NCBI RefSeq assembly: GCF_018350175.1
Contig: NC_058368.1
Coordinates: 83,330,001-83,394,000 of the forward strand
Length of the DNA stretch: 64,000 nucleotides
DNA from: Felis catus
Lineage: Eukaryota
Reading direction: 5' to 3'
The notes beneath the pieces were generated by a model. It had not been told where the DNA came from. It did not search any database and worked only from the letters and a program-made list of their open reading frames with translations. The position numbers and the translations under genes are program-made. Positions 1-64,000 of this stretch are shown piece after piece. Within the stretch, counting starts at the first letter, position 1, and each line of letters starts with the position of its first letter.

Positions 1-50
1 GTCCTCTTATGTCTTTTCTTACAGTCTTTGTTTTAAAGCCTACCTTGTCT

Positions 51-270
51 GGGGCGCCTGGGTGGCTCAGTTGGTTTAGCAGCTGACATTGGCTCGGGTC
101 ATGATCTCATGGTCATCATCTCGCACTGGACTCTGTGCTGACAGCTCAGAGCCTTGAGCCTGATTTGGATTCTGTTTCTCCCTCTCTCTCTCTCTGCCCC
201 TCCCCTGCTTGTACTCTGCCTATCTCGTCTCTCAAAAATAATTAAAAACAAGCATTAAAAAATTTTAAAT
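51..270 (+). mobile_element. SINEC (CAN-SINE), older
   Basis: ggggcgcctgggtggctcag head, CT-rich tract, A-tail; flanking ctaccttgt repeat. Confidence 0.9.
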
Positions 271-2689
271 TCTACCTTGTTGTATAGAAGTATTGTTAAT
301 CTGGTTATCTGTTGACATTGTTTTGAATTATAGATGTCTCTCTATCTTCTCACTTTCAATCTGCAGGTGTTTTTATGTCTAAACTGGATGTCTTGATGGC
401 AGAATATAGATGGGTCTTGTTTTTTTTATCCATTCTGTCACCCCATGTCTTTTAATTGGAACATTTAACCCATTTACATTGAGAGTAATTAATGATAGAT
501 ATGCATTTATTGTCATTTTATTACATTATTTGTGTTTGTTTCTGAAAATTTTCTCTGATCTTTTCTTTCTCCCTTTTGTGGTTTGCCAATTTTCTTTAGT
601 AACAAATATACCTGGATTTTTTACTCTTTATTCATTTCATATTACTGGTTTTTGAGATACAGTTACTGTTAGGTTTGTGTATAACCTCTTGCACATATAT
701 CAATCTACATTAAATTGATGGTCATTTAAGTGTGAACCCGTTATTTACTCCCCCTACCCCAAGTTCTAGGAATATGTTACTTTATTTTATATACTTTTTT
801 GTAAGTTTCTTGACTGATTTTTACAGAAATATTCATTTTTATTTCTTTTGTGTTTTATACCTCTATACTGTCACTTCTGATGTCTCCTTTTACTCTTAAA
901 GTATCTCTTTTATTATTTCTTATAGAGCTTGTTTAGTGGGCATGAAGTCCTTTAGATTTTGTTTGTCTAGAAATTCTTTATCTCTCTTTCTATTCTGAAT
1001 GATAGCCTTCCGGGATACAGTATTCTTGGCTGTACTTTTTTTCCCATTTAGCATTTTGAATACATCATGCCACTCACTTCTGTCTTGCCAAATTTACGTT
1101 GCAAGATGTGTAGCTAGCCAGGGTCTTACCTTGTAAGTTAAGAATTTCTTTTGTCTTTTGTTTTTAATTTTTTTTTTAATTTACCACTATATTTTGCAAA
1201 TCTAATTACAATATGCCTTGATGTTGTTGTTGTTTTTTTAATTCTGTTGGGGGTCTTCTGTGACTTCTGGATCTGAATATTTGTTTCCTTCCCAAGATTT
1301 GAGAAGTTTTCAGCTATTATTTATTCAAATAAATGTTCTTTTCTCTTTCTCTCTCTTCTTCTTTTGGGACTCCTATAATAGGAATATTATTATATTTGAT
1401 GGAATCACTGAGTTTCCTAAGTCTATTCTGTTCCATAATTATTTTCTCTTTCTTATGTTCAGCTTGATTATTTTCCATTATTCTGTCTTGTAGGTCACTA
1501 ATTCATTTCTCTACCTCTTCCATCATCCATCTGTTCACATGTTCATTCCATCAAGTATGTTTCTCATTTCATTTATTGTGCTCTTTATCTCTAATATATT
1601 ATTCCTTATCTCTGTATTATGGGTCTCACTCAGGTCCCCTAGTCTTTTCTAAGTCTAGGGAGTATTCTTATGATCACTGGTTTAATGCTCTATCAGGCAT
1701 GTTACTTGTATCTCTTTCACTTAGATCTGAATGTGGCCTTGTTCTGTTCTTTCCTTTGTGATCAATTTTTTTGCCTCCTCATTTTGTCTGCTTCTCTTTG
1801 TTTCTGTGTGTTAACAAGACCATGTATTCTTTCTGCCCTTAAACTTAGTGACTCTATGAAGAAGTCATGGAATGTTGTGCAGTGCAGTGTCCAGAACCAG
1901 AACCTGGCACTTCAGGAGAGTATCCTATGTGTGTTTCTTGGACCATGCTATCATGTCTGAGTCAATTTACTTTCAGTTCAGTCATCTGCACTGATCCCCT
2001 GTCTGCTGTGGGCTGTGCTAGCTCTTTGCAGTGTTAGTGGGACACAGATAGGCCAGCTCTGGGAAGGCATGACCAGTGAGGAACTTAGTAGGGCAGGCAT
2101 GTTACCAAATTTGTGCTGGGCTTCTCTTTCTTTGCAGCATCCTATGAAGTTCTCAGGCAGTGGGGTAGTGGAGTCAGGCAGGTGGGTTGGTGAGGCAATT
2201 GGACCAGGCAAGGTGGCTGGGCATGGTTCATAATGCACCTGACAGCTGTTTGTGCTTCATGATGGTGTCTGGGTGCGTGTGAATGGGTGAAACATGCAAG
2301 TGTGTCTCAGGATGCAAAGACGGGCATGGAGTGGTGAATGTGCATGATGTACAGTGGTGTCAGTGGACTCATTGTTTTAACAAAATTTGCACTAAGCCCA
2401 AAGTCTAAGGAAGCAGGCTTGGAGTGGGTAAGTCCTCAGAAGAAATCATGGGCATGGCACTGTGTTAGTGAGTTAGGTAGCAAGTATCTGTGTAGCTCTG
2501 TGTTCCACAGGTGGCTCTGTGCTTATGTTGGCAAACAGAGGAGAAAATAGTGCCTGCCCTCATTTTGGAAGAACTTTCCAAACTTGCTCAGAAATCAGTA
2601 TGAACAGATTTGTTTCCTGTTTGCTCCCTCCATTGTGTAAACTGACATTTTTTTTAATGTTGCCTCTCTGCAAAGGCTGCTGCCATTTT

Positions 2690-2890
2690 AATTTTTTTTT
2701 AACTTTTATTCATTTTGAGACATAGTACAAGTAGAAGAGGGGCAGAGAGAGAGGGAGACATAGAATCTGAAGCAGACTTCAGGATTTGAGCTGGCAGCAC
2801 AGAGCCCAACATGAGATCCAACCCCAGGAGCCATGACATCATGACCTGAGCTGAAGTCAGATAACCAACTGAGTCACACAAGAGCCCCAG
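2690..2890 (-). mobile_element. SINEC, older
   Basis: Reverse SINEC body with GA tract; flanking ggctgctg repeat. Confidence 0.85.
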
Positions 2891-3910
2891 GCTGCTGTCT
2901 TCTTAAGGGTGGTGACCCAGCTATCACTGCCCTCCCTGTTGAACCAGTGCTGTGTCAGCTGACCTCCGAAGCTCCAGGTTTCAAGTCCCACTGGTTTTAC
3001 AAAAGAGGGGATTCAACCCCTCTTTTTATTTCAAACCAAATGCTATGGGGATTAGTCTTCCCCATGTGAGCTCCCTGGTTCAAGGACACGTTTCTCTGTC
3101 CTCTCTGTATGCAGAGCTCCCTCCCTTCTGCTAGCAACCTCCCTCTGTCTTTCTGACCTTTCAAATACAGCTTCTTGTCTATATTTAGTTGTGGAGTTTG
3201 TTCTGCCAGTCTTTGGGCCACTATCCAATTTATTGACTTTGATGTGGATGACATCTAGTTGAAATCATGGGATGAGGTGAGCTCAGGGTCCTCCTACTCT
3301 TCTATCTTCCCAAACTCCTCCAATGTTTATCCATTTCTAATGCAGGTAAAGCTGCATTCATGACCTTGTAGTTTTGTGAAGTTTTGAAACATAATTTTGC
3401 CTTCCAAAATATGTCTAAATGGTTTTACAAACTTGCTCAAAAATCAGTGATTAGTGAACCTATAATTTCCTTAATTTGAGCTTGCAAGACAAGGGTCATG
3501 CTACTGAGGGATTATGAGGTGAGTCTGATTTTAGTATACCCTCACAACCACCTATTTTAACTCCATAAAATGTGTAGGGAAGAGGTTGCCCTGAGACCAA
3601 CTCAGTTTATCTATTAAATTTCCACTAGACATTAAAGTACTGAGTAGAGATAAATTATTTATGTTTTAACTTCCTACTTCAGCAAGGCACTCTCTAAACT
3701 AAAAAATAGTGAAACTAGTTCAGTTTCTCAAAGTACTTCACAATTTTTTCCTGAAGTCAGTAAGGACAGAAATAAAACTGCTAACACTAAGCCAATTTTC
3801 ATAAAAAATATAATAAAATAAATTAGAGCAATAGGCCTGAAAAATTGTAAACAATTTTAAAGTAGATTCTGTATGTTTAAGATAGAATTTCAGTAGAAAT
3901 GGACCATATA

Positions 3911-4134
3911 GGGGCGCCTGGGTGGTGCAGTCGGTTAAGCGTCCGACTTCAGCCAGGTCACGATCTCGCGGTCCATGAGTTCGAGCCCCGCGTCAGGCTC
4001 TGGGCTGATGGCTGGGAGCCTGGAGCCTGTTTCCGATTCTGTGCCTCCCTCTCACTCTGCCCCTCCCCCGTTCATGCTCTGTCTCTCTCTGTCCCAAAAA
4101 TAAATAAACGTTAAAAAAAAAATTAAAAGAAAAA
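3911..4134 (+). mobile_element. Young felid SINEC (SINEC_Fc-like)
   Basis: CpG-rich body; perfect 16-bp TSD agaaatggaccatata at 3895-3910 and 4135-4150. Confidence 0.97.
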
Positions 4135-4850
4135 AGAAATGGACCATATAAGTTAAAATACTTTAATCACTGAGAATATTAGAATATGAAACTCTATGAT
4201 AAAAAGCAGGATATAAAAGAAAATAATAAAAAATTTAAAAAATAAGTTAAAAAAATATAAAGCATGCTATTTATAGCATGTTATAATGCAACTATAATTG
4301 CATGTTATAATGTAATTTGCATTAATATAAGCAGAAAATTTAAAAAGTATTCATTAATCTGTTGATCCTGAAAATTCAGCAATCATCCAGAAGCACAGGA
4401 AATCCTCAGACTTAAGACATTGAAACGAAAAAAGGCACAGATATCAGAACTGTCAGTTATAAAATTTAGATTTTATTTAATATATTTAATATAAAATATG
4501 TAAAACCTGAAAAAATACATATTTAATATAGTGCTCACCATATCCTAAACAACTCCAAAATAAATATTTTTATTTTGATATTTTTATTTCAACTATTAAA
4601 AATATGTATGTTCATTGAAGTTCTGTAACCCTGAGGGATCTTCTCAAAGTTCTCAGAGATAGCAATTTCTCTTTGGTTGATATGTATGTTGTCTATTTTT
4701 GAATTATTATTGCAAATGTATTTATTCATTTAATAATTTGTGATATATATTTCCCATTAATTGTATCTCTTTGATTATTTGTAACATATCTTTTTCTTTC
4801 AATTGCATTTTTGAAATATGCCCAATAAATTGATTAAAATTAATCGTGTT

Positions 4851-5069
4851 GGGGCGCCTGGGTGGCGCAGTCGGTTAAGCGTCCGACTTCAGCCAGGTCA
4901 CGATCTCGCGGTCCGGGAGCTCGAGCCCGCGTCGGGCTCTGGGCTGATGGCTCAGAGCCTGGAGCCTGTTTCTGATTCTTTGTCTCCCTCTCTCTCTGCC
5001 CCTCCCCCGTTCATGCTCTGTCTCTCTCTGTCCCAAAAATAAATAAACGTTGAAAAAAAAATTAAAAAA
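4851..5069 (+). mobile_element. Young felid SINEC
   Basis: CpG-rich body; TSD aaaattaatc(g/a)tgtt at 4836-4850 and 5070-5084. Confidence 0.97.
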
Positions 5070-5441
5070 AAAATTAATCATGTTAATCTAAATTTCTATT
5101 TTCCTGTAGATAAACATCATTCTTTTTTTTTCATGTTTACGATAGTGTTTATACATAGTGTACACTTTTATTCATGCATAATCACCTGGGTATATTTCTC
5201 AAAGTGGAATTCCTAGGTTATAGGGTAAGAATTTTAGCAATATTATGGCACATTAATAAATTATTTCTTAAAGTGTTTTTAGTAATTTACTGTGTCACCA
5301 TTATTTTCCTCCATTTATTTATTTTTTTCATTTAACAGATATTAATGATGTACCATACATAGACCTCATCATATCTGAGGATAATAAAAAACAAAATAGC
5401 TCATGTTTTATCTTCCTAGTGGCATAAAACAGACAACAAAT

Positions 5442-5681
5442 GGGGCGCCTGGGTGGCGCAGTCGGTTAAGCGTCCGACTTCAGCCAGGTCACGATCTCGC
5501 GGTCCGTGAGTTCGAGCTCCGCGTCAGGCTCTGGGCTGATGGCTCGGAGCCTGGAGCCTGTTTCCTGTATCTGTGTCTCCCTCTCTCTTTGCCCCTCCCC
5601 CGTTCATGCCCCTCCCCCGTTCATGCTGTGTCTCTCTCTGTCCCAAAAATAAATAAATGTTGAAAAAAAAATTAAAAAAAA
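5442..5681 (+). mobile_element. Young felid SINEC with internal 17-bp duplication
   Basis: TSD agacaacaaat; gcccctcccccgttcat repeated at 5591-5624. Confidence 0.96.
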
Positions 5682-5987
5682 AGACAACAAATAGGACAAT
5701 ATGGTCATGTGATGTCATCATGTTAGAAACACATATATATAACATAAAGCAAATGAGTCAGGTAATAAGAACTTCCATTTCTCAGTGCCTGCATATAAAC
5801 AAGTGTTGTGTCCAGAGTATTAATCTTTCAGGTGGGACTGAATATATGCTACCAAGATTCCTTCAGGAACCCAGGATATTAAAACTCTTTGTTGCCCTTT
5901 CTGTCATTTTGCTTACTTGAATCTGCTTATATTTGCCATTATAGGTGAACTTAATAAAATATCTAAAATTAAGTATAATATACATAT

Positions 5988-6190
5988 AGATTCTTAACTA
6001 GAGAACAAACTGATGGTTATCAGTGGAGAGGTTAGTGGGGGGGGGGTGGGCTAAATAGGTAATGGGGATTAAGGAGAGCACTTGTGAAAAGCACTGGATG
6101 TTGTATGTGAGTGTTGAATCACTAAATTGTACACCTGAAAGTAATATTGTTCTATATATTAACTAATTGAAATTTAAATAAACACTTAGA
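5988..6190 (+). mobile_element. Short L1 3'-end fragment (carnivore L1)
   Basis: gagaacaaactgatggtt, G-rich tract, gttgaatcactaaattgtacacctgaaa, aataaa; similar to the L1 3' end at 13770-13970. Confidence 0.85.
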
Positions 6191-8947
6191 GAAAATGTTT
6201 ATATTATGCATGTCCATGTTCATTAAAAACTCATATTGCTTATTAAAATTTATAAAGAATTGAGAGTGAGGCTAAGGTGGCAGCATAGTAGCTGAACCCT
6301 AGGTTTTTCTCATCCCACAAACACAAGCATATAATTATCAATCATTCTGAATATCTCATAAATCACCCTGAATACTGACAGAGCAAACTCCATAACTAGA
6401 GGAAGAGAAGAGGACACTTGAGGAAAGTAGGAAGCACGGAAATGTGGTTTGAAAGAGAAATGAATTGTGGGGGGCTACAGAAGGGAGAGAGCCATGTTTG
6501 AAGAGAAAGGCAAGAAGGAGAAGAGCACAAGGGGAATGCAGAACATTGGCTGGGGAAATGAGAGGGAGTGATTTTCATAAGTTTTTGTGACCAGCAGGGC
6601 ATGAAGACTAGAGGTTTGAAGGTCAGTGGGCCTGGCTAGGATACAAACCTGAGGGTGCTGCTCTACTCCTGGAAAGGAGACAGGGAAACAACCCAGGGAT
6701 AGGCCAAGTGGAAACAGTGATCTGGGTAATGCCTAGGAAATTCAGAGGGAAGAGTATCTTCTCTTTCAGCAGAGCGCCCCTGAAAGGCTGCATGCAGGGA
6801 GATGACTTTCTAGGGACAAAGGAGTGGGTTGGTGCCATTTCTCTTCCCTTCCCTTCAGCATAAATGAACTGCCTCCTGCAGAGTGCAGCTACACCTGACA
6901 CTGGCTGCTCAGGCTGCTTGCTCCAAGTCCCATACCCTTGTGCTCTGGCATGACTGACCTCAGTCAAATCTGCCTCAGTCCCACCACAGTGAGACTGTCC
7001 CCCAGAAGATCAGCACAGGCCCCTGAACACCCCATATCCCTATAACCTAAAGTTTTAAAAGAAAACAAACTTTGCTTGGAAAGACCCTAGAAGGCCTTGC
7101 ATGACTCCTGAAGAGAAGGCAGGCAAACAACCCAGAGTCAGACAGTGAAGAAACAGTGATCTAAAGAATACCTGGATACACAGTGGGGAGATTATTAGCT
7201 CTTCTCAGAGTGCTTCTTTGAGAGCAGTGGGCACAAAAACCAGTCTCCCTGAGCAACGGATCTGGCTGGCATCAAATCCTTCCCCCCGCTTCTGTATAAG
7301 CTCAGAGTCACCTTTGGTAAACAGTACAGTGCCCACACTAATCGCCTAACCTACTAACACCAAGTCTCACTACCCTACACTCTGCCAGTACTGCCCTTCT
7401 CAGTCAAGTTTGCCTCAGTTTCAGCACCATGGACTTCATCCCCAGAAAACCACCAGAATCACCTGACACACCATGTCTTCTGATCAGATAGTTCTGCAAG
7501 TCTGCAGTTCCAGTGGAAGTAGTATCAGGTCTCATTTAATAATCAGACCAGAACATATCTAGTTAACCACATTCTGGTCAAGTGGCCACTTCCACTTGGC
7601 CACTGCAGGCAAGAAGAACATGTTCCGACAATGGGCTTGAAGGATAGAGTAACCAAAACACATCAGTAGAGTTCACACAGCACATTTCAGAGACCCTTTC
7701 TGAAACACCAAACTCTGGACATTATATGACCTTTTATTTATAAAGGATTACTCTCAGGAGCAGGAAACATAACAAGCTTTTCTAACACAGAGAGGAAAAA
7801 ACAGACTTAAACATAATCCCATAAGGCTAGCTGCAGACTCTAACCAAAAAGTTGGCAAGGCAGAAGGAGTGAAACGATATATTCAATGGGATGAATAAGA
7901 AAACTCTGCAGCCAAGAATACTCTATCCAGAAAGGCTATCATTCATAACAAGAGAGATAGAGTTTCCCAAATAATAACCAAAAGAATATGTGACCACTAA
8001 ACCAGCCCTTAAGGTAATAAAAAGGGGGCCCTTTGAGCAGAGAGGGAAGACCAAAGGTGATAAAGACAAGACAGGAACAGAGAAAATTTCCAGAAACAAT
8101 AACAAAACAAGTAACAAATTGCACTAAATACATACCTATCAATAATTACTCTGAATGTAAATGAACTAAATACTCTAATTGAGAGACATCAGATGTCACA
8201 ATGGATAAAAAACAAGACCCATCTATCTGTTACTACAAGAAACTCATTTTACACCTAAAGGACACCTTCAGATTAAAATTGAGGGGATGGAGAAACATTT
8301 ACCATGCAAATAACATCAAAAGAAGACAGGAGTAGCAATATTTATATCACGCAAGCTAGATTTTAAGGCAAAGAATGTAACGACAGATGAAGAAGGACAC
8401 TATGTCATAATTAAAGGGACCGACCAACAAGAAGGTCTAACGATTGTGAATATTTATTCCCCCAACATTGGAGAACACGCATATATAAAAAAAATTAATA
8501 ACAAAAAACAAAGGAACTCACTGATAATAATACAATAATAGCAGGGACTTTCACACCACACTTACATCAATGGACAAAACATCTAAGCAGAAAATCAATA
8601 AGGAACAATGCCTTTAATTGACACACTGGACCAGATGGACTTAACAGGTATATACAGAATATCCCATCCTAAAAGAGCAGAATACCAATTCTTTTCAAGT
8701 GCACATGGGGCATTCTCTAGAATAAACCACATATTAGGTCACAAATCAAGCCTCAAAAAATACACAAAGTTTAAGATCATACCATGCATATTTTCTGACC
8801 ACAATGCTATGAAAATGGAAGTCAACCACAAGAAGGAAAAAAAAAAATTGAAAGACCACAAATACATGGAGGTTAATAGGCATTTTACTAAATAATGGAT
8901 GAGTTAAACTGGAAAGCAAAAAAGAAAATTAAAAATACACGGAAACA

Positions 8948-9152
8948 GGGGCACTTGGGTGGCTCAGTCAGTTAAGTTTCTGACTTCAGTTCAGGTCATA
9001 AGCTCGCAGTTTGTGAGTTCAAGACCCACTTCAGGCTCTGTGCTGACAGCTCAGAGCCTGGAGCTTGCTTCAGATTCTGTGTCTCCTTCTCTCTGCCCCT
9101 CCCCAGCCTGTGCTCTGTCTCTCTCAAAAATAAATAAGTATTAAAAAATTAA
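8948..9152 (+). mobile_element. SINEC inside L1 ORF2
   Basis: TSD aaaaatacac(g/a)gaaaca at 8931-8947 and 9153-9169. Confidence 0.93.
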
Positions 9153-9211
9153 AAAAATACACAGAAACAAATGAAAATGAAAACACAACAGTCCAAAACT
9201 TTTGGAATGCA

Positions 9212-9247
<36 letters not shown>
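9212..9247. repeat. (AAC)n microsatellite
   Basis: Direct reading. Confidence 0.9.
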
Positions 9248-10194
9248 AACCTGGCCCTAAGATGGGAATATTAGAGCAATACACCCCTACCTAAAGAAGC
9301 ACATAAGAAACTTAAATTTACACCTAAAGGAGTTAGGAAAACAAACAAACAAACAAACAAAAGAAATCTAAAGCCAGCATAAGAAGGGAAATAATAATAA
9401 AAATTAGAGCAGAAATAAAAGACAGAACTTAAAACAAAACAAACAAACAAAACATAGAACAGATCAACGAAACCAGGAGCTTTTTCTTTGAAAAAAATAA
9501 ACAAATAAACTGCCAAAATCCTAGATGACTTATCAAAAAAATAAGTGAAAGAACCCAAATAAACAAAATTACAAAGGAGTGCAGAGGAGGAAAAATAGCA
9601 CCCAAGGAATACCAACAGTTATGAGAATATTATGAAAAATATATGCCAACTAATTGGACAGTCTGTAAGAAATGGATAAATTCCTAGAAACATATAAACT
9701 ACCAAAATTGAAACAGGAAGAAATAGAAAACTTTAACAGACCTATAGCCAGCAAATGAATTGAATCACTAATCAAATCAAAACAAAACAGAACAAAACAA
9801 AATAAAAAACACCTCCTAACAGAAAGTCGTGGAACAGATGATTCCCTAGGGGAATTCTTTCAAACATTTAAAGAAGAGTTAATGCCAATCTACTCAAAGT
9901 AGACCAAAAACTAGAAACGGAAGCAAAATTTTAAAGTTCATTCTATGAGACCAGAATTACCCTGGCCAGGGTAAAACAAAACCAGACAAAGACTCTGAAA
10001 AGAGAACTACAGGCTAATAGCCTTCATGAACATGGATGTAAAAATTGTCAACAAAATACTAGCAAGTGAAATCCAACAGTACATTAGAAGATTCATATTC
10101 TATGATCAAATGGGATTTCTTCCTGGGCTTCAAGGGTGGTTCCATATTTGCAAATTAATAATTGTGATGCACCACATTAATAAAAGGAAGGATA

Positions 10195-11680
10195 GTGCTG
10201 GGATAACTGGACATCAACATGTAGAAAGATAAAACTAGACCACTTTCTTACAACATTCACAATAACAAACTCAAAATGGATAAAGGACCTAAATGTGAGA
10301 CAGGAAACCATCAAAACCCCAGAGGAGAAAGCAGGGAAAAACCTCTCTGACCTCGGCCGTGGCAATTTCTTACTTGACATATCCCCAAAGGCAAAGGAAT
10401 TAAAAGCAAAAATGAACTATTGGGACCTCATGAGGATAAAAATGTTCTGCACTTCAAAGGAAACAATCAACAAAGCTAAAAGGCAACCAACAGAATGGGA
10501 AAAGATATTTGCAAATGACATATCAGACAAAGGGCTAGTATCCAAAATCTATAAAGAGCTCACCAAACTCCACACCTGCAAAACAAATAATCCAGTGAAG
10601 AAATGGGAAGAAAATATGAATAGACACTTCTCTAAAGAAGACATCCAGATGGCCAATAGGCACATTAAATGATGCTCAACGTTGCTCCTCATCAGTAAAT
10701 ACAAATCAAAACCACGCTCAGATATCACCTCACGCCAGTCAGAGTGGCTAAAATGAACAAAACAGGAGACTATAGGTGCTAGAGAGGATGTGGAGAAACG
10801 GGAACCCTCTTGCACTGTTGGTGGGAATGCAAACTGGTGCAGCCGCTCTGAAAAACAGTGTGGAGGTTCCTCAAAATTTAAAAATAGACCTACCCTATGA
10901 CCCAGCAGTAGCACTGCTAGGAATTTTCCCAAGGGATACAGGAGTACTGATGCATAGGGGTACTTGTACCCCAATGTTTATAGCAGCACTTTCAACAATA
11001 GCTAAATTATGGAAAGAGCCTAAATGTCTATCAACTGATGAATGGATAAATAAATTGTGGTTTATATACACAGTGGAGTACTACGTGACAATGAGAAAGA
11101 ATGAAATATGGCCTTTTGTAGCAACATGGATGGAACTGGAGAGTGTTATGCTAAGTGAAATAAGTCAAACAGAGAAGGACAGATTCCATATGTTTTCACT
11201 CCTATGTGGATCCTGAGAAACTTAACAGAAGACCATGGGGGAGGGGAAGAAAAAAAAATGTTAGAGAGGGAGGGAGCCAAAACATAAGAGACTCTTAAAA
11301 ACTGAAAACAGGGGCGCCTGGGTGGCACAGTCGGTTAAGCGTCCGACTTCAGCCAGGTCACGATCTCGCGGTCCGTGAGTTCGAGCCCCGCGTCAGGCTC
11401 TGGGCTGATGGCTCAGAGGCTGGAGCCTGTTTCCGATTCTGTGTCTCCCTCTCTCTCTGCCCCTCCCCCATTCATGCTCTGTCTCTCTCTGTCCCAAAAA
11501 TAAATAAACGTTGAAAAAAAAAATTTAAAAAAAAAACTGAAAACAAACTGAGGTTTTATTGGGGTGGGAGGGAGGGGTGGGTGGGTGATGGGTACTGAGG
11601 GCACCTGTTGGGATGAGCACTGGGTGTTGTATGGAAACCAATTTGACAATAAATTCCATAATAAAAAAATAAAAAAAATA
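10195..11680 (+). mobile_element. 5'-truncated L1_Fc-like element inserted into the older L1
   Basis: Closely matches 61947-63226; TSD aataaaaggaaggata at 10179-10194 and 11681-11696. Confidence 0.95.
11311..11531 (+). mobile_element. Young felid SINEC in the 3'UTR of the nested L1
   Basis: TSD aaaaactgaaaaca at 11297-11310 and 11532-11545. Confidence 0.97.
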
Positions 11681-14600
11681 AATAAAAGGAAGGATAATAA
11701 CCATATGATGCTCTCAATAAATGCAGTAAAAATATTTCACAAAGCACAACATCCATTCTTGATATAAAGTCCTCAAAGAAGTAGGGTTAGAGGGAACATA
11801 CCTCAACATAATAAAGACCATATGTGAAAGCCAGTAGCTAATAACATCCTCAATAGGGGGAAAAATGACAGTTGTTTCCTTCAAGATCAGGAGACACAGG
11901 GATGTCCTCTCTCAAGACTGTTATTTAACATAATACTGGAAGTCCTAGCCTCAGAGAGAAGAGGCGTTCAGACAACAAAAAGAAATAAAATACATCCAAA
12001 TTTTTAAAGAAGTCAAGCTTTCTTTGCAGATGACATAATACTTTATATAGAAAACACAAAAGACTCCACCAAAAAATTACTAGACCTGAAACATGAATTC
12101 AGTATAGTCACAGGATACAAAATCAACCTATAGAAACCAGTTACATTTCTATACACCAACAATAAAGCAGTAGAGAAAATTAAGGAATCAATTACATTTA
12201 CAATTGCACCAAAAACCATAAGATACCTAGGAATAAACCTAACCAAAGAGGTCAAAGATCTGTACTCTGAAAACTATAAAACACTGATGAAAGAAATTGA
12301 AGAGGACACAAAGTAATGGAAAAAATATTTTGTGTTCATGGATTGGAAAAAAATGTTTTTTAAATGTCTGTATTACCCAAAATGATCTACATGTTTAATG
12401 CAATGCCTATCAAAACCTATCAACAACACCTTTCAGAGAACTGGAACAATCCTAAAATTTGTATGGAACCAAAAAAGACTCCAAATATCCAAAGCAATTT
12501 TAAAAAAGAAAAGCAAAACTGTAAGCATCACACTACCAGACTTCAACTTATATTACATAACTGCAGTGATCAAAATAGTCGGTACTGGCACAACAACAAC
12601 AACAACAACAAATAGGTCAATGGAACAAAACAGAAAACCCACAAAATGAGCCCACAACTACACAATGACATGGTCAATTCATCTTTCTCAAAACAAGAAA
12701 GAATATATATTGGGAAAAAAGAGTCTCTTCAACAAATAGTTTTGGGACAACTGGACAACAAAAGGCAAATTAATGAAACTGGATTACTTTCTTACACCAC
12801 ACACAAAAATAAATTAAAAATGCATTAAAGACCTAAATGTGAGACAGGAAACCCTTAAAATATGAATGAAGAAAACAGGCAGTAACCCATTTAACATTGT
12901 CCATAACAACTTCTTACCAGTTCTGTCTTCTGAGGCTAAGGAAACAAAAGCAAATATAAATGATTTAGACTTCATCAAAATAAGAAGCTTCTGCACAGCG
13001 AAGTAAATAATCAACAAAAGTAAAAGGTAACTTATAGAATGGGAGAAGATATTTGAAAATCACATATCTGATAGAGGGTTAGTATCCAAAGTCCATAAAA
13101 AAATTATAAAATTTAACACCCAAAAAACCCCAAATAATCCAGTTTTTAAAAATGGGGAAAAGACATCTAGATGGCCAAAACACACATGAAACAATATTCA
13201 ATATCACTCATATCAGGGAAATACAGATCAAAACTACAATTAGATGTCACCTCACAAATGTCAGAATGGCTAAAATTAACAACACAAGAAATAAGTGTTG
13301 GTGAGGATGCAAAGAAAAGGGAACCCTCTTACACTGTTGGTAGGAATTGAAACTGGTGCACTCTGGAAAACAATATGGACGTTCCTCAAAAAGTTAAAAA
13401 GAGAACCACCCTATGATACAGCAATTGTACTCCTAGGTATTTACCTAAATGATACAAAAATGCAGCTTCTAAGGTGGACATGCACCCTGATGTTTGCAGG
13501 ATCATTCTCTACAATAGCCAAACTACGGAAAGAGTTCAAACATCCATCAACTGATGATGGATGGATAAAGAATACGAGGCATATATATGCAATGGAATAT
13601 TAACCACAAAAAATAATAATATCTTACCATTTGCAAGGACAGGGATGGAGTTTACGCTAAGCAAAATAAGTTAGACAAATAAAAATACCATATGATTTCA
13701 CTCACATATGGAAGAAACAAAACAAATAGGTGGGAAAAAAAGAGGAAAACCAAGGAAGAGACTTTTAACTAGGGAAAGCAAAATGATGGTTACCAGAGAG
13801 GAGGTGGGGTGGGGGTGGCTTAAATAGGTGATGGCTTCAATGGGGATTAAGAAATGCACTTGTTACGAGCACTGGCTGTTGTATGAAACTATTGAATAAC
13901 AAAACTCTACATTGAAACTAATATTACACTGCATGTTGGCTGACTGAAATTTCAATAAAAACTCAAAAAAAAAAAACTGGAGCAAGGGAGTGATATCCTT
14001 ACTTTCACAGATTAAATAATATAAGTCTAACATAATAGTGTATTGCATTGATAAATGAAACATAACTAAAATATATGAAGAAAATATTTAAGTACAAGAG
14101 AATCATCTGAAGTTTTCAAATTAGCAGATTTTAGAAATATGGACACATGCAAAGAAGTTACATGAAAACCTTTTCACATTTAATACTTATTACATATTCT
14201 TAAATGAAGTAATATTATTTTTAAAATGCTAATAAAACAAAAAATAATCTTTGAAAAATTTCAACAATAACTTCAGAGAATTGTATAAGAAACCTTAAAA
14301 GTTAGGTTTATCTTCTAGATAAACAAACAATTTGAATAAACTGTGATACCTATCATGTTTCTCATAGAAACTCTCAACATTTAGCAGTATCAATTATTTC
14401 TAAATGTATTTTGATTTTCTAACCAAAATTATAAACAAAATGTTTAAAAATCAGCTATTTACAAAATTAAACTTCTAATCATTTGTACATTTTGAAGATA
14501 AACATACTGTGACCAAAATAATTAATTGCTAAAAATTAATCTGAGTCAAACAAAAAGAAGTAATTCAGTAATAGATCAACAGAGTAAAGGAATTATATGG

Positions 14601-15416
14601 AAACAACCTTATCTATACAATCCTCTAATAAAAAACAATGGTCACACCTTTTGTCCCATTGCTTTTTCTATACACTGTTCATCTCTAAACCCATATCTTC
14701 AAACCTTTCCTCCTCATTAATGACTCAAAACTCTAGTGGTCCTGCATTATCTCCGCTACATGTGTCCTAGGCAATTCAAGACCCAAACTCTTAGTTTCAA
14801 GTTTCCTGTAACCAGCACAACCCCCAATATCCTGAGCGCATCCATAGCACTACAACTTCACCTCCTCCATTATCACCTCCTTGCCCAGCCCCCACATTTC
14901 TCACCAGGACTCTTGTTGAAACCCCTTCTTGCATTTTGTCTCTCTGGATTTATTCTCCACTATGCCTCCAATGATAGTCACACAGCTAAGTCCTATCATC
15001 TCTTTTCTTTCAATCTTCCAATGATATCTTATGGTGGGGCTTAACAATAGCTAGGAAGAGCTTAAGTTCTAAGGGCCCTCATTCTCTGGTGGCTGTGCCA
15101 ATACTGACAGTTTCAGGGAGTTCTAGAATATAAAGGTAAGGAGAGGAAATCATTCTGAATTAAGGATACAAGACAATGTGAGCAGATCTGGTAACTGTTT
15201 TAGAAGATATGGATCACTACTGACCAATACTTGAATATTATTTCCTTTCTTTTCTAAACCCACATCCACTCTTGTGTGTTTTGTATATGGACATTTTTAT
15301 TCCATTCCATTCCTTAAACATGATTTGATTATTCCTGGTCCTTCCGAAACCCCTCACTATTTTTTTTTTTTTTACTTTTTTCATGTTTTTTGTTTGTTTG
15401 TTTGTTCTGCTTTCCA

Positions 15417-15449
<33 letters not shown>
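15417..15449. repeat. (TG)n microsatellite
   Basis: Direct reading. Confidence 0.95.
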
Positions 15450-15452
<3 letters not shown>

Positions 15453-16290
15453 ATGATTCAGTATTTGTGTACATTTGAAATTATCACCACAATAAGTCCA
15501 ATTAACATCAATCACCATGAAGAGTGACAGTCTTTTCTTGTGATGAGTACTTTTAAGATCTGCTCTCTTAGCAACTTCCAACTATGCAATGCATTATTAT
15601 TAACTATAGTTACTATGCTGTACATTACATTATTTATTTTATACATTATTTATTTTATAATTGTAATTTTGTACCTTTTTATCACCTTTACCCATTTCAC
15701 CCCCCTCCTCCACTCTTCCTACCAACCCTGCCCTGCTTGTGTTCTTTGTATCTATGTTTTTTGTTAGTTTGGATTGTTTTGTTTCATTTTGTTTTAGATT
15801 ACACATATAAGTAAGATTATATGGTATATATCTTTCTCTGAGTTATTTCATTTAGCATAATACCCTCAAGGTCCATCCATATTATTGGAACTGAAAGGAT
15901 TTCCTTCTTCATAATGGCAGATAAGTATTCCATTGTATTATATACTGCCTCTTCCTTATCCATTCATCCATCTATGAACACTGTGGTTGTTTCCATGTCT
16001 TAGCTACTGTAAACTAATGCTGCAATGAACATGAAGGTGTTCATTAATAATTAGTGATCTAATTAATAATTTCTTTTTGAATTAGTGCTTTTAGCACCTT
16101 TGACTATATTCCCAGAAGTGGAATTGCTGGATCATTTGGTAGTTCTATTTTTAATTTTGAGGAGAACTTTGGAAAAAATTGGAAAAAATACTGTTTTCCA
16201 TAGCAGCTAAATCAGTTCACATTCACACGAATAGTGAACAAGAGCTCTCTTTTCTCTATATCAATGCCAACACTTGTTATTTCTTGCCTT
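15450..16290 (-). mobile_element. Old L1 3' end (L1MA/L1_Carn-like)
   Basis: Reverse-strand L1 3'UTR and ORF2 C-terminal sequence (cattcatccatc, gaagtggaattgctggatc). Confidence 0.8.
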
Positions 16291-16820
16291 TTTTTTTCTT
16301 TTCAAAAATTTTACTAAATTCTAGTTAGTTAATATACAAGGAAATATTAGTTGCAGGAGTAGAATTCAGTGATTCATCACTTATATACAACACCCAGGGC
16401 TCATCATAACAAGTGCCCTCCTTAGGACCCATCACCTACCTAGCCCATCCCTCACCCACTTCTCTCCATCAACCTTCAGTTTGTTCTCTATCTTTAAGAG
16501 TTCTTATGATTTGTTTCCCTCTCTCCCCCACATCCTGATATGTTCATCTGTTTTATTTCTTAAATTCCACATGAATGAAATTATATGGTATTTGTTTTTC
16601 TCTAATTGACTTATTTTGCTTGGCATAATAAATTCAAGCTCCATCCACATCATTGAAAATGGAAAATTTCATTCTTTCTGATGGTTGAGTAATATTGCAT
16701 TGTATGTATACCACATCTTCTTTATCCATTCATCTGTCAGTGGACATTGGCTCTCCATAGTTTGGCTATTGTTGATAATGCTGTTATAAAATCAGGATGC
16801 ATATACCCTTATGGGTCTGC
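16291..16820 (-). mobile_element. Carnivore L1 3' end fragment
   Basis: T-tail then gtgattcatcacttatatacaacacccag...; reverse complement of the L1 3'UTR type seen at 48700-48990. Confidence 0.85.
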
Positions 16821-17375
16821 ATATTTTTATAACTTAGCTCCTCATTATTAATGTTAATGTATCAAGCAAAATAAAAAATACTTCACCAAAATATCAAAGC
16901 CAAAAAATGTGCTTTTTACTAGTCAAAGTAATTGTACTTTATGCAGAATATATATACACAAACTCTGAAAAGAAATAAAATATACAAATATGTAAAAGGA
17001 GATTTCACAGAATTACTAGTTATAAAGATAAACATGAAAAATCATATAAACATGTAAATAATCAAGAAAAGCAAATTAAACAAGGGCATATCTATCAAAT
17101 TGGCTGAGGTGAAAAAACACCAAATTCAGTGCTAGTGCAGGTAAAGTTTGATGCACAATTTCTGAATGATTTTGAAAAATAATTCGATTTTGGATATTAA
17201 GAACCTTTCAAATTTTTATACCTTATAATAAATTATCTTAGTAAAAATTGCATTCAGAAAAATTTTTCCATATAAACTATTTCAGCAATGGTTAATTTAG
17301 AAAGTTGGTCAGAGATTAATTATTTAATATTAGAGGTGTTGTAATGTGGTATAATTTATTTCATGGATATCAACC

Positions 17376-17559
17376 TGTGGGGGGCCAGGCCCCAGTGCCA
17401 GGCTGAGACCAGGTCAAGCAATGTTCCCTGTTGACTCAGCCAACCCAGTGGTTCCCCCTCCCATTCATGTGGGAGGCTGGGCCCCGGTGCCAGGCTGAGA
17501 CCGGGTCGAGCAACGTTCCCTGTTGACTTAGCCAACCCGGTGGTTCCCCCTCCCATTCC
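17376..17559 (+). repeat. 92-bp tandem duplication at LTR 5' end
   Basis: 17376-17467 versus 17468-17559: 82/92 identical by manual alignment. Confidence 0.95.
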
Positions 17560-17988
17560 CCCACTTTCAAGGGCATACAAAAGCCTTGTCAAGGCTGAGA
17601 AAGTTAATTCCTGAAGCCTGTGGTCTGCAGGTGTTGGCAGTAATGCTACCTCCCCTTTTTCTACCCCGAGTCAGATAGAAACAAACATGGGAATTGTGTT
17701 TTGCTAGCAATCTTATCAACAAGGTCTTGTGACCCGTCTAGAAAATGCACAAGGAACACAGAACTAAATGTTTTGGTTGGCAGCGATTATGTGAAGCCTG
17801 TTTATTCTTAGAATGGCCTGACCCATAAGAGTCTGGATATAAAAGATTGTGTACAGCAACAATAAGCCGTCACTTGGGCCATCAGCCCAGGGGACGCTCC
17901 TGTTCCCAAACTTTCTTCTCTGTCTTTTTTCTTGCATTCCCCTACCCTCAGGACCCTGACCTCGGTGTTTGTTGCGCCGGTCACGACA
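17376..17988 (+). mobile_element. Solo LTR (probably ERV2/ERVK class)
   Basis: TG...CA termini; 6-bp TSD tcaacc at 17370-17375 and 17989-17994; TATAAAA at 17838; aataag at 17861; GC-rich relative to flanks. Confidence 0.88.
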
Positions 17989-18279
17989 TCAACCTCGTTG
18001 GTGAGAGTCCAGTCACATACAACCACTTTACACATCTGAAACTGAAGATATTTAATGCAAAACATTGGTGACAGAGAAGGCAAAGCACTGGGGTGGATTG
18101 GGAAGCTGGGAGGGGAGTATTGTCATCAAAAGCAAGGAGTGCTCACCTGCCACTGGAACCCCATGTTTTCCTTACTGCTGAGCTGATGAAGACCGTATTC
18201 TGGGGATACTTTTGTGACCCTTCCCTTCTAATGCACAGAAAATCAGATGCTGAGGTATTGGAGTCCAAAGCTTGAATCC

Positions 18280-18860
18280 TCTAGTTAATATACAGTGTAA
18301 TATTAGTTTTACATGTAGGATTTGGTGATTCATCACCTAAATACAACACTCAGTGCTCATCACAACAAATGCCTTCCTTAATACCCATCACACATTCAAC
18401 CCATCCTCCACCCACCTCCCCTCCAGCAACCTTCAGTTTGCTTTCTTTCTTAAAGTCTGTTTTATGGCTTCCCTTTATGTTCTCAGCACTTTAAAATATA
18501 CAATACAAAATTATTAACTATAGTCGCCATACTCACATTAAATCCTAAGTATTTGTTAATTTATTTTATAAATAGAAGTTTTATTTTTTGACCATCTTTA
18601 CCTTTTACCCACTCTTAATCCCCCATTTCTGGCAAACACCAATATTTTCTGTGTATCTATGAGTTTATTTATTTATTTTTAATATGAAATTTATTGTCAA
18701 ATTGGTTTCCATACAACACTCAATGCTTATTAATTTAATTGCTGCTGCTGTTGCTGTTGTTTTAGGTGAGATCATATAGTATTTTTCTTTATCTTTCTGA
18801 CTTATTTCACTTATAATGCCCTCAAGTCCCATCTATGTTGTCCTAAATGGCAGGATTTAC
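18280..18860 (-). mobile_element. Cluster of L1 3'-end fragments, including a ~70-bp L1_Fc terminus at ~18663-18730
   Basis: Reverse L1 3'UTR motifs; aatatgaaatttattgtcaaattggtttccatacaacac is the reverse complement of the L1_Fc end. Confidence 0.75.
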
Positions 18861-19277
18861 GTGTGTGTGTGTGTGTGTGTGTGTGTATGTAAACTACCTT
18901 AACATACTACAAGTAATATATGAAAAATTCACAGTGAACATCATGCAGAATAATGAAAGTTTTCCTCTAAGATCTAAAGTAGTACAAGGATGTCATGTTC
19001 ACCACTTTTATTAAACATAGTACTGGAAAATTGAACCAGAGTAATTAGACAAGACAAAGAAATAAATGCATCTACTTTGTTAAGAAATATATAGCATTAC
19101 CTTTATACACAGATGATAAGTTCTTATATGCAGAAAAGCTTAAAGGATACATAAATAATTTTAGCTAATAGAAATCCAAAAAAGTAAAATGATTCAAATT
19201 CAATACACAAAACTAAGTACATCTCTATAACAATGATCAATCCCAAAGCAATTTAAAAATTTTTAATATTTATTTTT

Positions 19278-19491
19278 TTTAATTTTTTTTCAACGTTTAT
19301 TTATTTTTGGGACAGAGAAAGACAGAGCATGAATGGGGGAGGGGCAGAGAGAGGGAGACACAGAATCGGAAACAGGCTCCAGGCTCTGAGCCATCAGCCC
19401 AGAGCCTGACGCGGGGCTCGAACTCACGGACCGCAAGATCATGACCTGGCTGAAGTCGGACGCTTAACCGACTGCACCACCCAGGCGCCCC
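19278..19491 (-). mobile_element. Young felid SINEC nested in the tail of an older SINEC
   Basis: TSD taatatttattttt on both sides. Confidence 0.95.
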
Positions 19492-19704
19492 TAATATTTA
19501 TTTTTGAGAGAGAGATAGAGAGAGGGAGAGAGAGAGAGAGAGCTCATGAGCGGGGAGGGGCAGAGAGAGAGGGAGACATAGAATCAGAAGCAGGCTCCAG
19601 GCTGTCAGCAGAGAGCCCCGTGCGGGGCTGGAACTCACTAACTGTGAGATTATGACCTAAGCAGAAGTCAGATGCTTAACAGACTGAGCCACCCAGGCAC
19701 CCCC
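19492..19704 (-). mobile_element. Older SINEC (host; tail continues at ~19255-19277)
   Basis: Reverse SINEC body ending gccacccaggcaccccc. Confidence 0.9.
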
Positions 19705-20475
19705 AAAAAGGATTTAAAAAATCCATTTACAATAGAATCAAAAATAACAAAATACTTAGGTTTTAATATAATTAATGAGGTGAATACTTTGCACAATAAA
19801 AATGACAAAATATTTCTGAAAGATATTAAAAAGGGCATAGTGAAATAAAACCTATTTTCATGGGTTGCAACACTTATTAAGATGGTGATACTAACCAAAG
19901 CAATCTGCAAATTCAATGCAATTCTATAAAAATATTAATGATGATTTTCATACAAATAGAAGACCTACTCTAAAATTCTTCTAAAATTTCAAGTGACTCC
20001 AAGTAGACTAAATAATCCCAGAGAAGAACAAAGCAGGAAGACCCACACTTCCTGATTCAAATTACTACAAACCTACTGCAATAAAAGTTTGATACTGACA
20101 TAACGCCAGACACATATGCCACTGGAATGGAGTAGAGAGCCCAGAAATAAATTCTTACATAAATGTTAAAATTCTTTTTCAAGGAAACAAAGATCATTCA
20201 ATGGGGAAAAGGGAGTGTTTTCAAAAATGTTGGAACAATGGCCATCCAAAAGCAAAATAATGAGGTTGGGCCCTTATGTAATGTCATATGCCAAAAAATA
20301 GTGCAAAATTAAGCAAATACCTAAATATAAAATTTAAAACTACACAACTTTTAGAAAAAAAAACAGAAAAATAACTAGGAAAACAGACATTGGGTTTGAC
20401 AATGTTTCTTGAAATGACACCAGACATAGACAACAAAAGAAAACTAGAAAAAATGAATTTTTAAAAATTTGCTTT

Positions 20476-20670
20476 GGGGGCACCTGAGTGATAGTTGGGC
20501 ATCTGACTTCTGCTTAGGCCATGATTTCATGGTTCGTGAAATTGAGCCCTGAACTGGGCTCACTGCTGTCAGTGCAGACCCAGCATTGGATCCTCTGTCC
20601 CCTTCTCTCTGCCCCCCCTCACATCCTCTCTCTCTCTTTCTCTCTCTCTCTCAAAAATAAATAAACATTT
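20476..20670 (+). mobile_element. SINEC, older
   Basis: gggggcacctgagtg head, CT tract, aaaataaataaa. Confidence 0.85.
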
Positions 20671-20829
20671 TTTGAAGTGTACTTTAATAGTGAATACAAA
20701 AAAATTAAATAACAACCTACCAAACTGGAGAAAATAATTTAAAATCACATACCTGATTAAAGACTAATATTCAGAAGTTACAGTGTAATGCTAAAATACA
20801 GCAATACAAACACAAACAACCTGATTTTT

Positions 20830-21040
20830 TAATGTTTACTTATTTTTGAGAGAGAGAGACACAGACAGAGAGAATGAAAGTGGGAGAGGGGCAGAGAGAG
20901 AGGGAGACACAGAATCCAAAGCAGGCTCCAACCTCTGAGCTGTCAGCACAGAGCCTGACGTGGGGCTGGAACTCATGAACGGTGAGATCATGACCTGAGC
21001 TGCAGTTGGATGATTAACCAAGTGAGCCACCCAGAGCCCC
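20830..21040 (-). mobile_element. SINEC
   Basis: TSD caacctgattttt at 20817-20829 and 21041-21053. Confidence 0.92.
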
Positions 21041-21692
21041 CAACCTGATTTTTAAGATAAGCAAGGACTTGCATGGATATGTCTCTAAAGAAGATATGCA
21101 AATGGGCAAAAGCACATTGAAAGATGCTTATTAAAGATAGAATTAAAGATAGAATTACAATGTGATTCCACATTCCACTTATAGCTCTATGCCATAAAAT
21201 AGTGAAAGCAGGGTCTTGAAGAGATATTTATATACATATGTTTATAGCAACATTATATTTAATATTTAAAACATGGATATAAGTTTCCATTGATAGACTA
21301 ATGTTGTATATACATACAACTGAATATTAACCTTAAAATGAAGGAATTTCTGTAATATGCTGAAGCATGGATGAACTTTGACAACATGCTAAGTGAAATG
21401 AGCCAGTCATAAAAATCCAAACCTGTATTATTTCACTTATTATGAAGCAATTAGAGTATTCAAATATATAAAGCATAATGGTGATTGCCAGGGTGTGGGG
21501 GAAAGGAGATATTGGGAGTTATTACTTAATGGGTATTGAATTACAAATCTACAAGATGAAGAGTTCTGGAGATAGTGCTGAACGTAGAACAACAAATGGA
21601 ATATACTCAATACCATCAAACTGTATGCTTTAAAATGGTTGAGATGATATATTTTCTGTTATGTATATTTTATCAAAATAAAAATGGAGAAA

Positions 21693-24600
21693 ATATTTCC
21701 CTTGGAAGGAGGGCCAACATGGCAGACAAGGAGGATCCACACTTCCCCTGTCTCTCAAAGAAGAGCTGAAGCCAAAGGACTTTGAACCCTAGGAGTGTGG
21801 GAGAAAAAAAGACCGAGTCTATCAGGGAGACACCGGGACAACCTGAGGACCATAGGTGGGTGATTGTGAACTGGGAGATGTGAAATGGGCCCGTAGGCAC
21901 GGAGGGGAGGGATCCCCTTCTGCCGAGAGACAAAGAGAAGAGAAAGAGTGGCTGGGAAAGCATAGGACTGGATCTGAACAAGAGAAAAAAAACTTTGGGC
22001 CTGGAAAGAGAGTGATCCCATCTCTAACTGCAGGTTAGAGGATCTCTAACTGCAAATCCCATCTTGGGACTGGGGGTGGCTGCCCTGTTTACACACCTGG
22101 GGAGCAGGGGAGCCACCTCTGGATTCAGTGGTAGATCAGGGACACACTCTGCAGCAGCAGAAACCAGTAGCTTCCCCTGAAGTGCTGTGGCACAGGACAA
22201 AACCAGCCAGGACACATACCAGGAGGGCCTTCCCTGGTACTAGGGAGCACAGCACAGGAGTTTATTTATTTATTTATTTATTTTTAAATTTTTTTTTTCA
22301 ACGTTTATTTATTTTTGGGACAGAGAGAGACAGAGCATGAACGGGGGAGGGGCAGAGAGAGAGGGAGACACAGAATCGGAAACAGGCTCCAGGCTCTGAG
22401 CCATCAGCCCAGAGCCCGACGCGGGGCTCGAACTCACGGACCTCGAGATCGTGACCTGGCTGAAGTCGGTCGCTTAACCGACTGCGCCACCCAGGCGCCC
22501 CAGCACAGGAGTTTAAATCCCAGCCAAGTTCTGGGGCAAAGGAGTTGGTGGAGCGAGACAGACAGCAACACAGTGAGGATGGATCCAAAGGAGAGATTTG
22601 GGACACCATGTCATGGAGAAGAGACTTGGGGGGGGGCCGCCATTTTTCTCCCCACCACCACCAAGGAGGGGCCTCAGGGATTGGCCCACAGTACCCAGAG
22701 TAGAAGCAGGACCAGCCTACACCAAATGACACCCCTCTGCACCAGGTAACTGTGTATCTACTGGAGCAGGATAGATGCTGTGGAACTAGATCAACTCCTC
22801 CTCCAGATCCGCACTGCTGCATGCCTGGATTAATTCTAGGACAATTTTTGATATATAGATATATTCTCCCCCCTTTCTCCTTATCTCTTCCCTCCTCTAA
22901 GCTGGTTACTCTGCTTATTGCTTTGTTTAAACAGACATATTTAATCCATTCTCTTGATACTTGTTCTACATCTCCTTCTTGCATTCCTTTTTCTTCTCTC
23001 TGGAATAATCAAGCAGTATAGTTTATCTGTCTAGGTAAAATTATCCTCCTTTCTTTTTCCCTGCCTCCTTTCTTATTTTCCTTTCTTTCTGTGTGGATTA
23101 AGGCTTTTAGTCTCTCTGCCTGCTCAATGTTTATTTTTTTCTTTTACCCCAGCCCTGTAATTCCTCTCTTTGTATGTGCTCTTCCATCAGCACTGCTTCC
23201 ACCCTGTTCTTTACTTGTATCTGGTGTTTCTGGTTTTTTGCTTTTGGATTGTTTCTAGTTTTTAGTTTTTGTTTGTTTCTTTGTTTTATTTGTTTGTGTG
23301 TTTGCGTGCTTTTGTTTCCTATTTATCTGTCCATTTGTATTACTTTCCAGGATGACTTTAAGAAAAAAATCAAAGCACACCTCATGGAAGGTCCAAAACA
23401 TCACTATCAGTAGGGAAATAAAATAATCAAAGTAACAAAATGACAACAGAGAGCAAGTAACACTCCCCAAAAAACACCTCCTGAAGAGCAAGGCCTTGAA
23501 CGGTGTATATATCCACCCCCCCCCCCGCTTTAATATAGCAGTGCTCAGAGGTGCAGAGCACATAACAAACTTTTAAAACTCATAAGGGACAGAAAACTAG
23601 CCAAAATGATGAAACGGAAGAATTATCCTCACAAGAAATTCCAGGAAGAGGTGACAGGTAAAGAATTGTTCAAAACAGATTTAAGCAAGTGAACTGAACA
23701 AGAATTTAGAATAATGATCATAAAATTAATCACTAGGCTTGAAAAAAAAGCATAGAAGATAGCAGAGAATCTATTACTGCAGAGATCAAGGAACTAAAAA
23801 ATAGTCATGATGAATTAACAAATGTTATAAATGGGATGCAAAATGAAATGGAGGAGACCGCAGCATGGATTGAAGAGGCAAAGGGGAAAATAGGTGAATT
23901 AGAAGATAAAATTATGGAAAAAGAAGCTGAGAAAAAGAGATAAAAAAAAATCCAAGATCAAGAGGGAAGAATTTAGAGAACTAAGTGATGTAATCAAACA
24001 GAACAATATCTGTATCATAGGAATTCCAAAAGAAGAAGAGAGAGGGAAAGGGGCTGAACATGAACAAATCATGAACAAATCATAGCTGAGAACTTCCCCA
24101 ATCTGGGGAAGGAAACAGGCAGTAAATCCAAGAAGCACAGAGAACTCCCTTCAGATGTAACTACTGCTAGAAATCTACCTGAAGGATACAGGAAAAGTGG
24201 ATGCATAGGGGTACAGGTACCCTAATGTTTATAGCAGTACTTTCAACAATAGCTAAATTATGGAAAGAGCCTAAATGTTCATCAACTGATGAATGGATAA
24301 ATAAGATGTGGTATATATGTGTATACACACACACACACACACACACACACAATGGTATACTACTTGGCAATAAGAAAGAATGAAATCTGCCCTTTTGCAG
24401 CAATGTGGATGGAACTGGAAGGTATTAGGTTATGTGAAAAAATCCAGCAGAGAAAGACAGATACTATATATTTCCACTCATATGTAGATCTTGAGAAACT
24501 TAACAGAAGACCATGGGGGAGGAGAAGGAGAAAAAAAATTACAGAGAAGGAGGGATGCAAACCATAAGAGACTCTTGGATACCCAGAACAAACTGAGGGG

Positions 24601-24728
24601 GGATGGGGGAGAGGGGAAAGTGGGTATTGGGCACTGAGGAAAGCTCTTGTTGGGATGAGCACTTATTGTTGTATGGAAACCAATTTGGCAATAAACTACA
24701 TTTAAAACAATCCATAAAAGTAAACAAA
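21693..24728 (+). mobile_element. Internally deleted L1: long 5'UTR and ORF1 5' part fused to L1 3' end
   Basis: 18-bp TSD aaaataaaaatggagaaa at 21675-21692 and 24729-24746; ORF1 from ~23606; junction to ORF2 C-terminal/3'UTR sequence at ~24161. Confidence 0.85.
22265..22501 (-). mobile_element. Young felid SINEC in L1 5'UTR
   Basis: TSD agcacaggagttta at 22251-22264 and 22502-22515. Confidence 0.97.
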
Positions 24729-24869
24729 AAAATAAAAATGGAGAAAGGAAAAAATTAAATGCAACATTACAGTAGCATAAATTGTGTGTTAATGACAGAA
24801 AAAAAAGTGAAATCAATAAACTCATAAAGATTGATAGAGAAAAAGATGTGAAGGAGCACACCCTCAGTT

Positions 24870-25060
24870 TTAATCTCCACCACAATACTGATAAGTGGTA
24901 TTGTCTTTGATAAATTAATTGATCTCTAAGCTTCAGATTCTGTAACTGTGAAAGATGAAAACACAAAAGAAAAATAAATTTCATCAATTTTTGAGGATTA
25001 AATGATTACACATATACATATTTATTACATATATAAAATAAATTTTGTAAAGCAAAAAGG
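24870..25060 (+). mobile_element. MIR remnant
   Basis: ctctaagcttcagattctgtaactgtgaaagatg and tgaggattaaatga resemble the MIR core. Confidence 0.55.
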
Positions 25061-26098
25061 CTACAAAAATTAATATATTTTACAGAGAAGAATTAATAAT
25101 GGTGAGATTTGAGATTATTTTAAATGTTGGTTAAGATTTTGAGGCATATTACATTTAATAATAAAAGAAGAGGGAAGATGGTGGCACAGGAGGGCGCTGG
25201 GTTCACCTTGTCCTGCTGATCACTTAGATTCCACCCACATCTGCCTAAATAACCCAGAAAACCACCAGAAGACTAGCAGAATGGACTCTCCAGAGCCAAG
25301 TGTAGACAAAAGGCCCAAGGAAGAGGGTAGGAAGGGCAGAGAGGCAGTGCATGCTACACGGACTGGTGGGAGGGAGCTGGGGTGGTGGAGGGGCAGCCCA
25401 CCCAACAAGGTGGAACCCCCGAGTCTGGCTAGCAAAAGTGGAGGGGCCAGACTGCATGAGTTCTGACAGCCAGTGGGACTTAACATCTGGAATGTTATAA
25501 GTCAACAGCGCTGTTCGGAGAGCGGAAGGGCAGGAGGACACCAGGAGGGAGAGGTGTTGAGTCATGGAAGACAGAGCTCAGCTCCATGGGGAACAAAGGC
25601 GCTGGCAAGCACCATCTTCCTCTCCCATCCCCCAGATGAAATCCCAAAGGGAACCAGTTCCCATCACGGAAATTGCTTGCACCTCACAAACACCCAATGC
25701 TGTGCTTCTGTGGATCCATCCCTCTGACGGGTCTTCCTCCCTCCTGGTGCTACAGGGCCCCTACCCCAGGGGACCACCAAGGGCAAAGTAAGCTAAGCCT
25801 GCCCCTCCCGTCCCTGTGCACCTTGCAGATCCACTGTAGCTAATACGCCAGATCCCATCGAAGCAGCAACACAAGCCTGGCAATGTGCATGCAGCCCAGA
25901 CAGGGGCCACACCACTCCACAGTGAGTCCTGCCCTTGGGAGAGGGGAAGATAAGGTACACACCAGTCTAACTGTGGCCCCAGTGGTGGGCTAGGGGCAGA
26001 CATCTGGTCTGACTGAACCCCGCCCACCAACACAAGTTACTCCAGACAGCACAGGGTAAGTGCCCTGCAGTTTGGCGTCACCCCAGGGACTACCCAAA

Positions 26099-26981
26099 AT
26101 GACAAAACGGAAGAACTCTCCTCAAAAGAAACTCCAGGAAGTAACAACAGCTAACGAATTGATCAAAAACGATTTAAGCAATGTAACAGAACAAGAATTT
26201 AGAATAATAGTCATAAAATTATTTATTGGGCTTGAAAAAGGCATAGAGGATAGCAGAGAATCTATGGCTACAGAGACCAATGGACTATGAAATAAGTCAA
26301 GAGGAGGTTAAAAAAGCCGTAAATGAGGTGCAAAATACAATGGAGGTGACCACAGCATGAATTGAAGAGGCAGAGGAGAGAATAGGTGAATCAGAAGATA
26401 AATGGAAAAAAGAGGAAGCTGAGAAAAAGAGAGATAAAAATAGCCAGGAGTATGAGGGGAGAAATAGAGAAGTGATGCTATCAAGCACAACAATATCCGT
26501 ATAATAGGAATTTCAGAAGAGGAAGAGAGAAAGAAAGGGGCTGAAATGTACTTGAACAAGGCATAGGTGAGAACTTCCCTGATCTGGGGAAGGAAAAAGG
26601 CATTGAAATCCAAGAGGCACAGAGAACTCCCTTCAGACATAACCTGAATCCATCTTCTGCACAATATATCATAGTGAAACTGGAAAAATACAAGGATAAG
26701 GAGAGAATTCTGAAAGCACCTAGGGATAAACAGGACCTAACATACAAAGGTAGACACATAAGAGTAGTAGCAGACCTAAATACTGAAACTTGGCAAGGCA
26801 GACGGAATGGCAGGAAATCTTCAATGTGATGAACAGAAAAACATATGCAGCCAAGAATCCTTTATCTATCAAGTCTGTCATTCAGAACAGATGAAGAGAT
26901 AAACGTTTTCCCAAACAAAAACTGAAGGAATTCACCACCGCTGAACCATTCATACAAGAGATCTTAAGGGGGATTCTGTGA
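26099..26981 (+). pseudogene. L1 ORF1p (RNA-binding protein), disrupted
   Basis: MTKRKNSPQKKLQEV... start; stops and frameshifts. Confidence 0.9.
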
Positions 26982-27049
26982 GTGAAATGTTGCAAGGACC
27001 ACAAAGGACCAGAGACATCACTACAAGCACGAAGCCTACAGACATCACA

Positions 27050-30000
27050 ATGACTCTAAACCCTTGTCTTTCAATAATAACACTGAATGGAAATGGACTA
27101 AATGCTCCAAACAAAAGACATAGGGTGTCAGAATGGATTAAAAAAGAGAAGAAGAATAAGACCCATCTATTTGCTGTCTACAAGAGACTCATTTTAGGCC
27201 TGAGAACACCTGCAGATTGAAAGTGAGAGGAGGCAGAACTATCTATCATGCTACTGGAAGTCACAAGAAAGTTGGGGTAGCCATACTTATATAAGAGAAA
27301 CTAGACTTTAAATTAAAGGCTGTAACAAGAGATGAAGAAGGGCATTATATAATAATTACAGGGTCTATCCACCAGGAAGAGCTAACAATTATAAATGTCT
27401 ATGTGCCAAATACGGGAGCCCCCAAATATGTAAAATAATTAATCACAAACATAAGCAACCTTATTGATAAGAATGTGGTAATTGCAGGGGATGTTAATAC
27501 CCCACTTACAACAATGGATAGATCATCTAGACACAGGATCAATAAAGAAACAAGGGCCCTGAATGATACATTGGATCAGATGGACTTGACAGATATATTT
27601 AGAACTCTGCATTCCAAAGCAGCAGAACATACTTTTTTCCCAAGTGCACATGAAATATTCCCCAAGATAGATCACATACTGGGTCACAAAACTGCCCTTA
27701 ATACGTATAAAAGAATTGAGACCATACCATGCACACTTTCAGACCACAATGCTATGAAACTTGAACTCAACCACCGGAAAAAGATTGGAAAACCTCCAAA
27801 AGCATGAAGGTTAAAGAACACCCTCCTAAATAATGAATGGGTCAACCAGGCAATTAGACAAGATATTAAAAAAAATTGGGGCACCTGGGTGACTCAGTCG
27901 GTTAAGCCTCTGACTTCAGCTCAGGTCACAATCTCACAGTTCGTGAGTTCGAGCCCCGCTTCGGGCTCTGGGCTGATGGCTCAGAGCCTGGAGCCTGCTT
28001 CCGATTCTGTGTCTCCCTCTCTCTCTCTGCCCCTCCCCCGTTCATGCTCTGTCTCTCTCTGTCTCCAAAATAAATAAAAGTTAAAAAAAATTTTTTTAAG
28101 TATATGGAAACAAATGAAAATGCAAATACAACAATCCAAATGCTTTGGGTTGCAGCAAAGGTAGTCCTGAGAGGAAAATACATTGCAGTCCAGGCCTATC
28201 TCAAGAAACGAGAAAAAATCCCAAATACAAAACCTCGCAGCACACCTAAAGGAAATAGAGGCAGAACAGTTAAGACACCCCAAATCCCAGCAGAAGAAGA
28301 GAAATCTTAAGGATCAGAGCAGAAATAATATAGAATCTAAAAAATACTGTAGAGCAGATCAACTTGGAAACAAGTTTTGGTTTTTTGAAAAAAAACCAAA
28401 ATTGTTAAAACTCTAGCCAGGCTTCTCAAAAAGAAAATGGAGATGACCGAAATATATAAAATCATGAATGAAATTGGAATTATTACAACCAATCTTTCAG
28501 AAATACAAGCAATTTTCAGGGAATAATATGAAAATTATATGCAAACTGAAACGGGAAGAAATAGGAAACTTGAACAGACCCATGACCAGCAAAGAAATTG
28601 ACTAAGTTATCAAACATCTTCCAACAAATCAGAGTCCAAGACCAAATGGCTTCCCTGAGGAATTCTACCACACATTTAAAGCAGAGATAATACCTACCCT
28701 CCTCAAGCTATTCCAAATAATAGAAAGGGAAGGAAAACTTCTGGACTCATTCTATGAAGCCAGAATTACTTTGATTCCTAAACCATACAGAGACCCAGAA
28801 AAAAAAAAAAAACTACAGGCCAATATCCTTAATGAATACAGATGCAAAAATTCTCAATAAGATACTAGCAAATCGAATTCAACAGCATATAAATAGAATT
28901 ATTCACCATGATCAAGTGGGATTCATTCCTGGGATGCAGGGCTGGTTCAACATTCACAAATCAATCAACGTGATACATCACATTAGTGAAAGAAAAGGTA
29001 AGAATCAGATGATCCTGTCAATCGATGCAGAAAAAGCATTTGACAAAATTCAGCATCCTTTCTTAATAAAAACCCTCAAGAAAGTCGGAATAGAAGGAAC
29101 ATACTTAAACATCATAAAAGCCATTTATGAAAAGCCCACAGCTAATATCATCCTCAATGGGAAAAACTGAGAGTTTTCCCCCTGAGATCAGGAACACAAC
29201 AGGGATGTTCACTCTCACCACTATTGTTTAACATAGTGTTGGAATTTTTAGCATCAGCAATAAGACAACAAAAGAAATTCAAAGGCATCAAAATTGGCAA
29301 AGAAAAAGTAAAACTTTCATTTTTTGCAGGACATGATATAATACATGGAAAACCCAATAGATTCCACCAAAAGTCTGCTAGAACTGATACATGAATTCAG
29401 CAAACTCGTAGGATACAAAATCAATGTACAGAAGTCAGTTGCACTCTGACACACTAATAATGAAGCAACGGAAAGAAAAATAAAGAAACTGATCCCATTC
29501 ACAATTGTACCAAGAAGCATAAAATACCTAGGAATAAACCTAACCAAAGATGTAAAAGATCTGTATAGTGAAAACTATAGAAAGCTTATGAAGGGAATTG
29601 AAGAAGATATAACAAATGGAAAACATTCCATGCTCATAGATTGGAAGAATAAATGTTAAAATGTCAATACTACCCAAAGCTATCTACACATTCGATGCAA
29701 TCTATATCAAAATTGCACCAGTATTATTCTTGAAGCTAGAACACGCAATCCTAAAATTTGTATGGAACCACAAAAGACCCATAATATCCAAAGAAATGTT
29801 GAAGAAGACCAAAGCGGGCAGCATCACAATCCCAGACTTTAGCCTCTACTACAACGCTGTAATCATCAAGACGGTATGGTATTGGCACAAAAACAAACAC
29901 ATAGACCAATGGGATAGAATAGAGACTCCAGAATTAGACCCACAAAAGTATGCCCAACTCATCTTTGACAAAGCAGGAAAGAATATCCAATAGAAAAAAG

Positions 30001-31003
30001 ACAGCCTCTTTAACAAATGGTGCTGGGAGAGCTGGACAGCAACATGTAGAACAATGAAACTAGACCACTTTCTTACACCATTCACAAAAATAAACTCAAA
30101 ATGGATAAAGGACCTGAATGTGAGACAGGAAACAATCAAGAGGAGATGGAAGAGAAAGCAGGAAAAAACCTCTCTGGCCTCAGCTGCAGCAATTTCTTAC
30201 TTGACACGTCCCCAAAGGCAAGGGAATTAAACACAAAAAGGAACTATAGGGATTTCATGAAGATAAAAAGGTTCTGCACTGCAAGGGAAACAATCAACAA
30301 ATCTAAAAGGTAACTGATACAAAGGGCAAAGATATTTGCAAATGACATATCAGACAAAGGGTTAGTATCCAAAATCTATAAAGAACTCACCAAACTCCAC
30401 ACCTGAAAAACAAATAATACTGTGAATGAGAAGAAAACATGAATACACTTCTCTAAAGAAGACATCCAGATGGCCAACAGGCACATTAAATGATGCTCAA
30501 CGTTGCTCCTCATCAGGGAGCTACAAATCAAAACCACGCTCAGATACCACCTCACGCCAGTCAGAGTGGCTACAATGAACAAATCAGGAGACTATGGATG
30601 CTGGCGAGGATGTGGAGAAACGGGAACCCTCTTGCACTGTTGGTGGGAATGCAAACTGGTGCACCCACTCTGGAAAACAGTGTGGAGGTTCCTCAAAAAA
30701 TTAAAAATAGATCTTCCCTATGGCCCAGCAATAGCACTTCTGGGAATTCACCCAAGGGATACCGAGGTGCTGATGCATAGGGGCACTTTTACCCCAATGT
30801 TTATAGCAGCACTTTCAACAAAGGTAAATTATGGAAAGAGCCTAAATGTCCATCAACTGATGAATGGATAAAGAAATTGTGGTTTATATACAGAATGGAA
30901 TACTATGTAGCAATGAGAAAGAATGAAATATGGCCTTTTGTAGCAACATGGATGGAACTGGAGAGTGTTATGCTAAGTGAAATAAGTCATACAGAGAACC
31001 TGA
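27050..31003 (+). pseudogene. L1 ORF2p (APE endonuclease / reverse transcriptase), disrupted
   Basis: MTLNP...[27 protein letters not shown]...HCWWEC; SINE insertion, frameshifts, and a small deletion in the FADD codons (~29325). Confidence 0.92.
27877..28095 (+). mobile_element. SINEC inside L1 ORF2
   Basis: ggggcacctgggtgactcag head, CT tract, A-tail. Confidence 0.93.
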
Positions 31004-31607
31004 AAAACTTAAGACCATGAGGGAGGAGAAGGAAAAAAAAAGGTTAGGGAGGGAGGAAGCCAAAACATAAGAGACTCTTTAAAACTGAGAACAATCTGAG
31101 GATTGATGGGGGGTGGGAGGGAGGGGAGGTTGGATGATGGGTTTTGAGGAGGGCACCTGTTGGGATGAGCACTGGGTGTTGTATGGAAACCAGTTTGACA
31201 ATAAATTTCATATTAAAAATAATAATAATAAAAGGATACTTTTTAAAGCATGAGCAGAAAGCCAAAATAGTGCAAACAAAATGTTAATGATATTTTTTAG
31301 CTGTTTCTAGCTGAATTATTCTTTAAAATCTCAAGGGGATTTATCAACAGACCTCTTAACCCTCTCCTCGAAGAGGCATATTAAAATCAAGAATGATGTC
31401 ATTTATCTGCTTCTGTTATAAACCTAACCTGGTCATATTTCATTGCCCATCTGGATGAAGCTTACAGTTGCATCTGATGATTGATTCAGTCAGAGAAGTG
31501 ATAAACCATGAAAAAGCCAAGGGGTGATTATTGTCCTTGACTTGTTCTGCTTCTGACCATTCTATTAGCTATTGAAACTATTTCTACGATTATTTTACCT
31601 ATCATCT

Positions 31608-31845
31608 TTTTTTTGTTATTTTTTAAATATTTATGTATTTTGGGAAGCAGAGAGAGATAGAGAGAGAGTTTCTGTGGGGGCATGGAAGGGGCAGAGAGAG
31701 AGAGAGAGAGAGAGAGAATTCTAAATAGGCTCAGTACTCTCAGTGTAGAGTCCAAAGCAGAACTTCATCTCATGAACCATGAGATCAGGACCTGAGCTGA
31801 AATCAAGGGTTGGATGCTTAACCAACTGAGTCACCCAGGCACCAC
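31608..31845 (-). mobile_element. SINEC, older
   Basis: Reverse body; flanking tatcatct repeat. Confidence 0.85.
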
Positions 31846-32866
31846 ATATATCATCTATTTTTATTGAGAAAAGGAAATCTACTTTTCCATGTAAAGCTCT
31901 TTATATAATTCATATTTACTGTAACATATTTGGAAATGGATTATCAATTTTCAATTACTGAAGGGATAAAATAATGAATATTATTTGTATACTATTGGAT
32001 AACATGTTTATTTTTGTGAGGAAAAATTTTTTCAGAGGAAGAGTGGCTATATTTACCTTGAGGGGTATTATTTGGGGTAGTTAGACCACTGAAACAAATG
32101 TCTTAAACATATTGATATTTCCCTGTTTAAACTTACAATGCGTTACCTAAAACCCCAATTAAAAACTGTGGAGAGGGGGTTGTGTCTCCAACCAATCTAA
32201 AATAGATTTAGAGAATATTGGTCTCGTTCTTGCTGAGATAGAGTTTGTTATATTACACTTACCACAAGAACTTGAATTTTTTTAATATGTAAAGGAGAAA
32301 ATATGTATGTCATATGCTCTTGGACAAGATTTAAGTGTGGTGCACGATTAAATAATTGGTTTGATGTTTCAAATAAAGATTCAATATTATTTTGCCATCA
32401 CTATCAATGATTCTCCAAGTTGGACATGCACAAAGCTGTTTAAATTAATCTCAAGCAACTGGATAAAGGTAAGAATCAACCTGGAGGCTACTTGCCCTGC
32501 CTAGTACAAACAGCATTCCTTGGTCTGTCAGGTGTCTTGGTTAGGCTATTCAGTGTGGCTTGATCACAGTCATCCTTATTTATAAAATTGCATCAGTGAT
32601 TTGTGAAGTACCCCTAACCACCCTCTTTTTTTCCCTCCATCAACTCAGCAAACAGCTTCAAGGTCTTCAATGTTTTAGATACAGTACCGGTCATTGCTTC
32701 ACTTTGATGATAAATATAGACTAGGTCTGTGGATGATTTTGCAGTTCACTGGACTATTTTTAAATGGTGCACAGAGCTCAGCTTTCATCTGTCAGTTAGG
32801 GTAAAATTTAATAGAGAGATTATTAATCTTTTTGCATTGTATTCTCGACTTGTTGGATATTTTTTT

Positions 32867-33397
32867 CAATATATGAAGTTTATTGTCAAATTGGTTTCCA
32901 TACAACACCCATTGCTCATCCCAAAAGGTGCCCTCCTCAATACCCATCACCCACCCTCCCCTCCCTCCCACCCCCCATCAACCCTCAGTTTGTTCTCAGT
33001 TTCTAAGAGTCTCTTATGCTTTTGCTCTCTCCCACTCTAACCTCCTTTTTTTTCCCCTTCCCCTCCCCCATGGGTTTCTGTTAAGTTTCTCAGGATCCAC
33101 ATAAGAGTGAAACCATATGGTATCTGTCTTTCTCTGTATCATTTATTTCACTTAGCATAACACTCTCCAGTTCCATCCATGTTGCTACAAAGGGCCATAT
33201 TTCATTCTTTCTCATTGCCACGTAGTACTCCATTGTGTATATAAACCCCAATTTCTTTATCCATTCATCAGTTGATGGACATATAGGCTTTTTCTATAAT
33301 TTGGCTATTGTTGAGAGTGCTGCTATAAACATTGGGGTACAAGCGCCCCTCTGTGTCAGGACTCCTGTATCCCTTGGGTAAATTCCTAGCAGTGCTA
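32867..33397 (-). mobile_element. 5'-truncated L1_Fc-like element
   Basis: Reverse complement of 62660-63190; TSD ttgttggatattttttt at 32850-32866 and 33398-33414. Confidence 0.95.
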
Positions 33398-33404
33398 TTG
33401 TTGG

Positions 33405-33590
33405 ATATTTTTTTGAGAAAGACAGGGAGAACATGTATGGGGTAGGGACAGAATGAGAGGGAGAAATACCAAGCAGTCTCCACACTTAGCACAGAGGCTG
33501 GCTTGGGCCTTGATCTCATGACCTTGAGATCATAATCTGAGCTGAAATCAAGAGTCAAATGTTTAACCAACTGAGCCACCCAGGTGCCCT
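33405..33590 (-). mobile_element. SINEC, older
   Basis: Reverse body ending gccacccaggtgccc. Confidence 0.85.
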
Positions 33591-34564
33591 TTGACTTTAT
33601 GGACATTTTTATTAAGGCTTCAGAATCATGTTCAGAATTGTCTACCATTTCAGCACCCCAAAACAAGGGATTGTAATAAATTGAAAATTACAATTAACCT
33701 CTGGATTATCACAAAATGCATTTGAAATTTAAAGATGCTTCTTGAAATATCCTTGCATCTTACTACTTGTAAACTTTTCCCAGAAAGAGAATCCAATATT
33801 TCCTTCCTATTTGCAAAGGGTTTTAAAATGTAACATTTAATATATCAGAAATTTTAAAGAGTTACAAAGCTTTAATCTCCATAAGAGAAAATGTGGAAGA
33901 ATTATTACTAATTGTATTCATAATGGTCAGAGATAATTTATGTTTACTAATCTTATTTATTTTGTATCTATTTTTAGATTCTAGTTTAAATCACATTTAT
34001 ATAACATTCGTCTCTGAGTAGGCAACTGTTACCTCCTTAAGTGTAACCAATTTTAATTTCACTTTGATTTGTCTTTAGAGTCTAAATGACTCAGGCTGCA
34101 AGCAGCAAGATAGAGAAGTCATCAGTGAGTTTCCGTCAGTGACATCTCAGTGGTATGCTGTTTCTCTCTATGCATATTAGTTTCCATTAAAAATTAATTT
34201 TATGTGCATAGAGCATATGACATTTGGATACATAACTAAAGCCTTATCTACTAAATAGCAGTGACCATCTAGAGCCGAGTTTCTCCCTCACACACAGAGT
34301 TATGAAGAAATTAATTTCAACTTGGGGTAGCATGTACTAGATAGAAACAAGATGAGATGCTCCATAGAGGTATGAACCAGTTTGAAATAATACATATTTA
34401 TGTTTATAATTATATTTTATTTACACATCCATTATATATTTATTTAAATTAAATATTCATGTAAAATTAGTATATGTATATCAGTTATTAGTTATCATAT
34501 ACATATAAATACACATAATTAGTATATATACTGTGTTAATATTCATACACAAATCTATGTGTGT

Positions 34565-34779
34565 CTGTCAAAGAGAGTCAAGGTAGCAATACTTATATCC
34601 AAGAAACCAGATTTTAAACAAAGATTCTGACAAGAGACAAACAAGGGCACAATATCATAATAAAGTGATGTATTTACCAAGATTTAACAATTGTAAATAT
34701 TTATGTGCTCATCTGGAGAGCACCCAAATTCATAAATTAATAACAAACATAAAGAAACTCATTGATACTAATACAATAA
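34565..34779 (+). mobile_element. L1 endonuclease-region fragment
   Basis: gtagcaatacttata...acaagagacaaacaagggcac...gatactaatacaataa, homologous to ~59355-59570. Confidence 0.75.
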
Positions 34780-35044
34780 CAGCTATTATTTCCTCAAATA
34801 AATTATCCAGCTTTTTTCCCCCTTTCATTTTCTGGGACTCCTATATGAATATTTTTAAATTTGATGGAGTCACTGAGTTCCCTAAGTCTGTTCTTGTGTT
34901 GCATAATTTTTCTCTCTTTTATTCAGCTTCATTATTTTGCATTATTTTGTCTTCTATATTGCATATTCATTCTTCTGCTTCTTCCAGCCTTGTGTGGATT
35001 GTGTCAATCCTGGTCCTACTCAATTATTACATTTTTCATTTTTT

Positions 35045-35265
35045 TTTAATAAATTTTTTTTTCAACGTTTATTTATTTTTGGGACAGAGAGAGACAGAGC
35101 ATGAATGGGGGAGGGGCAGAGAGAGAGGGAGACACAGAATCGGAAACAGGCTCCAGGCTCTGAGCCATTAGCCCAGAGCCTGACGCGGGGCTTGAACTCA
35201 CGGACCGCGAGATCGTGACCTGGCTGAAGTCGGACGCTTAACCGACTGCGCCACCCAGGCGCCCC
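35045..35265 (-). mobile_element. Young felid SINEC
   Basis: TSD atttttcatttttt at 35031-35044 and 35267-35280. Confidence 0.96.
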
Positions 35266-35280
35266 TATTTTTCATTTTTT

Positions 35281-35520
35281 AAGTATATAAATTTATTTTG
35301 AGAAAACTAGAAAGAAAGAGAGAGAGAAATGGAGAGAGAGAGAGAAAGAGACAGAGACAGAGATAAGGGACAGGTAGAGAGGGAGAAAGAGAATCATAAA
35401 CAAGCTCCACACTGTCAGCATGGAACCTGACGTGGGGCTAGAACTCATGATCTGGGAGATCATGACCTGAACTGAAATCAAGAGGTGGATGCTTACCTGA
35501 CTGAGTCACCCAAGAGCCTC
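35281..35520 (-). mobile_element. SINEC, older
   Basis: Reverse body; atttttcattt repeated again at 35524. Confidence 0.87.
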
Positions 35521-36014
35521 TGTATTTTTCATTTCTGATTGTTTTAAAGCCCTTTCTTTCTTCAATAAGTGCCTTCCCAAAGTATTCCATTATTTTCTCA
35601 AGCCCAGGAAGTGTCCTTATGATTGTTACTTTAAATTCTCTCTCAGGCATATTAGTTTTTCCTGTTTTGATTGTCTCACTCTGTGACCTTTCATAGGTTC
35701 TTTTGGGTTGATTTCCTCCATCTTAACATTTTATCTAAATCTCTGTCTTTTTCTCTGTGTTAGAAAAGTCTATGTTTCCTGATCTTACAAGTAATGGCAT
35801 TATGAAGAGGGGGTCATACAACATCCAGGGCCTAGTGCTTTAGAAAATGTGTGTGCTCTGTGCCTTCTGCTGCTGTGTTTTAGCTGCCCTAGGCTTCACT
35901 TTTCCTTGTGATTTTTTTAAATAACATTTTCTTTCTCTATCTTAATTTATTGTAAAAATGCAATATATAATACATTTAATGTACAAATTATGTTGACTTT
36001 TGATGTTGCCAGCA

Positions 36015-36137
36015 AAAGTTTTGGCCAACATAGTCTATTAGTAGTTAAGCTTTTGGAGAGCCAAAAGTTATACATAAATTTTTAATTGCACATGTGCTCA
36101 GCCCACCTAACACTTGCCTTCTTTAGAATCAATTACA
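36015..36137. mobile_element. Tigger2/MER8-like DNA transposon end
   Basis: ctattagtagttaagcttttggagagccaaaagttatac...cctaacac...tcaattac resembles a recalled Tigger2/MER8 terminus. Confidence 0.55.
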
Positions 36138-36667
36138 ATATTTTATTAAATGGATTATACATCATTATTTTCCCTTTATCAGTTGATGGATATTTTGTTT
36201 GTTTCCACCTTTTGAATATTCTGAATAATGTTGCTTTGTATAATCTTTCTTTGGACATGTGGTTTTATCTTTCTGGGGTAATATTTAACAATTGATTTGT
36301 AGGATTATATGGTAATTCTTTGTTTGCATAACTACTAGACAGATGTCCAAAGCAACTGCAAAACTGGGATTTTACATTCCCAACAGTAGTGAATGAGATT
36401 TTCAATATCAGTACACCTGTAAAAGACTTGTTATTATTCTACAATTTCATTCTATTTGGTAAATTTTATTCTAACCACACATTCTAGTGTGCCAATGGCT
36501 ATCTCATTGTGGTTTCAATTTGTATTTCCCTGACAAATAATATATTGAGCATCTTTCCACATGCACATTCATCATTTATATAACTTCTTGGATTACTGTG
36601 TATTCAATTAGTAACCCATTTAAAAAATCACTTTTCTCTTAATAGTTTGTTAGAGAGATGTAATAGA

Positions 36668-36790
36668 TACATATAGATAGATATAGATATAGATGTAAAA
36701 GATAGATAGATATAGATATAGATATAGATAGATAGATATAGATATAGATAGATATAGATGATATAGATATATGATATACTAGATATTTAC
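36668..36790. repeat. (ATAGAT)n compound microsatellite
   Basis: Direct reading. Confidence 0.9.
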
Positions 36791-37640
36791 CAGATATGTG
36801 ATTTATGAATATTCATTCCAATTTTATATTTTGGAATTACAATTTCTTAATTTTGTCATTTGAAACAGAAGTTCTTAATTTTGATGAAGTCCAAATTTTA
36901 CAGTTTTGCTGTTGTTGTTACTCATAGTATTGGTGCTATATTTACAGCCCTTTAAAAATCTAAGGTCTTCCAGTAATTTTTCATAGAATTTATACTTCTG
37001 TTTTTAATTTAGGTTTTTGATTAATTTTTAGTTAATTTGGTATGAAGTGTGAGGTAAAGGTTAAAATTCACTTTTTTTTTCTTTTTGCAGTGGTTACCTA
37101 TTGTTTAATTCCATATTTTGGACTGATTTTTTTTCCCATTAAAAGATTTTGGCACTATGCTTAATATCAACTAACTATACTCACATGGCTTTATTTTCTC
37201 TTCTTAATTCTATTCCTTTAATCCATGTGTCTATTTTTCACCAGTATTGCATCATTTTTATTATTGTTGCTTTGTAGTGAATTTTGAATTTTGGAAGAAT
37301 GAATCCTCCTATATAGTGTTTTCTAAATCATTTAACTATACATGCCACTACAGATGCATTTTAGAATCAGATTGTCAGTTTGTACAAGAAGTCAGTTGGG
37401 ATTATGATAGAATTTTTGTTTAATCCACACACCAAATTGGGGTGTATTGCTCTCTCAAAAATGTTAAGTCGGCTAACTCTTGAAAATGGGATGTTTTCCA
37501 TGAATTTAGATGTTTCTAGATTTTGTTCAGCCAATATTTTTAATATTCAGTATAAATTTATTGATAATTATATTTTCCCAAGTATTATTTATTTTTCATA
37601 CTTTTGAACATGTTATTATCTTTAATTTAAAAATAGTGTT

Positions 37641-37880
37641 GGGGCGCCTGGGTGGCGCAGTCGGTTAAGCGTCTGACTTCAGCCAGGTGGCGATCTCGCG
37701 GTCCGTGAGTTTGAGCCCCGCGTCAGGCTCTGGGCTGATGGCTCAGAGCCTGGAGCCTGCTTCAGATTCTGTGTCTCCCTCTCTCTCTGCCCCTCCCCCA
37801 TTCATGCTCTGTCTCTCTCTGTCCCAAAAATAAATAAACGTTGAAAAAAAAATTTAAAAAAAAAATAAATAAAAAAAAAT
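37641..37880 (+). mobile_element. Young felid SINEC
   Basis: TSD aaaaa(t/c)agtgtt; long A-tail. Confidence 0.96.
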
Positions 37881-37892
37881 AAAAACAGTGTT

Positions 37893-38190
37893 TTATTAAA
37901 GTAAAATTAACATATGATGTGATATTAATTCAGGTGTACAACATAATGATTCAGTAACTCTTTACATAACTCAGTACTCACTACAGTAAGTGCAGTCATC
38001 ATTTGTCACTATGCAACTTTATTATGTTATTTATTATATCACCCTATCCTGTACTTCTCATCTACTTGACTTACTTATTTTATAAATAGAAATTTGTATC
38101 TCAGAATTTCATTTATATGTTTCACCAATATCCCCACCTACCTTACCTCTGGCAACCACCAGTTTGTTCTCTGTATTTAAGAGTCTGTTC
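37893..38190 (-). mobile_element. L1 3'-end fragment
   Basis: caggtgtacaacataatgattca...ctctggcaaccaccagtttgttctctg. Confidence 0.7.
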
Positions 38191-38696
38191 AAAATTCCTT
38201 TTTTTAATTACAATTATATGGAAATACAATCTTGTATCCTGAGATAACATATCAGTTCTAACAACTTATTAATGGATTATTTAAGATTTAGTTTACATAT
38301 GATCATTTTATTTATAAATAAAAAATAATTTTACTTTTCCTTTCTAATGTTAAGAGCCTTTTTATTTTCTTGCAAAATTTCCTTGTCTGCCGCCTTCAGA
38401 AATATGTTTAAAATGAGTTGTGAGAGTGCACATCCTTCTTTTGTTTCTGATCCTAGAAGAAAGCATCCTGTTTTTCACCATTAAGTTAGAAAAGAGTTGT
38501 ATGATTCTTCACATATGTCCTTTGCTATTTTAAGGATTTTGTCTTCTTTCCATTTCTGTTGACTTTTTTATTGTAGTAAAGTATGGGATTTTATCAAATA
38601 TTTATTTTGGATCTCTGGTGGTAATCCTGTGGGTTTTGTTTTTAGTTTGTTTTTGCTTTGTTTTGGTTTTTAAGTGTGTTGCATTACTTGATTTCT

Positions 38697-38914
38697 TTTT
38701 TTTTAAGTATTTGTTTATTTATTTATTTGTTTATTTATTTATTTATTTTGACAGAGACTGAGAGCGCAAGTGCGGGAAGGGCAGAGAGTGAGGGGGACAG
38801 AGGATCTCTGTCTGGACAGCAGAGAACCCAACGTGGGACTTGAACTCATTAACCTTGAGATCATGATCTGAGCTGAAGGCAGATGTTTAATTGACTGAGC
38901 CACCCAGGAGCCCC
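38697..38914 (-). mobile_element. SINEC
   Basis: TSD tgcattacttgatttct at 38680-38696 and 38915-38931. Confidence 0.93.
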
Positions 38915-39085
38915 TGCATTACTTGATTTCTGTATGTTAGACAAACCTTTAATTTCTGGAATGAATACTATTCTGTTATAGTGTATAATCATATTTGTAT
39001 GCTTCTTGATATAATTTGTTAATATTTTGTTCTGGATTACCCTGTCTACATTTGTAAGAGAAATTATCTGTCATTTTCATTTCTT

Positions 39086-39276
39086 TTTTTTTTCAACATT
39101 TATTTTTGGGACAGAGAGAGACAGAGCATGAATGGGGGAGGGGCAGAGAGAGAGAAACAGGCTCCAGGCTCTGAGCCATCAGCCCAGAGCCCGACGCGGG
39201 GCTCGAACTCACGGACCGCGAGATCGTGACCTGGCTGAAGTCGGACGCTTAACCGACTGGGCCACCCAGGCGCCCC
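39086..39276 (-). mobile_element. Young felid SINEC with short internal deletion
   Basis: TSD tgtcattttcatttctt at 39069-39085 and 39277-39293; lacks the gggagacacagaatcgg segment. Confidence 0.96.
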
Positions 39277-39611
39277 TGTCATTTTCATTTCTTGAGTTAC
39301 TTTTGTCTGGTATTAGTGTCAGGGAAATATTGTATTCTTACATTTTGAAAACAAAAAATAATTGCTATCACATTTGTTAAAATTCATACCTGAAGTCATG
39401 TGAGCATGGGGTTTCCTTGGAGGTAATTTCTAAATTACTAATTCAATAACTTTACTGTATATATTCAATAAACCTTTACTATAGATATTGAAGTATAGGT
39501 ATTACATAACCATAGATAGTAAATTTTATAAGTTTAATTATATAATCTAAAGAAATGCATAAAGAATTATATATAAATTAGTATAAATGGTAATTATATA
39601 TATATGCATAT

Positions 39612-39792
39612 GTAGTAAAGAACTTATAAAACTTAACACATGAAAATCAAATAATCCAATTAAAACTGGGCAGAAAATATGAATAGAAATTTTTCCAAAG
39701 AATACACAAAGATGGCCAATAAACACACCAAAATTGCTCAAAATCACTTATCATAGGTAAATGCAAATCAAAACTACAATGAGATATCACTA
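39612..39792 (+). mobile_element. L1 ORF2 C-terminal fragment
   Basis: aataatccaattaaaactgggc...caaatcaaaactacaatgagatatcac. Confidence 0.75.
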
Positions 39793-39976
39793 TCATGTGA
39801 TTTAACTTATTCTAGTCACACTTAATGTTATAATTTATATTTTTGATTAAGATATGTAATTATAAATTTTCCATGTATCTCATCTATTTCTTCTTTCATT
39901 CTCTCTTTTGGCATTAAGTACATTTTTAATGTAGAAATTTCTTTTTTTATGACTTTTATTATATTCTGTTATTTTT

Positions 39977-40186
39977 ATTTTTTTCTATGTTTATTCATTT
40001 TTGAAAGACAGAGAGAGACAGAGCACAAGCAGGGGTGGAGTGGAGAAAGGGACACAGAATCTGAAGTAGGCTCCAGGCTCTGAGCTGCCAGCACAGAGCC
40101 CGACGTGGGACTCAAACTCACGAACCATAAGATCATGACCTGAGCCGAAGTCGGATGCTCAACCAACTGAGCCACCCAGGTGCCCC
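39977..40186 (-). mobile_element. SINEC
   Basis: Flanking ttctgttatttt repeat. Confidence 0.9.
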
Positions 40187-41154
40187 TCTTCTGTTATTTT
40201 AATTGTTCTATGATTTGCCACATACATTTTATCTTTATCAAAACCAGTTTAAGCTGATTTGTCACAGTTGAATTTCAGTGCGTACAGAAATTTACTCTAG
40301 CATAGTTTCTTTCCCCCTCTTTTGTGGGAAATTACATTTATAATATTATGAAAGTCAGATATTCTTTTTATAATTCTTACTTGTCTGACTAACTCATTAC
40401 CACTTTGCTGTCAACCATCTCCTTATATCATTTGTTGTTATTGGAAAATTATGAATTAATACTCTCTTAAAACTACATAATTTTCACTATGATTTTGGCA
40501 CATAGATGTGAATTACCATTTCAGTCAGTTTGCCTTCAGCCTGAATTTACTATAGTAATTCTTGTGATTTGACTCTGCTAGTATCATGTAAGCATGTGTT
40601 AATCTATGAATGTTTTTATTTTACTGTTATTTTTAAAATTTGGCTTTGATACATATAGTGTTATTGGTTCACAGTTACTTTGATCACTTCAGTCATATGA
40701 TCACTATGTTTTCAGTAGTTCAATGTCTGTGGAGAAATCAGCTATTAATCCTAGCATGATTTTCATGAGCTATTTTTCTTTTGCTGTCAGGTTGGTGTTT
40801 TACTATAAAGTTAAAAATGTTTTAGCAAATATTTCTTGCAATGTATACACTGAAAATTTTAATTGAATATATATATTTAATGTTTATATGTACTTTTTCT
40901 GCTCATTTATCTTTCTTTTGCTTCTTGTACTCCAAAAGTAAATTTTTTGGTAATCTTGATTTCCTACAATTCTTTGAGTGTTCTTTTTCTTCTTCTCTCT
41001 CCGTTTTCTTTCAATTTTAACTTCTATTTATTTTTATAATGTCCACCGTTTTATATTAGAATTTGGTCATTAATATTTCTGTAATTTCAAGTTTACTCAT
41101 GATTTAAAAAAAATCGTTATTGTAGTTTTCAACGTCAGAATTCCCTTTGTTTTT

Positions 41155-41372
41155 TTTTTGTTGTTGTTGTTTTTATTTTTTATTTTTGGGACAGAGAGAG
41201 ACAGAGCATGAACGGGGGAGGGTCAGAGAGAGAGGGAGACACAGAATCGGAAACAGGCTCCAGGCTCTGAGCCATCAGCCCAGAGCCCGACGCGGGGCTC
41301 GAACTCACGGACCGCGAGATCGTGACCTGGCTGAAGTCGGACGCTCAACCGACTGCGCCACCCAGGCGCCCC
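41155..41372 (-). mobile_element. Young felid SINEC
   Basis: CpG-rich body; flanking ccctttg(t/g)ttttttt. Confidence 0.95.
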
Positions 41373-41539
41373 CCCTTTGGTTTTTTTTAGTTATTTATTT
41401 TTATTGGTGTTCTCTGATACAATATTAAAATCAAACTTTATTTTCAAATCATAGTTTAATTTAGTTTTTAGAACACACCATGCATACTTTGATGTTTTTG
41501 TTTCTGATAACCTCTGAATATTTTCCCTGATATATGGAG

Positions 41540-41955
41540 TCTGCATTCCAGTTTCTCTCCAAAATGAATAACATTACAGTTTGTTTGTTTTGTTCTTGTC
41601 TTAAGAGACATGTAAAATAATGTTGCCACAGCTGAAGTAAAATAAACTCCTGCGTGTTTATCTTCTAAAACTTTTATCATTTCTGGTCTCATGTTTAGAT
41701 ATTTAGTCCATTTTGAGTATATTTTGTGTGTGGTAGCAGAAAGTGATTCAGTTTTATTCTTTACCAAATTTCTGTCCACTTTCCCCAGCACCATTTATTG
41801 GAGAAATTGTCTTTTCCCATTGTGTATTCTTGCCTCCTTTTTCATAGATTAATTGACCATATAAACATGTTTATTTCTTGGCTATCTGGTATGTTCCATT
41901 GGTCTTTCTGTGCCAGTAAAAAATTGTTTTCATTATTAAAACTTTGTTCTATATC
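41540..41955 (-). mobile_element. L1 ORF2 3' fragment
   Basis: tccccagcaccatttattggagaaattgtcttttccc, reverse of the [10 protein letters not shown] region. Confidence 0.8.
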
Positions 41956-42354
41956 CTCACATTTGGGTGGGAGGTGTTAAGATGGTGGTGCAGTAGGGGT
42001 ACCGTGGACCAGTCTCATCTCTTACACACAGCAAAATCAACATCTAATTTTGAAAATCTAGGCAATTGATCTGAGTATTAAGAGAATATTATGTATAATA
42101 TGAAAGAGAGAGAACACAGCAAGCTTATTTTAACAAAGAAATAAAAAGCTCACCTAGTTAAGAGTCCAGACAGTCCCCACTATAGGCAAAGAGGAATTCT
42201 GCAGAAGACTGGTGTGGGGGAAAGAGCAGCCAAATCTCAACAGTTGAATTCACATAGCACATACCAGAGACACTTCCTGAAGCACTAGGCCTGGACAATG
42301 TATAAACCCTTATTAATATAGCATTACACTAAGGAGTGGGTAATATAACACTTT

Positions 42355-42579
42355 TTCTTTTTAAAATTTTTTTAAAGTTTATTTTTGAGAGTTAGAGAAA
42401 CAGAGAGAGGCAGAGGGCAAACAGAGAAGAGGTAGAGAGAGAGGGGGACAGAATTGGAAGCAGGTTCCAGACTCTGAGCTGTCAGCATACAGCCTGATGT
42501 GGGGCTTGAACTACAAACTGTGAAATCAGTACCTGAGCCAAAGCCATACACTTAACCAACTGAGCCATCTGGGAACCCC
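42355..42579 (-). mobile_element. SINEC, older
   Basis: Reverse body with GA tract. Confidence 0.85.
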
Positions 42580-43877
42580 AACACAACAAGCTTTCATACA
42601 TACAAAGGACAAAAACTCAGTGAAAATGAAAAGTGATGAGTTCTCCTTCAAAGAAAGATCAAGAAGAAACTACTACCAGGGATTTGCTAAAAAAAGATTA
42701 TAAACAATATATCTGAACAAAAGTTTATAACAACAGTCATAAGAATAGTGTCTAGGCTTGAAAGAAACATAAAAGACTCCAGAGAAATTCCTGCTGAGAT
42801 CAAAGACCAGAAACTAGACAGGCAAAAATTAAAAAAAAAATGCTATTACTGAGATGAAAAAAAAACTAGATGTAATTATGAGGATGGAAGCATAGCATCA
42901 AATAGGTGACATAGAAGATAAAATTATGGAAAATAATGAAGCTGAAAAGGAGAGGGGAAAATATTAGATCTCAAATATAGATTTAGTGAAATCAGCAATT
43001 CTATAAAGCACAAGAATATCCATATCATAGGAATACCAAGTGAAGAGCAGGAAAAAGGGACAGAAGATTTATTTGAAAAAATAATAGCTTGAACTTCCCT
43101 AATCTGTGGAAGGAAACAGGTATTCAAATCCAAAAGGTACAGACAACTTCCCTTACAATCAACAAAAACACATCAAGACATATCATAGTGAAATTTGCAA
43201 AATACAAAGATAAAATGAGATTTCTGAAAGCAAGTAGAGATAAAAGGTCATTAACCTACAAGGGTAGAAACATATAGTTAGCAGCAGACCTGTCCACACA
43301 AACTTGACAAGACAGAAGGGAGCAGCATTGATATATTCAATGTGCTAAATGGAAAAATATGCAGCCAATGATATTTTATACAACAAGGCTGTCATTCAGA
43401 ATAGAAGGAGAGATAATGATTTCCTAGGACGAGCAAAACTAAAGGAGTTCATGAACACTAAACACTAAAGAGAAGACTCTTTGAGCTGGAAAGAGATACA
43501 AAAAAACAAAGACTAGAAAGGAACAAAGACAATCTACAGAAAAGGTGATTCTACAGGTAATATAATGACATTAAATGTATATCTATCAATAATTACTCTA
43601 AATGTAAATGGACTAAATGCTCCAATCAAAAGACATAGGGTAATAGAATGAATTAAAAAAAAAACAAGATCCTTCAATATGCTGCTTATAAGAGACTGAT
43701 TTTAGATAATGACTCCTTAAGATTGAAAATGAGGGGATGGAGAACCATTTGTCATATTAATGGACATCAAAAGAAAGCTGGAGTAGCAATACTTATACAA
43801 ATCAAATTTTAATCCAAAACCTGTAATAAGAGTTGAAGGGTGAGATATCATAGTAAAGGGATCTATCCAGCAAGATT

Positions 43878-44110
43878 TTTTTTTAATTTTGTTAATGTTT
43901 CTATATTTTTGAGAAAGAGAGAGAGGGAGAGAGAGAGAAAGAAAGCGTGAGCAAGAGAAGGACAGAGAGGGAGGGAGACACAGAATCCAAAGCAGGCTTC
44001 AGGCTCTGAGCTGTCAACACATAGCCTGATGCAGAGCTCGAAATCATGAACTGCGAGATCATAACCTGAACTGAAGTTGGACGCTTAACCGGCTGAGCTA
44101 GCCAGGTGCC
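43878..44110 (-). mobile_element. SINEC
   Basis: Reverse body; flanking aagattt. Confidence 0.88.
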
Positions 44111-44562
44111 ACAAAAAGATTTAACAATTACAAATATTTGTGCCTCCAACTTGAAAGCAGCCAAATATGTAAGTCAATTAATGACAAACTTTAAGAAACT
44201 CATTGATAATCATACAGTAAAAGCAGGAGACTTTAAAAATCACGCTTACAACAATGGACACATTACCTAAGCAGCAGATCAACAAGGAAACAATGGATTT
44301 GAATGACACACAGGACCAGATGGACTTAACAAATATATTCAGAATATTCCACTCTAAATCAGAAGAATACACATTTTCTTCAAGTGCACATGGAACATTC
44401 TTCAGAATATATCATATACTGGGTCACAAATCAGGCTTCAACTGGTACAAAAATATTGATAGCATACCATGCATATTTTCAGATCACAACATTATGAAAC
44501 TTGAAGTCAACCGCAAGAACAAAATTGGAAAGACTACATGAAGGTTAAAGAGTGAATGTATT

Positions 44563-44770
44563 GGGGGCATCTGATTGGCTCAGTTGGTTAAACATCCGAC
44601 TTTGGCTCAGGTCATGATCTCATGGCTCATGAGTTTGAGCCCCACATAAGGCTCTGTGCTGACAGCCCAGAGACTATAGTCAGCTTCAGATTCTGTGTCT
44701 CCCTCTCTCTCTACCCCTCCCTCACTCGTTATTTCTCTCTCTCTCTCTCTCAAAAATAAATAAATATTTT
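44563..44770 (+). mobile_element. SINEC
   Basis: Flanking aaagagtga(a/g)tg repeat. Confidence 0.88.
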
Positions 44771-45462
44771 AAAAGAGTGAGTGGATTAACCAAGAAATTA
44801 AATTAAAAATAAGAAAAAATACATGAAAACCAATGAAAATGAAAACATGACAGTCCAAAACCTTTGGGATAAAGCAAAGTTGGTCATAACAGGGAAGTAA
44901 ATAGCAATGCAAGCCTTTCTCAAGATGGAAAAAAGTCTCAAATACACAACCTAATCTTACACTTAAAAGAACCAGAGAAAGAACAGCCAATAAAACCCAA
45001 AACCAGCAGAAGAAGGGAAGTAATAAAGACTAGAGAAGAAATAAATCATGTAGAGATTTAAAAGAAAAAAGTATAACAAATCAACGAATGTAGGAGCTGA
45101 TTCCTCAAAAGAATTAACAAAATTGATAATTACCTCTCCATACTTACCACAATGAAAAGAGAAAGGATCTGAATAAATTAAATGATGAATGAAAGATGAG
45201 ACATACAAAAATACACACAATTATAAGAGTATATTATGAGCAATTCTATTCCCCTAAAATTGGGCAATCTGGAAGAAACAGCTGAATTCCTACAAATGTA
45301 TAATCTACCAAAACTGAAATAGGAAGAAACAGAAAATTTTAACAGACCTATAACCAGTAAAGAAATTGAATCAGTAATGAATAATCTCCAAACAAAATTT
45401 CAGGGCTGGATGGCTTCCCAGGGGATTTCTACCAAATATTTAAAGAATTAATACCTGTTCTC

Positions 45463-45682
45463 GGGGCGCCTGGGTGGCGCAGTCGGTTAAGCGTCCGACT
45501 TCAGCCAGGTCACGATCTCGCGGTCCGTGAGTTCGAGCCCCGCATCAGGCTCTGGGCTGATGGCTTGGAGCCTGGAGCCTGTTTCTGATTCTGTGTCTCC
45601 CTCTCTCTCTGCCCCTCCCCCGTTCATGCTCTGTCTCTCTCTGTCCCAAAAATAAATAAAAACATGGAAAAAAATTTAAAAA
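45463..45682 (+). mobile_element. Young felid SINEC
   Basis: 20-bp TSD aaagaattaatacctgttct at 45442-45461 and 45683-45702. Confidence 0.97.
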
Positions 45683-47150
45683 AAAGAATTAATACCTGTT
45701 CTTTTGAAACTGTTCCAAAAAATAGAAATGGAAGGAAAACTTCCAAAGTCATTCTACAAGGCTACTATTACCTTGATTCTAAAACCAGTCAAAGACCCAC
45801 TTAAAAAGGAAAATTACAGACCAATATCCCTGTTGAACAGGGATGCTGTAACTCTCAAGACATTAACAAGTAAAATCCAAGAAACATTTTAATGTTTAAG
45901 AATTATTCACCACTATCAAGGAGGATTTATTACTGGAATGCAGGGCTGGTTTAGTATGTCCAAATCAATCAATGCGATGCACCACATTACTAAAACAAAG
46001 CCTAGGAACCATATTATCATATCAAGAGATGCAGGGAAATCATTTGACAACACACAGCATCCTTTATGGATAAAAACAGTCAACCAAGTAGGGAGTGAAA
46101 GAACATACCTAAACATCATAAAGTCCATATACAAAATACCCACAGCTGATATCATTCTCAATAGGGAAAAACTGAGAACTTTCCTTTTAATGTCAGGAAC
46201 ACGACAGGGCTGTCCACTCTGACCATTGTTGTTCAGCATAAGCCTCAGCAATCAGAAAACAACAACAACAACAAAAAAGAAAATTCATCCAAATTGGCGA
46301 GGAAGAAATCTAACTTTCACTTTTAACAGATGACATGATACTCTACATGGAAAACCAAAAAACGCCTCCACCAAATAAATACTAGAACTGACAAATGAAA
46401 TCAGAAAATTCACATGATATAAAATCAATGTACATAAATCTGTAGCATTTCTAAACATCAATAATGAAGCAGCAAAAAGAAATCAAATAATTGATCCCAT
46501 TTACCATTGTGCCAAAAACCATATGATACCTAGGAGTAGATCAAAGCAGAGAGGTAAAAGATCTGTGTTCTGAAAACTATAGAATACTTATGGAAGAAAT
46601 TGAAGACAGCACAAAGAAATGGGAAAACTTTCCATGCTCATGGATTGGAAGAAGAAACATTGTAAATGTCTGTACTACCCAAGGGAATCTACAAATTCAA
46701 TGCACATTCAATTCACAGAGCTAGAACAAAAAAAAACACTTAAATTTGTATAGAACCAGAAAAGACCCCAAACAGCCATTGTAATGTTGAAAAAGAAAAC
46801 CAGAGCTGGTGGCATTACAATTCCTGACTTTAAGCTGTTTTACAAAGAGGTAATCCTCAAGACAGTTAGGTACTGGCACAAAAACAACACATAGATCAAT
46901 GGAACAGAATAGAGGATCCAGAAATGCACCCACAACTATATGGTCAACTCACCTTCAACAAAGCAAGAAAGAATATCCATTGGGAAAAAAGACTCTCTTC
47001 AACAAATGGTGTTGGCAAAACTGGATGCAACATTTAGAAGAACGAAAGAAGAACTTTCTTACACCATACACAAAAATAAATCCAAAGTGGATGAAAGACC
47101 TAAACGTGAGACAGGGAAATGTCAAAATGTTAGAGGAGAACACAGGCAGC

Positions 47151-47920
47151 ATGTAGTTGATTTCTAGCTTCATACAATTGTGTTCAGAAAGATGTATGTA
47201 TACTTTTAATCTTCTTAATTTCATTGAGATATTTTTTGCCTAACATGATTTATTTTGGAGACTGTTTCATGTGCACTTGAAAATAATGTGTTTTCTGTTG
47301 TTTTTGGATGGAATGTTCTGAATATATCTGTTATGTACATCTAGTCCAATGTGCCACACAAAGACACTGTTTGCTTATTGATTTGCTGCCTAATATATCC
47401 ACTGATTTAAGTGGGGTACTAAAACCCCTACTATTAGTTACTACCATTAATTTCCCTCTTTGTGTCTTAACATTTGCTTCACACATTTAGGTGTTCCAAA
47501 ATTGAGTACATAAATATTTACAAGTATATCCTGCTGTTGGATATATTATTATTTTGTAATGTCTTCGTCTCTTGCTACATTTTATTTTTTAAATGTTTAT
47601 TAATTTATTTTGAGGGCGAAAGAGGGCAGGAAGAGGGACAGAAAGGAAGGGGAGAGAGAAATCCAAGCAGTCTCTGTGCCAATAGCACAGAGCTGGACGT
47701 GGGTCTTGAAGTCATGAATTGTGAGATCATGGCCTGATCTGAAATCGAGAATTGGACTCTTAACCAACTGAGCCACCCAGGCACCTCTCTTGTTATGTTT
47801 TAAAGTCTATTTTGTGATATAATCATTGCTATCCTGTCTTTTTTTAACCTTACATTAGCATGGTAAATGTTTTTCCATCTCTTCACTTTCATTAATATGT
47901 ATTTTTTAAACATTGATGAT
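47151..47920 (-). mobile_element. Inverted L1 endonuclease-region fragment inside the host L1; contains a SINEC at ~47580-47785
   Basis: Reverse EN motifs (catgtgcacttgaaaataatgtg, catctagtccaatgtg); no poly-A or TSD seen. Confidence 0.8.
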
Positions 47921-49554
47921 ATATAAATCATATGGAACCATATGGTATCATCAAGATAAAAAGCTTCTGCACAGTGAAGGAAGCAGTAAACAAAATTAAA
48001 AGGAAGGCTATAGAATGGGAGAAGATATTTTCAAATGACATATTGGACAAAGGGCTAGTATCCAAAATCTATAAAGAGCTTATAAAAATCAACACCCCAA
48101 AAATAAAAATTCTAGTTAAGAAATGGACAGAAGAAATGAAGAGACACTTCTTCAAAGAGGATATACAAATGGCTAACCAACACATGAGAAAACATTCAAA
48201 ATAACCTATCATCAGGGAAATACAAATCAAAACCACAATGAAATATCATCTCACACCTGTCAGGATGGCTAAAATTCGCTACTCAGGAAACAACAGATAA
48301 TGGCAAAGATGAGGAGAAAGGGGAACCCACTTATTCTGTTTGTGGGAATGCAAACTGCTGCAGCCACTCTGGAAAACAGTGTGGAGGTTCCTCAGAAAGT
48401 TAATTACAAAAATATACTATGGTGCAGAAATTGCACTACTAGGTATTTATTCAAAGGATACAAAAATACTGATTTGAAGGTGCATAGGCGCCCTAATGTT
48501 TATAGCAGCACTATCAACAATATCCATATTATGGAAAGAGTCCAAATGTCCATAAAATGATGAGTGGAGAAAAAAGAGGTGGTATATGCATACAATGGAA
48601 TATTAATCAGCCATCAAAAACAATGGAATCTTGCCATTTGCAACAAGGGTGGAACTGGAGTGTACTATGGTAAACAAAATAAGTCAGAGAAAGAAAAATA
48701 CCATATGGTTTCCCTCAGATGTGGAGTTTAAGAAACAAAACATAAAACATTAGGTGAAGATAAGGAAAAATAATATAAAAACAAAGAAGGAGGCAAACCA
48801 TAAAAGGCTCTTAACTGTAATGAACAAACAGGGTTGCTGGAGGGAAGGTGGGTAGGGGGTGGGCTAAATGGGTGATGGGTATTAAGGAAGGCATTGTTGT
48901 CATGAGCACTGTTATGTGTAAGTGATGAATCACTAAATTCTACTCCTCAAATCAATACTAAACTGTATGTTAACTGACTTGAATTTGAAAAAAATCTTGG
49001 AAGAAAAAATAAAAGAAATTTGAACTATACAACTCGGGTTTTCTAGCCATAACATTAGAGGATTACATTTTAGAACCATGTGTCAAACAGATAGAGAAAC
49101 CACTTGTTTATATAACAATATTAAGGAGGGAAAGGCAACAATGTTTAATGTCAGGGTCAATGCATCTATTTTTGTTTATCTGTATCTATTTCTTGAGCCA
49201 TCCCTAGAAAATAATTTTTAAATTTTTATGTCTTCAAATTTTATACTTTCAACTAATTTAAAAAGTTTAAAATATATAAAATAATGCATGTTTCTCTACC
49301 TAGTCCATGTTGACTTATTCTTAAATTATGGTAAACAATTACAGTCTGTATACTTAATGCATTTTTGAGATTTTAGAAATTCTGAGACCTTATTACCATA
49401 GGGTACAAGTGATACATCTGGCCAAATGGTAGTGGCATCACAAACTCAAAATTATGAATCCATCTTGCAGTTTAAAAATTTTAAACTACTTTGTTAACAG
49501 ATACTTATTTTGCATTGTAAACAAGTGTAATTGAGTATCAAAAACTCTTTCAAT

Positions 49555-49742
49555 TAAATTTTTTAAGTTTATTTATTTTGAAAGACAGAACCAGCAGGGA
49601 AGTGGCAGAGAGGGAGAGAGGGGAACAGAGGATCTGAAGTGGGCTCCACACTGAAAGCCTAATGTGGGTCTAAAACTCACCAACCACAAGATCATGACCC
49701 GAGACAAAGTCAGTCAGTTAACCAACTAAACCACCAAGATAT
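49555..49742 (-). mobile_element. SINEC, older
   Basis: Reverse body; flanking ctctttca repeat. Confidence 0.8.
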
Positions 49743-49944
49743 CTCTCTTTCATTTAAAAATTTAATCCCATATTCAAGAAATTTGGACTAACAATTGTTC
49801 CTCCATGTCTAGGATTCTAAATATCAGATATAATATATAATTTTACAGAGAAATTCCAAACAGTATAGTTATTTTAATATCTAATTAATAGAGATTATGA
49901 AAAAAAATGTTTTTTGAACACATTCTTTAAAAAAGATAACTCAT

Positions 49945-50390
49945 TATAGACACTTCTCCAAAGACATACAGATGACCAAACGACATATGAAAAAATACTC
50001 AACATCACTCATCATCAGGGAAAACAAATCAAAACCACAATGAGATACCACCTCACACTTGTAAGAATGGCTAACGTTAACAACTCAGGCAACAGATGTT
50101 GGTGAGGATGCAGAGAAAGAAGATCTCTTTTGCACTGCTGGTGGGAATACAAACTGGTGCAGCCACTCTGGAAAACAGTATGGAAGTTCCTCGAAAAATT
50201 AAAAATAGAATTACCCTACAACTCAACAATTGCACTGCTAGGTATTTATCCATGGGATAGAGGTAGGCTGTTTTGAAGGGGCAAGTGAACCCCAATGTTT
50301 ATAGCAGCACTATCAACAATAGCCAAAGTATGGAAAGAGCCCAAATGTCCATCGATGGATGAATGGATAAAGAAGATGTAATGTGTGTGC

Positions 50391-50436
<46 letters not shown>

Positions 50437-51045
50437 GTATATATATATATAATGGAATATTACTCGGCAATCAAAAATAATGAAATCTTGGGGCGCCTGG
50501 GTGGCTCAGTCGGTTGAGCGTCCGACTTCAGCTCAGGTCACGATCTTGCAGTCCATGAGTTCGAGCCCCACGTCAGGCTCTGGGCTGATGGCTCAGAGCC
50601 TGGAGCCTGCTTCCATTCTGTGTCTCCCTCTCTCTCTGCCCCTCCCCCATTCATGCTCTGTCTCTCTCTGTCTCAAAAATAAATAAAACGTTAAAAAATT
50701 TTAAAAAAATAAAAAAATGAAATCTTACCATTTGTGACTACATGGAAGGAACTAGAGGATGTTATGTGAAGCAAAATTAGTCAGAGAAAGACAAATATCA
50801 TATGACTTCACTCACATGAGGACTTTAGGATACAAAACAGATCAACATAAGGGAAGAGAAGCAAAAATAATATAAAAAAGGGGGGTGGGGACAAAACATG
50901 AGACTCTTAAATATGGGGAACAAACAGAGGGCTACTGGAGAGGTAGGTTGTGGGAAGGGAGATTAACTAAATGGGTAAGGGGCATTAAGGAATCTACTCC
51001 TGAAATCATTGTTGCACTATAGGCTAACTAACTTGGATGTAAATT
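49945..51045 (+). mobile_element. 5'-truncated carnivore L1
   Basis: agacacttctccaaagacatacagatg through 3'UTR; (TA)n at ~50394-50450. Confidence 0.88.
50490..50715 (+). mobile_element. Felid SINEC inside L1
   Basis: TSD aatgaaatctt at 50479-50489 and 50716-50726. Confidence 0.95.
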
Positions 51046-51054
51046 TTATAATAT

Positions 51055-51244
51055 TTTTTTAGAGTTTTATTTATTTTGGGAGAAAGAGGTGGAGAGCACA
51101 AGCAGGGGAGGGGCAGAGAGGGGGATAGAAGCAGGCTCTGCACTGACAGTGGGCAGCCTGATGTGGGGCTTAAACTCACAAACTGTGAAATCATGACCTC
51201 AGTTGAAGCCAGATGCTCAACTGACTGAAGAACCCAGATGCCCC
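51055..51244 (-). mobile_element. SINEC, older
   Basis: Reverse body ending cccagatgcccc. Confidence 0.82.
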
Positions 51245-52039
51245 ATATTTTATCATATTTTTAAATAAAACTTTTTGATTTAAGATACAGTAAAAAATAA
51301 AGCCACATTTTGTAGAAAATGTTTCCACTCCACATTTTGTTTCTTTTCATTATATTTGTCTTCCATTTCTAGGGTGTTACAAATGGAAACATCAAATGTG
51401 TGTATGATACAGTCCAAAAAATTGAGAGGTGATGCATTATCCTTCTCAATTCTTTTTGAAAGTGAAAGAATGTGTATATTTTATTCATTCATTTTGAAGC
51501 AAAAATATTGGAAATTGGTTTTCTAATCTGAAATCTCAAATATTGCAAGATCCTTATTTTATGGTCATGATAATTACTGTGTCAAAGAAAATAGGATTTG
51601 TATGTTTGAACCAACTGGTAATTCCCAATTTAGATACAGTCATTTGGAAAATGTTAGACAGGAAACCATGTCTGTGGTTTTATGGAACAAGTTCAACAGT
51701 GTTACACTTACCCTAAATATCTTTCCTGGTTAAAGCATGGTCTAGTTCAGTTAGATTAATGGTATTTTTTCACCATCCTTAATCACCTGGACTTCATCCC
51801 TCCAAGTTTACCCTTTTCCAGTTCGTGGGCACTGCTTTTAACATTTCTAAAATACAAGTCTGAGAACTTAATTACTTCCTGTAAAACTCTGAGTTAAGGA
51901 AAGGCAAGAGATGAGTATCTAAAATATCCCCCTAAATAAATAAATAAATAAATAAAAAAAATGAGTTTCCGTTGGAATATTTATTGTTCTGTTCAACCAT
52001 CTCCTTTGCTCACGTTGTATATATGAGATACAGTGTATC

Positions 52040-54000
52040 TATTTCCTTTCAGACTCCATGTGAACTTGAGGAGAATGTGTATTCTGCTGCTTTATGGTGA
52101 AATTTTCTGAATAAGTCTGTTAACTCCATTTGGTCCAGTGTGTCGTTCAAAGCCATTGTTTCTGTGCTGATTTTCTACTTAAACAATCTGTCCACTGGTG
52201 TAAGTAAAATGTTGAAGTCCCCTAAAGTTATTGTATTATTCTCAATGGGTCTCTTTATGTTTTAATTAACTGGTTTATATGTTTAAGTGTGCCACATGGG
52301 GGGCAAAATTATTTACAATTAACTGTTAGATCTTCTCAGTGGATAGACCCCTTAATTATGATCTAATGCCTTTCTTCATCTCTTGTTACAGTCTTTATTT
52401 TATAATCTAGCTTATCTGATATAAGTATGGCTACTTCAGCTTTGTTTTGATGTCCATTATCCTCATAGATGGGTTTCCATCCCCTCGCTTTCAATCTACA
52501 GGTGTCTTTAGATCTAAAATGAGTCTTTTGTAGGCAGCATATAGATAGGTCTTGTATTTTTTCAAATCCATTCTGATATGCTATTTCTTTTTTATTTGAG
52601 CATTTAGAACATCTTCATTCAGAGTGATTATTGAAAGATATGAATTCAGTTCTATTGTGTTGCTTGTAGAGTTGGTGCTTCTGGTGATATTCCCTGGTCC
52701 TTTCTAGGTTTCATTGCTTTTGGTCTGTTTTGCTTTTTTTTTGTTTTTGTTTTTGTTTGTTTCAACACTCAGATAGCCCCTCTTAACATTTATTGCAGGA
52801 CTAGTTTAGGGTTTACAACTCCTTTAGTTTTTATTTTTCTGGGAATCTCATATCTCTCCTTCTAATCTGAATGACAGCCTTGTTGGATAAAGAATTTTTG
52901 GCTATGGGGCACCTGGATCAGTTAGTTGAACATCTGACTTTGGCTCAGGTCATGATCTCATAGTTTGTGGGTTCAAGCCCTGCATCAGGCTCTGTTGGAG
53001 CCAGGAGATCTACTTCAGATTCTGTGTCTTCCTCTCTCTCTCTCTGCCCTCCCCCACTCATGCTCTCTCTCATTTTCAAATACAAATAAATGTCTAAAAT
53101 ATTAAAGAATTTTTGATACATATTTTTCACATTCAGCACTTTCAATATATCGTGCCATCCCTTTCTGACCTGTCCATTTCTCTGTGGATAGATCGGCTGT
53201 GAACCTGATCTATCTTCCCATGGGAAGGCTAAGAACTTTTTTCCCCTTGCTGCTTTCATGATTCTTTCCCTGTCTGTGTATTTTGTGTATTATGTCTTGG
53301 TCACGGTCCTTCTCTTGAATCTAATGGAACTTCTATGTGCTTCTTGGATTATGAGGTCTTACTCTTCCTCAGATTTGGGAAGTTTTCAGCTATAATATGC
53401 TCACATAAACATTCTGCTCACTTTTCTCTCTTTGTCTTCTGGTAGTCCTATGATATGAATATTATTCCTATTTAATAAGTCACTGAGTTGTCTCCATCTT
53501 GTATTGTGATTTTCTGTTTCTGTTTCCCTCTTTTTTTTTCAGATATTTTCATAATTTCATCTTCTATATCACTGATAACTATTCTGCTTCTTCCATCCTT
53601 GCCATCATCACATCCATTGGAGATTGCCTTTCAGTTTTGGATTTTTAATTTCAGACTTAATAGATTTTAGTTATTTTACTTCTGCAGATTGGGATTCTCT
53701 GATGTGTTCTATGGTTCTTTCAACCCCAGCTACTATTATTATAACTATGGTTTTAAATTTTAGTTCAGACATCTTACTTCTATCAGTATTGATTAAATTC
53801 CTGGTCATTTCTTCCTGTTCTCTCTTTTGGGGTGAATCCTTCCATTGCCAAGTTCTCTCACTCAAATTATGCAGATTGATATATGAATTGTCAGCTCAAT
53901 TTCCTAGGTGTTCAAAACAGTTTGATGCATATATACCTGTGTTTAGGAGATGAGACAAGCCCAGGGTTTCCATACCATTCAACTTTCTTAACTCCTCCCT
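52040..54000 (-). mobile_element. Older carnivore L1 5' part: ~155-nt 5' end joined directly to ORF1, then EN region
   Basis: Reverse strand reads agggaggagttaag...gagagaacttggcaa|tggaaggattcaccccaaaag (ORF1 KDSPQKREQEE), then degraded ORF1 and EN. Confidence 0.85.
52906..53102 (+). mobile_element. SINEC
   Basis: Flanking taaagaatttttg repeat. Confidence 0.87.
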
Positions 54001-54007
54001 CTGTAAT

Positions 54008-54290
54008 TGTTGAATCACTATATTGTACATCTGAAACTAATAAAAAACTGTATGTTAACTAATAGTAATTAAAATAAAAACTTAAAATAATAAATGTAAA
54101 TATATAGGCAGCTAGGTGTCTTGTCTGTTAGACATCTGACATTTGATTTTGACTCATGTCATGATTTCATGGTTTGTGAATTTGAGCCCTGTATCAGTCT
54201 CTGTGCTGATAGTACAGGGGCTCCTTAAAATTCTATCTCTTCTTCTCTCTCAGCCCCTTCCCCTTCTCAAAATAAATAAATAAATATAGT
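54008..54290 (+). mobile_element. Short L1 3' tip followed by an old SINEC
   Basis: gttgaatcactatattgtacatctgaaact; degenerate SINE body at ~54107-54285. Confidence 0.7.
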
Positions 54291-54299
54291 TATAAAATG

Positions 54300-56292
54300 A
54301 AAATATAAAGAGTAAACAGTCAGAGATGATGAAATCCATAAGTGAAATAAAGATATGGTAGTATTAAACAGTAGCATATGACAGAAGGTAGAAGAACAAA
54401 TCAGAACAATACAGGCTAATATAGAGCAAAGAAGCAGAGCAAAGAAAAATAATAATAACTTTAAAAATGATAATATATTAAGGGAACTAAACAAAATCAA
54501 ATGTTATAACGTTAGCATTATAAGGATACCAGATGAAGAAGAATGAAAGAAAGGGGCAGAAAATTTATTTTAAGAAATGACAGCTATAAACTTTCCTAAC
54601 CTGGGGAAGGAAACACACATCAAGGTCTATGCAGCAAAGAAATCTTTCTAAGAAAATTAATACAAAGAGGTCCACACCACAACACACTATACGTATAATG
54701 GCAAAAAGTACTGATAAAGTAATAATTTTAAAAGCACCAAGAGAAAAAAAGTTACTTAAGTGGGAAACCTATAAGGCCATCAGCTGAGTTTTCAGCAGAA
54801 TATTTGCAGGCTTGAAAAAAATGGCATCATATATTCAAAGTGGCAAAAGGAAAAAAAATGCCAGCAATAAAAAATACTCTACAGAAAGACTATATTCAGA
54901 ATATAACAGATAAGTTGTTTCCCATACAGTTAAAAGTTTAAGGATATTATCACCACTAAACTCTCATTAAAAGAATGTTTGGTTATGCATCCAACTCTTA
55001 ATTTTGGTTTAGGTCACGATCTCATGGTTTGTGGGATTGAGTCCCATGTTAGATTCCATGCTCACAGCATGGAATCTGCTTGGGATTCTCTCTATACCTT
55101 TCTCTATGTCACTTCCCCACTTGTATGTTCTGTCTCTCCTCAAATTAAAAAGAAAAAAGAAAAAAGAAAAGAAAAGAAAAGAAATGTTACAAGAATTTTC
55201 TTTGATTTTCTTTTCTTTGATAGGAAAAGTCCATGATAAGGAGTGAGAAATTTATCAGAGAAAACAATTTTACAAGTAATGCAAACATATAATTAAAGTA
55301 GTAAATAAGTCACTTATAAACTAGTATCAAGGTTAAAGTAAAAAAAAAGCAAGAAATTATATTATGTCTATAAAAGTTACTCAAGGCATTCACAAAATGA
55401 AAGGATGTAAATGATGGTATTATATAATACTAATTAACTATCAACTTAATGTAGACTGCTATGTGCATAAAATGTTATTTATGAATGTAGAGTTAACCAC
55501 AAATCTAAAACTTATAGTAGATGCCCAAAAAATAGACAATTAAAGCATCATACTATAGAATGCATCAACCCATAAGGGAAGAGTTAGCAAAGAAGGAAAA
55601 AACAGAGAACTACAAAAACAATAGCAAAACAAGTAATAAAATGGAACTAAGTACTTATCTATCAATAATACCTTGAATATAAGTGGGCCGAATGGTCCAA
55701 TCAAAATACATGGGGTGACTGAATGTACGAAAATGCATCATTTATCTATATGCTGCATATAAGGTAGTCACTTCAGACCTAAAGCCACATACAGACCAAA
55801 AGTGAAAAAATGGAAAAACATTTACCATGTAAATGGAATTGAAAAGAAAACAGGAGTAGCAATACTTATATCAGACAATATAGAAATTAAAACAAAGCTT
55901 GTAACAATAGACAAAGGACATTACATAATTATGAAAGGGTATAACAATTGTAAATGTTCATGCACTCAACATAAGAGCATATAAATGCATAAATCAAATA
56001 TTAATAGACATAAAGGAATAAATAAACAATAATACAGTAATAGTAGGGGACTTTTTCACTCCACTTACATCAATGCATAGATTATCCAGAAAGAAAATCA
56101 ATGAGGCGAAATTGCTTTTGAATGACACATTGGAACAGATGGACTTAACAGATACCTTTGAATCATTGCATCTGGAAACTGTGGAATATACATTATTTTA
56201 TAATGCATATGAAATATTCTCCAAAAACTCAACATTTTAGGCCACAAAACAAGTGTTACTAAAATAAAAAAAGATTGAAATCATATCATACC
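54300..56292 (+). mobile_element. Old L1: ORF1 C-terminus, long inter-ORF region, EN region; SINEC at ~54979-55180
   Basis: ctggggaaggaaac; GIEKKTGVAILISD; gacacattggaacagatggactta. Confidence 0.78.
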
Positions 56293-56856
56293 TAAGACAC
56301 ATGTTGATTGAAAATAAAGGGAGAGAAAACCATTTATTATGCTAATGATAAAAGAACAATATCATGCTAAAGCTAAAAGAACAATACTTATATCAAACAA
56401 AAGAGATCTTAAACAAAGAGTGTAGCAAGGACAAAGGAGGACACTACATAATGATAAAGGGAACAATCCACCAAAAGATAACAATAGTAAATATTTATAC
56501 ACCCAGCATGGATACACCCAAATACATAAAACAATTATTAACAAACATGCAATAAGAAGTCAATGGTAATACAATGATAGCAAGGGAATTTATACCCTAC
56601 TTATATCAATGCATAGATCATCCAAACAGAAAATTACGAAAAGAGTGGTTGTGAAAAGCACATTGGATCAGATTGATCTACCAGATAAATTCAGAATATT
56701 CTATCCAAAAACAGTGGGATACACATTATTATACACATTAGTTCCAGGGCACATGAAATATTCTCAAGAAGAGATTACATGTTGGACAGAAAGTGAGTAT
56801 CAACATATTCCATGTACTTTTTCCAATGACAACACTATGAAACTAAAATCAACCAT

Positions 56857-56895
<39 letters not shown>

Positions 56896-57288
56896 AGAAA
56901 AAAATCTTCAAAGAACACAAATACATGGAGGTTAAGTAATATGCCACTAAACAATATTGGGTTAAAGAATAAATCCGGGGGTGGCTGGGTGCCTTAGTCA
57001 GTTGTATGTCCGACTCTTGGTTTTGGCTCAGGTCAGGGCCTCATGGTTCATGGGTTCAAACTCCTTATTGGGATCTTCACTGTCAGTGCATAGCCTACTT
57101 AGGATTCTCTCTCTCTCCCTCTCTCTCTCTCTCTCTCCCCCCCTTCTCTCTCAAAATAAATAAATAAATAAACTTAAAAAAAGACATACAAGAGGAAATA
57201 AAACAATACATGGAGATGAATGGAAATGAAAACCCAATGGTCCAAAATCTTTGCGGTTGAGGAAAAGCTCCTCTAAGAGGGAAGATTA
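56293..57288 (+). mobile_element. Older L1 ORF2 fragment (host of the young L1; left part); SINEC at ~56977-57180
   Basis: DKGGHYIMIKG; STLDQIDL; ends ctctaagagggaagatta and resumes at 63770. Confidence 0.82.
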
Positions 57289-58213
57289 GGAACAGGGAAG
57301 ATGGCAGCATAAGAGGACACTGGGCTCACTGTGCGTCCTGCTGATCACTTAGATTCCACCTACACCTGCCTAAATAACCCAAAAAACCGCCAGAGGATTA
57401 GCAGAATGGATTCTCCAGAGCCAAGCGCAGAGGAGAGGCCCACGGAAGAGGGTAGGAAGGGCACCAAGGAGGAGAACGCTGCACAGACTGGCGGGAGGGA
57501 GCCGGGCGGAGGGGCAGACTGCCGGCCAAGCAGAGCCCCCGAGTCTGGCTTGCAAAAGCGGAGGGGCCAGACGGAATGTGTTCCGACAGCAAGCCGGACT
57601 TAGCATCTGTGAGGTCATAAGTTAACAGCTCTGCTTGGAAAGCAGGAAGGCTGGAGGAGAAAGGGAGGGAGAGTTGCTGAGCCCCTGGACAACAGAGCTC
57701 AGTTTGGCGGGGAACAAAGGAGCTAGCCAGCACCATCTCCATCGCCCATCACCCAGCCAAAATCCTAAAGGGAACCAGTTCCTGCCAGGGAATTTGCTTG
57801 CACCGGGCAAACACCCAACACTGTGCTTCTGCGGAGGACCCCTACAGCAGTGGGTCTGACTCCCTCCCGCTGCCACAGGGCCCCTCCTAAAGTGGATCAC
57901 CTTAGGAGAAGTGAGCTAAGCCTGCCCCTCCTGCCCCCGTGCACCTTGCCTACCCACCCCAGCTAATACGCCAGATCCCCAGCACCACAAGCCTGGCAGT
58001 GTGCAAGTAGCCCAGACAGGCCACACCACCCCACAGTGATTCCCACCCCGAGGAGAAAGGAAGAGAAGGCACACACCAGTCTGACTATGGCCCCAGCGGT
58101 GGGCTGGGGGCAGACATCAGGTCGGACTGCAGCCCCGCCCCCCAACTCCAGTTATACACCACAGCACAGGGGAAGTGCCCTGCAGGTCCTCACCACGCCA
58201 GGGACTATCCAGA
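57289..58213 (+). promoter_or_regulatory. L1 5'UTR (internal Pol II promoter region)
   Basis: GC/CpG-rich; begins with aagatggc, a YY1-type motif known at L1 5' ends. Activity not shown. Confidence 0.65.
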
Positions 58214-59099
58214 ATGATGCAACGGAAGAATTACCCTCAAAAGAATCTCCAGGAAATAACAACAGCTAGTGAACTGATCAAAAAGGATTTAATATAACAA
58301 AAGTGAATTTGGAATAATAGTCATAAAATTAATCACTGGGCTTGAAAACAGTATAGAGGACAGCAGAGAATCTCTTGCTACAGAGATCAAGGCACTAAGG
58401 AACAGTCACGAGGAGCTGAAAACCACTTTAAACAAGATGCAAAATAAAATGGAAACGTCCACGGCTCGGATTGAAGAGGCAGAGGAGAGAATAGGTGAAC
58501 TAGAAGATAAAATTATGGAAAAAGAGGAAGCTGAGAAAAAGAGAGATAAAAAAATCCAGGAGTATGAGGGGAAAATTAGAGAACTAAGTGATACACTAAA
58601 AAGAAATAATATACGCATAAATGGTATCCCAGAGGAGGAAGAGAGGGAAAGGTGCTGAAAGTGTACTTGAAGAAATAATAGCTCAGAACTTCCCTGATCT
58701 GGGGAAGGAAAAAGGCATTGAAATCCAAGAGGCAAAGAGAACCCCTTCAGACGTAACGTGAATCGATCTTCTGCATGACATATCATAGTGAAACTGGCAA
58801 CATACAAGGATAAAGAGAAAATTCTGAAAGCAGCAAGGGATAAACGTGCCCTAACCTGTAAAGGGAGACCTATAAGACTCCTGACTAATCTCTCTTTTGA
58901 AACTTGGCAGGCCAGAAAGGCATGGCAGGAGATCTTCAATGTGATGAACAGAAAAAATATGCAGGCGAGAGTCCTTTATCCAGCAAGTCTGTCATTTAGA
59001 ATAGAAGGAGAGATAAAGGTCTTCCCAAACAAACAAAAACTGAAGGAATTTGTCACCACTAAACCAGCCCTACAAGAAATCCTAAGGGGAATCCTGTGA
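58214..59099 (+). pseudogene. L1 ORF1p, frameshifted
   Basis: Fragments ARIEEAEERIGELEDK and WQEIFNVMNRKNMQARVLYPASLSF. Confidence 0.92.
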
Positions 59100-59149
59100 G
59101 ACAAAGTACCAGAGACATAGCTAAAAGCATAAAACATACAGACATCACA

Positions 59150-62100
59150 ATGACTCTAAACCCATATCTTTCTATAATAACAGTGAATGTAAATGGACTA
59201 AATGCACCAACCAAAAGACATAGGGTATCAGAATGGATAAAAAAAACAAGATCCATCTATTTTCTGTCTACAAGAGACTCATTTTAGACCTGAGGACACC
59301 TTTAGATTGAGAGTGAGAAGATGGAGAATTATTTATCATGCTACTGGATGCCAAAAGAAAGCTGGAGTAGCCATACTTATATCAGACAAACTAGACTTTA
59401 AATTAAAGGCTGTAACAAGAGATGAAGAAGGGCATTATATAATAATCACAGGGTCTATCCATCAGGAAGAGCTAACAGTTATAAATGTCTATACGCCGAA
59501 TACGGGAGCCCCCAAATATATAAAACAATTACTCATAAACATAAGCAACCTTATTGATAAGAATGTGGTAATTGCAGGGGACTTTAACACTCCACTTACA
59601 GAAATGGATAGATCATCTAGACACATGGTCAATAAAGAAACAAGGGCCCTGAATGATACATTGGATCAGATGGACTTGACAGATATATTTAGAACTCTGC
59701 ATCCCAAAGCAACACAATATATTTTCTTCTCGAGTGCACATGGAACATTCTCCAAGGTAGATCATATACTGGGTCACAAAACAACCCTTCATAAGTATAC
59801 AAGAATTGAAATTATACCATGCATACTTTCAGACCACAATGCTATGAAGCTCGAAATCAACCACAGGAAAAGTCTGGAAAACTTCCCAAAGCATAGAGGT
59901 TAAAGAAAACCCTACTAAAGAATGAGTGGGTCAACCGGGCATTTAGAGAAGAAATCAAAAAGTATATGGAAACAAACGGAAATGAAAATAAAACAATCCA
60001 ATCGCTTTGGGAATGCAGCGAAGGCAGTACTGAGAGGAACATACATTGCAATCCAGGCCTATCTCAGGAAACAAGAAAAATCCCAAATACAAAATCTAAC
60101 AGCACACCTAAAGGAAATAGAAGCAGAACAGCAAAGACAGTCTAAACCCAGCAGAACAAGAGAAATAATAAAGATCAGAGCAGAAATAAACAATATAGAA
60201 TCTAAAAAAACTGTAGAGCAGATCAACGAAACCAAGAGTTGATTTTTTGAAAAAATAAACAAAATTGACAAACCTCTAGCCAGGCTTCTCAAAAAGAAAA
60301 GGGAGATGACCCAAATAGATAAAATCATGAATGAAAATGGAATGATTACAACCAATCCCTCAGAGATACAAACAATTATCAGGGAATACTATGAAAAATT
60401 ATATGCCAACAAACTGGACAACCTGGAAGAAATGGAAAAATTCCTAAACACCCACACTCTTCCAAAACTCAATCAGGAGGAAATAGAAAGCTTGAACAGA
60501 TCCATAATCAGTGAAGAAATTGAATCGGTTATCAAGAATCTCCCAACAAATAAGAGTCCAGGACCAGAAGGCTTCCCAGGGGAGTTCTACCAGACGTTTG
60601 AAGCAGAGATAATAACTATCCTTCTCAAGCTATTCCAAGAAATAGAAAGGGAAGGAAAACTTCCAGACTCATTCTATGAAGCCAGTATTACTTTATTCCC
60701 AAACCAGACAGAGACCAGTAAAAAAAGAGAACTACAGGCCAATATCCCTGATGAATATGCATGCAAAAATTCTCAATAAGATACTAGCAAATCGAATACA
60801 ACAGCGTATAAAAAGAATTATTCACCATGATCAAGTGGATTCATTCCTGGGATGCAGGGCTGGTTCAACATTCACAAATCAATCAACGTGATACATCACA
60901 TTAATAAAAGGAAAGATAAGAACCATATGGTCCTGTCAATGGATGCAGAAAAGGCCTTTAACACAATTCAGCACCCTTTCTTAATAAAAACCCTTGAGAA
61001 AGTCGGGATAGAAGGAACATACTTAAAGATCATAAAAGCCATCTATGAAAAGCCCACAGCTAACATCATCCTCAATGGGGAAAAACTGAGAGCTTTTTCA
61101 TTGAGGTCAGGAACACGACAGGGATACCCACTCTCACCGCTGTTGTTTAACATAGTGTTGGAAGTTCTAGAATCATCAATAAGACAACAAAAGGAAATCA
61201 AAGGTATCAAAATTGGCAAAGATGAAGTCAAGCTTTCTCTTTTTACAGATGACATGATACTATATATGGAAAATCCGATAGACTCCACCAAAAGTCTGCT
61301 AGAACTGATACATGAATTCAGCAAAGTTGCAGGATACAAAATCAATGTACAGAAATCAGTTGCATTCTTATACACTAACAATGAAGCAACAGAAAGACAA
61401 ATAAAGAAACTCATCCCATTCACAATTGCAGCAAGAAGCATAAAATACCTAGGAATAAATCTAACCAAAGATATAAAAGATCTATATGCTGAAAACTATA
61501 GAAAGCTTATGAAGGTAATTGAAGAAGATATAAAGAAATGGAAAGACATTCCCTGCTCATGGATTGGAAGAATATTGTCAAAAATGTCAATACTACCCAA
61601 AGCTATCTACACATTCAATGTAATCCCAATCAAAATTGCACCAGCATTCTTCTCAAAACTAGAACAAACAATCCTAAAATTCATATGGAACCACAAAAGG
61701 CCCCAAATAGCGAAAGTAATTTTGAAGAAGAAGACCAAAGCAGGAGGCATCACAAGCCCAGACTTTAGCCTCTACTATAAAGCTGTAATCATCACGACAG
61801 CATGGTATTGGCACAAAAACAGACACATAGACCAATGGAATAGAATAGAAACCCCAGAACTAGACCCACAAATGTATGGCGAACTCATCTTTGACAGCGC
61901 AGGAAAGAACATCCAATGGAAAAAAGACAGTCTCTTTAACAAATGGTGCTGGGAGAACTGGATAGCAACATGCAGAAGGTTGAAACTAGACCCCTTTCTC
62001 ACACCATTCACAAAAATAAACTCAAAATGGATAAAGGACCTGAATGTGAGACAGGAAACCATCAAAACCCTAGAGAAGAAAGCAGGAAAAGACCTCTCTG

Positions 62101-62968
62101 ACCTCAGCTGTAGCAATCTCCTACTCGACACATCCCCAAAGGCAAGGGAATTAAAGCAAAAATGAATTACTGTGACATTATGAAGATTAAAAGCTTCTGC
62201 ACAGCAAAGGAAACAACCAACAAAACTAAAAGGCAACCAACGGAATGGGAAAAGATATTTGCAAATGACATATCGGACAAAGGGCTAGTATCCAAAATCT
62301 ATAAAGAGCTCAGCAAACTCCACACCTGCAAAACAAATAACCCAGTGAAGAAATGGGAAGAAAACATAAATAGACACTTCTCTAAAGAAGACATCCGGAT
62401 GGCCAACAGGCACATGAAAAAATGCTCAACGTCGCTCCTTATCAGGGAAATACAAATCAAAACCACACTCAGACATCACCTCACGCCAGTCAGAGTGGCC
62501 AAAATGAACAAATCAGGAGACTATAGATGCTGGAGAGAATGTGGCAAAACGGCAACCCTCTTGCACTGTTGGTGGGAATGTAAATTGGTGCAGCCACTCT
62601 GGACAACAGTGTGGAGGTTCCTCAGAAAATTAAAAATAGACCTACCCTATGACCCAGCAATAGCACTGCTAGGAATTTATCCAAGGGATACAGGAGTGCT
62701 GATGCATAGGGGCACTTGTACCCCAATGTTTATAGCAGCACTCTCAACAATAGCCAAATTATGGAAAGAGCCTAAATGTCCATCAACTGATGAATGGATA
62801 AAGAAATTGTGGTTTATATACACAATGGAGTACTACATGGCAATGAGAAAGAACAAAATATGGCCCTTTGTAGCAACGTGGATGGAACTGGAGAGTGTGA
62901 TGCTAAGTGAAATAAGCCATACAGAGAAAGACAGATACCATATGGTTTCACTCTTATATGGATCCTGA
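59150..62968 (+). pseudogene. L1 ORF2p (EN, RT, Cys-rich domain), several frameshifts and stops
   Basis: [27 protein letters not shown] (normally FADD), YLG, CWRECG...HCWWEC. Confidence 0.95.
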
Positions 62969-63226
62969 GAAACTTAACAGAAACCCATGGAGGAGGGGAA
63001 GGAAAAAAAAAGAGGTTGGAGTGGGAGAGAGCCAAAGCATAAGAGACTCTTAAAAACTGAGAACAAACTGAGGGTTGACGGGGGATGGGAGGGAGGGGGG
63101 GGGTGGGTGATGGGTATTGATGAGGGCACTTTTTGGGATGAGCACTGGGTGTTGTATGGAAACCTATTTGACAATAAACTTCACATATTGAAAAAATAAA
63201 TAAATAAAAAATAAAATAAAATAAAA

Positions 63227-63755
63227 TTCAGTAGACTTTCAAGTTATGTTCTACCAGGAGTTATTTTTGCATACACCTGCATTCCCCTCAGGAGATTGAT
63301 TCTTTATATAAACACTTTGCCATTAATTTATATCTTTGTCCAAACCCCTATGAGCATCTGTATCTACATATCAATACTCATACCATATTTATATCTATCC
63401 ATTTTATGTAACTAATGAATAGTTTACATTAAATTGTTTAAAGATCTTGAGATTACCTAGATGCCCTTAGCAATGTTGATGTTTCTCCTCTTTGGGGATT
63501 TGTACCTGCCATTCCTTTAGCTATGTTAATTTGAGAAAGCCAACTTTCTCTATCAGTCTGTCTGTTGCCTTATCAGTAATACTGGGATAACAGTACCTTC
63601 TGCCCATATCACAGGATGTTATTGAATCTTTAAAGCACATTCATGAATGTTTTTGAGTAAGATAACATATTTAAATAAGCTTCTAAAATTCCAGCATGCA
63701 AATGCACCATTATTGATTTAGAAAAAAATAAATGAAATCACATTATCAAAAAAAA
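63227..63755 (+). other. L1 3'-transduced unique DNA with its own poly-A signal and tail
   Basis: Lies between the L1 tail and the downstream TSD copy; AATAAA at 63727-63732; A-run from 63748; TSD aagagggaagatta at 57275-57288 and 63756-63769. Confidence 0.9.
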
Positions 63756-63769
63756 AAGAGGGAAGATTA

Positions 63770-64000
63770 TAGCAATACAGGCCTACCTCAATAAGAAAAA
63801 AACAAAAACAACACCCCAAAACAATAATTTAATTTTATACCAAAAGGAACTAGAAATATAATAAACAAAGACCAAAGGCAGTAGAAGGAAGGAAATAATA
63901 AAGGCTACAGCAGAAACGAATAAAACAGAAAGTCCCCTCCACTCCTCAAAAAATAGAACAGATCAATTAATCCAGAAGCTGGTTCTTTGAAGTATCAATA
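63770..64000 (+). mobile_element. Host older L1 ORF2, right part
   Basis: tagcaatacaggcctacctc continues the L1 sequence interrupted at 57288. Confidence 0.85.

What the first reader, a model, noticed from the sequence alone, without database searches (positions are those of the whole stretch)
57275..63769. Full-length L1 carrying a ~520-bp 3' transduction
Seen: the 14-bp TSD aagagggaagatta (57275-57288) does not recur after the L1 A-tail (ends 63226) but at 63756-63769. In between lie 521 bp of non-L1 DNA (63227-63747), an AATAAA 15 nt before a second A-run, and then the interrupted host L1 resumes exactly. Known: L1 read-through of its weak poly-A signal mobilises 3' flanking DNA. Inference: this segment is a barcode for the source (master) L1 locus.
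Basis: partly seen in the sequence, partly recalled or inferred. Interest (0 to 1): 0.72.

Follow-up and report, generated by a model that had tools for sequence, protein, structure and literature searches.

The report
Old LINE-1 with copied flanking DNA
A dead, full-length LINE-1 jumping gene landed here carrying 521 bases copied from next to its previous home; that stretch still exists at a second place in the genome, which makes this a well-supported but ordinary example of a known process.

Summary
Observation confirmed. One exact 14-bp duplication (57275-57288 = 63756-63769) brackets a full-length but broken L1 (57289-63226), 521 bp of non-L1 DNA, an AATAAA 15 nt before a short second A-run, and nothing else. 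The older host L1 ORF2 resumes in register.

In 2 of 2 laid organism-A runs, a second version of the segment (5 differences in 118 nt) runs on about 425 letters upstream. In 1 of the 2, a contig leaves the segment at 63748 and continues 1,017 letters without the A-run or duplication. That is the expected donor locus. A run of another organism bridges segment, duplication and host, so the insertion predates that split.

The donor probably has no young L1 upstream ('parentless'). This is inferred from contig continuity; its letters were not seen. No sibling copies and no empty allele were seen, so 'master' element is not shown.

Verdict: partnered L1 3' transduction (about 0.88), a textbook process; parentless donors are the majority case in dogs. 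Low interest.

The parts
56384..57288 (+). Older host L1, ORF2 region, left half (holds a CA repeat and an older SINE at about 56976-57190)
   Evidence: 56384-56696 is 26.6% diverged from the inserted L1's paralogous region; 57191-57286 aligns to 59947-60042; SINE region read
57275..57288 (+). 5' copy of the 14-bp target-site duplication; bottom-strand nick site reads TCTT/AG, 4 of 6 to the canonical TTTT/AA, both departures transitions
   Evidence: canonical site as given in PMC13141329
57289..58213 (+). L1 5' UTR, complete at its 5' end
   Evidence: same start as the second full-length L1 at 25168
58214..59099 (+). L1 ORF1, broken by stops and frameshifts
   Evidence: pieces; Pfam PF17490 (E 6e-24) and PF02994 on 58779-59096
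59150..62968 (+). L1 ORF2 (endonuclease and reverse transcriptase), broken into at least six pieces; longest open stretch 444 codons
   Evidence: Pfam PF03372 (E 2e-15) and PF00078 (E 8e-33)
62969..63189 (+). L1 3' UTR, ending at the same point as 3 other L1 3' ends in the window
   Evidence: 4 matches of the terminal motif, this one included
63190..63226 (+). First A-rich tail, with 4 AATAAA hexamers; read as the parent element's genomic tail, transcribed through
   Evidence: origin inferred
63227..63747 (+). Transduced segment, 521 bp, non-L1, no long ORF (62 codons at most), with a second copy elsewhere
63727..63732 (+). AATAAA polyadenylation signal, 15 nt before the second A-run
63748..63757 (+). 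Second A-run (8 A plus the first 2 A of the duplication); the donor-type contig stops matching at 63748
   Evidence: X5 record 27
63756..63769 (+). 3' copy of the target-site duplication
63770..64000 (+). Older host L1 ORF2, right half, in register with the left half

Best explanation
A single target-primed reverse transcription event. Steps: (1, inferred) a full-length parent L1 at another locus was transcribed from its 5' UTR; the polymerase read through its A-rich tail and its AATAAA signals into 521 nt of flanking DNA. (2, shown as sequence; use inferred) The RNA was cut and polyadenylated 15 nt after the AATAAA at 63727. (3, shown) The RNA was copied into an endonuclease-type site in an older L1's ORF2, which left one 14-bp duplication around L1 plus flank. 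(4, shown in contigs) The flank's original locus persists and carries neither the second A-run nor the duplication. (5, inferred, about 0.7) The parent L1 is no longer at that locus in the two individuals laid, most simply because it never became fixed. (6, shown) The daughter is present in a second organism and has since decayed in both ORFs. It is inert today; its use is as a lineage marker.
For: One duplication only, host in register. Complete L1 with EN, RT and ORF1 domains. X5 record 27 (1,437 letters) matches 63329-63748 with 1 difference, then 1,017 letters unlike this locus, so it stops at the first A of the second run. X1 record 2 (544) and X5 record 26 (542) match 63241-63358 with 5 differences and run on 426 and 424 letters, whereas this locus's own contigs (records 1 and 25, 156 letters, 0 differences) end 35 letters upstream of 63238, inside the A tail. 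X1 record 3 (63329-63785, 0 differences) bridges segment, A-run, duplication and host. X18 record 9 (organism B, 63456-63850) bridges it too, with 5 substitutions and one 3-nt insertion (1.3%, CI 0.4-2.9). Orientation of the minus-strand records rests on the 30-letter overlap 63329-63358 expected of k=31 contigs (Logan preprint, passages). Parentless donors: 17 of 18 (PMC7980453) and 24 of 27 (PMC13141329) in dogs.
Against: The letters of the donor's flanks were not shown (22 of 74 loose ends and 32 of 766 pieces listed). So 'no L1 upstream' and 'upstream and downstream pieces are one locus' are inferences. The downstream continuation was seen in 1 of 2 organism-A runs. The donor-type contig differs from the window at only 1 of 420 positions, against 5 of 118 in the left part; P(at most 1 in 420) is 0.002 at 2% true divergence. 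I attribute this to contigs collapsing variants and to runs having been ranked by likeness to the window, but did not verify it. Positions 63200-63237 were skipped as repeat, so the exact 5' junction was not compared. No empty allele was seen.
Confidence: 0.88

Rival explanations
1. Two events: the L1 inserted first; later a 5'-truncated retrocopy of a polyadenylated RNA from the donor locus inserted into the end of the L1's A tail.
For: A tail of TAAAA units offers endonuclease sites in the same orientation (inference from the canonical site). A donor without an L1 upstream is what this predicts (inferred).
Against: It needs its own duplication: the only matches between the two sides of the segment are A-runs of at most 6 nt. 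New poly-A, duplication and leftover old tail would all have to fit into 8 As. The best RNA or RNA-guess holders reach only 0.22-0.62 of the words (6 of 24 rows), which does not suggest a well-expressed 3' end.
Confidence: 0.06
2. One event with a template switch: reverse transcription began on a cellular polyadenylated RNA from the donor locus and jumped to the tail of an L1 RNA.
For: Fits the single duplication and a donor with no L1 upstream (inferred).
Against: A parent that never fixed explains the same facts and has been shown directly in canines (PMC13103737, passage). Known chimeras mostly put the cellular RNA 5' of the L1 part (recalled, not checked). No evidence of expression.
Confidence: 0.03
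3. The second version in the contigs is a diverged allele of this same locus or an assembly artefact, so the donor is not demonstrated (transduction could still be true).
For: Contigs are simplified graphs that collapse variants. No listed piece spans the whole stretch. The uneven divergence along the segment is unexplained in detail.
Against: The same second version (same 3 listed changes, lengths 544 and 542) appears in 2 of 2 organism-A runs from different studies. 4% over 118 nt is high for alleles. A separate contig leaves exactly at the polyadenylation point.
Confidence: 0.03

Closest known systems
Partnered L1 3' transduction (human surveys cited in PMC13141329; PMC9311842)
   Same: Full-length L1, first tail, unique flank, downstream AATAAA, second tail, one duplication around all. 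Length 521 bp lies within the 8-997 bp reported for 268 human events (median 63; passages). About 15% of full-length human L1s carry one, as cited second-hand in PMC13141329.
   Different: Longer than the human median. The element here is old, broken and shared between two organisms, not a young polymorphic insertion. It is nested in an older L1.
'Parentless' 3' transductions of canines (PMC7980453, PMC13141329, PMC13103737)
   Same: Donor sequence present elsewhere with, as inferred here, no adjacent L1: 17 of 18 and 24 of 27 cases in dogs. One case was resolved by finding the parent in another haplotype.
   Different: Those are dimorphic insertions whose parents still segregate. Here the daughter predates a species split, so the parent is probably lost for good or survives only in another lineage. 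Absence of the parent was not read directly.
Orphan transduction or processed retrocopy nested in an L1 tail
   Same: Unique DNA ending in AATAAA plus A-run.
   Different: No duplication of its own; it shares the L1's duplication.

Membership tests
Partnered L1 3' transduction | L1 body with intact 3' end and A tail | tested here: met
Partnered L1 3' transduction | Non-L1 DNA between the L1 tail and a second A tail | tested here: met
   no L1 match in a window full of L1 copies; strand skew unlike L1; no repeat library was available to name it
Partnered L1 3' transduction | One target-site duplication enclosing L1 and extra DNA, none directly after the L1 | tested here: met
Partnered L1 3' transduction | Polyadenylation signal shortly before the second tail | tested here: met
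   AATAAA 15 nt upstream
Partnered L1 3' transduction | Endonuclease-type target site | tested here: met
   TCTT/AG, 4 of 6 to the canonical site
Partnered L1 3' transduction | Donor copy elsewhere that continues without the second tail | tested here: met
   downstream continuation in 1 of 2 organism-A runs, upstream continuation in 2 of 2; map position and letters not seen
Partnered L1 3' transduction | Parent L1, or its empty site, directly upstream of the donor copy | tested here: inconclusive
   contig runs about 425 letters upstream without breaking, which argues for unique DNA, but the letters were not shown
Partnered L1 3' transduction | Empty allele at the insertion site | tested here: inconclusive
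   not seen in 4 runs; loose ends before 63756 are mixtures of paralogous L1s (agreement 0.67-0.85)
Master (hot) source element | Several daughters share the transduced tag | tested here: inconclusive
   only two versions among the 32 of 766 pieces shown; contigs show presence, not absence
Independent retrocopy in the L1 tail | Its own target-site duplication | tested here: not met
   only A-runs of at most 6 nt; decay of an all-A duplication cannot be excluded

The most novel reading that the evidence does not exclude
The segment is the only trace of a 'ghost' source L1: a parent that was active before organisms A and B split, produced a daughter that spread to both, and itself never fixed. 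The donor site, filled or empty across felids, would then be a marker of incomplete lineage sorting and would date an extinct active element.
Probability: 0.6. Interest if true: 0.3.

Novelty: new member of a known kind. Interest (0 to 1): 0.18.

Why it matters
It matters little on its own: 3' transduction is a standard L1 behaviour, the element is dead, and the moved DNA shows no coding frame or known RNA family. Its modest value is as a two-locus marker. Donor and daughter copies date the insertion without a consensus, and the donor site shows whether the parent L1 survived in any lineage. My paper searches (listings only) showed no survey of L1 transductions in felids, so a genome-wide catalogue of such cases might be new; a single case is not.

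Tried and rejected
No own genome was held, so the donor could not be mapped. An exact 22-base pattern from the segment found 0 stretches in metagenome contigs and 0 in viral contigs. By recall, about 63495-63690 looks like a decayed MIR SINE; a 17-base pattern gave 55 metagenome loci, but 0 of 55 align beyond the seed (best 23 nt; flank identity at most 0.37), and nhmmer found no relative in the window. The MIR reading stays untested. Rfam gave 1 match at E 2.6, far below its gathering score: chance. Low-share rows that I did not lay (X15-X17, X20) are not used as evidence of expression; X18 and X19 are only guessed to be RNA and are used for presence only. X19 (organism C) covers 63418-63740 with the same listed variants as X18 but does not reach the junction, so it cannot be assigned to donor or daughter. 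A depth-based divergence of 1.8% is not relied on, since contig depth is no copy number. Rejected: segment inserted first and L1 later at its 5' edge (the L1 has no duplication of its own). PMC156586 was not held; nothing is taken from it. No earlier finding overlaps the place or the sequence. No absolute age is given, because no rate was obtained here.

Full report
1. Observation. The 14-mer occurs exactly at 57275-57288 and 63756-63769 and nowhere else without mismatch; it cannot be extended, and about 8e-6 chance matches are expected in 800 bp. Nothing longer than 6 nt links the 5' flank to the DNA right after the L1 tail. The two flanks, aligned separately to paralogous ORF2 sequence, cover 59947-60042 and 60033-60251, so the host element resumes in register. 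The bottom-strand nick site is TCTT/AG.

2. The inserted element. 57289-63226 is a complete L1. Its 5' end matches that of a second full-length L1 at 25168. Pfam finds the ORF1 RNA-binding domains, the endonuclease and the reverse transcriptase in 3 of 6 pieces scanned; the other 3 gave no hit above a curated cut-off. Both frames are broken. The nearest paralogue in the window differs at 33 of 542 columns (6.1%), the host L1 at 26.6%.

3. The segment. 63227-63747 is 32% GC, has no CpG, lacks the A-rich strand bias of L1, has no frame over 62 codons and no relative in the window. It has no credible Rfam match. AATAAA lies 15 nt before the second A-run.

4. Looking for the donor. No genome was held. 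Of 24 public runs listed, 20 hold the segment or part of it; 14 organism-A runs hold 0.96-0.98 of its words. I laid 4 of the 24 on 63200-63880 at 80% likeness. In both organism-A runs two contigs converge on the same 30 letters, 63329-63358. One is identical to the window and ends inside the L1's A tail (records 1 and 25). The other has 5 differences in 118 letters and continues 426 or 424 letters upstream (records 2 and 26). Downstream, X1 record 3 runs through A-run and duplication into the host. X5 record 27 instead leaves at 63748 and continues for 1,017 unlike letters. Logan contigs are k=31 graph paths in which each 31-mer occurs once and variants are collapsed (bioRxiv 10.1101/2024.07.30.605881, passages). 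The simplest reading is two loci sharing the segment: this one, and a donor that lacks the second A-run and the duplication.

5. Is the parent still there? Probably not. This locus's contig breaks 35 letters upstream of 63238, in the tail, as contigs do at young repeats; the donor's contig runs about 425 letters on. A parent of similar age should have broken it likewise. The letters were not shown, so this is inference (about 0.7). In dogs such parentless donors are the rule: 17 of 18 (PMC7980453, passages) and 24 of 27 (PMC13141329, passages), and one was resolved by finding the parent on another haplotype (PMC13103737, passage).

6. Age. Organism B carries the same junction, with 5 substitutions and a 3-nt insertion in 395 letters (1.3%, CI 0.4-2.9). 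Donor and daughter differ by 3-5 of 118 (CI 0.5-9.6%). These figures agree with an insertion older than the A-B split. I give no age in years.

7. Results against. The donor-type contig differs from the window at only 1 of 420 positions in the right part, improbable at 2% divergence (P 0.002). Collapse of variants plus the ranking of runs by likeness to the window would explain it, but I did not verify this; gene conversion or a third copy remain open. The downstream continuation was seen in 1 of 2 runs. Only 32 of 766 pieces and 22 of 74 loose ends were listed, and 63200-63237 was skipped as repeat. No empty allele and no sibling copy were seen, so 'master' is unproven.

8. Rivals. A later retrocopy dropped into the L1 tail lacks its own duplication and must fit tail, duplication and leftover into 8 As (0.06). 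A template-switch chimera fits, but is not needed (0.03). An allelic or artefactual second version is unlikely given two studies and a branch exactly at the polyadenylation point (0.03).

9. Comparison and verdict. It works like, and meets 6 of 8 listed criteria of, a partnered L1 3' transduction; the other 2 were inconclusive. Its length is within the human range of 8-997 bp (PMC9311842, passages). Searches for felid L1 transduction papers (listings only) showed none, within a library that lacks most subscription journals; no supplements were read. Earlier notes of this scan report the same kind of structure in this genome and in a primate (unchecked). It is a real, unusually well-supported, ordinary example. 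Interest 0.18.

Noticed in passing
window 25156-31234: A second full-length L1 of an older related subfamily (11-16% diverged from the focal one), with a 12-bp duplication (25156-25167 / 31223-31234) directly after its tail and a SINE at about 27872-28098. It has no transduction and serves as an internal control.
   Followed up: partly
window 57275-57304: The duplication resembles the L1's own 5' end: 9 identical bases (57294-57302 = 63759-63767), and the other full-length L1 starts with a 12-of-14 match to it. The microhomology was not used at the junction; probably chance.
   Followed up: partly
window 63495-63690: By recall this part of the segment looks like a decayed MIR SINE, which would mark it as old genomic DNA. 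Tests with the tools at hand gave nothing.
   Followed up: partly
window 63329-63748: Uneven donor-daughter divergence in contigs (1 of 420 here, 5 of 118 to the left): assembly collapse or gene conversion.
   Followed up: partly
window 63468, 63470, 63532, 63708: Organisms B and C share three substitutions and a 3-nt insertion relative to the window.
   Followed up: no
window 1-64000: The window is dense in L1 pieces of several ages and carries more than ten SINE copies 85-97% alike, with several nested insertions.
   Followed up: no
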